64,000 bases of DNA, taken from NCBI GenBank assembly GCA_965238275.1, contig OZ250186.1:1120001-1184000 (forward strand). The letters are read 5' to 3'. This DNA is from Nitrosopumilus sp. Lineage in GTDB: Archaea > Thermoproteota > Nitrososphaeria > Nitrososphaerales > Nitrosopumilaceae. The position numbers were made by a program, and so were the translations under genes. This document shows positions 1 to 64,000 of the stretch, in pieces; positions within the stretch are counted from its first letter, which is position 1; each line of letters opens with the position of its first letter. The notes under the pieces are model-generated. The model saw nothing but the letters and a program-made list of their open reading frames with translations. It was not told the origin of the DNA and made no database searches.

Positions 1-76
1 AACTACAAAGATATTCATGTCACTAAACAAACAAACAACTCTGAAAGATATTTCAAATTCTAAAAAATGGCAATGA

Positions 77-283
77 CTAATAATTGAGAAAAGGGGATTG
101 TCCGTCACATTGCTTACACCAAAAATTCCTGCCTGTTTCACGTTCTTTCCCGCACCGGACGCATTTCTTGCCGTCCATCCGTCTTTCAAATTCATTTTCG
201 CATTTTTCATGGACGAGCCTGCCAAACGAAACATGATTGAATTCTTGCAGTTCCAAGTGACAATATCCACATGGGGTTGCCAT
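77..283 (-). CDS. Small Cys/His-rich zinc-binding protein (LIM/treble-clef-like); paralog of 60103..60291
   Basis: Pattern CxxC-x16-HxxC...CxxC...CxxC in 68 aa; same architecture as 60103..60291. Confidence 0.6.
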   Translation of the reverse strand: MATPCGYCHLELQEFNHVSFGRLVHEKCENEFERRMDGKKCVRCGKERETGRNFWCKQCDGQSPFLNY

Positions 284-496
284 GAATAATACGAATTTAT
301 ATTATATTTAAATTTATTAAAAACGCGGGGCCGGGGTGTTTACGGTAGATAATTCTCCCCGGGACCGGTCGGTCGGTCTGTGGGTCACTGTAACTTTACA
401 GTTCCGGCATTTCATAGAATACATTAATCTGTTAATTGCCGGTTTGTTCATTTGGCGGTTTTAAAAAGCCACACTGGCGTTCAAGCATTTGCCATG

Positions 497-907
497 TCAA
501 CATACACTTTCGCGGTCGCCAAGTGCGGTTCTTGTAGCTTTTATTGCCACGATCCAATCTGGAATGGTAAGCCGCAGGTTTGCGCACAACGCGATGCCCA
601 TGGCTACAATTCCCAACGCTGTATAATCATCAGTCAGTACCGACAATGACAACCCAAGCCCGAGCAATATCGCGATGAAACTTACCCATCCTGCACCGAC
701 CCAATCCCACAATGACGGTGTGCGGCGGTGGATTGGGACAGGATTTGGCCAGTATGCACGTAGTCGCAGTCCAAACGCTATCGACATGACCACCAACACG
801 ATGAGCGTCAATTCATTCATGATCGTCAACCCGTCGATGAGAACCAATGGTATCCCGACCAGCATGGCTGCAAACAGTGCAAGATCATAGATACCCTTGG
901 CGGTCAT
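497..907 (-). CDS. Hypothetical membrane protein (~4 TM segments)
   Basis: 136 aa ATG ORF with several hydrophobic stretches. Confidence 0.6.
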   Translation of the reverse strand: MTAKGIYDLALFAAMLVGIPLVLIDGLTIMNELTLIVLVVMSIAFGLRLRAYWPNPVPIHRRTPSLWDWVGAGWVSFIAILLGLGLSLSVLTDDYTALGIVAMGIALCANLRLTIPDWIVAIKATRTALGDRESVC

Positions 908-1366
908 GGCAAACCACTTCCGAAATCCAACTCGCTGAGTTTTTCCAAGATCAGATTAATATATTCTAAAACATTTACTGGTATTTAGGCCTTGTTTAGA
1001 TTTTCAAGTAATAACACTCTAAGTTGATTTAAATAATTATCAATTTCATCTTTGGTTGTCATTACTCTCCAACTTTGTCTTTCATTTGTAATAGCAGGTT
1101 CTTTTTTTCTTCGAGATCATCCGTAGATAACGCCTCATCTACCATGTCAATCAATTCCTTGACTGTCTCATTTTCATCCATGGGCATTATTAGCAAATCT
1201 GATATTAAAATTTTTGTATCTGTGTAGTTTTTTGATCAAATGTTGAACTCCATATCTACAATCAGAAAATCCGCGTCTGTCTAATTTTTTAAAACTATTT
1301 TTAATCACTTGATCGAGTTTTTCTCTCCGTCCTAATTTTTAGATCATTGTTGCCCACGGTTTGCAT

Positions 1367-2869
1367 ATGTCTGATGATAATTCCGAGTCAAGGATTGCAG
1401 AACTGGAGGAAAAAGTGGGTGTGATGGCAGAGCAGATGGCCGAAAAAGACCGGCAGATGGCCGAAAAAGACCGGCAGATGGCCGAAAAAGACCGGCAGAT
1501 GGCCGAAAAAGACCGGCAGATGGCCGAAAAAGACCGGCAGATGGCCAAACTCGCTGATCTTTACGCTGCCGCCCTCAAACAGATCCAGGATCTCACGGCA
1601 GAGTTGCAGGAGGCAAAGGGCATCATATCGGCTGCCGTTGCAAGGAGCATCGGCGCAAAACCGGACAAAAAGACCGGCAGTACCCGGCGCCGCGCAAAGG
1701 GCAAGGGCAAGGGCAAGGGCAAGCCAAGTGACCACAAACGCACGGGCCTTGCGCGTCCTGAAAGAATAGACGCAGAGGAGACAGCAGATCCGCACACGTG
1801 CGGCAACTGCGGCAGCTCCGACCTCTCAGAATGCGTGTCCACGTACACAAAGGTGGTAAGGGAGGCTGCCAAGACGGAACTAAAGCACATCAAGGTGACA
1901 GTAAAGAGAAGGCGTTGCAGGAACTGCAAGAGGACCGTGTCCGGCAGGACTCCGCTGGCACTGCCAAACTCCAGGTACGGGATCAACTTTATGATAATGA
2001 TGGTCATCCTCCGGCTGCACGGCATGTCAGACCTCAGAATATGCAATATTGTCATGATGATGTACTCGGCAAGAATCACGGAATCTGCGATAAACCGCAT
2101 GGTGTGCAGGATGGCCCGGGAGCTCGGGCCACTGTACGAGAAGATCAGGGAGGAGGTAAGAAACTCGCCTGCGATAAACGGGGACGAGACAATCTGGCGC
2201 GTCGACGGCACAAACTATTGGCTGTGGGTGGCTGTAGCCAGGTACGCCGTAATCTACGAGGTGCACCGCCACAGGAACTCGAAGGTTCCAAAAAAGATGC
2301 TCGGCAAGGACTACCCGGGATGCGTCACGTCTGACTCGTGGGCCGCGTGGAACGTCATCGGGAGCATGCACCAAAAGTGCCACCTTCATTACGCCCGGGA
2401 CATCAAGGACACCCTGAAATACAAGAATCCCGGCGATGACTACAAGCGACACGCAAGGACGCTGCGCGCGATACTGTGGGACTCGCACATCGACGGCGCC
2501 GTTCCGGGAGGAGCCGAAGCACTGGCAGCAAAGAAGAGGCTGGATCGTCGCATCGCGTCACTTATCGGCAGGCTCGAAAAGGACCGCGACTGCAAGCACT
2601 GCAACAGGATGCGCAAGAGGCTGGTGCGGGAAAAAGGCCACCTGTTTGCGTTTCTGGAGACAGACGGCGTCGAATACCACAACAACCGGGCAGAGCGGGC
2701 CATCAGGCCGTGCGTCATCCTGCGCAAGAACAGCAACGGGAGCAGGTCAAAGAAGGGCGCAGATGCCATTGCCACGCTGATGAGCATCAAGCAGACATGC
2801 AAGGCAAGGGGAGATGATCTTGGCACGATCCTGCGCGAGGGCCTGGCTCCACGTCAAAAAACTGCATAG
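1367..2869 (+). CDS. tnpC: IS66 family transposase
   Basis: N-terminal coiled coil, zinc finger, motifs GDETIW..YWLW, SDSW, QKCHLHY, NNRAERAIRP. Confidence 0.93.
   Translation: MSDDNSESRIAELEEKVGVMAEQMAEKDRQMAEKDRQMAEKDRQMAEKDRQMAEKDRQMAKLADLYAAALKQIQDLTAELQEAKGIISAAVARSIGAKPDKKTGSTRRRAKGKGKGKGKPSDHKRTGLARPERIDAEETADPHTCGNCGSSDLSECVSTYTKVVREAAKTELKHIKVTVKRRRCRNCKRTVSGRTPLALPNSRYGINFMIMMVILRLHGMSDLRICNIVMMMYSARITESAINRMVCRMARELGPLYEKIREEVRNSPAINGDETIWRVDGTNYWLWVAVARYAVIYEVHRHRNSKVPKKMLGKDYPGCVTSDSWAAWNVIGSMHQKCHLHYARDIKDTLKYKNPGDDYKRHARTLRAILWDSHIDGAVPGGAEALAAKKRLDRRIASLIGRLEKDRDCKHCNRMRKRLVREKGHLFAFLETDGVEYHNNRAERAIRPCVILRKNSNGSRSKKGADAIATLMSIKQTCKARGDDLGTILREGLAPRQKTA
1433..1546 (+). repeat. 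21 bp coding tandem repeat, ~5.4 copies (QMAEKDR heptad)
   Basis: CAGATGGCCGAAAAAGACCGG x5 plus a partial unit. Confidence 0.95.
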
Positions 2870-3047
2870 ACGCGCGTAGGCATGGAGTTCAACATTTGAT
2901 CAAAAAACTATGCAGTTACAAATTTTTCTGTGTACGGTTCTGGTAAATCCAGGTGATCAGATCACCTGGATTTACCAGTGCCGAACCATGCCCGGCGTCC
3001 TGCACGCTCCTAATGCAGTCCTTATACCATTCTCATGCATGCACAGC

Positions 3048-3215
3048 ATGGACAGCGTGTATCTTGAAATCGCCTGCGACGTGTGCGACACGGAAATCAT
3101 TAACATCATGGCTACCCTGGACCAAAATCCCCGGATCGGCAACAGCGTGGACTACGACTGCCCAAAACGCGGCTGCGGCAGCAAGACATTCCATGTTACT
3201 TACGTGCATTATTGA
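3048..3215 (+). CDS. Small zinc-ribbon-like protein
   Basis: MDSVYLEIACDVC...CPKRGCGSKTF; two Cys pairs; start uncertain. Confidence 0.45.
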   Translation: MDSVYLEIACDVCDTEIINIMATLDQNPRIGNSVDYDCPKRGCGSKTFHVTYVHY

Positions 3216-3257
3216 GCGCGCACGTCACACGAAGAATCAGAAGTATGACTACAATCT

Positions 3258-4349
3258 CTATGCCTGCTCGGGCTGGATTATCTCCATCGGCTTGAGCCAC
3301 GGGACGTTCTGGTCGTTCGTTGCCTGGATCCACATCAGGTACCTGAGTGCTATTTTGCGTTCCGCGTCAGTTACCTTGAAGAACGAGCCGCCTATCCAGC
3401 GCGGCGCTTCGGTTTCGTAGTAGACAGAATGCAAGTCGTCCCTTCCAAGATCACCCTGGACTCTGAACAACGATATCACGAGATCGTCAGTTATCATCTC
3501 CTCTGACAGCGTGCACAACAGGCTGGAGCAAACATTGCCGTTTTTGGTTTTCCCCAGTATGGCCGGATATCCGTGCTTAAATCGTACGTCCTCCAGCCTG
3601 AATGCAATTCCTTCGCCTTCGTAACCAATCTTGGCCTGGTTGGCATGCGTTTCAGGCCCCACGCCGTCCTGGAACCTGCGGAACGTGACAAATATCTTTT
3701 TTTGCTCGTCAAAATAACAGTCGTTCCAGACGTTTGTGAGCGATACGTGGGCCGGAACCTTTGCAGACCTCACGAGCGGCATGGTCTTGGCGCATTCCAG
3801 GTTTTTGCTTTTGGTGTTTGCCAGCGCCTTCCACCCGCTAATGCCGTCGTCTTCCATTTCGCCAGCTTCTATTGCCCTGATTCTCTCCTGCGTGTACTTT
3901 AGTTCTGACTGAAAGTAGTTTACCCTGAAATTCCTGGCACGTGCCTCGTCGTTGGCATCTAGCATGACGTGCTCAAAGACCAGTCCGACGTACTGGAACT
4001 GCGTGTCCAGCATCTTGGTGATCTCCTTGGCCGTGTAGAATCCTTCCTTGAGGCGCATCTGGAAATCCAACTTCTTGCCGTTCTCGGTCCACTTGACCGT
4101 TACCTTGTCCTTGTCGTCCTTTACCGATTCAATCATGTCGTGTTCCAAATGCAGGTATATCCCACGGCTGTGGTGTATGAAGAAAAACTCCATGTTAGTG
4201 ACCAGGAGCCAGCCGTTGCCCTCCGGGGACGTGACCTCTTGCGCAAGCACCATGTGCTCGCCCTTGCGCATGATATAGCCTGACTCGTGCGCGCGCACGC
4301 TCGTGTCTGGTCCTTCCTGCGGCTCCTTTTTCTTCCTGCCAAACATCAT
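3258..4349 (-). CDS. Hypothetical protein with putative N-terminal PH-like domain
   Basis: 363 aa ORF; GWLLVTNMEFFF...IESVK beta-rich segment resembles prokaryotic PH/GRAM-like domains (inference). Confidence 0.6.
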   Translation of the reverse strand: MMFGRKKKEPQEGPDTSVRAHESGYIMRKGEHMVLAQEVTSPEGNGWLLVTNMEFFFIHHSRGIYLHLEHDMIESVKDDKDKVTVKWTENGKKLDFQMRLKEGFYTAKEITKMLDTQFQYVGLVFEHVMLDANDEARARNFRVNYFQSELKYTQERIRAIEAGEMEDDGISGWKALANTKSKNLECAKTMPLVRSAKVPAHVSLTNVWNDCYFDEQKKIFVTFRRFQDGVGPETHANQAKIGYEGEGIAFRLEDVRFKHGYPAILGKTKNGNVCSSLLCTLSEEMITDDLVISLFRVQGDLGRDDLHSVYYETEAPRWIGGSFFKVTDAERKIALRYLMWIQATNDQNVPWLKPMEIIQPEQA

Positions 4350-4486
4350 ACCACACCGGCATCATGCTTAAAAGGACTGTTTCTGCCCGTCATGCATGTT
4401 TTATGCGTGGATCGTTTAAAAATTATAGTAAAGACGCTATAACTATGTTCATTAACCCTTAAATCATATCTTGTACATCTATTGTT

Positions 4487-4732
4487 ATGGAACTGATGTC
4501 AGACGAGGAATGGAACTCGATACAGCCAGACACCAACATATCCAGAAAGGAGAATGCAGATCGTTACGCCACGAGGCTGGCATCAACAGTGGACTGGAAG
4601 AACCTGCCGCCTGAGACTGCCAAGGACATCAAGAAAGCCATGCGCGACACGGCGCACGACATCATAGTGAAGCAAAACAAGATGCCAGGCGGGCATTTTA
4701 TGAACAGGCCGATGGATATCGTGTTTTCGTAA
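4487..4732 (+). CDS. Hypothetical protein
   Basis: 81 aa ATG ORF downstream of an AT-rich TATA-like region. Confidence 0.55.
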   Translation: MELMSDEEWNSIQPDTNISRKENADRYATRLASTVDWKNLPPETAKDIKKAMRDTAHDIIVKQNKMPGGHFMNRPMDIVFS

Positions 4733-4919
4733 GCGTTTATTAAAAACTACAAACCTTACAAAAACATGATCCAACACCAAACCCAAGTCTGCACAGAACG
4801 CGACCGTTTTGAAAAAAAAACACGCAGGCAATTAGTTTTACACACGTCCCAGACCATGCAGACGTTACGGTTTTGCCGTCGTAGCATTGATAAAATATGA
4901 AATATGTGGAGTGTATGCA

Positions 4920-6014
4920 ATGATATCAAAGCCACCAACCCCGAGAAAACGAGTAGCCATTATCGGCGCTACCGGCTCGGTTGGACAGGAGTTTGTCCGG
5001 TCTCTTGACGGGCATGATTGGTTCGAGGTAACGCAGATAGCCGCCTCTGAACGCTCCGCTGGCAAGAACTATCTTGATGCAATCAGGGACGCAAGCGGCA
5101 TCATCGCATGGGACGTTGGAGGGGAGATACCGGAGTACATAAAATCGATGACCGTGCGCCGGATAGACGGGCTTGACACTTCAAGCCTTGATCTGGTATT
5201 TTCCGCAGTAGAGTCAAAAGCGGCCCGCGACATCGAGACCAGGATGGCGGCCATGCTGCCGGTGGTATCCACGTCGTCCGCGTACCGGTACGAGAAGGAC
5301 GTCCCCATACTCATACCTGGCATCAACGACGCGCAATCGGACCTGCTGGACGTCCAGAGCAGGAACCGCAACTGGAAGGGCTGGGTGGCACCGCTGCCCA
5401 ACTGTACCACGACGGGTCTTGCCATCACGCTAAAACCCCTACTTGACAAGTACGGCGTTAAGCGCGTCTTGATGACGTCGATGCAGGCGATATCCGGCGG
5501 AGGCAAGACCGGGGTGTCTGCGATGGGAATCACAGACAACATACTTCCTTACATACCAAATGAGGAAGACAAGGTCAAAAAGGAGACTAGAAAGATACTC
5601 GGAACGCTCAACGGCGAGAGGATCGAGGACGCCGACATCGGGATCAGTTGTACCTGCACCCGGGTCCCCGTAATCGACGGGCATACCGAGTCGGTGTTCG
5701 TCGAGACTAGAAATGAGATTGACCCGCAAAAGGCAAAGGAGGCGTATCACGACTACAACCATGCGGTGTCGGTGGCCGGGTTGCCGTCGGCGCCAAGAGA
5801 CTATTACGCGTTTCATGAGGATCCTACCAGGCCGCAGCCGCGCATGGAGCGGACCGTGGGCGACGGCATGACTACCACGGTCGGCAGGGTGGAGAAGGAG
5901 GACTTGTTTGAGAACGGGCTCAAATACGTGCTGTTCTCGCACAACAAGAAGATGGGCTCCGCAAAGGGCGCCGTCCTGCTTGCAGAGATGCTGTACACGA
6001 AAGGCAAGATTTGA
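4920..6014 (+). CDS. asd: Aspartate-semialdehyde dehydrogenase (archaeal type)
   Basis: Rossmann motif IIGATGSVGQ, catalytic PNCTT, MQAISGGG, CTRVPVIDGHT; start uncertain. Confidence 0.93.
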   Translation: MISKPPTPRKRVAIIGATGSVGQEFVRSLDGHDWFEVTQIAASERSAGKNYLDAIRDASGIIAWDVGGEIPEYIKSMTVRRIDGLDTSSLDLVFSAVESKAARDIETRMAAMLPVVSTSSAYRYEKDVPILIPGINDAQSDLLDVQSRNRNWKGWVAPLPNCTTTGLAITLKPLLDKYGVKRVLMTSMQAISGGGKTGVSAMGITDNILPYIPNEEDKVKKETRKILGTLNGERIEDADIGISCTCTRVPVIDGHTESVFVETRNEIDPQKAKEAYHDYNHAVSVAGLPSAPRDYYAFHEDPTRPQPRMERTVGDGMTTTVGRVEKEDLFENGLKYVLFSHNKKMGSAKGAVLLAEMLYTKGKI

Positions 6015-6329
6015 GTTTCGTGCAAGACGCAACCATGATTCAGTTTAATGGCGTGGAACCGTTGATTTGGATTTCCTAAATCTTGAGCGTGTTGCCGCAT
6101 TCCTTGCATCTCATGCAGCCAGATATGGATTCGCGTAAAAACGCCTGGATCATGGTTAAGACGGCAGGACTCGAAATTACTCTGCTGGCCATCAGGGTGG
6201 AATTGGAAGAATCGTCAAGCAACCGTCCCCACCATGCGCTGGTAACTATTTATGAAAAAAAACGTGCGCGAAGTGCTTGGCGTGTAGTGGATCAGACAGG
6301 TTATAAAATGCAAGCACTATGTCTTGTTA

Positions 6330-6527
6330 ATGACAAGCGAATACGAGGAATTGGTGGCAGAAAAAGAACAAATTGAAGCAGAATATGGACAAATCGTTGA
6401 AGGCCAAGCACAAGCCATACATGACGGGCAAGAATGGGCATTAGATGATGGTGAGAGAAGGAAAGACGAAATACGGGTTAGGTTGGGGGAAATCGACCAG
6501 CGGTTAACCGAGATACGCGGTTCTTGA
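6330..6527 (+). CDS. Small acidic coiled-coil protein
   Basis: MTSEYEELVAEKEQIE...; TATA-like TTATAAAA about 25 nt upstream. Confidence 0.55.
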   Translation: MTSEYEELVAEKEQIEAEYGQIVEGQAQAIHDGQEWALDDGERRKDEIRVRLGEIDQRLTEIRGS

Positions 6528-6731
6528 ATTGCCTCTGCATGTATTCTATGCGTCGGCGCGAGGAATACGCCGTGTTGTCCGGCCCTTTCTGATCACAACA
6601 CGGGGATCATAAGATGGCATGAAGTTTCTTTCGGCAGTTGGTAGTGAAATCGTTTGGCATAACGGGTTGGTTTTAGCGGGCAGGTTTGGCGCGAATTTGG
6701 TCGTTGCGAGAGGTTTTATTGATTACTTGGA

Positions 6732-9548
6732 CTACCCTATGTAGCTCGGCCTGTCTTTGTCCTTTTTTGCCGCCTGTTCCACTTTTGTCTCTGCATCTAC
6801 CTTTGTGGCTGCCTGTTTTTCGGCATCTGTCTGCTCCTTGAGCGCATTAAAGTAATCCTTCGAATCCTCGTAGTCTTTCTTCTTGGCGTCAATGCCGGCC
6901 TGCGTCATTTTGGACGCCTCCTTTCCAACTGGGTCGGAAAACTTTTCAAAACCAAAGCCCTTGGGTATTATGCCCTGCATCGTGGATGCGGCCCCGCCCG
7001 TGACTGCGCCAAACAGGAATGTCTTGATGATGTCCTTTGCCGACTGCTTGCCAGCATACAAATGCTCCGGCTTCTTTATCGTCTCGCCGGCCTTGTTCGT
7101 GACTTCATTTGGAAGAGCATCCCTATCGCTTTGTGAAATGGTCGTGTCTGCAGCTTTTGACTGCGACATGGTGCCGCCGGATGGGCCGGTACCTGATGAG
7201 CCGCCGGATGGGCCGGTACCTGATGAGCCGCCGGATGGGCCGGTACCTGATGAGCCGCCGGATGGGCCGGTACCTGATGAGCCGCCGGATGGTTTACCTG
7301 GAGGGCTGCTTGGCGGCGGGCTGCTTGGAGTGTTGCCGCCGGACTGACCAGCACCAGACGAGCCGTCACCCGGCCATGGTTTTGCCTTGTACGCGCCTGA
7401 CCCCCCGTACATAGGCATGTCGTCTATTTGCCTTTTCGTCTCGATTTCTTCCCATTTTTTCTTCGCCGTTACATCCATGTTTACATCGACCTGTTCTTCT
7501 GCAGCCTCGTTCTGTTCCTTCAACGCCTTGAAATATTTTGCAGAATCCTCATATTCCTGCTTCTCAACGTCAATGGTGTCATGGGTCAGGTTGGCGGCTT
7601 GTTTCCCGACTGGTTCGGTGAATTTCTCAAAACCAAAGCCCTTGGGTATTATGCCCTGCATCGTGGGCGCGGCCCCGCCTGCTATGGCGCCCATGAGGAA
7701 CGTCATGCCCATGTGCTTCTTTGTCGGCTTGTCTGTACGCAAATGCTCCGGCCGTTTTACCGTATTACCGGCCTTGTCCTTGACTTCCTTGGGGTATTGG
7801 CCTTCTTGCGCCGGTTCTTCCGGCTTTTCCATGCTGTCTTTTTTCTTGGCATTTTTGGATGTATCGTCTGCATTCTGCGCAAAGTCTGCGTCTGCAGCCC
7901 CTGACCGTGGCGGCCTGTTGTCAGTCGGCGGGTTTACGCCAAACCCTCCGCTAGGCTGCTGCTCGTTGTATCCTCCCGGCATGTCGCCAGCTCCTGCTTG
8001 GACCGTTCCGGGGATGCCTGGTGCTCCTGGCGGGGCTCCGGGCGGCGCATCCATAAATCCGGCATTTGCATTTACAGACCCGGGCGGCGCGCCGCCCGAC
8101 CCTGCGTTGGTGTCAAGTATTTGTTGGTTCCCGTGTCCGGAATCTTTGCCGGATCTGCTGCCCACAAGACTGGCTGTTTCGGTCGCGGTTGCCATGGTCT
8201 TGGCGCCAGTCGTGGCAATGCCAGTTAACGCCTTTCCTGCCGCCGCGGAAGCACCCGCGCCTCCCATGACCGCGCCTATCCCGCCTGTGGCCGCTGCCGC
8301 AGTCGCAGTTGCAGCCCCTATCATTGCCGTCTTTAGCGCGCCCATGACATTCTGTTTTGCATCCATGAAGAACCCGCCTGCAAGCACCGTGACTGCAGAC
8401 GAGCACAAAAAGCACACGCATACTGCCTGCAGCCAGCGCACCAGTTCATCCTCGTTCCTCGACGATGAAAGATACGCCAGGCCTATCGTAAACACGAGTG
8501 CCGAGAATATCGGGGCCAGCATCAAGCCCGACAACGTGCTCGTAATCTTTCTTGTCGCCTCGCCGAACTTTGGAATCAACGACAACGGGAGCATTATGGG
8601 CATCGCCATGACCGTCATCATGGTGGCCATTACGCGCACTATCCCAGACACCCACATCTCCATGGCAAGCAAAATCACCACGACCGCCTTGAAAATTCCT
8701 ATGAATGCGCCGGTCAGTATGTTGTTGACTGCCTTGGCGGGATCAAAGATAAAACCGACCATTGATTCCGGTTGCCAGACGGTGGGCGGGATTATGCTCC
8801 CGGCCTCCATGAACAACCACGCGCCGCGCAGTTGCGCGTGGCTCTTGAAGCCGTCTTGCGGCGCGCCGACAAATGCCGCGACCGCGCCCACGTCTATGTA
8901 CGGGTCAGATTCTGGCGGGAACGGCGCCATGAAAAACAGCGCAAGTTCCTCGATCATTATGGCAAGCGGATCCCAGACTGTCGGAAGAATCAGGATGAAT
9001 ATGATGTACGGGACTATTTTTTTGACGTTCTCGATTGCCTTGTTCTTGTCCGTAAGACCGGTGCCTTCCGCTACATACTGCGTTACCGCGATGCACATCA
9101 CGATCACCATTATGGATATGCCTATGCCTGCAAGCAACCAATAATACGCGATGAAGACGCTTGGCTTCAGCTGGCAGTTTGGATCCGATCTGGCCCCGGA
9201 GCCCTCGCAGCCAGGCGTGAACCAAACGCAGTCTGCGGCATTATAATTGCCGGTGCGCTCGCAGGCTATCGGTTCGTACGCGCGGCCGCCGTCTTCGGCA
9301 TAATCGTAGAACGTCGGCATCTCGGTAAGGATCTCCGGCAGCGCGAGTCCGGCCACGACCACAATGCCCTGGCTGATTATGATGATTGTGGCAATCACGG
9401 CAAGTATTATCGCAATTATCACTGGTGTGAATACGATGCCGCTCCGCTTTGCCATGCCTTGGAGGATGGTTTGGCATTTAAGGAGAAAATCCAGCCGGCG
9501 TGAGCGTACAGTAGCCATGTCCTGCTTCTTGACTGGGTTAGTCAACAA
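6732..9548 (-). CDS. VirB6/TrbL-like polytopic membrane protein with long low-complexity, internally duplicated C-terminus
   Basis: Multiple TM helices, IVRVMATMMTVMAMPIMLPLSLIP segment typical of VirB6/TrbL, followed by an Ala/Gly-rich tail; start uncertain. Confidence 0.65.
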   Translation of the reverse strand: MLTNPVKKQDMATVRSRRLDFLLKCQTILQGMAKRSGIVFTPVIIAIILAVIATIIIISQGIVVVAGLALPEILTEMPTFYDYAEDGGRAYEPIACERTGNYNAADCVWFTPGCEGSGARSDPNCQLKPSVFIAYYWLLAGIGISIMVIVMCIAVTQYVAEGTGLTDKNKAIENVKKIVPYIIFILILPTVWDPLAIMIEELALFFMAPFPPESDPYIDVGAVAAFVGAPQDGFKSHAQLRGAWLFMEAGSIIPPTVWQPESMVGFIFDPAKAVNNILTGAFIGIFKAVVVILLAMEMWVSGIVRVMATMMTVMAMPIMLPLSLIPKFGEATRKITSTLSGLMLAPIFSALVFTIGLAYLSSSRNEDELVRWLQAVCVCFLCSSAVTVLAGGFFMDAKQNVMGALKTAMIGAATATAAAATGGIGAVMGGAGASAAAGKALTGIATTGAKTMATATETASLVGSRSGKDSGHGNQQILDTNAGSGGAPPGSVNANAGFMDAPPGAPPGAPGIPGTVQAGAGDMPGGYNEQQPSGGFGVNPPTDNRPPRSGAADADFAQNADDTSKNAKKKDSMEKPEEPAQEGQYPKEVKDKAGNTVKRPEHLRTDKPTKKHMGMTFLMGAIAGGAAPTMQGIIPKGFGFEKFTEPVGKQAANLTHDTIDVEKQEYEDSAKYFKALKEQNEAAEEQVDVNMDVTAKKKWEEIETKRQIDDMPMYGGSGAYKAKPWPGDGSSGAGQSGGNTPSSPPPSSPPGKPSGGSSGTGPSGGSSGTGPSGGSSGTGPSGGSSGTGPSGGTMSQSKAADTTISQSDRDALPNEVTNKAGETIKKPEHLYAGKQSAKDIIKTFLFGAVTGGAASTMQGIIPKGFGFEKFSDPVGKEASKMTQAGIDAKKKDYEDSKDYFNALKEQTDAEKQAATKVDAETKVEQAAKKDKDRPSYIG
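7174..7292 (-). repeat. 27 bp coding tandem repeat, ~4.4 copies (PSGGSSGTG)
   Basis: CCGCCGGATGGGCCGGTACCTGATGAG x4 plus a partial unit (+ strand). Confidence 0.95.
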
Positions 9549-10185
9549 TCAGGTAGGTGCGGAGGGCGTACTGCGCAAGCGCGGCGGCAACGACCATCTT
9601 GTCCTTGCCGTTGCCGCGTTCTGTCTGGAATGACGCCTCGGCGTTCTTGACGCGTTCGACGTATTCGGGAATCGACATGTAATAATCCACGGCCTTTTGC
9701 TCGGCTTTGACAATGGTCGGAATGCCAAATCCCGGAGACCTCCTGATGGAATTGTACAGCATGAGAAACATCGCCGAGTCGTCGTGCAGCATGCGCAGCG
9801 TGTTCACGGTTGGCTTGTAAGGCGCCAAGCCCAACAAGCCCTGGTGGCAATAAAAAAAACCAAAGTCATTGCCTACTGGACTCATGGAGTACTCGTAGTC
9901 CTTTTTCCCATGCCAGCAGCAATCCAGACGGATGAATCCCGCCAAATTTACCCCGGCGTCGCCGATGGCCTTGATGGCGTGCTTGATGCAATTTATCCTA
10001 GAATGCGCGTGCAGCGTGTCTGAGACGCGCCCATCGTCTGCGTTTGCCGTGTTGATCATCATCGATACGGTATCTGTCATGTTGGCGCCTATCGCGCCCC
10101 AGTCGGTCTGTTCGTCCCGGTTCCGGTAGTTTTTGTAGTTGTCGGTTGCCAATGGCTGCGTGCTGACGCGCACCTTGTATGTCAG

Positions 10186-11611
10186 GGAATTATATACAAT
10201 AGTAAACAGCAGCCGCCGAAGGCGGCCCATGTCTACTCTTGTTTTTTTCTGAAGGCAATGAAGCACTTTGATTGGCTCTCTCGTGCACGGTGATTTCCCG
10301 CATATACGCGCGGGGCACCGCGTGCTCCTTTTTCCTCCTAACGACGACCTTCCCGGCCGCCTTTGCGCCGCGCGCGGATATGTTGACCGCCGCGTTTATG
10401 TCCGCGTGGTCTTCATGCCCGCATCTTGCGCAGATAAATATTGATTGCGAGCGCCTGGAATTCCTGTCCGAATGCCCGCATTCGGCGCACGTCGTGCTGG
10501 TGTAGTGCGGCTTTACCCTGTGGAATTCCTTGCCGTGCTTTTTTGCAAACCACTCTATATACGACAGCACCTCCCCGAGCGCGGCGTGCATTATTGTCCG
10601 GTTCAAACCCGTCTTGCCCCTGCCCTTCCGTGCCATCTGTCTCGGGTGGAGGTTCTCGACTGCTATTATTTCCGCGCATGCAAGGTTTTCCTTGACTGAC
10701 TTTCTCATGAAATCCGTCCGGCGGTTGGTTGTCTTGGCGTTCTTTTTCCGGATGCGCTCCTGCTCCTTCTTCCACGAGTTGCTTCCTTTCTTGCGTTTTG
10801 ACTGCGCTGACTTTCTCATGTCTGTCTCGTCTCCCTTGTACCGCATGGCGTTCTCCGGGAGAGTCAGCAGGACAGATTTACCGTCGTTCAGGTTGTGCAT
10901 CGCCATCATGTTGACTGCGCCCACATCTATGCCGATAATGTCGCCATCGCCGTCGCGTTTTGGCTTATCCGCGTGTATTTGGACGTGCAGTTCATACGTA
11001 CGGTCCTCTGGCTTTGTATTCCTGGTGATTTTTTTGGTGGTCTCGATTATCTGGAACGACTTGATTAGGCTGCGTTCAATCTCGGTGCTTTTGGGCACGA
11101 TGCTGCAGACGCCACCCAGATTCCAGGAGCCGTCCTTGTTGCCTGCAGGCCTTCCATAGCACCCGATTGCCGGCTGTCGTCGTTGCACGCCCACGCGTTT
11201 TTTCCTGAACAAGCTGTCCGGTGACGTGTATTTGCGCTTGCGTTTTGGCCTCCATCGCTTCCCTATGTTTGATGCGCGGAACGCCTCGACTGCCTTCCGA
11301 CCGCCGTCGATCGCGTGCCTGTGGGCATCCAGATTGACATCCAGCCAGCCGTGTTCTGCCCGCTTTTTCGTGAGGATGTTGTACAGGCCAAACCTTCCAA
11401 GATTGTTATCCAGTGCCTGCCGAACGCCTTCATTGTAGCACCAGTTTATCTGCGGACGAACATTCCAGATGAGGCGCGATGCCTCCCGGGATTGGTAAAA
11501 TGGAACGGTGAATGTCTGCGTGGTGTATGAAAGTTCTTGCTTCATTGGTATGGTACTATACGGTACCGTGCGTTAAAAGGGTGTACTATGTCTGCTCAAG
11601 TATGTAATTCC
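10186..11611 (-). mobile_element. Non-autonomous TnpB-only element, copy 1
   Basis: The ~66 bp leader is identical to 60810..60875; the two ends form an imperfect 23 bp inverted repeat starting GGAATTA(C/T)ATAC; exact right end uncertain. Confidence 0.8.
10190..11545 (-). CDS. tnpB: RNA-guided endonuclease TnpB
   Basis: RuvC-I GIDVG, RuvC-II AVENL, zinc ribbon TSTTCAECG..CARCG, RuvC-III HADINAAVNI; catalytic triad intact. Confidence 0.93.
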   Translation of the reverse strand: MKQELSYTTQTFTVPFYQSREASRLIWNVRPQINWCYNEGVRQALDNNLGRFGLYNILTKKRAEHGWLDVNLDAHRHAIDGGRKAVEAFRASNIGKRWRPKRKRKYTSPDSLFRKKRVGVQRRQPAIGCYGRPAGNKDGSWNLGGVCSIVPKSTEIERSLIKSFQIIETTKKITRNTKPEDRTYELHVQIHADKPKRDGDGDIIGIDVGAVNMMAMHNLNDGKSVLLTLPENAMRYKGDETDMRKSAQSKRKKGSNSWKKEQERIRKKNAKTTNRRTDFMRKSVKENLACAEIIAVENLHPRQMARKGRGKTGLNRTIMHAALGEVLSYIEWFAKKHGKEFHRVKPHYTSTTCAECGHSDRNSRRSQSIFICARCGHEDHADINAAVNISARGAKAAGKVVVRRKKEHAVPRAYMREITVHERANQSASLPSEKNKSRHGPPSAAAVYYCI

Positions 11612-11749
11612 CGTGCAATACGATGCTGTCTTGAAAAGCCTTACGTGATAAGGATTGGATTCATGTCTGCGCAGTGCCTGTCTGCCCACAACATTTTGGC
11701 GAGCATTGGCTTTCCAACAATCACTCCTTGGGAACAGCCAGAATTGATC

Positions 11750-11944
11750 TTATCTGTATCTGACGGCCACGTATGGCGGCGCAGCCGTTATCTCGGCTGC
11801 CGTATGCCTGTGTTTGGAGAACCAACAGCTGCCGCACACTGGCTTCTCGCAGATTGCGCAGGTCTCGTGGCAATGGTGGCAGAGATCCGCGTTGCAGCTG
11901 CCGCACACGCATTTGGCTTCCTCATGGCACTTCTTGCAATCCAT
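11750..11944 (-). CDS. Small Cys-rich zinc-finger protein (B-box-like)
   Basis: MDCKKC..CVCGSC...LCHHCHETCAICEKPVCGSC..KH. Confidence 0.6.
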   Translation of the reverse strand: MDCKKCHEEAKCVCGSCNADLCHHCHETCAICEKPVCGSCWFSKHRHTAAEITAAPPYVAVRYR

Positions 11945-11979
11945 CACTTGAGCGTGTAACCAATCATGTAAAAGGGGGT

Positions 11980-12180
11980 TTATCCTATGTCCTTTTTGCA
12001 GGCACTGCAGCGCCACGTTATCCTTTCTATTACCAGCGAGCCGTCGCATTTGTCGCAATCACGGAACCCGTCGCCCCGTTCGTAGCCAAATCCCTCGTCA
12101 ACTTCGTCGCCTTCTTGTCCGCACGTATCGCACTTGAAGTACAAACACTTGTAATACTCGTCATGAGTGCATTCTCCCAT
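11980..12180 (-). CDS. Small CxxC zinc-ribbon protein
   Basis: Three CxxC pairs plus an N-terminal CTH in 66 aa. Confidence 0.6.
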   Translation of the reverse strand: MGECTHDEYYKCLYFKCDTCGQEGDEVDEGFGYERGDGFRDCDKCDGSLVIERITWRCSACKKDIG

Positions 12181-12226
12181 GATCACGTTCCTGAAAAACG
12201 GTATAAGGGGTTGGCACGGTGGTCAG

Positions 12227-12510
12227 TCAAGCCTCAAGCAGCCGCACGTGGAAGCCGTTGTTTTCAAGCGACAGCAGGCGCTTCTTGTACTTGTCAAACT
12301 CGGCGTACGTCATGATTATGTCGTGCCGCTTGTTCTTTTGCTGGCTGTGCATCAGCCTGCCTGACAACTGCATTTCTTCTTGGCGTGAGCCGTAATGGAA
12401 GTCAACCTCGATGATGCGGTCCAAGTCCTCGATGTGCAGTCCTTCGGTGAACACGGATGATGCAACGAACGAGTGGTTCTCGCGCATCACGTCCAGCGCG
12501 GCCCAGATTC
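12227..12510 (-). pseudogene. C-terminal fragment of an XPB/Rad25-like SF2 helicase
   Basis: SSVFTEGLHIEDLDRIIEVDFHYGSRQEEMQLSGRLM resembles XPB motifs V-VI; N-terminal part absent. Confidence 0.65.
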
Positions 12511-12673
12511 CGGTATTGTCTAGGCACAAACACGTACTGTTTTACGGATATTCACGCCTGAGTTTGAGAGGGACCTGAGCCTGTACCACCCGAACTTGTG
12601 AGAGTATTTATAGTTGGATCCGGTCAGTTCAATACATGCATTCACCAATTTGTTGCTTTATCATTTGATGATG

Positions 12674-13063
12674 CTATTTGCCTTGCACCAATACTGTGTT
12701 CGAGTTACTGATATCAAATCGCAACATGTTGTTTTCTATCTCATGTGGTATTTCATTATCATCCACCAATACAACTAAAGTTGTTACGTTCTCATTCGGG
12801 AATGATTCTTGAAACAAAAACAAAGGATTGTCCATCAGTACATACCCAACAGAGGTTTCACTGACCGTAAGTAACATAGAAGGTGTATCGTCTAGTATGG
12901 TAATGGCATACACATCGACATCAGATTGTAACACGAATTCATCATAAAATTCTAAAATTTTGGGATCTATGTTGGTATGAGAAACATCGACACTCAAAAA
13001 GTCAACAATGAACAAACTTGACAATCCAATACCGATTATGATTGGTAAGAAAAAAAGATTCAT
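12674..13063 (-). CDS. Hypothetical membrane-anchored or secreted acidic protein
   Basis: 129 aa, hydrophobic N-terminus, AT-rich DNA. Confidence 0.6.
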   Translation of the reverse strand: MNLFFLPIIIGIGLSSLFIVDFLSVDVSHTNIDPKILEFYDEFVLQSDVDVYAITILDDTPSMLLTVSETSVGYVLMDNPLFLFQESFPNENVTTLVVLVDDNEIPHEIENNMLRFDISNSNTVLVQGK

Positions 13064-13766
13064 GCTAGTTTAAATGTTAGTTTAGTAAATAAAAAAGTTA
13101 GCGGTGTAAATTTATGGTGCCGGTTAGTATTTCCAGTGTACTTGCAGTATCAGCATATCTGGCATGTCAATGTCGTATTCAGAATGTGAGTCTATGTGAA
13201 AATTGTATGTGTCATATTCAGACCAGTCGCCTTGTGAGGCCTTGACAAGAACTCGATCAAATGCGTTTGGGAATAGGCACCAATCAAGATAATAGTATTG
13301 CCCTGAAAACGAATACCATCTCAATCCAGACGAACCATTAGACATGAAATCAGTGTATCAGTCGTTTCCGCATTGAGAATACTCATCATCGCCGAATTCA
13401 TTGTTCGAATTCACAACTGGATTTACCCAAGTGTGCACGATTGTAGTCGGGGTGCCCGGTAGTACTAGACCATCTGCTTGTATTTGAGAACCGATCCTAG
13501 TCTGTCCATTTGTTTGTGTTCCATCGCTATTGTTTTCCCTGCCAATTTTTTTCGTTTCGTTTAGCATAGTGTTGTGAACTTCATATATATCAGTCTGTGA
13601 ATCGTATTTGGCTTTGAATTCTATATCGTAGTCTCCAATTTCATTAGATTGTTTGTCATAAACTTGTATGTTCAAGACCACGTGTTTTGTTTGATCGTTA
13701 TGCTCAACGACGATGTACTTCCACAATTCGGTATGTTCACCATTAATTTTTTGCGCCTCCCATGTG

Positions 13767-15415
13767 GTATGGACTCAGGTCCGTGCCTAGATTTTAATCG
13801 CTTGTGCATCAAATTAGACCATGCCGATTTATTGATCTCGGAATCCGCGAACCCACGTGAGCAAATCAGAGATATCGCTCCTACGCAGGGAGCTGGCAAG
13901 GGTAGTGACGGAGTTCGAGAAGTTTAAGAAAACGATGTACAAGACAAATGCCGAACTCACCAAGAAGGTGACGCTGCTCGAGATTGAAAACGACCGCCTG
14001 ACCCTGGAAAACGCGGGGTACCGCAGGAGGCTCCGCAAATACGAAAACCCCAACATGTCCTCGTCCACATATTCGTTGTACAACTCGGACCGCACGGCAT
14101 TCAGGAAGCGGATGGACATGGAGGCCAAGATGGAGTCCGATGGCAGCGGGCCCAAGGAAGGAGAAAAGTCCGAATCGGAAGGCGGACCTGAATCAGAAGG
14201 CGAAGGCGCCGGAGACAAGACCCGCAAGGGACCGCCGGCAGGACACGCCGGCGCCTCGCACAAGAACAAGGCCGAGAGGACCGAGAGTCTGCCAGTGTGC
14301 AGGTGCGAAAAGTGCGGACGCGGACACCTGGTCCGGATGCCGTCCATTGTCAAGATGGTGTATGATTTTCCCGACGACGGCGCCATGAGGATCGAGCGCG
14401 TCGCGTACCTGGTGGGACAGGGGTTGTGCAAGAGGTGCAATCACGTCAGCTCTGCCGTGCCTCCCACGATCCCCGGCACGTCGCTTGGCCCCAAGGCCCT
14501 GGGGTTTGTGGAGGAGTACTACGACAAGAGGAGCACGGACTACACCGTATCATACTATTTCAAGGCGCTGTACGGGTTTGGCATATCGCCAAACGCCATA
14601 TGGAACGCGCGCAAGGCCCTCAAAAAGATCCTCAAGGGCGCGTACGAGGGCATACTGGCCCACATCGCCGAGGCCGCGTTCGTGCAGTTTGACGAGTCCC
14701 ACATGAAGATGAACGGGAAGAAGGGGTACGTGTGGCTGGTCACCGCCGGGGACGCCACGTATCTGGTGGCCGCCCCGAGCAGGGCGGCCCTCGTGATAAA
14801 CGCGCATTTTGCCCGGCTGCTTGGCAAGCCGGTGGTGGTGGATGGGTACACCGTCTACAACATGTTCCCAGTCAAGCAGAGGTGCTGGGTGCACCTGCTG
14901 CGCGCCGCAGAAGAGTACGCCATCAAGAACGGCGGCAACGATCTTGCCTGCTACCGCAGGCTGCTTGCCCTGTACCGGTCAGTCAAGGACAGGGAGTCTG
15001 CCGGATCCGGCGAGTGCCTGGACCTGGAAAGGACGGTGCTCCAAATCGCCTCGGACTACGGGGAGTCCCACGACTTCCGCACGACGCTTGAGAACGCGGC
15101 CCCGTGCATGTTCACGTTCCTCAGGCATCCGGGCATGCCGCCGCATAACAACGCAGCAGAGCTTGAGATACGCGACACTGCGGTGCTGCACGGGAACGTG
15201 CGGCACCAGCTGTCCGAACCCGAGGGGCGGGAGGTCTTCTCGGTGCTGATATCAGTGGCGCGCACCTGCCACAAGCAGGGCATCTTCCCGCGCCAAGCAG
15301 TCGAGAACATCATCATGGATCCTGGCTGGAGCATATTCAAGCCACCCGAACAATATCAGAAGGTTTCTGTACCCGCAGTGGCAGCGTAGCGCAGTTTGGC
15401 GACCTGAGTCCATAC
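13767..15415 (+). mobile_element. IS66-family element
   Basis: 15 bp TIR GTATGGACTCAGGTC; 8 bp TSD CCCATGTG (13759-13766 / 15416-15423). Confidence 0.95.
13857..15389 (+). CDS. tnpC: IS66 family transposase
   Basis: NxSS..S motif, GPPAGHAG, FDES..GYVW, VDGYTVY, QRCWVHLLR, HNNAAELEIR. Confidence 0.92.
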   Translation: MSKSEISLLRRELARVVTEFEKFKKTMYKTNAELTKKVTLLEIENDRLTLENAGYRRRLRKYENPNMSSSTYSLYNSDRTAFRKRMDMEAKMESDGSGPKEGEKSESEGGPESEGEGAGDKTRKGPPAGHAGASHKNKAERTESLPVCRCEKCGRGHLVRMPSIVKMVYDFPDDGAMRIERVAYLVGQGLCKRCNHVSSAVPPTIPGTSLGPKALGFVEEYYDKRSTDYTVSYYFKALYGFGISPNAIWNARKALKKILKGAYEGILAHIAEAAFVQFDESHMKMNGKKGYVWLVTAGDATYLVAAPSRAALVINAHFARLLGKPVVVDGYTVYNMFPVKQRCWVHLLRAAEEYAIKNGGNDLACYRRLLALYRSVKDRESAGSGECLDLERTVLQIASDYGESHDFRTTLENAAPCMFTFLRHPGMPPHNNAAELEIRDTAVLHGNVRHQLSEPEGREVFSVLISVARTCHKQGIFPRQAVENIIMDPGWSIFKPPEQYQKVSVPAVAA

Positions 15416-15526
15416 CCCATGTGCCGGTTTCTGACAACGCTTTATTCAAAAAGTTATATTTCTCGTTGTCGTTTTCAGTAGGAACCACATCTGTATACCC
15501 AGAGCTCGTTCCAATCAGAGGAAGTA

Positions 15527-16798
15527 TACCAGCAATGAAAAATTCATATCAAAATCGCTCATAAATTTTTGATGCAACAGCCGTCTCTGGAAATTACGAG
15601 GTGCGTTGAATTCCCAAATGACGGGAAAAGACGCCCCGAACATTAGACATTGCATGCTCTGGTGCGCCGTGCATGGCACACGCTAGGCGGCGTGGGTCCG
15701 GTGCGGTTTGATGTCGTTCTAGATGGCCCTGTACAGAAAGTTTTCAACGACCAGATTCGGTTTTTTGTACCTCGTGTACCTGGTGATCGCCTCGCGGAGC
15801 ATGCTCAGGCTGGTGTACGGCACGTCAAGCACTGCCCGCTTGAGATCCCTCCAGTACGTCTCTATGGCGCTCAGGTCCGGGGTTGCAGTTGGCAGGAAGA
15901 CTATCTCCAGGCCGTCTGTGCCATCAAGCAGTTTGCGTATGTTTGATGCCCTGTGCTGGGAGGCCTTGTCCATGATCAGGCAGATCTTCTTGAACCTGTA
16001 CATCGCCTGCCTTAGAAAGTCCTCAAAGGTGTCCTTGGTAAACGCGTCGTACTGCCGGAACATGCCCCTGCCGTCCGTGGTGATTAGTCCATGGATTATC
16101 GTCTTGGAGTGTGAGCCGGTGTACGTGAAAAACGCCCGTATTCCCTTCCTGGTGTAGCCGCGTCTTCGCAGCCGCGCATCGGAGATTACTATGGACTCGT
16201 CCTGTATCGCTACGACTGTTCCTTCACTGTTCTTTTTTTTATAAGCTCTGGCATCTCTTTTTGGAATTTCCTGATCTCCTCGTCAGGCGCCCTTCTTGCA
16301 TGTTTTCCTACGGGAACCTTCTGGGAGTAGCCCCAGCTCCGCAGCATGTACCGCACGTGCGTGAGGTTGTACTTTACCCCCGTCTTCTGCCTGATGTATT
16401 CCCGCATCTCCCTGCCCGTCCAGATCAGCTTACTGCGCGCGTTTTTCCGAATCCGCCCCATGTCTGTCCTGCTTACCTTGGTCGGCCTGCCGGAGCGCGG
16501 AAGGTTTCCCAGCCTGTCAAAGCCGACTTCCCGATAGCGTTTGTGCCACTTGCAGCCCCATGCCGGCGACTTGCCAAGGGATTTTGCAGCATCGCTCATG
16601 GTTGCTCCATCGCGCTTGATCATGATTATCAGCATCATGCGATCCTTGACATTGCAGTCTTTCTCAGCGGCGTATCTTTTCAACATCGTCTTGATCTTCA
16701 TTGACTATGTGATTCGGGATGAGCATAACACTGCATGCGAAAAAAATCTTTTACAACCGTATGAAATATTTTTATTCACGGATTTATGTTCCGCGGTA
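15527..16798 (-). mobile_element. IS630-family element, apparently chimeric
   Basis: Flanked by TA; the transposase 3' half is near-identical to 61399..62140 plus 63215..63290, while the 5' half and terminus differ. Confidence 0.85.
15719..16701 (-). CDS. IS630 transposase in two frames (-1 frameshift at an A8 run, 16233-16240)
   Basis: HTH ORF 16210..16701 (RSGRP, WT, GYS..VP) plus DDE part QDES / MDKASQH / PDLSAIE. Confidence 0.85.
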
Positions 16799-16899
16799 TA
16801 CTTATGGGATTGCACATACAGAACCAGATTGCACAAGGTTCCACAGACCAACGGAAAGGCTGGAGCGGTTAAGTCATACAAAATCAGGGTTAAAGACAT

Positions 16900-17205
16900 A
16901 TGTCGTCAACACCCACCTACCCCAAGGGGCGAACGCACGTTGAGTTCTCCATAAACTCCGTGGATGACTACAACGGGGAGGAGCAGACCTTCACTGACCA
17001 TAGTAAGCTGGAAATCAGATTCCGCAAGCCGGACGGGACGACTATAACCAAGTCCGCACTGGAGCGTAACGACGGCAAGGAGATCTACCATCTAGACACG
17101 GAGGGAATCTTTGATCATACCGGGTTCTGGGAATACGACGGTCGGGTTACATATTCGAACGGCCGCGTGTGGATCAGCAAGCGCAAGTCGTTCAATGTCG
17201 TCTAG
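16900..17205 (+). CDS. Small beta-sandwich protein, possibly BppU-N-like (phage baseplate-type Ig fold)
   Basis: Pattern IRFRKPDGT...FDHTGFWEY..RVTY...SKRKSFNV; family assignment is inference. Confidence 0.5.
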   Translation: MSSTPTYPKGRTHVEFSINSVDDYNGEEQTFTDHSKLEIRFRKPDGTTITKSALERNDGKEIYHLDTEGIFDHTGFWEYDGRVTYSNGRVWISKRKSFNVV

Positions 17206-17564
17206 TCCTGCGGTTTGAGCATTTTTTGGTGCAAAAGCCGGCGGAAACCAACAACGGACTGTTGCTCATAGACATCAGCCAAAAGAACCTCGAATTAGAC
17301 ATCAGACGCGACCTACGGAAGGTGGTAAAAAACGGCAGCAACTGGCAGAGTATCGACCATGTCATTGAGCATACATCTTTGTAGAATCACGCATGCATAG
17401 TATAGGCCAGAACAATCCGCTCACTTTTGGCTAAATTAATCCTGCAATCATGCATCTCACCAGGCATGACGTGGCTAAAACCACGGCTTGCACGGAAATC
17501 AGGCTACAGGCAACCAGGGATCCGCATTATTCCATACGCAAGAGTAGATTTTTCACGCCAGTGG

Positions 17565-18143
17565 CTAATCTACCAGATAGCCCACGAGCCGGTTGCCCAT
17601 CTCTTTTTCAAGGATTGCCGTTATTGCCGCCTTTAGATCCTCCGGGGATTTGAAATACCTGCCTGCTAGTCTCTTCTTGAGATCCCTCCAGACGTTTTCG
17701 ATCTGGTTCAGCTGCGGCGTGCGGGGCGGGAGAAATTCCAGCTCGATATCGCCGCCCGTGCCGGCCACGTACTCGCTGACCGTGTGGGAATGGTGGTACG
17801 ACGCGTTGTCCAAGACCATGTAGAATTTCGGGTGGATCCTGCGCACATCTTCTAGTAATTCCTTGAACGTGTCCGAGTTTGCAGAATCTGCCATGCGGAC
17901 GTAGAGCGTGTCTTTGCCCATGACGCCAAGCAGACTGACGGTCTTTTTTGAAAAACCCCTCGGGATCGTGTCCCTGCCACCGGTGGGTCTCCACCCGTAG
18001 CCCGGTTCCTGCGACATGCCGACTGCGGCCTCGTCTTCGACGAATGTGGCGTACCCGTCCTTGCCCAGTTCCCTTGCCCTCCTGCCTGCCACTGCCTTGA
18101 ATTCCTCCTGCTCGCCTTCGGAGGCGGTCTTGGGCGGCACCAG
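17565..18143 (-). pseudogene. 5'-truncated IS630 transposase
   Basis: FVEDEA, VLDNASYH, LPPRTPQLNQIENVW; HTH region replaced by unrelated DNA. Confidence 0.85.
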
Positions 18144-18474
18144 GTCGGAAAACGAAGACAACCAGACGGGCAAGCGACAAAGGGCGCTAAAGAACATCGC
18201 GACAAAGTTCAGGTAGGCAGGGTTTACCGTGCTGTATACAGAGCTGGACGGTTCTGCAGGCACCCTATACCTGGAAAGCCTGACAATATCCGGGCACAAG
18301 TTGGTAGCCGGGCCACTATTGGAGAACAGAACTGCAAGCGACGGCTTCATCGGCGCAAGACCGGCTGATGCGGTTTACGTGAATGACGGAAGGCTTTACG
18401 CCCTGACAGAAAGGAAGTGCACGAGTGCAGAGGTGTTCCGCGACAGCCTGGGACTGGCTCCTGCGGTTTCTTAA
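18144..18474 (+). pseudogene. 3' fragment of an unknown gene with an internal stop
   Basis: ORFs ending at 18216 and 18229..18474 are in one frame, separated by a TAG. Confidence 0.35.
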
Positions 18475-18500
18475 TTTCTAACCCCTTATGCCTCCCCATA

Positions 18501-19944
18501 GTAATCGGATTAAAGATCCGGAAAAGAGCGACCGTATACAATTGGTCAAACCGAAACACTAAGATCGGCGCCGTGCCCGGCACCCTCATGGATCGGTCGA
18601 AAAGGGTAAAACGCGGGGACGGGTTCCTCCCGGACATCGGCCTGCCCGAACTTGAGCAGCTGCACAGGGGGGAACCCCACGGAAAGACCAGAACCATGCT
18701 GCAGGCGGCCATGCGCCGAAAGAAAGGCGAGATCCTGGAGAGCATATCAAACGCCATCGGGGTGGCGATCAGCACCGTACACGACTGGCTGCTGCGGCTG
18801 GAGGAAGGCGGCCTGGAGCGCAGGCACGACCGCAAGAGCCCCGGCAGGCCGTGCCGCCTGTCCGATGAGCAGTGGGCGGCCCTTGACAGGGATGTCGACA
18901 AGGATCCCACGGAGAGCGGCTTTTTCCGCGATACGTGGACGGGCAGGCTCGTCGCCCGCCGCATCCTGAACGCGTTTGGGATCAGGTACAGCGACAGCGG
19001 CGCGCTCAAGCTGACGCGCAGGATGAATTTTTCAGTCAGGGGGGTTAGGCCCGTGCCGTACAACTCGGCCACGGCGAAGGATCTGGCGGAATATGTGGAG
19101 GAGACGGTCAGGCAGGTGAGGGAGTATGACAGGAACGGCTTCAAGATAGTATTCATCGATTTTGCCGGATTTGCCGACTCCCCCGCCTCCAGGCGCGGCA
19201 TACGGCGCAGGGGCGGCAGGGACACGGTCAAGACCAACTGCTCCAAGAAGACCGTCAAGGTCGCAGGAGCCCTTGGCAGGGGCACGCTGGACATACAGTT
19301 CCACGAGTCTGCCAACACGGGGAGCGCAAAGGCCCTTTTGGAGCACCTTCGGCGGAAGTACGGAAAAGTCTACGCAATAATGGACAACGCCGGAGCCCAC
19401 ACCAGCCAGGAGATGAACAGGTACATTGAGAGCACGAAAGGCGACGTGGTTCGGCGGTTTCTGCCCCCGCGCACACCGCAGCACAATTCCATCGAGGTGG
19501 AGTGGAGGGAGCTCAAGGGGGCACTGTCGGCAACCTTCTTTGGCGGATTCGACGAGCTGCAGAAGAGAATCAGACAGCTGCTGCGCAGCGGGGAGGTCGC
19601 CATAGCAAAACTGATCCATTATGTGTTTGAGGCCATCGGCCCCCAGAGGGGGCCATGGAAGAAGGCGCGGCGCATACCTGTGGAACCCCCAAACCGCACT
19701 GCCTGACCCGCCGGTCGTTGAATGCGTGATCGTACCCAGACACTCCGCATCCGAACGCCGCAACCTGCCGAGAGCCATGCCCTGAGCAGAAAATTCTACG
19801 GGAAGGATTGGACCTGCCGGAAATTATCGGGCAAGTTATCATTAGTGGTGCGGCAACCCGTGCCGGCATGCTCATGGGAGTGCACCGGGCTGCCATGGAT
19901 CTAAATCACGTGAGTGGGCTTTTCCGGATCTTTAATCCGATTAC
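18501..19944 (+). mobile_element. IS630-family element
   Basis: 26 bp TIR GTAATCGGATTAAAGATCCGGAAAAG; TA duplication (18499-18500 / 19945-19946). Confidence 0.95.
18588..19706 (+). CDS. IS630 transposase (single frame)
   Basis: SPGRP, WT, FIDFAG, IMDNAGAH, LPPRTPQHNSIEVEW. Confidence 0.92.
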   Translation: MDRSKRVKRGDGFLPDIGLPELEQLHRGEPHGKTRTMLQAAMRRKKGEILESISNAIGVAISTVHDWLLRLEEGGLERRHDRKSPGRPCRLSDEQWAALDRDVDKDPTESGFFRDTWTGRLVARRILNAFGIRYSDSGALKLTRRMNFSVRGVRPVPYNSATAKDLAEYVEETVRQVREYDRNGFKIVFIDFAGFADSPASRRGIRRRGGRDTVKTNCSKKTVKVAGALGRGTLDIQFHESANTGSAKALLEHLRRKYGKVYAIMDNAGAHTSQEMNRYIESTKGDVVRRFLPPRTPQHNSIEVEWRELKGALSATFFGGFDELQKRIRQLLRSGEVAIAKLIHYVFEAIGPQRGPWKKARRIPVEPPNRTA

Positions 19945-20232
19945 TACCCACATATGCTTCCATGGAATGCATCATTTTCGAATACAAGTACGGCACCAAG
20001 ACATGCGATGGTTAGCGTCCGGGATCAAGCATTGTCTTTGTGCGACCGTACCATGATCTTGGCGATGCCAAAGCGCCGCCGGGCCAATGCATACGCCACG
20101 ACCGCGAACCACATGCAGAATCATTTGTCCCGCGTCGCCGTTCCAGAATTCTGACGCCTGCACGCACGCCTCGTTCAGGCCATGTAGCCACGCAAACACA
20201 CTGCTAAATACCCATCACGCGAAAGGCATCAC

Positions 20233-20916
20233 ATGCAATCATACGGAAAGGTGGACGCGTCTTGGGATGACGCAAGATTCCTAACTGTCATTGAAGACGT
20301 GCTTGAGATGGCCAAGGAAAACAAGAAGGCGTGTGCAGTATGCCAAGACAGTCACGGCAACGTCATGGCAACCGATGGCAGGATGAAGGATCCACATGTA
20401 TACGCATGCTGGACATACGCGTACAGGGACAAGAAATTGCAAGAGGACAAACTGGAACTGGTGGACAATGTAGAGTACCATGATTATTCGGTTGAACAGA
20501 TGGTTCCAAGGGTGCGCGACGCCCTGACAAAGGGAATAGTGGAGTACGGCGGATTGAGGTTCCTGTCAGAAGGGCGCCACCAGATAGGCGAGGCGGCCCA
20601 TTGCGCTGGTATCTTAGTCAGAATGCATCACGGGCCGTTCATCGTGGGCCTGACCGCTGCGGGCATAACAGTGGCACCGATGTCCGAAAGGTCGCGCTTC
20701 GTGGAGCAGGCCGCGTGCGTGGTGACCAGACACGGGTGCTGGAGCTTGGCTGACAGGATTCCGGACGGAGAGGCCTACCGTGATTTTAGATACAGGAAGC
20801 GGGACATCCAGAACGGCAAGGTCGTGTCAGACAGCCGTTCAATCATGGTGGATCCTGTGATGGCCGTCTACATATCCACGTTAGAATATGGGAAGCAAAA
20901 ACGCCAGAGTGCTTGA
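20233..20916 (+). CDS. Hypothetical protein, family X copy 1
   Basis: 227 aa; clear paralog of 26003..28964 (shared DASWDDARF, MVPRVRD.LTKGIVEYG, RFVEQAACVVT). Confidence 0.8.
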   Translation: MQSYGKVDASWDDARFLTVIEDVLEMAKENKKACAVCQDSHGNVMATDGRMKDPHVYACWTYAYRDKKLQEDKLELVDNVEYHDYSVEQMVPRVRDALTKGIVEYGGLRFLSEGRHQIGEAAHCAGILVRMHHGPFIVGLTAAGITVAPMSERSRFVEQAACVVTRHGCWSLADRIPDGEAYRDFRYRKRDIQNGKVVSDSRSIMVDPVMAVYISTLEYGKQKRQSA

Positions 20917-20961
20917 CAGTGCCAATATTTGGCACATGATGACGTTGCAGAACCCATCAGA

Positions 20962-21156
20962 TTAGATCTTTCGTTTCCCCCAGCTATGGCGGCATGAATT
21001 ACAGAACCAGCGATGCGGATCCTCCGGAATGCAGCATCCGCCAAGCGTTATCCTGCCCGAATCCACTTCCTTTTTCCAATCCCAGTCCGGACTGGGAAGC
21101 CCGTAGACAATCTCTGCCATGCTGGCGCTTCCGCACTCTGGGCATTTCCTGGTCAA
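20962..21156 (-). CDS. Small CPxCG zinc-finger protein, family Z copy 1
   Basis: CPECGS..IVYG.P....GGCC....W.CNSC; duplicated at 33697..33891. Confidence 0.75.
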   Translation of the reverse strand: MTRKCPECGSASMAEIVYGLPSPDWDWKKEVDSGRITLGGCCIPEDPHRWFCNSCRHSWGKRKI

Positions 21157-21366
21157 CCATGTATGTCGTGGGTGCTTGGCAATAAGTCATCTGGATTGGT
21201 CGAATTCACAACCGCGTTAGTTTTCTGCAACCCACGAAGTTGTTGCACATTCACCACGATTGGGGAACCAGACAAATCCTCAAAATAAATTCCAGCGGCC
21301 GCACCGAGCTTGCGCATATAATTCCCAACTTGCCATTCACCATGTTGATATACTTGTTGCCATCAT

Positions 21367-22837
21367 CAGTAGTTGGAAATGTGTCTAATTGCACATGCCC
21401 AACAGTCTTTACCAAACCCATGATTAGCAACTAACTGTCCACAAATCCCGAAGATCATCACAATTGACTGTCCTGCGCACATTCCGTTGGCACCCCGGCA
21501 CCGGTTGCTGCATGTCCGCGCAGCCTTGCGGCCGGCACTTGCGTGTCAATGCGTCAAGAAACACAATTCACGTGGGTGGTTCGGCCAGGCCCAACTCTTT
21601 CATGAACCTGAGAAACAGCCTGAGCATCTTTATGAGCGTCATGTGCCTGCCGTGGAATGAGATCCGGAGCAGGTGGCGGACCAGCGCCCAGGCGTTGTAA
21701 ATGAATATCGGGAAGAACAGCAGCAGCATGCGCACCGACTCGTTCCTGCTCGTGGTGCGGGGCCTGAGGGACTCGTAGTTGCTGTACGCAGTCTCCACTC
21801 CCCAGCGGAGGCGGTACTGTTCTGCGAATCCGTGTGCGCCTGTCAGGCCGCCGCCAGACTCGAACCCCAGCACCTGCGGCACCGTGGCGTTGGTGGCAAG
21901 CGTAAAGTGGCCGTTCTTCCTCTTTTGGATTATCAGTGTAAACTCGGCAGTATCGCGTCCCGAATCTATGGAATGCCGCGACACCGCCTTCCTCCTGCCG
22001 TCTTTGAACTCCTCTACGGCTTTTTTGACGCCCTTGGTCTTGATTGCAGGCACCATGAACGGGATCCCTTCACGCTCCAGCATGTTAATGATGTCCACAG
22101 AAAAGAACTCCCGGTCTATCTTTAGTGACTTGATCATTATCCCCCGCCTTCTGCAGTCTGCTATCAGTCCTGAGACCACCTCGAGGTCTGTATCTCCCCT
22201 TCTGACCAGCCGGGCTGCCAGAAACGCCCTGGAGTCTGCCACGATGCAGTTTGCAGTCGCCAGGCAGTTAAAGTTGTACGTTCCCTTTTTTGGTTTTGAC
22301 TTTATGGTGTTGACGATCCTCCGGAACCTGTCGTACCTGCAGACCAGGTGTTTGTCGATTGCAATGTCCACCGGCTCCCTGAACATGCCGTGCCGCCTCA
22401 TCCTGCGCACGGTGCGGTCTGTCACCGCCTGGCACCGCTTTAACATGTAGTCGTACCGGATATGGCGTATCCTGTCAAGCAGCCACCTGCCCGTGGGAAT
22501 GCCCGTCCCGCCGTCCGGGTCGCTGGACCATGCAGTCTCTGCGTATTCGGTGTGCCTGCACATGCCAAACAAGCGTTCAAAAAAGTGGACCGGTCCGTAC
22601 AGGGCGTTGTACCTGTCTGAGAACTTGATCTGCAACAGGGAAAACAGTACGGGACCGATGATCTTATATGCAGATTCGGCGGACTGTATTTGGAGTGATT
22701 GCTTGTTTTTCATTTGAACGTGTAAGACTCGCGCGCTCCATTTTTAACACCCAGAGTCTAATAATGGCGAACGCCTAGTGATCATAAGGAACGCGGCAAG
22801 ATTAGGTGATCCTAAAAAAACACATTTCCATCTACTG
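21367..22837 (-). mobile_element. ISH3-family element
   Basis: TIR CAGTAG(T/A)TGGAAATGTGT; 5 bp TSD ATCAT (21362-21366 / 22838-22842). Confidence 0.93.
21568..22713 (-). CDS. ISH3 family transposase
   Basis: IAIDKH, IDREFFS, YRLRWGVETAY, IYNAW. Confidence 0.9.
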   Translation of the reverse strand: MKNKQSLQIQSAESAYKIIGPVLFSLLQIKFSDRYNALYGPVHFFERLFGMCRHTEYAETAWSSDPDGGTGIPTGRWLLDRIRHIRYDYMLKRCQAVTDRTVRRMRRHGMFREPVDIAIDKHLVCRYDRFRRIVNTIKSKPKKGTYNFNCLATANCIVADSRAFLAARLVRRGDTDLEVVSGLIADCRRRGIMIKSLKIDREFFSVDIINMLEREGIPFMVPAIKTKGVKKAVEEFKDGRRKAVSRHSIDSGRDTAEFTLIIQKRKNGHFTLATNATVPQVLGFESGGGLTGAHGFAEQYRLRWGVETAYSNYESLRPRTTSRNESVRMLLLFFPIFIYNAWALVRHLLRISFHGRHMTLIKMLRLFLRFMKELGLAEPPT

Positions 22838-22850
22838 ATCATGCGGCATC

Positions 22851-25838
22851 ATGGAATTAGACAAGGAACAGGTCGAGGCCGTGTCGTATGGCGGCAGGCA
22901 CTTGCTAGTGAGGGCAGGTCCGGGTTCAGGCAAGACGGCAGTCATAACCAAACGTGCCAAAGAGTTGGCATCAGGCGGTTTACCACACGAGTCCATACTC
23001 TGTATGACGTTCACAGAAAAAGCTGCAGGCGAGATGCGCGATCGCCTGCTGGAATTGGGGATCGATGACATCTGGGTCGGCACGATGCATTCCCTCTGCT
23101 TGGAAATCCTCAAAGAACACGGGGGCTCCACTGGAATAACGGACAAAACTGGAATTATGGGGGAGATCTCCGGAAATGTCTGGTGCATCCGTAACGTTGA
23201 CAGGTTTGGCTTGGATCCTGATATAGTCAAGATGCCCACGAACCCGCTGAACAAATGCAAAGCAATGATGGGTGCCGTACGCATGGCAAAGCGTGAAATG
23301 ATCACAGTAGACGATTTGGGGAGATATTCGTCTTCTGAAGCGCAAGATGCCGCCGGAAAGAAAAAACGCGGCATCATGGGCGAGCTCGCGAAGGTGTATC
23401 GCGCCTATGACGCGTACAAGAAGAAAAACGACATGATCGACTATGACGACATGGTGAGCATGGTAGTGGACTTTCTGGGACGCGACGAAGCGGCACTGGA
23501 AATGTACCGCAACAAGATCAGGCATGTGCTGGTGGACGAATTCCAAGACAACAACTACGCCCAGTTCGAGCTGGCAAGGATACTCGCCAGCAATGGGGAT
23601 ATCACGGCAGTCGGGGATGAGAACCAATCCATCATGGGATTTCAAGGTGCGTTTGGCGGAATATTTGACGAGTTCAGCGGGGAATATGCAGACGGCGAAG
23701 AGATTACGCTGAGCAACAATTATCGGTGCACAGGCCACGTGACCCGCGTATCCAAACGCTTACTCGACGATCAAGAACAACCAACAGGGCGTCCAGAAAA
23801 ATCCGACGGCGACGTAGTGGACATCGTGGAGGCGTCAGACGAGGCGGCCGAACTAAACTTTGTCGCCGACACCATATCCGGTTCGGACACGCCATACGGC
23901 AAAGTGGCCATATTGTGCAGCACCAACAATCTCTGTCAAAGGTTCGCCGCGGCACTACGCGCCCGCGACATTCCCGTATCTGTGGCAAATTCTGGTTCGA
24001 CGACTAACAGGGATGGCGTCGAGATCATGGCGTTACTCCGCGTAGCCGATTCGCCCGAGACGACAGGCAAGTATATCGGGCACTTGTTAAGAATGCGGGG
24101 CATACGTGAATACAACGTGAAAGCCATAATGGCCAAGGCGCGAGAGACGCGCGACAGGCGCCAAGTTTCTGACTGCGTGTACCAGACGATCTTGAATCAT
24201 TCGGGTTCCGATCAGGACGTTGAGATACGGGACATTGCTGACAATCTAGCCAAATTGGCCAGAGAAGCAAGGTCTACGCCGCTCCAAAAACTACTGCACG
24301 ACATGATGGGGCGGCATTCGGATGTCTACAAAAGGCATGCCTGCGGCGAGGGGTCGCCGGAAGATCTAGCCTGGATCCAGAACATGCACAAAATGGCCTT
24401 GGACTACTCCAAGCACTACCCCGACGAGCGGTTGTCGGATTTTATCGACTATGCCACGGTTGTAGACGACATGGCAATTCCAGAATGGTCAGAGAGCAAC
24501 GCCAGGGAACCCGACTCGGTGAAGGTCATGACGGTGCACAAGAGCAAGGGCATGGAATTCCATACGGTGTTCGTGACCGGGCTGAATGAAGGTTTTCTGA
24601 AAGGCGCCAGAAGCGGGAGGGATTTTGAGATGCCGGCAGAATTGCTCAAGGGCACCGGCCGCCCAAGCGACCACGCAGAAGCCAAGGCGATAGAGCGCAG
24701 GAATGGCTTGTATGTTGCCATGACGCGAGCAGAAAGCAGACTGTACCTGACGTATACTTGCAATTCTAATGGCCGCAATAGCAAGAAGATATTTAGCTTG
24801 CTCGATGGCTTGGCGGGCAACGATGATCCCGACATCCGCCAATATGGACATTCGTATGATGTGCCGCCGGCGGCTGTGGCGCAAGACGCGTTAGACATGG
24901 AAATGGGCCGCGTGCAAGAAGACGCGTGTAAGGCCGTGCGCGAATCTCGCCACGGGACGGCGGCAAAATTGGTGGCGCGCTTGGCAAGGATCGAGCATGT
25001 CCGCGTGCACGGGAACCTGGACGGATTCGATCCACATCCCATCTTGGACGCATGCATTGAGGACGGCCCGCCGATCCCTTTGCCTGACGCAAAACTAGTA
25101 AATGAAGACACGCTGTCGCTGTCTCCCAGCAAAATTGCCGACTACCAAAGGTGTCCGCTCATGTACATGTACGCACACGTGATTGGCTTGCCGGGCGGGC
25201 CGTCAATTTATCTCAGCAAGGGCGGGGCGGTGCATGCGGCACTAGAATACATCGGAAAGGCAAGGATGAACGGACGCGTTCCCGATGTCGCCGAGGCGGT
25301 AAAAGTGGCCAAAGATCGACTCAAGACGGATCGCGCCGCGTTCGCCGTGCGGGAGTATGATGCCGTCGAAGCATCGTTGGAAAAAATAGTCCGGGATTCG
25401 GCTGAATGGGATGCCAAATCGTCTAATACGGTGCTCGACGTCGAGTGCAAGATAGGCATCGTTCTTGACGACATACCATACCACGGAAAAATCGACAGGA
25501 TTGAAAAGAACGCGTCGGGCGGATACGAGGTAATCGACTTCAAAACCGGCAAGACTCCCCTTGGCATTTCAGAGATTCCGCTGAACCCGCAGCTCAATAT
25601 TTACTCCAAGGCAATGGAAGAAAAATACGAGTCGCTGCCATCCAAAGCATCTTTGGTATACGTGGAAAAGCTCACGAGCAAGCGCGAGTGCATTTTCACG
25701 CAGAACGCATTGAAGGAAGGCCTGGAAAAAGTAAAGGAGGCTGCACGGAGCATTATCGAAGAACAGTTTGATGCTACGCCGGGCCACCATTGTGGGCAAT
25801 GTTCATACAAGGACTTTTGCCCGGACGCCAAAAAATGA
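22851..25838 (+). CDS. UvrD/PcrA-like SF1 helicase fused to a C-terminal PD-(D/E)XK nuclease with Fe-S cysteines (AdnB/AddA-like)
   Basis: AGPGSGKT, TFTEKAA, VDEFQD, VGDENQSI, NYRC, TVHKSKGMEF, YVAMTRA; then SPS...CP, GKIDRIE..IDFKTG, QLNIY, CGQCSYKDFCP. Confidence 0.92.
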   Translation: MELDKEQVEAVSYGGRHLLVRAGPGSGKTAVITKRAKELASGGLPHESILCMTFTEKAAGEMRDRLLELGIDDIWVGTMHSLCLEILKEHGGSTGITDKTGIMGEISGNVWCIRNVDRFGLDPDIVKMPTNPLNKCKAMMGAVRMAKREMITVDDLGRYSSSEAQDAAGKKKRGIMGELAKVYRAYDAYKKKNDMIDYDDMVSMVVDFLGRDEAALEMYRNKIRHVLVDEFQDNNYAQFELARILASNGDITAVGDENQSIMGFQGAFGGIFDEFSGEYADGEEITLSNNYRCTGHVTRVSKRLLDDQEQPTGRPEKSDGDVVDIVEASDEAAELNFVADTISGSDTPYGKVAILCSTNNLCQRFAAALRARDIPVSVANSGSTTNRDGVEIMALLRVADSPETTGKYIGHLLRMRGIREYNVKAIMAKARETRDRRQVSDCVYQTILNHSGSDQDVEIRDIADNLAKLAREARSTPLQKLLHDMMGRHSDVYKRHACGEGSPEDLAWIQNMHKMALDYSKHYPDERLSDFIDYATVVDDMAIPEWSESNAREPDSVKVMTVHKSKGMEFHTVFVTGLNEGFLKGARSGRDFEMPAELLKGTGRPSDHAEAKAIERRNGLYVAMTRAESRLYLTYTCNSNGRNSKKIFSLLDGLAGNDDPDIRQYGHSYDVPPAAVAQDALDMEMGRVQEDACKAVRESRHGTAAKLVARLARIEHVRVHGNLDGFDPHPILDACIEDGPPIPLPDAKLVNEDTLSLSPSKIADYQRCPLMYMYAHVIGLPGGPSIYLSKGGAVHAALEYIGKARMNGRVPDVAEAVKVAKDRLKTDRAAFAVREYDAVEASLEKIVRDSAEWDAKSSNTVLDVECKIGIVLDDIPYHGKIDRIEKNASGGYEVIDFKTGKTPLGISEIPLNPQLNIYSKAMEEKYESLPSKASLVYVEKLTSKRECIFTQNALKEGLEKVKEAARSIIEEQFDATPGHHCGQCSYKDFCPDAKK

Positions 25839-26068
25839 GGCATGCCGTGCCAGGCGGCGGTTCGGCAGCAGCTTTGGGACTTGCAGAAGTGGCGGCAATG
25901 ACGCATGTGGCTTTACTGCACATGCCCAAATTGCAGGGGCCTGCAGCGCTGGCCGGACAGGTGCCACGGCGTTTAAAGCATCCACGGGTGAAACACTGCG
26001 GCATGAAGTCATACGGAAAACCGGACGCGTCCTGGGACGATGCAAGATTCCGGATCATGATAGAAGAG

Positions 26069-28281
26069 GTAAGAGGTCGCCTTTGCGAAGCGATTCCGTG
26101 CCTGATCTGTTCCGATTAATTACCAACTGAGCTACGTTTTTGACCATAAATACCCGATTAATTGCACGTTATCAACACGGTCCTCAGGCAGGGCGGTTTT
26201 CGGATCAAGGCTCTTCCGGTTGGATCTTTTGCGCCGCATTTTCCGGCAGGCGCTGCGTGCCCAAAAGCTTTATGGATCATGCCTTCCCGTGTTATGGCGT
26301 GGCGCCTGTAATCGACCTGGAAAAGATTGACTGGAACTCCGTAACCGACACCAAGTCCCTCTTCGAATCCGTCTTGGACATGCTCAAATCCAAGGACGAG
26401 GAGAGCATGGCACTGAGAAAAGACATCGAGCAGCTGAAGGAGGAGGCAGAGGCCTTCTCAGGGGAACACGCGATGCTGACGGAGATGGATGCCAGGATCA
26501 AACTGCTGGAAGAAGAGAACGTGCAAAAGGACTCCGAGATAGAACAAAAGGACTCCGAGATAGAGAAACTGAGGGCAGAGAATGCCGCCCTCCTGCAGGG
26601 ATGCGACGTCTCGCAGGCAGTCATGGACAGGATAGCCCGCCTGGAACGGCAGGCATCAGAGCATGCCTCTCAGTTAAGGGAGGCGCGCGCGGCCAACTCG
26701 GCGCTGGCAGCCGAGAATCTGGGCATCAAAAGCCGCCGCTCCCAGAAGCGGCTCCGGGAATCACCCGGGCCTGCACCAGACCCGTTCAGGAAGGTCGTCT
26801 GCCTGCGCACCGGCCGTGATCCTCCCCCGATATCCGAAAAAAAGCTAGTCGACATGCCCGCCTGCCCGCACGGCCATGCCCTCTCGAAGGAGCCCACCGA
26901 GGTGACCATCCGGGTAGTCGAGGAGATTATCGACGGGAAGCTGACCGGCATCCAGTATACCGTCGTCCGCAGGTACTGCAGGGAATGCGGCAGGCAGTTT
27001 GCCCCCGAGATCCCGGGGGTCGTCCCCGGTGGACGGTTCGGCGCCAGCCTGACGTGCCTTGAGACGACGATGAGGATGTACAACATTCCCTACGAACCCA
27101 TCCGCAAGCTGATCAACATAATCTACCACACGGACCTTGCAAAGTCGACTGTCATCGGCCACGTGGATGCCGTGACAGGATCCCTCCACCCGCTCTACGA
27201 GGAGATGCTCGAGGAGATATTCTTCTCAGAGCATGTCTTCGGGGACGAGACCAGCTGGAGGGTAGCCGGTGTGCTGTACTGGCTGTGGATACTAGTCGGT
27301 GACAGCTCGACTGTCTTTTACGTGGACAAGCGCCGGGGAGGAGACGTGCTGGAGACCCTGCTTGGGGGGTACGCAGGCCACGTCACCTCTGATTCACACT
27401 CCGCGTGGAACCGCATCGGCAGGACCCACCAAAAGTGCCACTACCACTACCTCCGCGAGATCATCCGCACCCTGACCATGAAAAACCCGGGGCCAGAATT
27501 CAAAAAGTTTGCCAAGGCCCTAAAGGGGATAATCATCGATTCCTGGCACGCAGAGAAGGGACTCAACCCGAACGACGATGCGGCCGCGCGAAACCTCAAG
27601 GTGCGCAACCTCCTGGCCCGGGTGAGGCGCCTGATGTCTGGCAGCTACACCGAACCCCACTGCAAGCGGTTTGTCAAGCGGCTGCGGCGCGAGATCATCC
27701 ACCTGTTCCCATTCATCCGCCTCAGCACAAAGTGCCATAACAACGATGCCGAGCGCCCCCTGCGGCCCAGCGTCGCATCCCGGAAGGTCTCAGGCGGCAG
27801 CAAGAGCCTTGCCGGCGCATACAACCACGCCGTCCTGGCCAGCATCCGCGAGACGTGCAGGATGCGCGGCGTCAACCCGCACGACTTTTTGGTCGACTAC
27901 ATGCGAGGCATGGTCGAAAAAATACCGGCAGCAGCAGCAGCGGCAGCAACGGTATAAATCCTGCAAAATCCATCCATGGCTGCCCTGCATGTCCTGCGCG
28001 ACCCCCACAGCACCGGTTGCCTGACACATGTCAGGCCGCCGTGCCGGCCCGCCACCCGATTCGGGCACAACGCACCACGCCCGACAGCACCAAAAAAGGC
28101 CCACTTCGCAAGTCCGATCACCGGATCGGCCAAAATGCAGCTCAGCCGAGCCTCATCCCCGCCCGGAAAAAACCCTGAATAATGCCAATTAAATGGGCAT
28201 TTATGGCCGAAAACGTAGCTCAGTTGGTAATTAATCGGGGCAGATCAGGCACGAAATCGCTTCGCAAAGGCGACCTCTTAC
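26069..28281 (+). mobile_element. IS66-family element, long-TIR type, copy A
   Basis: ~96 bp imperfect TIR starting GTAAGAGGTCGCC; 8 bp TSD TAGAAGAG (26061-26068 / 28282-28289). Confidence 0.96.
26272..27957 (+). CDS. tnpC: IS66 family transposase
   Basis: GDETSW..YWLW, TSDSH, QKCHYHYLR, HNNDAERPLRP; start uncertain. Confidence 0.92.
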   Translation: MDHAFPCYGVAPVIDLEKIDWNSVTDTKSLFESVLDMLKSKDEESMALRKDIEQLKEEAEAFSGEHAMLTEMDARIKLLEEENVQKDSEIEQKDSEIEKLRAENAALLQGCDVSQAVMDRIARLERQASEHASQLREARAANSALAAENLGIKSRRSQKRLRESPGPAPDPFRKVVCLRTGRDPPPISEKKLVDMPACPHGHALSKEPTEVTIRVVEEIIDGKLTGIQYTVVRRYCRECGRQFAPEIPGVVPGGRFGASLTCLETTMRMYNIPYEPIRKLINIIYHTDLAKSTVIGHVDAVTGSLHPLYEEMLEEIFFSEHVFGDETSWRVAGVLYWLWILVGDSSTVFYVDKRRGGDVLETLLGGYAGHVTSDSHSAWNRIGRTHQKCHYHYLREIIRTLTMKNPGPEFKKFAKALKGIIIDSWHAEKGLNPNDDAAARNLKVRNLLARVRRLMSGSYTEPHCKRFVKRLRREIIHLFPFIRLSTKCHNNDAERPLRPSVASRKVSGGSKSLAGAYNHAVLASIRETCRMRGVNPHDFLVDYMRGMVEKIPAAAAAAATV

Positions 28282-29108
28282 TAGAAGAGGCACTCCGAAT
28301 GGCCAAAAAACACGAAAAGACGTTTGTCGTATGCCAAGACATGAACGGCAATGCCATGGTGGCAGAATTCAAACGTGATGATCCCTGCGTGCACGCATGC
28401 CGGGCAAGCGCGCACAAGGGCAATGAGCCTTCGGAATGCGAGGTAAACTTGGCGGATAACGTGGAGTGGAGCCAGTACACAGTAGACGAGATGGTCCCCA
28501 GGGTGCGCGACGTCCTGACGAAGGGAATAGTGGAGTACGGTCCCTTGGGGTTCCTGTCCGAAGGTCGAATACAGATAGGCGTGGCCCTCGAATGCGCGGA
28601 GAGGTTGAGCGACATTCATCACGAACCGTTCATTGTGGGTTTAACCGTATATGACGCAACGGGTACACTGCTGTCTGATCTACGACATGCAAGTGGAATA
28701 AGGCATTCCCCGGATGACATAATGGTAACGCCGCTGTCCGAAAGGGATCGCTTCGTGGAGCAGGCGGCATGCGTGGTGACTGGGCACGAATGCTGGAGCC
28801 TGCCTGACAAGCTTCCTGATACACGGGAGTATCGGCATTGGGGGATAGACGTGCCTGACAGCCTGGAAGACACGATCGTGTCGGACCTGCGCTCAATAAG
28901 ACTGTTAGATCCGGCAGGGATCATCTACAAATCCACATTGGAGCACTGGAGGCAGGAGCGCTAGAATGCATGAGCGCCGATTTGCATGCGTCAGTTTAAC
29001 AACAGTATCTCAAACATGATGCCCGCCATCTGGATTCGTGGCCTGCCTTGAGGCGCGCCGCGCGCAACACCTCATACAGGTTATATGCCGCGTGCGAGAC
29101 TTCTTTCC

Positions 29109-29570
29109 ATGGCACTGCAACTTTTCCAGATGACTCCGACCGGGATCCGCCTGCAGAGCCGCTGGTTTGAAGAGTCAAAGGCGGCTGGTACCCAAGACCA
29201 GGAACAAAAAATAACGGAGCACGGCATGGTATACTTCAAGCAGGACGGGGAAACACAGGTGAAAGAAGAGCCCGCCGATTTTCCCAAGGCAAAATCAGAG
29301 ATCGAGTCATTGGGTCACGGGGAATACAACCACTATATCGGATTCATAAACCAAAAGACCCGTGAGCTGCTTCAATTTGCAAGGTACGAGGCTGATGGCT
29401 GGTACGCGGACGTGCCGATCGGAGGCCGCCGCAAGGATTGGGCCGGCTATGTCTGGGGGTGCAGGACGAACACGGAGTCAGTCGTCTCCGTGTCCAAGCT
29501 ATTCATCGAAGAGATGCCCTGGTTTGACACGCTTCCGTTCACGATGCGGCGGGTCCGCCAAGATTCATGA
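29109..29570 (+). CDS. Hypothetical protein, family Y copy 1
   Basis: Trp-rich C-terminal half (W..DVP....W.GY.W...LF.EE..WF) shared with the next gene. Confidence 0.7.
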   Translation: MALQLFQMTPTGIRLQSRWFEESKAAGTQDQEQKITEHGMVYFKQDGETQVKEEPADFPKAKSEIESLGHGEYNHYIGFINQKTRELLQFARYEADGWYADVPIGGRRKDWAGYVWGCRTNTESVVSVSKLFIEEMPWFDTLPFTMRRVRQDS

Positions 29571-29673
29571 TGCACGGGCCTCAGGCTTATGGGCAGCTGC
29601 AGCCTGCCGACAACTTCAACCCAAAACAACAAAACACTTACACCCGCATCAGCCAGACATTACGCAGATAAAC

Positions 29674-30132
29674 ATGAATGAGACTATTCTCTCCAAAGAC
29701 AAATCACTGACAGAAATCAGGCAGCATCCGGATGAAAAATACTATGAAGATTTGCTGCAACGATCAGACGCCGCACACCAGAACATCACATACTGGAAGC
29801 ATGGCAAGTTCGTGTATGTGCATGCCCTGCGTTTTGTTCCCATCGACTTGCAAAAAGCGCTGCGCGAGACAGAAAAATTACTGCATGAATACAGTGAGTC
29901 TATAGGATTCAGCAATGGGCGCAACAAGGACGCAATAAGCATTACCAGAATCGCAGATGACAAATGGGACGTCGAGGTTCCGGTGTTTACGAGAGACGAA
30001 TGGGACGGGTACCGGTGGAGGACATCTACGGACACCAAAAAAATCATGGATGTCATAAAGATGTTCTTTGAGGAATTGGAGTGGTTTGGAATGCTTGGCT
30101 TTAAGATGGACCGACACAACAAGCATACATAA
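29674..30132 (+). CDS. Hypothetical protein, family Y copy 2
   Basis: KWDVEVPVFTRDEWDGYRW...MFFEELEWF aligns by eye with 29109..29570. Confidence 0.7.
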   Translation: MNETILSKDKSLTEIRQHPDEKYYEDLLQRSDAAHQNITYWKHGKFVYVHALRFVPIDLQKALRETEKLLHEYSESIGFSNGRNKDAISITRIADDKWDVEVPVFTRDEWDGYRWRTSTDTKKIMDVIKMFFEELEWFGMLGFKMDRHNKHT

Positions 30133-30324
30133 AATATGGCACATCATGAGGCGTTCCTGCACGTGTCACGCAACTTTTGTAACTAATCTGGCTTGAGTTT
30201 CCCTGGTTCCATGGCACGTGCCCTATCGTGGAATCTTAGTATCCGTGGTTTATGCGCACAAAATGGGCACAAGCAAACTGGCGTCTGGCAAGATACAAAT
30301 ATTCAGCCTGCCGGCGAAGATCGA

Positions 30325-32274
30325 ATGAAAGTATCTTCGGATGCAGACTTGCCCGCACCCATACGGGACATCGCAGCAACAGACGCAAAGAGACTGCGCG
30401 TCATGGCCGGCCCCGGCACGGGCAAGTCATGGGCGCTCAAGGAACGCGTGAAGCGGCTGGTCGGGGAAGGGCAGGATCCGTCCCGCATCTGGGCCGTCAC
30501 GTTCACCCGCAACGCCGCCAGGGAGCTTGCCGACGATCTTGACGACCCGGGAATCGCCGGCGGTGAGCTCATACGGGTCAGCACACTCCACTCATACTGC
30601 TTTGGCCTTTTGAGGGATCATGCGACCAGTATCGGCCGCATCCCCCGCATAGTCATGAGGGTTTCATCGTCCAATCCCTTGGGGTTTGAGAGTGGCATGC
30701 TGGTAAGTGATCTGATCAACGAGAGTCCGGAGTTTGGTGATGAAAAGGGATGCTCTGAACGCATAAAGAAGTTTGAGGCGGGCTGGGCGGAGATGGAATC
30801 AGACATGCTTGACGACCCGGTCAACCAGTCGCTTGAAAAGCGCCTGGGCGCATGGCTTGGTTTCCACGGGGCGATGCTCATGAATGAGCTCGTGCCGGAA
30901 TCCTTGCGGATTCTTCGCGGCGGCATGGTCCCCGGCGCGCTTGCCGATTTTGATCACGTGATAGTCGACGAGTACCAGGATCTGAACAAGGCAGATCAGG
31001 AGATTACCAATCTCGTATCCGGGAACGGATCCCTGACGATAGTGGGCGACGGCAACCAGTCAATCTACGGCTTCCGTCACGCGCATCCGAAAGGGATAGA
31101 GGATTTTCAAAACAGGTATCATGACGCGTGCGACGTGTCGCTTGCGGAATGTCAAAGGAGCCCGGTCCGGGTCGTGGAGATGGCCAACAACCTGATTGCC
31201 CTCAATCACCCGTCCGGCACGCCGCCCGGCTTGCGGCCCAAGCCTGGCAATCCTGACGGGGAAGTGCACGTAGTCCGCTGGGGTACCATGGATGAAGAGG
31301 CAGAGGGCATAGCCAAATACGTAAGGCACCTGACGAATGATTGCTCCTACAAGCCGGAAGATATACTGATCATGGTCCCGCGCAAAATATTGGGCCACAA
31401 GATACATGACGCGGTAAGCGACCAGGGCGTCTCCGTGCACAACTTTGATCAGGACGTGCTGGCAAAAGACGTGGCGCAGCGTGCATTCGCGCTGCTCACG
31501 TTGTTGGGCAACGGCGAAGACAGGGTGATGCTCAGGTGGTGGCTGGGGCATGATGATCCCGGACGACTCAGCGGCCCATACCGAAAGCTTCGCGAATACT
31601 GTGAAGCCAGCGGCGTGTCGCCACGATCCGTGCTTGAGGACATGATGCATGGCCGAACGGACTTGCCCGACGCGTCGCCCCTGCTGGCGCCGTTTGGGAA
31701 TCTGGTTGGGGAGACTGACCGGTTGTCCAAACTGAGCCTGCGTGGCTTGGTCGACGACTTGTTGCCAGAAGACAATGGGAACTGTGCGGTTTTGAGGAAG
31801 ATTGCAGAACGCGCGCTTGCAAACAGCGAAAATATCCAACAAATGTACGAACGCGTACTGGAAGACATCATCCAACCCGAAGATCCAAGCGGCGATTCCG
31901 TGCACGTGATGACCATGCATAAAACCAAGGGACTGTCCAGCAAGGTCGTAATCGTGGCCGGCTGCTGTGACGGGCTGGTTCCTTTCAGAGACAACAGACT
32001 TGCTGACGATGAACGCAGTGCCGCAATGCGCGAATCCCGCAGGCTGTTCTATGTTGCAATCACCCGATGTAAGGAGATTCTAATGCTTTCTTACTTTGCC
32101 GCCCTCAGTCCATCCGAATACTCCAATATGCGCATTCCGCGCAGTGGGCAGGATCAAGGCAAGCAACTGTACTATACCAGACCAAGCCCGTTCATAGGCG
32201 AACTGGGTTCGGGTGTTTCTTCTGCAACGGACGGGATCGCGTGGCAGGCCGCCAAATATGTTGAACAGTCTTGA
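30325..32274 (+). CDS. UvrD/Rep-like SF1 DNA helicase (no nuclease domain)
   Basis: AGPGTGKS, TFTRNAA, VDEYQD, VGDGNQSIYGFR, TMHKTKGL, FYVAITR. Confidence 0.92.
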   Translation: MKVSSDADLPAPIRDIAATDAKRLRVMAGPGTGKSWALKERVKRLVGEGQDPSRIWAVTFTRNAARELADDLDDPGIAGGELIRVSTLHSYCFGLLRDHATSIGRIPRIVMRVSSSNPLGFESGMLVSDLINESPEFGDEKGCSERIKKFEAGWAEMESDMLDDPVNQSLEKRLGAWLGFHGAMLMNELVPESLRILRGGMVPGALADFDHVIVDEYQDLNKADQEITNLVSGNGSLTIVGDGNQSIYGFRHAHPKGIEDFQNRYHDACDVSLAECQRSPVRVVEMANNLIALNHPSGTPPGLRPKPGNPDGEVHVVRWGTMDEEAEGIAKYVRHLTNDCSYKPEDILIMVPRKILGHKIHDAVSDQGVSVHNFDQDVLAKDVAQRAFALLTLLGNGEDRVMLRWWLGHDDPGRLSGPYRKLREYCEASGVSPRSVLEDMMHGRTDLPDASPLLAPFGNLVGETDRLSKLSLRGLVDDLLPEDNGNCAVLRKIAERALANSENIQQMYERVLEDIIQPEDPSGDSVHVMTMHKTKGLSSKVVIVAGCCDGLVPFRDNRLADDERSAAMRESRRLFYVAITRCKEILMLSYFAALSPSEYSNMRIPRSGQDQGKQLYYTRPSPFIGELGSGVSSATDGIAWQAAKYVEQS

Positions 32275-32440
32275 TGTTCTAATCAGAACCCATGCTCAAT
32301 CCACCCATTTTACCGGCTTCCATAAAAAACTGGGAAAATATGGTTTAAATCTCACCATGTCGGGCATGTGGCGAATCTGTCCGCCTAGGAACCCAAAAAT
32401 GGCATGCGCAGTCCTGCAGCACTTCATCATGCCCTGAAAA

Positions 32441-32692
32441 TCCTACTTGGCAGGCTTCTGGGAGCAGGTCCTGTCCCAGTCTATCTGCATCTTCCACTGG
32501 TCAGGTGGCGGCGGGCCCTTTTGCATGCAGTCCCACAAGGTCCAGGTTCACCAGCCCGGTGATCACGTTGAACTCCCGGTTGAACTGCGCCGCGGTTCCG
32601 TCGTACGGGTCGGCAAGACGCGCGTAGCGCTTGAGACTACACATGGCGTGTTCTGCTAGCACCCGGGCGGAGTTGATCCCGCCGTTGTGCCT
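32441..32692 (-). pseudogene. Remnant of an IS5-family (ISL2-like) transposase 3' end
   Basis: Translates INSARVLAEHAMCSLKRYARLADPYDGTAAQFNREFNVITGLVNLDL, homologous to the C-terminus of 55651..56856; frameshifted. Confidence 0.75.
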
Positions 32693-32810
32693 AGGTCAGA
32701 TTCCTCAGACCGGCATGGCAAAATCAGTGCCTGCGCATCGCAAGTCTGACCGGATTTCAATCCAAAGATTATATGTGGTTTTTACAAGTTGGTAAGGCGG
32801 CCAACCTAAA

Positions 32811-33569
32811 TTGAGAATCAAGACTATTAGAAACATTTCTGATGACTATCAGATTTCGTTATCCACAGATTGTACAAAGAACATTAATTTTATAGTGGGT
32901 AGACCGGCAACCGGCAAAACCACCTTGTTTAATAAAATCCGGTCATGTCTTTCAGGCTCGGAAAAAAACGGCGGCATTGAGTTAGAATTAACTGAAAAAG
33001 GAGATCACGAGACCGATTATATTTTTGTAGACAGTCATGCACGTATTGACGAACTTTTAAAACATTTGAATGGGCTGGGGCTTGCAGACAATATTTTGGT
33101 GGATATAATTAAACGAACCGAACGGATGCTGCTAAAAATTCACGGTGTGTTTGACTATAGAAAATGTTTGTTAAAACTGGAAAAAGGCAAAGCCGTCATG
33201 CCAACCCCCCTCGCGCATGCCCCAAGTCGTATTCTCTATTTTGCGGTGCTTATTGCACTCAGGGAGCAGAGGGGAGTTGAACTGCCGTTGATAGCTGATT
33301 GTCCCCTCCGTAGCCAATACCTTATGTTTAGCAAGCGTCTTGTTCAAATGATTGCAGACAATACTGCTCAGGCCTTGTTTTTTGAATTGCCTTATGGCGT
33401 CACCGGCACTACCAGGGACAATTGGTGGGATGACGATGCCCCGGATGTTTCGTTATGTGACGATATGAAAAACAACGGCACGCTAGGCTCATTATATGTG
33501 TTGAATGGGGATCAAAGTAAGGGGCCGCGTTCACGCCTGAATCAGTTTTCTGCAACCCGGATGATCTGA
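32811..33569 (+). CDS. Degenerate ABC/SMC-type ATPase head (DndD/SbcC-like, no coiled coil)
   Basis: Walker A GRPATGKTT; Walker B-like LPLIADCP; AT-rich DNA. Confidence 0.55.
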   Translation: MRIKTIRNISDDYQISLSTDCTKNINFIVGRPATGKTTLFNKIRSCLSGSEKNGGIELELTEKGDHETDYIFVDSHARIDELLKHLNGLGLADNILVDIIKRTERMLLKIHGVFDYRKCLLKLEKGKAVMPTPLAHAPSRILYFAVLIALREQRGVELPLIADCPLRSQYLMFSKRLVQMIADNTAQALFFELPYGVTGTTRDNWWDDDAPDVSLCDDMKNNGTLGSLYVLNGDQSKGPRSRLNQFSATRMI

Positions 33570-33696
33570 ATCGTGACCGGTTCGGGGCTTGCCGGCATGT
33601 CGGATCAAGACGCGACCGGACCAGACATTGGCTCTGATCTGTTTGCCTGATCTGATCGCTGGGGCGGGCCAGAACCCGAGCGCCACAATCGCCCGT

Positions 33697-33891
33697 CTAG
33701 ATCTTTTGCCTTCCCCATTCGTGGCCGCAGGAATTGCATTCCCAACGACGCGGGTCGGGGGGAATGCAGCACCCACCCAAGACTACCTTGCCAGAATCCA
33801 CGTCCTTCTCCCAATCCCAACTGGGACTGGGATACCCATAGACTATCTTCGCCACCTTGGCACTCCCGCACTCTGGACATTTCCTGGTCAA
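33697..33891 (-). CDS. Small CPxCG zinc-finger protein, family Z copy 2
   Basis: Paralog of 20962..21156, including ~35 bp of similar upstream DNA; GTG start. Confidence 0.75.
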   Translation of the reverse strand: MTRKCPECGSAKVAKIVYGYPSPSWDWEKDVDSGKVVLGGCCIPPDPRRWECNSCGHEWGRQKI

Positions 33892-34380
33892 CCATGTATG
33901 TCCCGCGTGCTTGGCAATAAGTCATCCTGATTGGGGATGGCTCATGGTTGGAAAGCCCACCGTGTGGTTCTCGGGTGCGCCGCCGGGCTTGCCAACCCCT
34001 TATACGATGAGCAGCACTACATCACATGGCAGACTGTACACACGCAAACATGGAATGGTGCAGATCATCAGTGGGACCTCTGGGCACGATAACCATCTAC
34101 GAGTGCCGTGGTTGCGGCAAGGAAATCAAGAAACTTGAAGACTGATCCGTCTTCCGGCGCCAACGCAAAACTCATTTACCATTCAGGCGCGTCATGCCAT
34201 TGTGGACTGTGAAGAACTGTTGCGCACTGCCACCTACATGTATGGCGTGGCAAAAAAAGAGACGGCCGCCGGCAGGCTGGAGAATGCCAAATTGGCCAAG
34301 AATGTCGGCCTGAGATTCGAGTGCATGTTTTACGGGTTCTATACCATGGAGTACGCGCACGGAATAAAGACGTGTGAGGA

Positions 34381-34563
34381 CTAGCTGCGGCCAAGCTTGC
34401 GGCGCATTTTGATTATCTCGGTCTCCGTGGATTTGGCCTGCAGTTCCGCCATGTCCGCCGCTTTTTCCATCCCGGGGATCTTGCGCAATCTGGCAACCTC
34501 TTCGTTGAGCCGGGCAAATTGCCGTTCCAGTTCTGCCAAGTCCCGCCTGTCTTCTTCGGACAT
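34381..34563 (-). CDS. Small coiled-coil protein
   Basis: MSEEDRRDLAELERQFARLNEEVARLRK... 60 aa. Confidence 0.55.
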   Translation of the reverse strand: MSEEDRRDLAELERQFARLNEEVARLRKIPGMEKAADMAELQAKSTETEIIKMRRKLGRS

Positions 34564-34613
34564 TGGATGCAGTGTATGTTCAGCGTAAAAGGGGCCCAAC
34601 CCGGCCGTCTGGA

Positions 34614-34698
34614 TGGGAAGGGCGGGATTTGAACCCACGAACTCCTGGGAGAGGGGATCTTAAGTCCCCCGCGTTTGGCCAGGCTGCGCTACCTTCCC
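34614..34698 (-). tRNA. tRNA-Leu (anticodon TAA), CCA not encoded
   Basis: Acceptor stem GGGAAGG/CCTTCCC, anticodon arm GGGGA-CTTAAGA-TCCCC, long variable arm, GGTTCAAATCC T-arm. Confidence 0.96.
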
Positions 34699-34718
34699 AT
34701 ACGGTGACTGTTTGCCAG

Positions 34719-34726
34719 ATATAAGA
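34719..34726 (-). promoter_or_regulatory. Putative TATA box of tRNA-Leu
   Basis: TCTTATAT on the minus strand 21-28 nt upstream of the mature 5' end. Confidence 0.45.
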
Positions 34727-34737
34727 GGAATCCTGGA

Positions 34738-35082
34738 TTATTGGAATGATCTTAGTTCCGGCCCCATGCACCTGCGAACCCACGTCGTGCCATACTGGGT
34801 AATCTGGTACTGCCTGACCGATACCGTGCCGTTATCGACCATCCCTGACTCTACCAATCCGTATCTTCCGAGTATTGACAGCCTCATTAGGGCTTCGGGT
34901 CTAGTCGCACCTACGGATTCTGTCGGAACCGCGTCTGCCGAAATCGGGCACTGTTTGGCTTCCATGTATGCCAGTATCCTGCGCGTTGCCTTGTCGGCTA
35001 GGATGCCGCAAAAATACAGGACCGCGTTCCTTTGTTTTTGCGACATTCGTTCAAGCAAGGCCGGCGCGTTAATCGTTGACAT
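34738..35082 (-). CDS. Winged HTH protein (ArsR-like)
   Basis: ILADKATRRILAYM...EALMRLSILGRYGLVES...YQITQYG. Confidence 0.65.
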   Translation of the reverse strand: MSTINAPALLERMSQKQRNAVLYFCGILADKATRRILAYMEAKQCPISADAVPTESVGATRPEALMRLSILGRYGLVESGMVDNGTVSVRQYQITQYGTTWVRRCMGPELRSFQ

Positions 35083-35371
35083 TGCCTAGATGCATTGGCC
35101 TGCTTAAAAGCCCCTGGAACAATGCCAGTCCTGGTTCATGGCACTGGCTGCTGCCTGTCCGGCCTGCACTTCCCGCACGGCATGGAATCAGGGTATGCCA
35201 GCCTCGCCTTCTCGTAGGCGTCGTAATGCCAATACTGTTGTTTTTTGAGTGGCCGCTTGCCCGCGCCGAGCCTTGCAGAGATGACATACGCGCACCAGCA
35301 CGCCGGACGGTGGATCCTCGTTTTCTTTTCTGTTGGTCCGTAGCGCCTGTTCACCACTATGACGCCGTCTT

Positions 35372-37566
35372 GTAAGAGGTCGCCTTTGCGAAGCGATTTC
35401 GTGCCTGATCTGCCCCGATTAATTACCAACTGAGCTACGTTTTCGGCCATAAATGCCCATTTAATTGGCATTATTCAGGGTTTTTTCCGGGCGGGGATGA
35501 GGCTCGGCTGAGCTGCATTTTGGCCGATCCGGTGATCGGACTTGCGAAGTGGGCCTTTTTTGGTGCTGTCGGGCGTGGTGCGTTGTGCCCGAATCGGGTG
35601 GCGGGCCGGCACGGCGGCCTGACATGTGTCAGGCAACCGGTGCTGTGGGGGTCGCGCAGGACATGCAGGGCAGCCATGGATGGATTTTGCAGGATTTATA
35701 CCGTTGCTGCCGCTGCTGCTGCTGCTGCCGGTATTTTTTCGACCATGCCTCGCATGTAGTCGACCAAAAAGTCGTGCGGGTTGACGCCGCGCATCCTACA
35801 CGTCTCGCGGATGCTGGCCAGGACGGCGTGGTTGTATGCGCCGGCAAGGCTCTTGCTGCCGCCTGAGACCTTCCGGGATGCGACGCTGGGCCGCAGGGGG
35901 CGCTCGGCATCGTTGTTATGGCACTTTGTGCTGAGGCGGATGAATGGGAACAGGTGGGTGATCTCGCGCCGCAGCCGCTTGACAAACCGCTTGCAGTGGG
36001 GTTCGGTGTAGCTGCCAGACATCAGGCGCCTCACCCGGGCCAGGAGGTTGCGCACCTTGAGGTTTCGCGCGGCCGCATCGTCGTTCGGGTTGAGTCCCTT
36101 CTCTGCGTGCCAGGAATCGATGATTATCCCCTTTAGGGCCTTGGCAAACTTTTTGAATTCTGGCCCCGGGTTTTTCATGGTCAGGGTGCGGATGATCTCG
36201 CGGAGGTAGTGGTAGTGGCACTTTTGGTGGGTCCTGCCGATGCGGTTCCACGCGGAGTGTGAATCAGAGGTGACGTGGCCTGCGTACCCTCCAAGCAGGG
36301 TCTCCAGCACGTCTCCTCCCCGGCGCTTGTCCACGTAAAAGACAGTCGAGCTGTCACCGACTAGTATCCACAGCCAGTACAGCACACCGGCTACCCTCCA
36401 GCTGGTCTCGTCCCCGAAGACATGCTCTGAGAAGAATATCTCCTCGAGCATCTCCTCGTAGAGCGGGTGGAGGGATCCTGTCACGGCATCCACGTGGCCG
36501 ATGACAGTCGACTTTGCAAGGTCCGTGTGGTAGATTATGTTGATCAGCTTGCGGATGGGTTCGTAGGGAATGTTGTACATCCTCATCGTCGTCTCAAGGC
36601 ACGTCAGGCTGGCGCCGAACCGTCCACCGGGGACGACCCCTGGGATCTCGGGGGCAAACTGCCTGCCGCATTCCCTGCAGTACCTGCGGACGACGGTATA
36701 CTGGATGCCGGTCAGCTTCCCGTCGATAATCTCCTCGACTACCCGGATGGTCACCTCGGTGGGCTCCTTCGAGAGGGCATGGCCGTGCGGGCAGGCGGGC
36801 ATGTCGACTAGCTTTTTTTCGGATATCGGGGGAGGATCACGGCCGGTGCGCAGGCAGACGACCTTCCTGAACGGGTCTGGTGCAGGCCCGGGTGATTCCC
36901 GGAGCCGCTTCTGGGAGCGGCGGCTTTTGATGCCCAGATTCTCGGCTGCCAGCGCCGAGTTGGCCGCGCGCGCCTCCCTTAACTGAGAGGCATGCTCTGA
37001 TGCCTGCCGTTCCAGGCGGGCTATCCTGTCCATGACTGCCTGCGAGACGTCGCATCCCTGCAGGAGGGCGGCATTCTCTGCCCTCAGTTTCTCTATCTCG
37101 GAGTCCTTTTGCACATTCTCTTCTTCCAGCAGTTTGATCCTGGCATCCATCTCCGTCAGCATCGCGTGTTCCCCTGAGAAGGCCTCTGCCTCCTCCTTCA
37201 GCTGCTCGATGTCTTTTCTCAGTGCCATGCTCTCCTCGTCCTTGGATTTGAGCATGTCCAAGACAGATTCGAAGAGGGACTTGGTGTCGGTTACGGAGTT
37301 CCAGTCAATCTTTTCCAAGTCGATTACAGGCACCACGCCATAACACGGGAAGGCATGATCCATAAAGCTTTTGGGCACGCAGCGCCTGCCGGAAAATGCG
37401 GCGCAAAAGATCCAACCGGAAGAGCCTTGATCCGAAAACCGCCCTGCCTGAGGACCGTGTTGATAACGTGCAATTAATCGGGTATTTATGGTCAAAAACG
37501 TAGCTCAGTTGGTAATTAATCGGAACAGATCAGGCACGGAATCGCTTCGCAAAGGCGACCTCTTAC
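35372..37566 (-). mobile_element. IS66-family element, long-TIR type, copy B (near-identical to A, inverted)
   Basis: Same TIRs; 8 bp TSD GCCGTCTT (35364-35371 / 37567-37574). Confidence 0.96.
35696..37363 (-). CDS. tnpC: IS66 family transposase
   Basis: Near-identical to 26272..27957; one heptad shorter and one Ala longer. Confidence 0.92.
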   Translation of the reverse strand: MDHAFPCYGVVPVIDLEKIDWNSVTDTKSLFESVLDMLKSKDEESMALRKDIEQLKEEAEAFSGEHAMLTEMDARIKLLEEENVQKDSEIEKLRAENAALLQGCDVSQAVMDRIARLERQASEHASQLREARAANSALAAENLGIKSRRSQKRLRESPGPAPDPFRKVVCLRTGRDPPPISEKKLVDMPACPHGHALSKEPTEVTIRVVEEIIDGKLTGIQYTVVRRYCRECGRQFAPEIPGVVPGGRFGASLTCLETTMRMYNIPYEPIRKLINIIYHTDLAKSTVIGHVDAVTGSLHPLYEEMLEEIFFSEHVFGDETSWRVAGVLYWLWILVGDSSTVFYVDKRRGGDVLETLLGGYAGHVTSDSHSAWNRIGRTHQKCHYHYLREIIRTLTMKNPGPEFKKFAKALKGIIIDSWHAEKGLNPNDDAAARNLKVRNLLARVRRLMSGSYTEPHCKRFVKRLRREITHLFPFIRLSTKCHNNDAERPLRPSVASRKVSGGSKSLAGAYNHAVLASIRETCRMRGVNPHDFLVDYMRGMVEKIPAAAAAAAATV

Positions 37567-38349
37567 GCCGTCTTGTTGTTCCAGTGTTTTCTTGAAGGCA
37601 CTAGGCGTGGAGAGTCGCTTCCTCATGGGGTTGTTTCCGGTCAAATTGCTATAATATGGTTGACAAGGCGTGCCTATACGCACTAACGGCATTTTGGCAA
37701 CTCGGGATCATGTCGTGTCCCAATGATGAGCAAGCAAGTTCACAGATAACACCTATACGTGAGCAGACGGAGAAAATTATTCATGGAATTGAACTTTGAA
37801 GGAAAGTCTAGGATATATGCCCACCACGAGACCGTCCCGATCAGCCCACTAGTTCCCGACAAATCAAAGTCATTGAATCCAGTAGATGATGACAACCTGA
37901 TAATACACGGGGACAGCCTACACGCGCTAAAGGCACTGTTACCGCGTTATGCTGGACGCGTCAACTGCATTTACATAGATCCGCCGTACAACACCGGCAA
38001 CGGGGGCTGGACGTACAACGACAACGTTGACAGCCAGCTGATGCGGAGGTGGTTGGAAGATGCTAAGGAAGTTGATGGAGAGGATCTTGAACAACACGAT
38101 AAATGGGCGTGCATGATGTGGCCGCGGCTTCAATTACTAAAAAATCTGTAAGAGGTCGCCTTTACGAAGCGATTCCGTGCCTGATTTGCCCCGATTAATT
38201 ACCAACTGAGCTACGTTTTCGACCATAAATACCCGATTAATTACACGTTATCAGCGTGGTCCGCAGGCAGGACAGTTTTCAAATCAAGGCTCACCTGCCG
38301 GATCTTTTGTGCCGCATTTCTCGGCAGACGCTACGTGTCCAAAAGCTTT

Positions 38350-40224
38350 ATGGATCATGCCTTCCAGTGTTGTGGCATGGTGCCTGTAATCGACTTGGAA
38401 AAGATTGACTGGAACTCCGTAACCGACACAAAGTCCATCTTCGAATCAGTCCTTGCCATGCTCAAATCCCGGGACGAGGAGAGCGTGGCGTTGAGGAAAA
38501 ACATCGAGCAGTTGAGGGAGGAGGCAGAGGCCTTCTCAGGGGAACGCGCGATGCTGACGGAGATGGATACCAGGATCAAACTGTTGGAAGAAGAGAACGT
38601 GCAAAAGGACTCCGAGATAGAACAAAAGGACTCCGAGATAGAACAAAAGGACTCCGAGATAGAACAAAAGGACTCCGAGATAGAACAAAAGGACTCCGAG
38701 ATAGAACAAAAGGACTCCGAGATAGAACAAAAGGACTCCGAGATAGAACAAAAGGACTCCGAGATAGAACAAAAGGACTCCGAGATAGAGAATCTGGGAA
38801 CAGATGTGGAGAATTTGAGTGCAGAAGTAGAGAAGCTGAGGGCAGAAAACGCCGCCCTCCTGCAGGGATGCGACGTCTCGCAGGCAGTCATGGACAGGAT
38901 AGCCCGCCTGGAACGGCAGGCAGCCGAGCATGCCTCGCAGCTAAGGGAGGCGCGCGCGGCCAACTCGGCGCTGGCAGCCGAGAACCTGGACATCAAGTGC
39001 CGCCGCTCCAAGAGGCGGCTCCGGGAGTCGCCCGGGCCTGCGCCGGACCCGTTCAGGAAGGTCGTCTGCCTGCGCACCGGCCGGAACCCTCCCCCGATAT
39101 CTGAAAAGAGGTTAGTCGACCTGCACTCCTGCCCGCACGGCCACGCCCTCTCGACGGGGCCCACCGAGGTGACCTTCCGGGTAGTCGAGGAGATCATCGA
39201 CGGGAAACTGACTGCCATCCAATATACAGTCGTCCGCAGGTACTGCAGGGAATGCGGCAGGCAGTTTGTCCCCGAGATCCCAGGGGTCGTCCCAGGGGGG
39301 CGGTTCGGTGCCAGCCTGACGTGCCTGGAGACTACCATGAGGATGTACGGCATCCCCTACGGCATCATCTGCAGTCTGATCAACATAATCCACCACGCAG
39401 GCCTTGCCAAGTCGACAGTCATCAGCCACGTGGACGCCGTTACGGGATCCCTCCACCCGCTCTACGAGGAGATGCTCGGGGAGATATTCTTCTCAGAGCA
39501 TGTCTTTGGCGACGAGACGAGCTGGAAGATAGCCGGGATACTGTACTGGCTGTGGGTGCTGGTAGGTGACGACTCGACTGTCTTTCACGTGGACAAGAGC
39601 CGGGGAGGCGACGTCTTGGTGTCGCTGCTTGGAGGGTACGGCGGCCACGTCACCTCCGACTCCCACGCCCCGTGGAACCGCATCGGCAAGACCCACCAAA
39701 AGTGCCACTACCACTACCTCCGCGAGATCCTCCGCACCCTGACCATGAAATCCCCCGGACCCGAATTCAAAAAGTTTGCCAAGGCCCTGAAGGGGATAAT
39801 CATCGATTCATGGTACCCGGACAAGGGGCTTGACCCGGACGACGACAAGGCCGCGCGAAACCTCAAGGTGCGCAACCTCCAGGCCCGGGTGAGGCGCCTG
39901 ATCTCGGGCAGCTACACAGACGCCCACTGCAAGAGGTTTGTCAAGAGGCTGCGGCGCGAGATCACCCACCTGTTCCCATTCATCCGCCTCAACACAAAGT
40001 GCCATAACAACGATGCCGAGCGTCCCCTGCGGCCCAGCGTCGCATCCCGGAAGGTCTCGGGCGGCAGCAAGAGCCTTGCCGGCGCATACAACCACGCCGT
40101 CCTGGCCACCGTCCGCGAGACGTGCAGGAGGCGCGGAGTCAACCCGCACGACTTTTTGGTCGACTATATGCACGGCCTCGTCGAAAAAATTCCGGCAGGA
40201 GCGGCGGCGGCGGCAACCGCATAA
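38350..40224 (+). CDS. tnpC: IS66 family transposase with expanded coiled coil
   Basis: Same motifs as copies A and B; nine QKDSEIE units. Confidence 0.92.
   Translation: MDHAFQCCGMVPVIDLEKIDWNSVTDTKSIFESVLAMLKSRDEESVALRKNIEQLREEAEAFSGERAMLTEMDTRIKLLEEENVQKDSEIEQKDSEIEQKDSEIEQKDSEIEQKDSEIEQKDSEIEQKDSEIEQKDSEIEQKDSEIENLGTDVENLSAEVEKLRAENAALLQGCDVSQAVMDRIARLERQAAEHASQLREARAANSALAAENLDIKCRRSKRRLRESPGPAPDPFRKVVCLRTGRNPPPISEKRLVDLHSCPHGHALSTGPTEVTFRVVEEIIDGKLTAIQYTVVRRYCRECGRQFVPEIPGVVPGGRFGASLTCLETTMRMYGIPYGIICSLINIIHHAGLAKSTVISHVDAVTGSLHPLYEEMLGEIFFSEHVFGDETSWKIAGILYWLWVLVGDDSTVFHVDKSRGGDVLVSLLGGYGGHVTSDSHAPWNRIGKTHQKCHYHYLREILRTLTMKSPGPEFKKFAKALKGIIIDSWYPDKGLDPDDDKAARNLKVRNLQARVRRLISGSYTDAHCKRFVKRLRREITHLFPFIRLNTKCHNNDAERPLRPSVASRKVSGGSKSLAGAYNHAVLATVRETCRRRGVNPHDFLVDYMHGLVEKIPAGAAAAATA
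38602..38790 (+). repeat. 21 bp coding tandem repeat x9 (QKDSEIE)
   Basis: CAAAAGGACTCCGAGATAGAA x9 = 189 bp (last unit ends GAG). Confidence 0.96.
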
Positions 40225-40626
40225 ATCCTGCAAAATCCACTCCCTGACTGCCCCATGCAGACCCGTCGCGCCGGCAGCCTGGCATAACCTCGCCTGATCC
40301 CGGCACAACTCACCGCCCCGGCCGCTTCAAAAAAGGTCACTTCGCAAACCCGATCACCGGATCGGCCAAAACGTAGCTCAGCCGGACCCTCCTTCCCGCC
40401 CGGAAAAACCCAGAATAATGCCAATTAAATGGGCATTTACTGCCGAAAACGTAGCTCGGTTGGTAATTAATCGGGGCAAATCAGGCACGGAATCGCTTCG
40501 CAAAGGCGACCTCTTACAAAAATCTGTTGAGTGATAGCGGCGTCATATTTATCTCCATTGATGATAATGAGCAACATCACTTACGTATGATGATGGATGA
40601 AATCTTTGGCAAAAATAACTTTGTAG

Positions 40627-42392
40627 GTAATTGTTTCGCTTTTTGAAGTACCCGGACGACTCGGCGGGCAGCTAGGGCACCTGAACTGAATCCAATAATT
40701 TTGTGCCAATGACGACAAAAATTGATCATTGCGATCCAAATACCAGTGGGTGCCAGTTCCTTCGAAGTACCAAATGAAGGAACCAGCACGCCAATCGTGG
40801 TTGGAAGCAGTGGAATTTAAGGCCATGGAATCCTCATCTGTCCTGCCGCAAATCCCACAGGATGCCGGGGCGTGCATGAAATCAGGATGCAGGTGCTGCC
40901 GGTTCTGGACAAGGGTGCTTGGTGACACGATCGGCTTGACAGGCAAGATCTTGGAGGCTGCTGCCGCCGAAGTTGCAGGCAGGCCAGGCGCCAACTGCAA
41001 GGAGATCGAGGGACTACAGGCACTCGTCTCATCCCTCACAGAGGACAACAAGAGGTACGCCAAGGCCAACAGGGAGCTTAACGCCAAGGCCAACAGGATC
41101 AACATCCCCACCGTGACCAAGAAAAAGGCAGGCCCAAGGAAGGCCGGCAGGCCCAAGGGGCAAAAACCCACCATCAACTGCAGGCCAAAACGCGTCGACC
41201 GCGTCGAGGAGATCGACTGCAAGGAATGTCCCGACTGTGGCAACGACAATCTTTCGGACGTGACTGACAGGTACGATCGCATCGTGACTGTCATGCGCGT
41301 CATACTGGAAAACGTCAGGTACGTCATCAAGCGGCGCTGGTGCCGCGGGTGCAAAAAACAGGTATCCGGGAGGGTTCCCGGCGCGGCAAAACACGCGCGC
41401 CGTTCATCAAACTTTGATGCGGCCATGACGTCCCTGAACATGAACGGTTTGTCGCATGCCAGGGCCGCAGAATTTGGCAGCGACGCGTGGGGGCACAAAA
41501 TCTCGCGCCCGTCTGCATACCGCGGCAAGATCAGGCAGGCAGAGCGCATGGCACCGGAGCGTGATTCTGTAAGAAAGCGCGTGTTAGAGGCGCCACACCT
41601 GAACGCAGACGAATTCCACTGGCCGTTGGGCGGCAAACGCGGCTACGGGATAGTGGCCCTGGCAAAAGACGCCTGCCTCGTGGAGGTGACCGGCTCTCGG
41701 GACATCAAGACGCTTTGCCACACACTCCCGGACTACAAGGGAACCATAACGCAGGACTCGTATGCAGGATGGCTCCACGTGGGATCGTGCCGCCAGATGT
41801 GCGTGTGGCACCAGGAACGCCTGGTGCAAAAGGACGTCCTGACCAACCCCAAAGGTGACGTTCCAAAGTTTCTGGACAGGCTATCGGCAATCCACGATAA
41901 GATTTATCGCGCATCCAGGATCAAAGACGGGCACACGAGGATCGTCGCGGCCCACTGCATAGACGCGGAGCTGCGCGGGCTGATGAACGAACCGTTTGCA
42001 GACGATGGGCACGGCACCATCGCCAGACACAAGAAGAGGAACCCCCGGGAGGGATACTTTATGACCACCTGCCTGCACGTGGACGGCATCGAGCCTGACA
42101 ACAACGCAGTGGAGAGGGTCAACCGGAGGTTCGTGGCCATAAGGAGCGACGGGGGCGGAAACCGCTCCCAGAAGGGCATGGATGCCAACTCGATCCTGTT
42201 CACGCTGCTGGCAACTGACAGGATCAACGCGAACAGTTTCTTTGATCATCTGGTCCGCTCGTCCTCTGGAGACAGTTGAGGCATCATCCAACGGCACGCG
42301 CGGTGCATCACGGGAAAAAAGATTTCACGGTAAGGGAAAGGCTGCACCCGCTCCACTGTTAGGCAGGCCACTTCAAAAAGCGAAACAATTAC
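40627..42392 (+). mobile_element. IS66-family element
   Basis: 23 bp TIR GTAATTGTTTCGCTTTTTGAAGT; 8 bp TSD CTTTGTAG (40619-40626 / 42393-42400). Confidence 0.95.
40876..42279 (+). CDS. tnpC: IS66 family transposase
   Basis: GRPKGQK, CPDCG..CRGC, NADEFHW, QDSYAGW, QMCVWH, DNNAVERVNR; start uncertain. Confidence 0.88.
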   Translation: MKSGCRCCRFWTRVLGDTIGLTGKILEAAAAEVAGRPGANCKEIEGLQALVSSLTEDNKRYAKANRELNAKANRINIPTVTKKKAGPRKAGRPKGQKPTINCRPKRVDRVEEIDCKECPDCGNDNLSDVTDRYDRIVTVMRVILENVRYVIKRRWCRGCKKQVSGRVPGAAKHARRSSNFDAAMTSLNMNGLSHARAAEFGSDAWGHKISRPSAYRGKIRQAERMAPERDSVRKRVLEAPHLNADEFHWPLGGKRGYGIVALAKDACLVEVTGSRDIKTLCHTLPDYKGTITQDSYAGWLHVGSCRQMCVWHQERLVQKDVLTNPKGDVPKFLDRLSAIHDKIYRASRIKDGHTRIVAAHCIDAELRGLMNEPFADDGHGTIARHKKRNPREGYFMTTCLHVDGIEPDNNAVERVNRRFVAIRSDGGGNRSQKGMDANSILFTLLATDRINANSFFDHLVRSSSGDS

Positions 42393-44872
42393 CTTTGTAG
42401 CAAGTATTATTTGGCAACATAGCCTGCAACCAAAGGGATATTCTGATAAATTTTCAATTCATCACAACTATATTCTTTGTTATAGAAATTCTAATGATTT
42501 TAAATTACAACTTCAAAAAAGAACCGATGCCGATAATGTTAATTATTCTAATCCCGATAATGATCCAAATGGGTTATGGCGTAGTGGCGATGTTCGTAAT
42601 TCGCTATATCGTAAAAACTTAATTTTTGATATTACTTCTCCCTCTGGGAACATAATCAAGCCTCCTCCAAAGGGATGGAGATGGAGCAAGGAAACCATTC
42701 AAGAGAAAATCAAAGAGGGGGAAATAATATTTAACAAGAATGAAACAAAAATAATAAGAAAAATATATTTGAAAAATGTTTTAAGTCGAGCCATTGAAAC
42801 AATATGGTTTGGTAACACTGTTGGAACAACTCGATCAGCCTCTGAAGAAATTAAAAGTATATTCAAAAAATCGATTTTTGATACGCCAAAACCGTGTATG
42901 TTAATAGAACAGATATTGCGCATTGGCGCAGACAAGAATGCCATAATCCTAGATTCTTTTGCGGGTTCCGGCACCACGGCACATGCAGTTCTTGGCCTAA
43001 ATAAAAAAGATGGAGGCAACCGCAAATTTATCTTGGTAGAATGTGAATATTACGCAAACAAAATAACTGCTGAGCGCGTGCGCCGCGTGGTAAGGGGAAT
43101 CCCCAGTGCCAAATCCGAATATCTCCGTGAGTCGCTTGGTGGATCTTTCACATATTGTACGCTTGGTAAACCGCTTGATGTCAACAAGATACTGACAGGT
43201 AAAGAACTTCCAGACTACAACACGCTTGCGTCACACCTCTTGTACACGTCTACCGGTCTATCAACCACCAAAAAACTAAGACCTAAAAATAAGGACGGCT
43301 TGTTCCACTCTGCTGACGGCAAGGATTTTTACCTCCTGTATAGGCCTGACTTGAAATATCTGCACTCCGATAAGGCTGTGCTTAACGTTGAACGTGCTAA
43401 ACGAATAAGCAAGACAAGCAAAAATGCTGTTTTCTTCGGTGCTGGCGCGCACATGGAACCGCGCGATCTGGCCCGCATGCATATAGAATTCTGTTCCATA
43501 CCTGACGAGATACGGCGGGCTTGACTGATGGAACTGAAACAGTATCAATCAGACGCACTGGACACGTTTTCCAAGTGGCTGAATGCGCTGGCCGAACAGC
43601 GCAAGCGTACTGAAGAGGCGATTGCGAAACTAGGTGGTGTGTTGGACGATATGTCTGAAGTTGAAAACTATCCCAAGAGAACTTGGACTGCCATGATTAA
43701 GGACAATCTAGTGAAAGATGCACAATACATAGACCGACAAGATGACAGTGGCAGGCCAATACCGCACATTTGCCTCAAGGTGCCCACGGGCGGCGGCAAG
43801 ACATTGATGGCTGCTGCCGCAATGGAGAAGATCAACCACCGTACCGGACTCGTGTTGTGGGTGGTACCAACCAAAAAAATATACTACCAAACACTGAATT
43901 CTCTCAAAACACGCGGCAATCCGGTCCGCCAAAGATTAGAAAACGCCAGTGGCGGCCACGTCAAGATAATGGAAAAACCTGACACGTTTAGCAAGCATGA
44001 CGTGGAAAACTACATGTGTGTGATGGTACTGTCACTTGCGGCAGCCAATCGCAACAAGGATGAGGATTTTTTAAAAATAAACCAAGATTCAGGCGGATAC
44101 CAATCATTCTTTCCTGACCGCGACAGTGAAATCGGCAACGCAAATATGTTAAAGAATCATCCAAGTTTGAAGCGCGAATGTGGTTATATCAGGCACAGTC
44201 TGGCCAACGTCTTCAGAATAAACCGACCGGTGGTAATCCTAGACGAGGCCCACAAGGCATACGGCAGAAACCAACAGAAGTTTTCTGGGATGATCAATAC
44301 TCTGAGTCCGGAGATGGTATTGGAGACGTCAGCCACCCCGAACCCTGGCATGAGCAACCTCTTGGTGGATGTGTCTGGTAACGATCTGTGGAAGGAGGAA
44401 ATGATCAAGATGCCGATAGAACTTAAGGTTCAGAATGATTTTGACTGGCATGGTGTGCTGGACAATGTACACGACCACCTAGCGCGGCTAGAGCAGGATG
44501 CCGTGTCACAACAGCCGACGACCGGAAGGTATGTCAGACCTATAGCCTTGGTCCGCGTCGAGCGAACCGGCAAGAAACAGGACAATGGTAAGCACATACA
44601 CGCCAATGACGTCCGAAAATACCTGATAAAGAAGCACGCGGTTCCGCCAAGCCATATCGCGATACAAAGCTCCGAACAAAACGATCTTGAAGACGTAAAA
44701 TTGATGTCGGAAACGGAGCAAATACGCTGGATAATCACGAAAGATGCGATAAAGGAGGGTTGGGACTGTCCATTTGCATACATACTAGCCATATTGGACA
44801 ACATCAAGGCGAAAACGGCAGTGACGCAGCTGCTTGGCAGGGTGTTGCGACAGCCGGGTGCAAGCCGTACTG

Positions 44873-46208
44873 CAGTAATCCCAGATGTGCTCACGGAGCC
44901 ACGGGATCTGGCGGTGGCTCGGGCTGAATCGTAATATTCCGATAGATTGCTATTAGCGTGACAATTTTCATATACAGCTGCGTCACCGGAAGGACTCCGT
45001 CACGCAGCTTCAGAAAGCTGGCCAGCTGCGCGTTTACCAGCACCCACGCATTGAATAGCATCAGCGAGTACAGAAAGCAGAAAAGCCGGGCAGGCCTACT
45101 GCTGCCGAACGATTTCGCCCTGGCATTCTCTACCAGTCTGTAGCATGTCTCGATGGTCCACCTTTTGGAATATTCCTCTACATCCATCCACGGGGCATTG
45201 GTGGCAAACGCAATGTATCGATCTTCCGGCGCACCTGCCTTCTTGTCCCCGTTCTTCGCCCCCTCACTTTCCTTCCTTACTCTCTTCTTCTCTGCTATGA
45301 TCATGTGGTACTGAACCGCTGCCTTGTCAGAATTCGTCATGTCGGATTTTGAGATGGGGCCGAGCGTTTTGGCCACGAACTTGCGCAGCGAGTCTTTCAC
45401 CCTACTGGTTCTGGTGCACGGCATCAGGTACTCAAGGCTAAGACGCTCAATCTCGGATATTGAGTTCACTGAAAAGAAGCCCCTGTCAACCAGGATCAGT
45501 CCCAGCCTGGATCCGACGGCGGAGACGTTTTCTAGGCACGAATTGAGGATTTCACGCAGGGATTCGTGCACGGATGAGGACTTGTCCACGTATAGGGCCG
45601 CAAGGATAAGCCGCGATTTGGAGTTGACGCACTGCGCCGTGATGTACGCCTCGAATCTGTTGGTGCCGCTCTTGCGCTCTCCGCCTCTCAGGTCAGAGCC
45701 AAGTTTCTTGCTGTGGCACGGTATCAGGTGCATGTCGATGGCCACATCAAGCACATCAGGCAGCCTGCCAAACAGGTAAAGCTCATCCAGCTGTGCCCTT
45801 ACCGCCTGGTTAAAAGTCTCAAGCGCCTTACCCTCGTCCGTCTTGGACAGGATATCGCGAAACCACTCGTCGCTTGGAGAATGACGTGAATATCTTGGAT
45901 TCTCGATGGACTGCGCCGTGATTTCTCTCATGGCGAAGCTGCATCCGCCGACCGAAGTGTCAAGCATCGCGGCATGCAGCATGCCGACGTTAAAGTCGCT
46001 TGTGCCATATGTCGCGTTGTACCTTTTGGAGACCTCGGCGGACGGCACGATGCTTTCTCTCAGCACCTTCTCAACAGATTCATATATTTTGCCATTGTTC
46101 ATCATATCGCGTCTCAGGCGATCTTTTTGGTGGTACATAAGGATCGTCTGGGCGTGCCCCCATTGATCTGTTTGCATCAGGTGCTAGATGGCACATCTGG
46201 GATTACTG
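44873..46208 (-). mobile_element. ISH3-family element
   Basis: 18 bp TIR CAGTAATCCCAGATGTGC; 5 bp TSD TACTG (44868-44872 / 46209-46213). Confidence 0.95.
44891..46177 (-). CDS. ISH3 family transposase
   Basis: VAIDMH, VDRGFFS, FATN, YSKRWTIETCY, LFNAW. Confidence 0.9.
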   Translation of the reverse strand: MQTDQWGHAQTILMYHQKDRLRRDMMNNGKIYESVEKVLRESIVPSAEVSKRYNATYGTSDFNVGMLHAAMLDTSVGGCSFAMREITAQSIENPRYSRHSPSDEWFRDILSKTDEGKALETFNQAVRAQLDELYLFGRLPDVLDVAIDMHLIPCHSKKLGSDLRGGERKSGTNRFEAYITAQCVNSKSRLILAALYVDKSSSVHESLREILNSCLENVSAVGSRLGLILVDRGFFSVNSISEIERLSLEYLMPCTRTSRVKDSLRKFVAKTLGPISKSDMTNSDKAAVQYHMIIAEKKRVRKESEGAKNGDKKAGAPEDRYIAFATNAPWMDVEEYSKRWTIETCYRLVENARAKSFGSSRPARLFCFLYSLMLFNAWVLVNAQLASFLKLRDGVLPVTQLYMKIVTLIAIYRNITIQPEPPPDPVAP

Positions 46209-47371
46209 TACTGGAACCGATAATCTTGACAAATCCTACGTGTATTGCAATAAGACTGACACTGGAAAAGTTGCTGAATACGTTAAGGCCGGGCTGACAG
46301 ACATCGGCATGGGCGACATGAAATTCGCCGTAAATACTGACGAGTCAAAAATCAGTTCCAGGATGAATAGGAAGACAGTAAAAATTCAAAACGTGCGCCT
46401 GCCGCTCGTGTTGCACAAGGACGGTGACGACTGGATTGAATTGGATTATAAGCGACACGTGTTGTCCAGCGTGAGGTTTGGCGCCATAAGCGCGCCAGAT
46501 CCAGGCCTGTTCCGAACCACACCGCCAGGCTCGCAGACGCTTATCGTAAGCCCGGACGGTGATGTCGATGTTTCCGATATTGATGTCCATTATGGAAAGG
46601 CCGCCAACGTTTCTGACATGACGCGCACGCTCTCTGATATCGTGCCTAACGTTTGGCAGGCTGCAAGGATTGCGCAGGAGTTTATCTCCAAGATACATGG
46701 ATTAGGCAAAGACGAGGCCGATATCTACAACGGCATGTCTGATCTCGCGAAAAAACTGTGCGACCACGTGCATGGGGAAGTCGACAAGCGGGCAAAAAGG
46801 TTGTTCTGCGGCAAGGTAAGGCGCGGTAACATACGCTTTGATCTTGAAATCAGCGGCACACAATACGAAGTCAAGGACTTTGAAGTGAGGGGGGAAACTC
46901 CGTTCAACGTGGGTAGTGGTCTGACGGCCCAGCGCACGCTGTTTGAACCTGTATATGATGAGGAGTTTGACAATGACTTGGAACGCAGTTTTGCCAGATA
47001 CATTGACGCCAAAAAAACTATCGACTGGTGGTATAGGGTGGCTGCGCGGCAGCATGATGGTTATCGTCTGCATGGCTGGAAAAAAGATCACATATACCCG
47101 GATTTCATAGTAATGAAAAACAACGACGGAAGCAAGGCGCGACTCGGGATATACGACACCAAGGGTGAGCACCTAGTGGGCAATTTGGACACGAAATACA
47201 AAGAAGATGTGCTGAAGACGCTCGAAGGAGCGTTTGACTGCGGCAACGTCAAAATCAACGGGAACAGGCTGCAAGGTGAGTTCCGTTTGGTTCTTGACGG
47301 TGAGTTTGCTGAAATAATGGTAGACTGATCCGCAAAACTTTAAACAATGATAAATTACTATTACAAAAAAT

Positions 47372-47839
47372 ATGAAATATAATTTAACAACACGTCAAAC
47401 GTTTGCAATAGAATTGCTTGCAATGGCCGCACTTGCAACAGTCATATCGTCAGTTTCTATTCACGAGGCAGGTCATTGGGTTGTATGTGAATATTTTGAC
47501 TCAGTACCTACATGGAACATTACAGAATACATGGGAATAACATGCAATCCTACTGGTTCGGAATGGATGCACGTTTACTGGGCGGCCGGTGGTTTTGTAG
47601 CGGCCTCTGTGTTATTTAGCATGTCATTTATTCTGCATAAAACTATCAACCAGAGTGCCGTAACATGGGGTTTGGTAGCGGCAGGATTTTATCAGGTATT
47701 CAACGCGTTTTGGGAAACATTTGATCATGCAGACTACATTAATGGAGATAAAACTCTAGTCTCCTTTGGAGCACTCATCGTAATTGTATTGATGGTTTGG
47801 ATCTGGAAGGATAAAAAATGTGCTGTAAATATGCCATGA
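47372..47839 (+). CDS. Membrane protein with HExxH motif (M50-like putative zinc peptidase)
   Basis: IHEAGHW, AAGG, several TM helices. Confidence 0.65.
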   Translation: MKYNLTTRQTFAIELLAMAALATVISSVSIHEAGHWVVCEYFDSVPTWNITEYMGITCNPTGSEWMHVYWAAGGFVAASVLFSMSFILHKTINQSAVTWGLVAAGFYQVFNAFWETFDHADYINGDKTLVSFGALIVIVLMVWIWKDKKCAVNMP

Positions 47840-47907
47840 CCATACAAGTCGGCAGAAACCTTTTCAATTCGTCATCTTTGAGCATATGCCAAAAAATCAT
47901 TATCAGG

Positions 47908-48465
47908 TCAATTACACGCCGCATAATACGTCCAAACCCCGGTAACTTCGGCCCACCCGGAGGTAGCGGCTTCGGTCGTACTGCAGTACTCGGTGTAGAA
48001 TTTCTCCAGATAACCGTGTTCATGCAGCCACGCCCCAGCGGTAGTGGCATAATCATTACCCTCACACCAAACCGTCCCCAAGTGGCGGCCGTACTTGTCG
48101 AACTGTCTAATGGAATCCTCGTCCATGTACGCGGTACTGCCCTTCGGGCACAGTTCCTTCAAAGCGTTGGTTGCCTCCCAGAATCCGTCTTCGTCGCGTT
48201 CCGGCGTGTCAATCAGGCTGAGCCTGTACTTGACGGCATCAAAATGTAGTGTGTCACCGTCGATTATGCGGGTTATCTTGCCCTGCACCGCGCTCGGGTG
48301 CACGCCAACAGGCCTGTCAACCGGCGCTGGATCGTGTGAGAGTTCGGGCAAACGGGGCTCCACGTCGTCCTGCATACCTGCAAACAGCGTGACTGCCAGG
48401 GCCACACCCAACACGACAACCAAAATGACGCCAAGAATTATGATTGTTTTGCCGTTCAACTGCAT
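47908..48465 (-). CDS. Membrane-anchored thermonuclease (SNase) family protein
   Basis: N-terminal TM; RIIDGDT, RLSLIDTPE, DKYGRHLG. Confidence 0.88.
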   Translation of the reverse strand: MQLNGKTIIILGVILVVVLGVALAVTLFAGMQDDVEPRLPELSHDPAPVDRPVGVHPSAVQGKITRIIDGDTLHFDAVKYRLSLIDTPERDEDGFWEATNALKELCPKGSTAYMDEDSIRQFDKYGRHLGTVWCEGNDYATTAGAWLHEHGYLEKFYTEYCSTTEAATSGWAEVTGVWTYYAACN

Positions 48466-48469
48466 TCAA

Positions 48470-48904
48470 TCAGACTGATGGCCTTGCTGCCTGTATCTCG
48501 TCATCCGTAAGCGGGGGCATTTTACACTTCCTGCATGTTTGATCTTTTGGGTTCATGCGCCCCTTCAACCATACCTTTTTGGCCTCTTCCAGCGTCTCAC
48601 ACCAAAAGTATTCGTTCCTTCCGTGGCCGGTACTGAGCGGGGTGTCCTGAACAAGGTTCGCGCCATAAAGCAATTTTATGGATTGGCACGACGTGGAATG
48701 TATGCGACTATCATCGGACCGGTGCTTCGTAAACAGAAATACGCCCGGCCCATCATAATGCTTAACCAAATCTCCTCTTTTTCCAGTTTCTCCATACTGG
48801 ACGGCAGTCCCTCCCCCACATTTATGGTCTTTGCCCGGGCACAGGGCAACGTACAGTCGTGAAGTGGCAGTATGTGCTACCGACACTCGCGCCTCCGTGA
48901 TCAT
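48470..48904 (-). CDS. Hypothetical His/Cys metal-binding protein
   Basis: RIHSTSC...YFWCETLEEAK...CRKCKMP; motif shared with 35136..37626; start uncertain. Confidence 0.55.
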   Translation of the reverse strand: MITEARVSVAHTATSRLYVALCPGKDHKCGGGTAVQYGETGKRGDLVKHYDGPGVFLFTKHRSDDSRIHSTSCQSIKLLYGANLVQDTPLSTGHGRNEYFWCETLEEAKKVWLKGRMNPKDQTCRKCKMPPLTDDEIQAARPSV

Positions 48905-48959
48905 GGATGTGGGTTTGCTGCCCCATCAAGGATATATTGCAGCCAGCCAAGCCCAACCC

Positions 48960-49517
48960 ATGGCACAGACCAAGCCCGTAATCACAGTCGAGAACGTGGT
49001 TGCCACCGCGTCCGTAGGCCAGAAGATGGACCTGCGCGATATCCAGGAAAGGTTTCCCGGCACCCAGTACCATCCGGAACAGTTCCCCGGCCTGGTCTTC
49101 AGGCTTGCCGTACCAAAGACTGCCACGCTGATATTCCGGACAGGCAAGATGGTGTGCACCGGGGCCAAGTCAGAAGAGCTGGCGGCCAAGGCGGTAAACA
49201 CGGTGGTGTACAAGATCAGGAAGAATGGCATCCATATCAAAAACGACGCGACAGTCACGATCCAGAACATCGTGGCCGCGATAAACCTGGGCGGTGGAAT
49301 CCGCATCGAGGATGCAGCGCGCACCCTGCCGCGCAGCATGTACGAACCCGAGCAGTTTCCCGGGCTCATACACAGGGTGTTGGATCCCAAGACAGTCATT
49401 CTGCTGTTTGCCTCCGGCAAGCTCGTGTGCACTGGCGGCAAGACAGAAGAAGACGTGTTCCGTTCCGTGCACGGCCTGCATGCGCTTCTGGAAGAGAAGG
49501 ACCTGATGATCTACTAG
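48960..49517 (+). CDS. tbp: TATA-box-binding protein
   Basis: Two TBP repeats: ENVVA..YHPEQFPGLVFR..LIFRTGKMVCTGAKS and QNIVA..YEPEQFPGLIHR..LLFASGKLVCTG. Confidence 0.97.
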   Translation: MAQTKPVITVENVVATASVGQKMDLRDIQERFPGTQYHPEQFPGLVFRLAVPKTATLIFRTGKMVCTGAKSEELAAKAVNTVVYKIRKNGIHIKNDATVTIQNIVAAINLGGGIRIEDAARTLPRSMYEPEQFPGLIHRVLDPKTVILLFASGKLVCTGGKTEEDVFRSVHGLHALLEEKDLMIY

Positions 49518-49642
49518 CCTGTAAGGCCATGGGGTGAAATGGAGTTGTGATTCATCGCTTCAGGATCATATTGAAATGTTAAAAATAACATACCGACGAC
49601 TTCCAAGATCCGTTTATAGCGAGCACATTTGTAATACTATTC

Positions 49643-50362
49643 ATGAAGACTATCTTGTTTGGTGTTTTGGCACTGACACTAATCATCACAATACCCATAG
49701 CCAGTGCAAACAATTCCACTACCCCATACCAAATGAATGAGGTTACAGACATCTGGACAGACGTTCCAATATTGGTTGGTGCACTCTTGGCTGGTGTTGC
49801 CGGGTTTTCAGTGAACATATTCTATGGTTTATACAAAGACAGGAAAGATAAGAAGAAACTAAGGAATATCCTTTCCAGAGAGTTTGGCATTGTGTATAGA
49901 GCACTAGAATCTATGAGTGATATCCAAAAAACCACGCTAAAAAACGCACAGAATGAACAGGAGGCAATAGAATCTGGAATTGTCGACCAACATGAAGCGC
50001 TTACTGGTTTTCAGTTAGTACGAGTAGACTCTCCGTTATGGAATGCTGTAATGTCCAATGATATTTTGTTCAAATTAAATGAAAATGAAATCACCGCGGT
50101 TCATCATGCAATACACAACATAGAAGTGTGTGATGCCAACACGACATATTTAATAGAAAAAGCAAAAAAAGATTTGAACCCACCATCAAATCAACTATTC
50201 CTAGACAATTCAACCATAAGTGATTATTTGTTAGAAAGCATAAACAATTGCTTGAGAACAATGAGGGCAATAGAAGAGCTTGATGAATTAGGCTGGTTTT
50301 ATTCTAAAAAACTACCTGAATATAAAGAGGAAGTGATCCGATACGCAAACATGAAAATCTAA
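49643..50362 (+). CDS. Hypothetical membrane protein
   Basis: Signal-like N-terminus, a second TM, soluble helical C-terminus; AT-rich. Confidence 0.65.
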   Translation: MKTILFGVLALTLIITIPIASANNSTTPYQMNEVTDIWTDVPILVGALLAGVAGFSVNIFYGLYKDRKDKKKLRNILSREFGIVYRALESMSDIQKTTLKNAQNEQEAIESGIVDQHEALTGFQLVRVDSPLWNAVMSNDILFKLNENEITAVHHAIHNIEVCDANTTYLIEKAKKDLNPPSNQLFLDNSTISDYLLESINNCLRTMRAIEELDELGWFYSKKLPEYKEEVIRYANMKI

Positions 50363-50467
50363 AAAATACTTTTGTCACAGTTGTTATGGTGATGTCACTA
50401 TAACCATCGCTCACCTAATTGTCTTACAATGAATCAAAAAACACGTATAGCGACTGTCAAACACCCA

Positions 50468-51193
50468 TCATTCGTTACTCATTGCCACAACCTCCCACTG
50501 TGACCATGTCCCACGTCCGCCTGGTCTGACAGCAGTGACTTTTTTGGGCACGCCGATAATGCGCATGCCGTTGCCACACATGAGCGCCTCCAGCTCGTCC
50601 AACGAAAAGAAATGCACGTGCAGACCGCGCTTCGGGCCGCCCTCGTACAAAATGGTAAAGCCATCGTTTGACTCCTTCGTGACATGGTGCGGCTGCAGCA
50701 CGTCCGTATCTGATGCATTCACGCGCAGAAAGAACAATCCGCTAGGGACCAGCACCCGTGCCACCTTCTGAAAGTACGCCCCTGCAGTCTTGCCCGTTCC
50801 GTGCTGGAACGACTGTATTGAAACCAGGTAATCAAACGGTCCACCTGTATAATCCAGAAAGTCACTGCAGGTGAGTCTGGGTGCCAACCTTGGTTCTTTC
50901 TTTGCTATCTGGCTTAGCCCGACTGCGGACACGTCCAACCCCGTGATGTCCAGCCCCGACCTGGACAGCATGACGTAGTTTCTACCGTTTCCGCATCCCA
51001 CGTACAGTCCTTTCCCATCTCGATGATCTGGTCTTTCTGACAAAAAGTCGATTATCTCATTCGCGAATTCCACCGGAGGTTCGCCGTCGTATCTGCCTAA
51101 ATTATACTCTTCATCCCATGCGTTGGCAATGGTGCGCTCCAAGCTGGCAGTGTCGTTGTTGCGTGGCATGGTTTTCATAGGCGCGTTGAGCAT
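50468..51193 (-). CDS. Class I SAM-dependent methyltransferase
   Basis: LYVGCGNGRN, GLDVS, FDYLVS, LVPSGLF. Confidence 0.88.
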   Translation of the reverse strand: MLNAPMKTMPRNNDTASLERTIANAWDEEYNLGRYDGEPPVEFANEIIDFLSERPDHRDGKGLYVGCGNGRNYVMLSRSGLDITGLDVSAVGLSQIAKKEPRLAPRLTCSDFLDYTGGPFDYLVSIQSFQHGTGKTAGAYFQKVARVLVPSGLFFLRVNASDTDVLQPHHVTKESNDGFTILYEGGPKRGLHVHFFSLDELEALMCGNGMRIIGVPKKVTAVRPGGRGTWSQWEVVAMSNE

Positions 51194-51266
51194 TTAATCA
51201 AACCGCTCACTCAACGTGTGGCAAGGATCGGGGTCGCCCCCGTGGAATCAAAAAAAGAGAATAGGA

Positions 51267-51899
51267 TTATCGTACGCGGACTGTAGCAGTCTGGATGATG
51301 GGCTCGCCTGCTGCTGTCGTGCCTGATACCTCTATGAGATACTCTTGACCTACAGCAAATGCGATTTTGTCTCCTGTGTTTCGTGCAGTCGTACTGGCAG
51401 AATCTGTAATTGCAATGCCACCTGATATGCTGGCAGTACCACCTGGTGCCAAATCATCTATGTCTGCACCACCTATGAGTATTGATGGCAACGTCCCTGG
51501 ACCCGTAGATGCTGTTGGAGGACTGGTATATTGGGCTGCAACACAGTCAGTGGTTGCGGCCTCGAGGGCAGCGTTAGTGAGTGTGGCTTTTGCAGCAACC
51601 TCGCCATTACATACAAGCAATACCACTGCACTCAGATCCGATGCTGCATCTGTACCAGTGTTCTTGATGCTCAATGACACGTATGCTGTATTTCCAGTAT
51701 TGTACGCCCTGGCGTTCTGTATCTCTACAGATGTTATGGACACCGCGCTGTCCGAAAGGTCAGACGTCATCACGTACAGTCCGCCCGCGGCCACGGCAGT
51801 AAGACCGAGGCCGAGCATGATTCCGACGATTGCCGATACGGCCCTCCTCTTTCTCATTAGTGTCTTTGTCGTTATGGATTTTGTCGTTATGGACTTCAT
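51267..51899 (-). CDS. Archaeal type IV pilin (class III signal peptide)
   Basis: RKRRA|VSAIVGIMLGLGLTAVAAG; IKNTG; GQEYLIEV; the real start may be the Met before RKRR. Confidence 0.85.
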   Translation of the reverse strand: MKSITTKSITTKTLMRKRRAVSAIVGIMLGLGLTAVAAGGLYVMTSDLSDSAVSITSVEIQNARAYNTGNTAYVSLSIKNTGTDAASDLSAVVLLVCNGEVAAKATLTNAALEAATTDCVAAQYTSPPTASTGPGTLPSILIGGADIDDLAPGGTASISGGIAITDSASTTARNTGDKIAFAVGQEYLIEVSGTTAAGEPIIQTATVRVR

Positions 51900-52052
51900 T
51901 GAATTGCAAAAATGCTTTGCTTATAAGGGCGGTTTTTCATAGGGACTGGGAAGTTAACGGGAGCTGCATCTCGCTGGGAAGTCGGGAGCTGAAACGGGAT
52001 CTTCTCTGGATTCGATCCCGTCGCATTTCGTGATTTTAAACGGTGACCCCAA

Positions 52053-52604
52053 ATGATCTCATTGGTAACAGAGATAAGTCCCATATTCGGGCTGACGTTG
52101 TTGGAAATGATAGAATACACAATGTTCCTGATTCCGGGTGCGATTATTGCAGCCGCAGGCATAACGGGCACATTCTCATTGATAAGCATACTTCAAAACA
52201 AGAAGAATTTGGAGATGCAGAACAAGATCGCTTCTGCCAGCTTGATTCACAAGCACTTGGAACCTTGGGATAAGAACAAACGGTTTAAGCAAATGATTCT
52301 CAAACTAGAAACACCAAACGCGGTGTTTACCGACGAGGATCAAGTGCATTTCGTGCTTGCCAAATTTGAGGACATAGCAATACTGCGGCAAGACAAGTTA
52401 TTCACTGAAACCCACGTACAGGAGTTCTTCGGGAGGGACATAGTCCGTATTGGTGCTAACGAATCCGTAATGAAGATTTTGGACGAGTACTACAATGAAG
52501 ATCGCATCCACAATTACAACAACCTCAAGAAACTGCTAGATGATTCTAAAAAGTGGGGGATGAATCCTTATTCGTCTGAAGAATCGTCTTTGGTCTCGTC
52601 TTGA
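52053..52604 (+). CDS. Hypothetical protein (N-terminal TM; DUF4760-like)
   Basis: TM followed by VLAKFEDIAIL...FFG...YNNLKKL pattern; family is inference. Confidence 0.55.
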   Translation: MISLVTEISPIFGLTLLEMIEYTMFLIPGAIIAAAGITGTFSLISILQNKKNLEMQNKIASASLIHKHLEPWDKNKRFKQMILKLETPNAVFTDEDQVHFVLAKFEDIAILRQDKLFTETHVQEFFGRDIVRIGANESVMKILDEYYNEDRIHNYNNLKKLLDDSKKWGMNPYSSEESSLVSS

Positions 52605-52809
52605 CGTAAACCGGCATCAACGCGTCGTTTTGCTGCCGCTGCCACAGCTTTCCCAACTAGGGAAGACTGATCTTCTCCAGATTCCTCTGTTGATTGTTCC
52701 TCTTTGGATTCTTCATGCTCTGTCATACGTCGATCGATCCAAAACAGACCTCACTTAACGCTTGCGATCAAACCGGGTTCTCCTGGCACGGTTCTGGTGC
52801 CGCACTGTC

Positions 52810-53073
52810 CTAGTCTCCCTGCCCGGCATCCGTGATTTTGGTGACCCATGGGTCAATGTCGTCAAACCCGACAGTTATGCCGTCAACGTGGCATTCCGCA
52901 CGTTCCAGCTGCCGCTGGAGGTCGCATATGTAGTGGCGGAATCCCTGAATACTCTGCTCCTCCGGGGTGAGAATGTTGTCCAGGAAATACGAGTACGAGT
53001 ACGCCAGGTATGACGAAAACACGATTCCAGCGACCAGAACCCCCATGAGCACGCCGTAGTACCTTGCCTTCAC
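52810..53073 (-). CDS. Small membrane-anchored protein, tandem paralog 2
   Basis: TM plus ICDLQRQL...CHVDG..VGF. Confidence 0.6.
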   Translation of the reverse strand: MKARYYGVLMGVLVAGIVFSSYLAYSYSYFLDNILTPEEQSIQGFRHYICDLQRQLERAECHVDGITVGFDDIDPWVTKITDAGQGD

Positions 53074-53318
53074 GGGACACCGACCCCGGATTCACCTGGC
53101 ACGCTGCCAAAGCGCACGGCCTCCCCGTCCACGAAGCATGACGGGTAGCCCAGCTCCTCCTGCAGGGCGCACACCTGCAGTTCGTACGCGTGTCTCTCGT
53201 CGTCCGGCAGCTGCGGCCTCTCGCCTACCATGTGATAGTAACCCGCCGCAATGACGAGCACGTACAGCAGCACGACAGACAGGACGATCACGACCGCCTT
53301 ATAGAGTAATATTTTCAT
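53070..53318 (-). CDS. Small membrane-anchored protein, tandem paralog 1
   Basis: TM plus VCALQEEL...CFVDG..VRF; GTGA overlap with the next gene. Confidence 0.6.
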   Translation of the reverse strand: MKILLYKAVVIVLSVVLLYVLVIAAGYYHMVGERPQLPDDERHAYELQVCALQEELGYPSCFVDGEAVRFGSVPGESGVGVP

Positions 53319-55332
53319 GATAAAGAAAAAAAAGGATCAAGGCTTATTATAGTTGCGAATCGGAGGAGGAACCCTCTTGGCGTCAATATCCGTGTCGCTC
53401 TAGGCAAATGCATGCATGTCCTGACCGCAGCCCGGAGAAGATCCATATCACCGTAACGTTACAGAACCCTCTGGTGGGTTCTACGTCCTCAACCACGGTT
53501 CAATCTAGAGAAGATCCGTATTTCAGGCACCATCACACGGATGTTACACTGCATTCCATCACACGCAGACGTTACAGCCTCTTTTCATATGAGTCTGCCG
53601 TACCGCAGACCATAACTGACTGTATTGGCATTATGCCTGCCCAAATGGGGTTTTAAGCACCGCGTTTCTTACAACCATGCGCCTCCCAGTAACCTCGCTG
53701 CTCGGAATGCTCGGCATCATGGGCGTATTCATGGTACTCGACTTGTACAGCCTGTTTGCCATGTCCGTCCCGACCTTCATCATACTGCTCGTGCTCACGC
53801 AGATAGACATCATGGACGTCTTCCACGAAAGAATCAGGCCACTGTTCTCAAGGGCGCGCAAGAAGGAAAAGAAGCCACAGGCCGCGGGTTCGGGCATCGC
53901 GGTCCAACACGGACGCTTCGGCGTACTCCTGGAGGCAAAACCAATAACAGCAGACCGCGCCATGACGATGCTCAAGCCATTCATGTCAATCACGCCCATA
54001 CGAAAGCTCGAGAAATACCTGGTCGAAAAGGTGCGCATCGCGATATTCGAGTCCGGCCACGCCAACGACTCCATGAAGATCGCCAGGCACGGAATACTGT
54101 ACGCCATAATATCCGTGCCGCCGTCAGCCGCGGTGGCAGTCGCGCTGGCATTCCTCTTCCACCCCGGCTTTCTCGGGCTGTGCGCGGTCCCGGTCGCCGT
54201 TCTGTTCAGCGGCCTGCTCCAACTAAAAAATGTCAAGTCGCAGCGCAAGTCGGCAATCGGCCACGAGCTGCCCGTATTCATCGCGTGCGCCAGCATAATG
54301 GAAAAGGTCGGCGTGTCATTCTACGAGTTCATCGAAAAGATATCAAAGTCCAAGACGACACTCTTTCCCATACTGCGACAGGACGCGCTGATCTTCCAGC
54401 GCAACGTCCAATACATGGCCATGTCGCACACCATGGCGCTGCGCAAGGTAGCAGAGACGCACCCGAACAACGATTTCAAGGAGATAGTCACGAATTATTC
54501 CGCCGCATACAACACGTCCGGCACGAACACCGCCAACACGATGATTGCGGCCACCGAATCCGCTTTCCGCGTGATGCGAAACAACGTAAAGTCCTACACC
54601 GACGAGGCAAACGGAATCGCCCAAATGGTGTTGCTCATAATGGCCGCCATGCCAATACTCGCCATAGCGACCACGTTTATCGCCGCCGGCAAGGACGCAG
54701 TCTCCATGACGATAATGGTGATGATCATCCTTCCGGTAATCATAGTGGCGTTGCTGATGGCAGTCGACGGCAAGCAGCCGCGCACGCACAACGCGGTCCC
54801 GCTGTACCGCCCGCCGCTGGTGCTGGCGTTCCTGTCGGTTCCAGTCACACTGATTGCAGGCGTGCCCTTGTGGGGCGTCATGGGGGCCGCGACCGTGATA
54901 TGGGCGGGCATGAACGCCTTCATGGCAAAAAAGCACTTTTCCAACATATCGAGAATGGACGACGCGCTGCCGGCATTTTCGCAGTTCGTGACCGACGGCA
55001 GGCTGGAGGGCATGGAGATCCGCGAGGCAGTCGCGGCCAGGGCCAAAACCAAGGACAAGAAGGACGCGCTCAGTCCCGTGTTGCTGGACATATCAAAACA
55101 GATGATGTTCGGCAAGTCGTTGGCAGTAGCTGCAGAGTCGGCCCGCACGACGTCGTGGCTGTCCAGGATACTGTTCTTCGTGCTCTCGCAGGTGCAGGAG
55201 AGCGGCGGCGGCGACACGCACTCGCTGCAGACGTTTACTAATTTCGTCAAGGACTACGTGGAGTCCAGGCGCGAAATGATGGCAAAATTGCGCGGTTCTG
55301 TCATCATGGGGTACATCATACCGCTAATCATG

Positions 55333-57014
55333 AGATCCTATGCAGAATGTGCCTGACGTGGCAAATCATAAAATCATGTCAGAACTGCGCTAGCCGTGGC
55401 CATATTTGAAAATCTCGTCTGCCGTATATTTTACAAATTTGTCTTGCACGTCCATGTGAAAAATCCAGTTTCCAGTATTGGAAAATAAGGCACGTTCTGT
55501 GGATGTGCGGCATCCGTCCCCGGGGCGGCAGGTTGTTTCATGGGGAATGGTGGGGGAATTTGCACAAATATTGGATGCCGTGCGCGACATTCCTGCACTG
55601 CCTGATGCCACCTGCCTTTCACTCCGTCAGGCGGCTCGTGCCGCCCTGTCTCAGAGGCGCGCCCTTTTTTCGGCCAGCCTTTTGAGAAGGTCCGCGTCCC
55701 TGAGTTTTATTTCGTCCCACATCAGATCCTGGTTTACCATTCCCGCAATCGCGTTGAGCTCGTCGTTGTACTCCTCCTCGGTGCCGTCGTACGGGTCAGT
55801 CAGCCTCTTGTACTGTTTCAGGCTTCCGATAACGTGCTCTATGGCCACGCGGGAGCTGTTTACCCTCTTGTTGTAGGCGCGCTGCTTCTTTGTCAGGCCG
55901 CCGGTCTTTTTGTCGGCTCCACGCTTTTTCTTGTGCGGGTGCCTGATGTGCCATCCGGGATATTCCTCTCTTGTCCCTTGGTAGCCCTTGTCCATCAGGA
56001 CGTCAGGCTTTTCCTCTTCGGGCACGTCCTTCTGGCCCATCCTTGCCGTAATGATTCCAAGGTTTGGCGGATCCTCGTTGAGCAGGGTCTTGTCGTGGAC
56101 GCTGCCCGGAACGGTCTTGCTTATCGCCACTATCACGCGGCGCTTGTTGATCACGATGTTGGTATTGTACGTGTGCGCCTTCTTCTTGCCAGAGTACGTC
56201 TTTTTGCGTCTCTCCTTGTCCGCGGACCTTCTGACCCGGTTGTGCGTGCCGTCCACCATCAGTTCTCCTCCCCTCCTGCCGGGTATTATCTTCTTGCTCT
56301 CCTCGAGTGTCTTGGCCTTTTGTACAGCCTCGCTGATTTTGCGCGGCGCCGTGCCTGTCTCGCCGAGCAGCCTGGTCATCAACGGGAGATACCTGGAGAC
56401 GGTGGCCTGGTCGACGCCAAACATCGCGGCAAGGGCTTCCTGCGGTATGCTCAGCCTTGTCCGAAACAGCCACAGCAGGTACGCGTGCCTCAGGGGCAGG
56501 ATGCGCCTGCTTCCGGAGTTTTTTGATCTGCTCCCAACTTCCCAAAAGAGCGCAGTCTCCCCGTTCCGCTCCAAAAGCTCCTTGAGGCGGTTCAGCGTGT
56601 GGTCAAACCTTTCCGGGGTGCGCAGCGTCATGGCGTGCAGGAATTCAGGATATTTTATGATGTCGTCAAGAAACCTAGACGTGATGGTCCAGTGGTCAGT
56701 CAGGCGTTCCTTGAGGGCCTCGCCCTTCTGTCGGTCTGTCCTGCGTGCCTCCCTGAGGGCCCTGATCCTCTGCCTGTGGAGTTCTCCTGATTCCCTGAGC
56801 GACTCGTTTTCCTGCCGTATTCTCTGCACGATCGGTTCTGCCAGCATTGCCATCACGGTGTGGCGTAAAGACCACCGATCTTAATGTTTCGGTTGCCGTT
56901 CCTGGATTGGCATGTTTTACGGTTCCGTGGATATTCGGCCGTATGTGGTGCTGCACGTGGGAATAACCCAATTTAATTCAGTTTTTTAAGTCAGGCACAT
57001 TCTGCATGAGATCT
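55333..57014 (-). mobile_element. IS5-family element (ISL2-like, DDE_Tnp_4 type)
   Basis: 25 bp TIR AGATC(CT/TC)ATGCAGAATGTGCCTGAC; 3 bp TSD ATG (55330-55332 / 57015-57017). Confidence 0.92.
55651..56856 (-). CDS. IS5-family transposase (HTH + DDE_Tnp_4-like)
   Basis: LAAMFGVDQATVSR, VDGT, YSGKKKAHT, GSVHD, MDKGYQG, RVAIEHVIGSLK. Confidence 0.9.
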   Translation of the reverse strand: MMAMLAEPIVQRIRQENESLRESGELHRQRIRALREARRTDRQKGEALKERLTDHWTITSRFLDDIIKYPEFLHAMTLRTPERFDHTLNRLKELLERNGETALFWEVGSRSKNSGSRRILPLRHAYLLWLFRTRLSIPQEALAAMFGVDQATVSRYLPLMTRLLGETGTAPRKISEAVQKAKTLEESKKIIPGRRGGELMVDGTHNRVRRSADKERRKKTYSGKKKAHTYNTNIVINKRRVIVAISKTVPGSVHDKTLLNEDPPNLGIITARMGQKDVPEEEKPDVLMDKGYQGTREEYPGWHIRHPHKKKRGADKKTGGLTKKQRAYNKRVNSSRVAIEHVIGSLKQYKRLTDPYDGTEEEYNDELNAIAGMVNQDLMWDEIKLRDADLLKRLAEKRARL

Positions 57015-58295
57015 ATGGTAGTAATGCTGGTCGTGACGTCCGAAATGACCAGCACGGTCACCGGCGACATAGAAGCGCTTGAAACTCTGTTTCCTAATTA
57101 CACTCGACACAGATACTCGTCTGTGCAATTCTGCCTGCGTCGTCGTCTCGCCCCCTTCCCTTGCAGTCCTTGGGCCGGGCTTGTAGGCTTGCACGATCCT
57201 TGGCGTGCCGTACCCGTTGTCGATTGCAGTATCGATCATCTGGTTGTGCAGCTGCACCTTTCCGTATATCTCGGCCTTGACGTTCTCCCACTTGCGCGCG
57301 CTTATGCACTCGCCCAACACCCGCTTGAACGTGGAAAATACAATCTCGACTGACCACCGGTCGTTGTACCCTGACTCCCTGCGCCACGCCTTCTGGAATT
57401 CCCTCTTTTGTTCGCGCGTGAGGCCTGCAAACTTGCGTTCTGCCGTCTTGTCCATGCAGTCCAGGTCCCCCAGCTGCCTGAATCCTGCCTCCTTGCGGGG
57501 CATGCACCCGTTCGCCTTTCCGGCAAAGTCGATGCGGACGGGAATCAGCGGCTCGATTCCCTGCTCGTCGCAGTACCTGCGGATCTTCTGGGTGTCGTAC
57601 GCGCCGTCGGCTGCCGCCTTGGTGCCTGCAGAAGTGTCTGAGTTTGGTGATTTTTTTGCATTTGCAAGGGCCTGCCCCACCAGTTCCTCAAACTGCGGAG
57701 AGTCCCCGCACCTGTCGTCAGTTATTACCACGGCGTAGATCTTTTTGGTTTTGGCATCCACCCCGACGTGCAGCTTTATGAAGCCCCGCCTGGTCCCCCA
57801 CTTTTCTGTCATCCAGTCGCCGCGGTTTGTGGGCTTGAGTCCAGTGGAGTCGAAGGCAAACAGCTTGATCTCGGCCCGGGTGCCGCCGTCTGAGAACCAC
57901 GCAGAAGCCGTGCCGCTACCATCATCATTGTCTGCAACAGTGCAGCCAAGCTTGGTCATCCTCTTCTGGAACGCCGAGTACGTGGGCGCGTTTTCCTTGC
58001 CGACTATCGTCTCTGCCAGACCCTGGAGCTGCCTGTACCTTATGCCGGTGGCGTTTTTGAACAGGGATGCTGCTGCAAAGCACGCGTTTGAAAATACGTA
58101 CGGGCGGCCTACCTTCCCGCAGTTTAGCTTCTCGACTCCCTGAGTCAGGATCTCCGGGCTTATCTGGAGCGTCCACAACCGGCCGCGGTCTATGTACCTG
58201 CGGTCATCGTACTGGAACCGGCGTTCTTTGGATTTGAAAGATTTTTTAGCCTCATGCGTGCCCGTTTTGTCTGGAGAGGATGTGTTTTCAGTCAT
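56991..58295 (-). CDS. IS5-family transposase (ORF reads out through the element end)
   Basis: GRPYVFS, FDSTGLK, FIKLHVGVD, ADGAYDT, YNDRWSVEIVFSTFKR. Confidence 0.9.
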   Translation of the reverse strand: MTENTSSPDKTGTHEAKKSFKSKERRFQYDDRRYIDRGRLWTLQISPEILTQGVEKLNCGKVGRPYVFSNACFAAASLFKNATGIRYRQLQGLAETIVGKENAPTYSAFQKRMTKLGCTVADNDDGSGTASAWFSDGGTRAEIKLFAFDSTGLKPTNRGDWMTEKWGTRRGFIKLHVGVDAKTKKIYAVVITDDRCGDSPQFEELVGQALANAKKSPNSDTSAGTKAAADGAYDTQKIRRYCDEQGIEPLIPVRIDFAGKANGCMPRKEAGFRQLGDLDCMDKTAERKFAGLTREQKREFQKAWRRESGYNDRWSVEIVFSTFKRVLGECISARKWENVKAEIYGKVQLHNQMIDTAIDNGYGTPRIVQAYKPGPRTAREGGETTTQAELHRRVSVSSVIRKQSFKRFYVAGDRAGHFGRHDQHYYHRSHAECA

Positions 58296-58436
58296 GGCTG
58301 TTACCTGACTGCCTGCACACCTCTCTGATCAATACGGTTTTCTATTGAAGATGTTTGATATGATGTTCAAATTCAACTGATCTGGCCTAATTCTGAACCT
58401 GTTGGGTGTGACTGGCGATAATTAGGAAACAGAGTT
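57083..58436 (-). mobile_element. IS5-family element (IS903/ISH1-like)
   Basis: 18 bp TIR AACTCTGTTTCCTAATTA; 8 bp TSD GCGCTTGA (57075-57082 / 58437-58444). Confidence 0.93.
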
Positions 58437-58717
58437 GCGCTTGAGGCGATGCCGATAAACTTCCCCACGGTCGAGCAGACAGAAGCGATAGCAGAGCAGT
58501 CAAACTTCCTCATAGTCGAATGCACCATACTCATCGGGCTCTTGGTCTCCAAGATAACGTACTTTACAATGAAACACACCATGCACGTCTGCATGATGGC
58601 GGCATTCGGGACCGCGCTGTGCATGGCCCTGCCGTACATCAAGGAGATAGTCGGCGGGCTGGTTTAGGCCTGAACCCATTCTGCGCCGTGCGCAGCAGCA
58701 CCTGCGCGTAAAAAAAA

Positions 58718-58882
58718 TCAGTCCTTGCCAAGCGAGGATTCGTAATCTTGCTTGGCGAGATTGTATGCTATCGGATCCGTGCTCTTGAGCACCTTTGAAG
58801 CCGGGGCCGACCAGTTGCCAATCCTGACGTCGTCCTCGGCGACTTCGTCAATGTAATCGTCAAATTCCTCGTCTGTTACCAT
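58718..58882 (-). CDS. Small acidic protein (54 aa), not in the ORF track
   Basis: MVTDEEFDDYIDEVAEDDVRIGNWSAPASKVLKSTDPIAYNLAKQDYESSLGKD; TTAAAG upstream, T-run downstream. Confidence 0.5.
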   Translation of the reverse strand: MVTDEEFDDYIDEVAEDDVRIGNWSAPASKVLKSTDPIAYNLAKQDYESSLGKD

Positions 58883-59012
58883 GCAGGGACGGCACCTTTA
58901 ACGTAAAAGGAGTTATGAGACTCATGCCAAATATCGTGTCTAGCCATCAATAAAATGGAATGTAAGTTTCAAACAACCATAATGGGACCAAATGGTATAT
59001 CGAAAGTCCGTA

Positions 59013-59045
59013 CATCTAAGTTAACACCATGCATCTAAGTTAACA
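59013..59045. repeat. 14 bp direct repeat x2 in intergenic DNA
   Basis: CATCTAAGTTAACA at 59013 and 59032. Confidence 0.6.
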
Positions 59046-59130
59046 ACCCCGCCAATCCGGAGAAACCTCTTGGAGAATTAACAAAGTGGCCATGGATAAC
59101 ATTTGAATACCACGTTGCCATAACTGATTT

Positions 59131-59442
59131 ATGAAATTTCAGGAATTCTGGATCCAACTGTCAAGAAAACTACCCCGTTGCAGAAAATTCCATACCCTGC
59201 CACGATCAAAGCCGTTTGAGGCATATCTATCAAATGGCAACACGATCAAAGTAATACCTGGCTCGACCAAGGAACCCAGACTCGTCAAAATGACCGAGTT
59301 TCAAAAAATGTGGGACATCATGAAAGACGACATTCGAAGCGAGAGATACAAAAATAGAAAGAAGCGGTATTATCCCTTTTGGAACCCAGTATACGTCAGC
59401 GCGTTGATTGATTACGTAGTGGCTGATCAGAACATGGAATAG
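59131..59442 (+). CDS. Hypothetical basic protein
   Basis: 103 aa ATG ORF. Confidence 0.6.
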   Translation: MKFQEFWIQLSRKLPRCRKFHTLPRSKPFEAYLSNGNTIKVIPGSTKEPRLVKMTEFQKMWDIMKDDIRSERYKNRKKRYYPFWNPVYVSALIDYVVADQNME

Positions 59443-59596
59443 GCAGGCAACGGCGCTGTTCAACATCGTGTATCATGGTCAAACACTGCCAACACATGCA
59501 GGCCGGATCACCAAAAATGAACAGTGCCATCCTGACTGGAACAAACTGTGAGATTCACGTTTTTGACCGAACAGGCACGTCGCGCGAAAGCCGCGG

Positions 59597-59929
59597 CTAT
59601 ACTTCCATCCACGGCTCGATTGACAAGTTTATGTGCGAACTGTGGTTTTTGTGGATATCGTTGTGGCAATAATACGCCCCGCATTGCTGACATGGAAATA
59701 TATCCCCACGGCAAAAGCGTTTACCGCAGTCGCCGCAGGCCACGTTGTGTTCAGTGCAAACGTTGCGCTCGCACTCACTGCACGTTCCAAAATGGTCGTT
59801 GCAAAACGCGTATTCGCAGTCGACGCATATCTCATAATGCACGTCGCACGCTAGCCTGCCGCACTCGGAACATTGTCCGGTTGCCACGCCTGACCCGCAC
59901 CCATAACACACCTTCTGTTCGTCCGCCAT
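59597..59929 (-). CDS. Cys-rich multi-zinc-finger protein (repeated CxxC-x4-CxxH, B-box/AN1-like)
   Basis: Five repeats such as CSECGRLACDVH, CVDCEYAFCNDH, CSECERNVCTEH. Confidence 0.7.
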   Translation of the reverse strand: MADEQKVCYGCGSGVATGQCSECGRLACDVHYEICVDCEYAFCNDHFGTCSECERNVCTEHNVACGDCGKRFCRGDIFPCQQCGAYYCHNDIHKNHSSHINLSIEPWMEV

Positions 59930-60102
59930 GCATTGAAGAGACTGACATCGTATAAGCACTTGAAAACGTTTTACGACTCTGGTAGGTTGTGGTGATCAGA
60001 TCACAAAAATTTACCAGAGTCTCATCCATCAAACCAACACGCCATAACCACGCGTTGTTCACATCACCATTGTTCCTTTTACGTCACCGCTCCATTCATT
60101 CC

Positions 60103-60291
60103 ATGGCAACATGCGACCATTGCAAGCAGGAGATTAAGCCCGGAAGCGAGGCGTTTGACGACCCTGGCAGGGTACCGAGGCACGCGGCATGCCAGCAGGA
60201 GATCGTTGAACGATACGCCGAAGGCAGGTGCTTCCGGTGCGGAATCCTACTCAAGTTCAAGTCAAGCGGGTATTGTGATTCGTGTCCGTAA
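60103..60291 (+). CDS. Small Cys/His zinc protein; paralog of 77..283
   Basis: MATCDHC-x19-HAAC...GRCFRCG...YCDSCP. Confidence 0.6.
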   Translation: MATCDHCKQEIKPGSEAFDDPGRVPRHAACQQEIVERYAEGRCFRCGILLKFKSSGYCDSCP

Positions 60292-60398
60292 TCTGACCGC
60301 GGCACACCTCTTTGTCAAAACCGCCACGAATGGGCTTTCAAAATCCGCGTGGCAGAATGGTTCGACTGCCCTTTTATCAAATCGCGACAACGTCTGGC

Positions 60399-60809
60399 AT
60401 GAAGCCGTACAGTACCGGGATGTGGGATTTATTCAACCCATCAAGGCCATTGAAGGAAACCCTGTTGGTCCTTGCCGTCGTTTCGTTGGCAGTATTCATA
60501 TTCAACACCTCGTACGCCATACACGAGTGCGGTTGGGACACGTCATGTGCAATACTGCAAATGACCGCCATTGGAACGTTGCTTACTGTGGCGTCCATGA
60601 GCGGCAGCGTGGTGTTACTGGTGTTTGTCTACAGGAATTTTCCCAAGACGTGCGTGCGAATGGCCGGCGGCGAATATATCCGCATATGGTGGCTGTTCCA
60701 TGTGATGTTCGGCGCCAACGCGCTGATAAAATTCACGCTTTATGGCGAAACGCTGTGGGGAGAGACGTTCTTTTTCATGTTCCTGTTTACAGGCGCGCTG
60801 TACGCGATG
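60399..60809 (+). pseudogene. Membrane protein gene interrupted near its 3' end by TnpB element copy 2
   Basis: Four-TM ORF runs into the element at GALYAM|GITY and stops inside it (60848); start uncertain. Confidence 0.55.
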
Positions 60810-62140
60810 GGAATTACATACTTGAGCAGACATAGTACACCCTTTTAACGCACGGTACCGTATAGTACCATACCAATGAAGCAAGTTATTTCATACACCA
60901 CGCAGACATTCACAATTCCATTTTACCAGTCCGGCAAGATATCGCGCCTCATATGGGGGGCGCATTTCCAGACGGACTGGTGCTACAACGAGGGCGTTCG
61001 GCAGGCGCTGGAGGCCAGGCCCACGCAGTACGACATGTTCTCAATATTGAAGGAAAAGCGGGACGAACGCGACTGGCTGGACCTGAACGTGTGCGTGCAC
61101 AGGTACGCGATTGACGGCGGCCGCAAGGCAGTCGAGGCATTCCGCGCATCAAACGCCGAAAAACGCTGGAGGCCAAAACGCAAGCGCAGATACACGTCCC
61201 CGGACAGCTTGTTCAGGAAGCGGCAGGACGGCAAAAGGCAGGCAGCCATGGGGTGCTATGCAAGGCCGGCAGGCAACAAGGACGGCTCCTGGAACTTAGG
61301 CGGGATCTGCAATGTCGTGCCCAAAAGCACCGGGATTGAACGCAGCAGCATCAAGTCTTTCCAGATAGTCGAGATGACTCGCAAGATAACCAAACATATA
61401 CCAGCAATGAAAAATTCATATCAAAATCGCTCATAAATTTTTGATGCAACAGCCGTCTCTGGAAATTACGAGGTGCGTTGAATTCCCAAATGACGAGAAA
61501 AGACGCCCCGAACATTAGACATTGCATGCTCTGGTGCGCCGTGCATGGCACACGCTAGGCGGCGTGGATCCGGTGCGGTTTGATGTCGTTCTAGATGGCC
61601 CTGTACAGAAAGTTTTCAACGACCAGATTCGGTTTTTTGTACCTCGTGTACCTGGTGATCGCCTCGCGGAGCATGCTCAGGCTGGTGTACGGCACGTCAA
61701 GCACTACCCGCTTGAGATCCCTCCAGTACGTCTCTATGGCGCTCAGGTCCGGGGTCGCAGTTGGCAGGAAGACTATCTCCAGGCCGTCTGTGCCATCAAG
61801 CAGTTTGCGTATGTTTGATGCCCTGTGCTGGGAGGCCTTGTCCATGATCAGGCAGATCTTCTTGAACCTGTACATCGCCTGCCTTAGAAAGTCCTCAAAG
61901 GTGTCCTTGGTAAACGCATCGTACTGCCGGAACATGCCCCTGCCGTCCGTGGTGATTAGTCCATGGATTATCGTCTTGGAGTGTGAGCCGGTGTACGTGA
62001 AAAACGCCCGTATTCCCTTCCTGGTGTAGCCGCGTCTTCGCGGCCGCGCATCGGAGATTACTATGGACTCGTCCTGTATCGCTACGACTGTTCCTTCGCT
62101 GTTCTTTTTTTTAATAAGCTCTGGCATCTCTTTTTGGAAT

Positions 62141-63214
62141 TCTATTGTACGAGAATTAGTTCGTCCTAATTTTAGGAGAACTATCAAGGAGTATTTTGTG
62201 CTGTACCGATCAAGAAAATCCATGGTAGCGAGGCTTACACAAAAGGCAGTACGGTATGCAATTACACAGTGTCAAAAGGGACAGAAGACATCCACAGTGG
62301 CAAAACAAGTGGGTGTGTCCCAGAGGCGCATCCAGCAACTGTATGCAGAGTTTCGGCGTACGGGTACCGTGCATGCGCTGCAGAGACCGGGAAGAAGACC
62401 AGTGCACGCGACAGACGCGGATGTGAGCATGGTGCTAGAGGAGCACGGGCGTGAACCCGTAGGCGTTCTGCAGACGGCCAAAAAACTGAGAAGGAATCAT
62501 GATATTAGCTACGCCCTGACATATCGGATCATGAAGGACAACGGTCTGGTGACTGCGTCTCCTGCAAAGTCCAAGAAGAGAAAGTGGGTCCGCTTTGAGA
62601 GAAGATACTCAAACGCGATGTGGCATGTTGACTGGCACGTCATGAAGGATCCGCGCTTCAGGGGACTCAACCTAGTCACGTATCTGGATGACTCCTCCCG
62701 GTGCGTGGCGGCAGCGCAGCTGTTCACCGAGGCCACCTCAGAGAACGCGGTGGCCGTGCTGCAAAAGGCAATCGAGACGTTTGGAATGCCTGCCACCATA
62801 CTATCTGACAACGGTTCGTGCTTTGTAGGCGCGGCAGGCAGGCACAAGAAAGGGGAAGACGGCAGGAGAAGGAAGGCACCTGCCGGATCATGGCAGCCTA
62901 CCGCCTTTGAGGCCGAGTTGCTGGACCGCGGAATCGAGCTGATAAACACCAGGCCGTACCACCCCCAGACCAACGGCAAGCTGGAGCGGTTCCACCGCAG
63001 CATAGAAGAAGAGATTTACCACTACGAGTCATTGTCAAAATACATTGAATACTACAACGAACGCAGGCTTCACTGGTCCTTGGACATTGACAACTACGAG
63101 ACCCCATTGCTTGCGTTTCGCAACAGAAAGGCCACTGAAGCGATCAGGAATGACAACCCAAAATGGATGGAGGTGGACACCGATGACTAGGCGAAATAAT
63201 TATCATATATTACA
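62141..63214 (+). mobile_element. IS481-family element
   Basis: Imperfect TIR ending ...TACA; 15 bp TSD ATCTCTTTTTGGAAT (62126-62140 / 63215-63229). Confidence 0.9.
62222..63190 (+). CDS. IS481 family transposase (rve integrase core)
   Basis: WHVDW, DDSSR, LSDNGSCF, HPQTNGKLERFH, YYNERRLH. Confidence 0.93.
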   Translation: MVARLTQKAVRYAITQCQKGQKTSTVAKQVGVSQRRIQQLYAEFRRTGTVHALQRPGRRPVHATDADVSMVLEEHGREPVGVLQTAKKLRRNHDISYALTYRIMKDNGLVTASPAKSKKRKWVRFERRYSNAMWHVDWHVMKDPRFRGLNLVTYLDDSSRCVAAAQLFTEATSENAVAVLQKAIETFGMPATILSDNGSCFVGAAGRHKKGEDGRRRKAPAGSWQPTAFEAELLDRGIELINTRPYHPQTNGKLERFHRSIEEEIYHYESLSKYIEYYNERRLHWSLDIDNYETPLLAFRNRKATEAIRNDNPKWMEVDTDD

Positions 63215-64000
63215 ATCTCTTTTTGGAATTTCCTGATCTCCTCGTCAGGCGCCCTTCTTGCATGTTTTCCTACGGGAACCTTCTGGGAATAGCCCCACCC
63301 GCGCAGTATCTGGCGCACATATCCGAGTTCGTACCTTACTCCGGTCTTCTGTTGGATGTATTGCTGCATCTCCATGCCCGTCCAGACAGGTTTCCTGCAT
63401 GCGGCCTTTCTGATCTTCTTCATGTCTGCCTTGCTCGCCTTGGTCGGCCTGCCGGAACGCGGCATGTTTCCCAGCCTGTCAAATCCGACTTCCAGGTAGC
63501 GCTCGTGCCACTTGTAGCCCCACGAGGCTGACTTTCCCAGGGATTTTGCAGAATCCCTCATGGTTATCCCGTCACGTTTGACTCTGATGATCAGCATCAT
63601 GCGGTCCTTGGTATCGCAGTCTGTCTCAGCGGCGTATCTTTTCAACATCGTCTTGATCTTCATTGACTATGCTACGTGAAATAAGCATAATTTCACATGG
63701 AGTTAAAATATTTTACAATCACATCAATTTTTCATCTTTGGTATACCAGGCCGGAGGACCGCACGTACGAGCTGCATGTCCAGGTACATATGGCCAAGCC
63801 AATATGCAGTGCCAGCGACATTATCGGTATAGACGTCGGCGCCGTCAACATGATGGCCGTGCACAACCTGAACAATGACGAGTCTGTCCTGCTGACTCTC
63901 CCGGAGAACGCCACGCGGTACAAGGGAGACTCCATTGACAGGAAAAAGTCCGCGCAGTCAAAACGCAAGAAAGGAAGCAACTCGTGGAAAAAGGAGCAGG

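Follow-up and report, generated by a model that had tools for sequence, protein, structure and literature searches.

A tnpB-only cassette with IS1595-type inverted ends in an archaeal genome

Analysis of a 64-kb stretch of archaeal DNA (G000:C1:1120001-1184000, here called the window), taken from a closed 2.22-Mb genome that is 99.9% complete, revealed a unit that contains tnpB between inverted ends. We consider this unit (copy 1), with a probability of roughly 0.8, to be a non-autonomous, transposase-less IS1595-type cassette that carries tnpB and a guide-RNA-like 3' region as cargo, was moved in trans, and is now stranded. The features of the unit and of its surroundings are listed in Table 1. 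No second gene was found in the unit (10185-11612), and tnpB was its sole credible open reading frame (ORF) or family match, in agreement with the preliminary description of this DNA, which had called it a TnpB element without TnpA. The inverted ends given there were also recovered. They are 24 nt long and imperfect, with 18 of 24 positions complementary (10185-10208 versus 11589-11612; 75%), and the TAA stop codon of tnpB (10190-10192) falls within the right repeat, as described. The 13-mer GGGAATTAYATAC occurs four times in the 64-kb window, compared with 0.05 occurrences expected. The boundaries, previously placed at 10186 and 11611, were corrected to 10185 and 11612 by the right ends of three copies and by contigs from three public sequencing runs, which depart from the window sequence exactly at these two positions. 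The departures point to further insertion sites in related populations; none of the contigs from the three runs formed a joint across copy 1.

Table 1. Features of copy 1, its flanks, and copy 2 in window coordinates
Feature	Position	Strand	Description	Basis
Cassette copy 1	10185..11612	-	1428 bp, GGGAATT...AATTCCC	Three-copy comparison and loose contig ends
Left inverted end (LE)	11589..11612	-	GGGAATTACATACTTGAGCAGACA	24-nt inverted repeat (75% complementarity); included with IS1595 ends in alignment A3
Right inverted end (RE)	10185..10208	-	Inward reading GGGAATTATATACAATAGTAAACA; holds tnpB stop codon	
tnpB	10190..11545	-	451 amino acids, intact	Pfam, invariant residues in A1, PDB match, dN/dS
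Candidate omega RNA scaffold	10185..10404	-	tnpB 3' end and RE	Predicted fold of alignment A2
Host ORF, downstream part	9541..10184	-	LTYKVRV...; interrupted by copy 1	
Upstream flank	11613..11750	-	Open in frame, ...KTASYCT, no ATG	
Copy 2, left part	60809..61398	+	LE (60809-60832) and tnpB codons 1 to ~175	
IS630-like element nested in copy 2	61399..63743		TA/TA flanks	Sequence read; ends match a 1.27-kb, 16-copy family
Copy 2, right part	63744..64000	+	Extends to G000:C1:1184571 (window position 64571), beyond the window	

Analysis of the deduced protein by Pfam predicted an OrfB_IS605 domain (PF01385) and a Cas12f1-like_TNB zinc ribbon (PF07282). Alignment of the window TnpB with three sister proteins (alignment A1) revealed the invariant residues D207, E297, and D382 and two invariant CxxC pairs (C353/C356 and C372/C375). 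PDB chains of ISDra2 TnpB aligned with the C-terminal half of the protein with an E value of 4e-15. The RuvC D-E-D triad and the zinc finger by which TnpB/OMEGA nucleases are recognized are therefore present in copy 1, which confirms the earlier report of an intact TnpB. Comparison of tnpB with the sister copies gave dN/dS values of 0.12 to 0.23, which indicate purifying selection across lineages and compare lineages rather than describing copy 1 alone. By analogy with the TnpB proteins of IS605 and IS607, the product would be an active nuclease with a guide starting at the corresponding position and a role in homing.

BLAST analysis of the genome of the host, an ammonia-oxidizing archaeon, revealed three copies of the cassette, one more than previously listed, with identities of 80 to 87%; at this divergence the copies are judged to be old. 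Copy 2 spans window positions 60809 to 64571 and is split by a nested 2.3-kb insertion sequence (IS), an IS630-like element that itself holds an rve-type IS of ~1.08 kb. Its start had been given as 60810 and is corrected by 1 nt; the leader that it has in common with copy 1, and the divergence of the flanks directly outside GGG, were found as described. Copy 3 (G000:C1:1086456-1087828) lies 32 kb upstream of the window. Its tnpB carries a frameshift near residue 350, and the left end of this copy was lost beside an IS5-like insertion. Both surviving left ends begin with GGGAATT. All three right ends stop at ...AATTCCC, including that of copy 2, which was read beyond position 64000, and the sequences differ thereafter. 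An alternative proposed earlier, an IS607-type GG core, needs a right end reading ...ACATACAAGG; in copies 2 and 3, similarity to copy 1 ceases immediately after AATTCCC, which removes the IS607 alternative. No target duplication was recognizable at either of the two window copies with both ends (3/8 matches each). Flank exchange by inversion between copies was considered as a cause of the missing duplications and was rejected, since by-eye comparison of the candidate 8-mers of the three copies gave no cross-match. For a second TnpB family of the host genome, empty paralogous sites were sought and none was found.

Copy 1 sits in a disrupted ORF within an IS-dense region, and its flanks matched no DNA in 60 congeners. 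A search of these congeners for an empty site with a 3.8-kb region around copy 1 matched only the element itself, so the alignment with empty sites that had been proposed found none among them. Excision of copy 1 had been reported to restore the host ORF. Although excision reopens the frame, no ATG is present in the upstream part, and the sole homolog of the disrupted ORF (P0002, 131 amino acids, partial) reads ..KNAPYVTYKVRV.. compared with ..KTASYCT[element]LTYKVRV in the window. Judged from this single homolog, the junction appears to retain two extra codons. Therefore, neither the lack of a duplication nor a decayed duplication is proven for copy 1.

An intact ORF in a genome that lacks the partner transposase and in which copies 2 and 3 are broken might also be expected if copy 1 were no longer a functional mobile element and the host kept tnpB for another role; exapted TnpB proteins have been reported (passages of PMC10691335). 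This explanation is regarded as improbable. The catalytic triad is intact, the location in a disrupted ORF, with flanks unmatched among the congeners, speaks against it, and the dN/dS values are silent on copy 1 alone.

The TnpB lineage is rare. Matches were found in 4 of 401 genomes of the archaeal family, all in one genus. Searching the phylum with the TnpB protein revealed 3 of 401 genomes, namely, the host genome, G017, and one weak match in another genus; a profile scan of genome contigs gave loci from only two other assemblies, and a metagenome scan with A1 gave a single weak relative (24% identity). The carriers of cassettes are the host genome and the congeners G017, G347, and G413. 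The copies of G017 are 95 to 99.5% identical and four copies of G347 are 95 to 98.5% identical, with intact 522-amino-acid ORFs; the cassettes of G017, G347, and G413 are younger than those of the host genome. Across the cassettes of these three congeners, the inverted ends extend over 21 to 26 bp, with one G017 subfamily showing no mismatch in its 26 bp. The cassettes have a constant layout, [TSD8]-N-GGAATT...AATTCC-C-[TSD8], where N is mostly G and varies at the left end only. An 8-bp duplication (7/8 or 8/8 match) flanks 15 of the 21 cassettes with both ends from the four genomes (8/12 in G017, 2/2 in G413, 5/5 in G347, and 0/2 in the host genome; 15/19 in the sisters together), and a 7/8-or-better match in a fixed register would arise by chance with a probability of 3.8e-4 for each element. 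The earlier statement that there is no target duplication fits the window copies but not the cassettes overall. A 5.87-kb element of G413, examined as a possible autonomous form, was rejected, because its extra 4.4 kb consists of three unrelated nested IS (IS5-like, IS110, and rve). A 384-bp element of G347, flanked by a duplication, derives from a full cassette by internal deletion; since the deletion may have occurred in place, the element was not counted as evidence of trans-mobilization.

These features bear on the explanation that the cassette derives from the IS200/IS605 family (IS1341 group), in which a Y1 TnpA would move it in single-stranded form, or from IS607, in which a serine TnpA acting at a GG core would do so. 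In its favor, those families carry a TnpB like the one found here, and the two window copies have no duplication. The IS1341 group resembles the cassette in its tnpB-only unit of ~1.4 to 1.5 kb and its 3' guide-RNA scaffold (a candidate only in the cassette); IS607 can carry TnpB as well. As described in the relevant sections of PMC3119063 and PMC13565253, however, IS1341-group elements have subterminal palindromes and neither inverted ends nor duplications, and IS607 is described in those of PMC6188088 and PMC13565253 as having a serine transposase and GG-terminated ends, likewise without inverted ends or duplications. The cassettes have true inverted ends instead of subterminal hairpins and 8-bp duplications in 15 of 21 cases; the right junction reads CCC followed by variable sequence in all three host copies, which places the proposed GG core outside the element. 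Pfam searches with Y1_Tnp (PF01797) and Resolvase (PF00239) gave no match in any of the four carriers, and the controls matched in the host-genome search. None of the IS607 features was seen in the cassette, the inverted ends and the duplications of sister copies set it apart from the IS1341 group, and this origin is close to refuted.

The ends of the cassette were found on elements of the IS1595 family. According to the family description in PMC8101967, IS1595 members carry an N-terminal zinc finger and usually have 8-bp duplications at their flanks. The domain of their transposase (PF12762) matched 40 of 401 genomes of the archaeal family, a tally that includes two unpublished genomes on which no other result rests. 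At 8 of 29 scanned IS1595 transposase loci, GGAATTATATAC (at most 2 mismatches) was located just upstream of the transposase gene, facing inward. Extension of 16 loci revealed five complete elements of 2.0 to 5.3 kb with both ends, and one end or none at up to 2 to 3 mismatches in the remaining 11. In four of the five complete elements, the 8-bp duplications are perfect and follow the layout [TSD8]G-GGAATT...AATTCC-C[TSD8]. Alignment of nine cassette ends with nine IS1595 ends (A3) showed that 10 of the first 12 columns are invariant, and the first 19 nt of the RE of copy 1 are the same as those at one end of an autonomous IS1595 element from a sister genus (L171 in G157). The consensus of the ISNwi1 subgroup, ggnnatTAT, fits GGGAATTAT. 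IS1595-family insertion sequences, including forms with passenger genes, were reportedly described by Siguier, Gagnevin and Chandler in 2009. Copy 1 resembles the IS1595 family in its inverted ends, which start with GG and are near-identical to those of IS1595 elements in sister genera; ends held in common with autonomous elements characterize non-autonomous members. An 8-bp duplication is seen in sister cassettes (15/19) and autonomous elements (4/5) but in neither window copy. It differs in that its sole gene is tnpB, with no DDE_Tnp_IS1595 transposase gene (which in autonomous members usually has an N-terminal zinc ribbon) and in the missing duplications of the window copies. All identifiable cargo of the autonomous IS1595 elements of sister genera consists of restriction-modification genes, and no element among those examined combines tnpB with an IS1595 transposase.

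Searches of the host genome with PF12762 and with an archaeal IS1595 transposase query revealed no IS1595 transposase. Among the sister carriers, an IS1595-type transposase is full length in G347 (63% identity), is represented by a fragment (amino acids 28 to 220) in G017, and is reduced to three small fragments in G413. The full-length gene of G347 lies 1 kb from a matching end; no second end was found near it, and neither copy of the IS1595 gene in that genome is framed by a clean end pair. The PF12762 match of G017 was rejected; it is a chimeric, truncated ORF without cassette ends. G017 provides a counterpoint to the IS1595 reading, because it has 99.5% identical copies with perfect duplications but only a truncated transposase.

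Another DDE family that makes 8-bp duplications could instead have moved the cassette in trans, for example, the abundant IS66-like elements of the host genome. IS66 elements make 8-bp duplications, and three IS66-like families were identified by Pfam in the host genome, where the IS1595 transposase is absent. In the host genome, 275 segments of 300 bp or longer are repeated, and IS66-like, IS5-like, IS630-like, and rve-type families are among them. The ends of these resident IS families are, however, unlike GGGAATTAYATAC, and the only elements found with such ends and a transposase were of the IS1595 type, which makes movement by a different DDE family very unlikely.

A further explanation dispenses with the DDE transposase and assumes that TnpB, an RNase H-fold nuclease, moves the cassette together with its RNA. 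Three of the four carriers have no intact IS1595 transposase, yet the 95 to 99.5% identical copies of G017 occupy distinct sites; every end pair found in that genome is 1.44 to 1.85 kb apart, and those examined hold only tnpB. The ends are also kept across TnpB subfamilies that are only 33 to 37% identical in A1. Against such self-sufficiency, IS1595 elements that lack TnpB have the same ends and exactly the same 8-bp layout, as a borrowed shell predicts, and remnants of an IS1595-type transposase persist in G017 and G413. We know of no TnpB that catalyzes strand transfer, and movement by TnpB alone is considered highly improbable.

Given the lack of Y1 and serine transposase genes in the four carriers, a tnpB-only unit with true inverted ends was probably moved in trans. 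The preliminary description had proposed this for an unrecognized enzyme; the proposal is retained, and the enzyme would be of the IS1595 DDE type. In the mechanism that we infer, an IS1595-family DDE transposase encoded elsewhere would bind the two GGGAATTAYATAC... ends, excise the cassette, and insert it with an 8-bp staggered cut, which would produce the 8-bp duplication seen in the sister copies. TnpB and its RNA, whose guide would come from the DNA immediately beyond the right end, would cleave copies of this site that are unoccupied or have been vacated, and retention of the cassette would then be favored through recombinational repair. In the host genome, the cassette would have outlived its transposase. 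Because this genome has no IS1595 transposase, its three copies are interpreted as stranded relics, with the gene still intact in copy 1.

The last ~220 nt of the element were analyzed as a candidate guide-RNA region. Alignment of eight copies from three genomes (A2) gave a predicted structure with 53 pairs and 94.8% of cells paired. The covariation score of this fold was 0.241, compared with 0.154 for shuffles and at most 0.096 when the fold was slid; the alignment covers three lineages only, and the structure was derived from the same sequences. The final helix of the predicted fold uses the inner part of the right end. An Rfam search of the candidate scaffold region gave no credible match. 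The conserved 3' fold fits a guide-RNA (omega RNA) scaffold.

A base bias was detected beside the duplication. Read in tnpB orientation, the left duplication is preceded immediately on its 5' side by G in 15 of the 16 cassettes from G017, G413, and the host genome (binomial P = 2.5e-8 at a G frequency of 0.26). The same position is G in two of five cassettes of the divergent G347 subfamily and at one of eight ends of four autonomous IS1595 elements without TnpB. In the empty site, the biased G would lie where a TAM is expected for a guide taken from the right flank. An AYGG motif had been suggested as the TAM; it consists of flank plus the first bases of the repeat and is not common to the left flanks of the sister cassettes. 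The bias may be a TAM footprint or a target preference. We propose tentatively, and with more doubt than confidence, that TnpB-guided homing acts on an archaeal cut-and-paste DDE transposon and that only insertions landing beside a TAM persist, leaving the footprint. If this were true, the cassettes would be a natural experiment on the service of TnpB to a DDE transposon.

The expectation that prokaryotic TnpB carriers lack inverted ends, on which the preliminary description was based, is out of date. The main text of Altae-Tran et al. 2023 (PMC10691335) presents six DDE-associated TnpB branches (DDE-1 to DDE-6) that have inverted terminal repeats, as well as solo TnpBs enclosed by these ends. 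These resemble the cassette in their inverted terminal repeats, in the TnpB 3' end near the transposon end, and in the trans-mobilization proposed for solo TnpBs; they differ in that this main text names only IS630 and never IS1595. The DDE partners of TnpB listed in a section of a 2026 review are ISL2, IS630, and IS1031 (PMC13565253). A literature search for "TnpB" with "IS1595" gave no title concerning such a design. TnpB within DDE transposons has thus been known since 2023, and the IS1595 shell appears as a rare variant for which we found no text naming IS1595. Fanzors in eukaryotic DDE transposons, as outlined in Bao and Jurka 2013 (PMC3627910), likewise represent a TnpB-type nuclease in inverted-end, duplication-making transposons. 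They are eukaryotic or viral, whereas the host of the cassette is archaeal and the cassette encodes a compact TnpB of the ordinary kind.

In the usual account, TnpB is a homing nuclease that makes up for the scarless excision carried out by Y1 or serine transposases, and its role for cut-and-paste DDE transposons is posed as a question in a passage of PMC13565253. The IS1595 shell joins the DDE partners named in print (ISL2, IS630, and IS1031). For annotation, an archaeal "TnpB without TnpA" need not be an IS605 relic. The IS1595-ended, tnpB-only cassettes provide a compact test system, with exact 8-bp duplications and with both active-looking and stranded genomes in one archaeal genus.

Analysis of the genome that carries the window (G000) revealed a very heavy IS load, with 275 repeated segments, each 300 bp or longer, in the 2.2 Mb of the whole genome. 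The flanks of copy 1 of the cassette, the transposase-less TnpB element with IS1595-type inverted ends, had no DNA match among 60 congeners; the window therefore lies in a variable, IS-dense region. The positions of the elements nested in copy 2 and of the features found elsewhere are listed in the table.

Comparison of the sister cassettes in the congeneric genomes G017 and G347 revealed that the left end varies in its terminal base (G, T or A), even between copies that are 95 to 99.5% identical, and that the right end has C as its terminal base in every case. Outside the window, G000 contains a single-copy element of 347 bp with perfect 25-bp inverted ends (GGGGCTTACATACGTTAGTGAACAC) similar to those of the cassette. 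This element showed no target-site duplication and had no relative in the rest of the genome. Solitary end-like motifs were also found. The two on G000:C1 outside the window (GGAAATTACATACAAAAGTAG... and GGAAATCACATACAAAAGTGCAGTCGCCCGGCGGC...) resemble what would be left of the right ends of cassettes from other subfamilies; tnpB is absent beside both. The autonomous IS1595 elements L150, L151, L154, L165, and L171 from sister genera (genomes G174, G114, G228, and G157) carry restriction-modification cargo, which comprises methylase-HNH fusions, a methylase with an XcyI-like endonuclease, and an Eco57I-type enzyme.

Location of mobile elements and end-like motifs (G000:C1, closed genome contig; L108 and L109, loci of G347)
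Feature	Location	Strand	Remarks
IS630-like element inside tnpB of copy 2	window 61399-63743		TA/TA flanks; ends TACCAGCAATGAAAAATT...
rve-type IS (~1.08 kb) interrupting the IS630-like element	window, roughly 62135-63215		CTCTTTTTGGAAT repeated on both sides
347-bp element	G000:C1:1100626-1100972		
Solitary end-like motifs	window 21314-21326; G000:C1:1197970; G000:C1:970070	-	
Second TnpB-only family, example copies	G000:C1:1779807-1781325, 316708-318223, 1008927-1010446		outside window
Third kind of TnpB-only element	L108:6699-8029; L109:3236-3418		183-bp miniature also recorded

The third kind of TnpB-only element, from G347, has perfect inverted ends of 26 nt starting with GGTTCTGTTGGGTTAACGGG, and the ends of the miniature are similar; no duplication was seen for this kind.

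A second TnpB-only family is present in G000, with a TnpB about 30% identical to that of the cassette. Its unit of about 1.5 kb occurs in many copies (80 to 99% identical in BLAST pairs within G000) and is bounded by inverted ends of 27 to 28 bp (CTATAGTGAAAAGCGAAAGTTCGTGCAA / TTGCACGAACTTTCGCTCGCCGCTATA). A motif scan yielded 24 left-end and 35 right-end matches; because the inverted ends fit both patterns, the scan detected elements on either strand, with duplicates among the 20 paired hits. TATAG is preceded by C in all copies listed, and no duplication was seen at the copies. The family has multiplied in G000, a genome without a Y1 or serine transposase, and an IS630-type shell may be its carrier.
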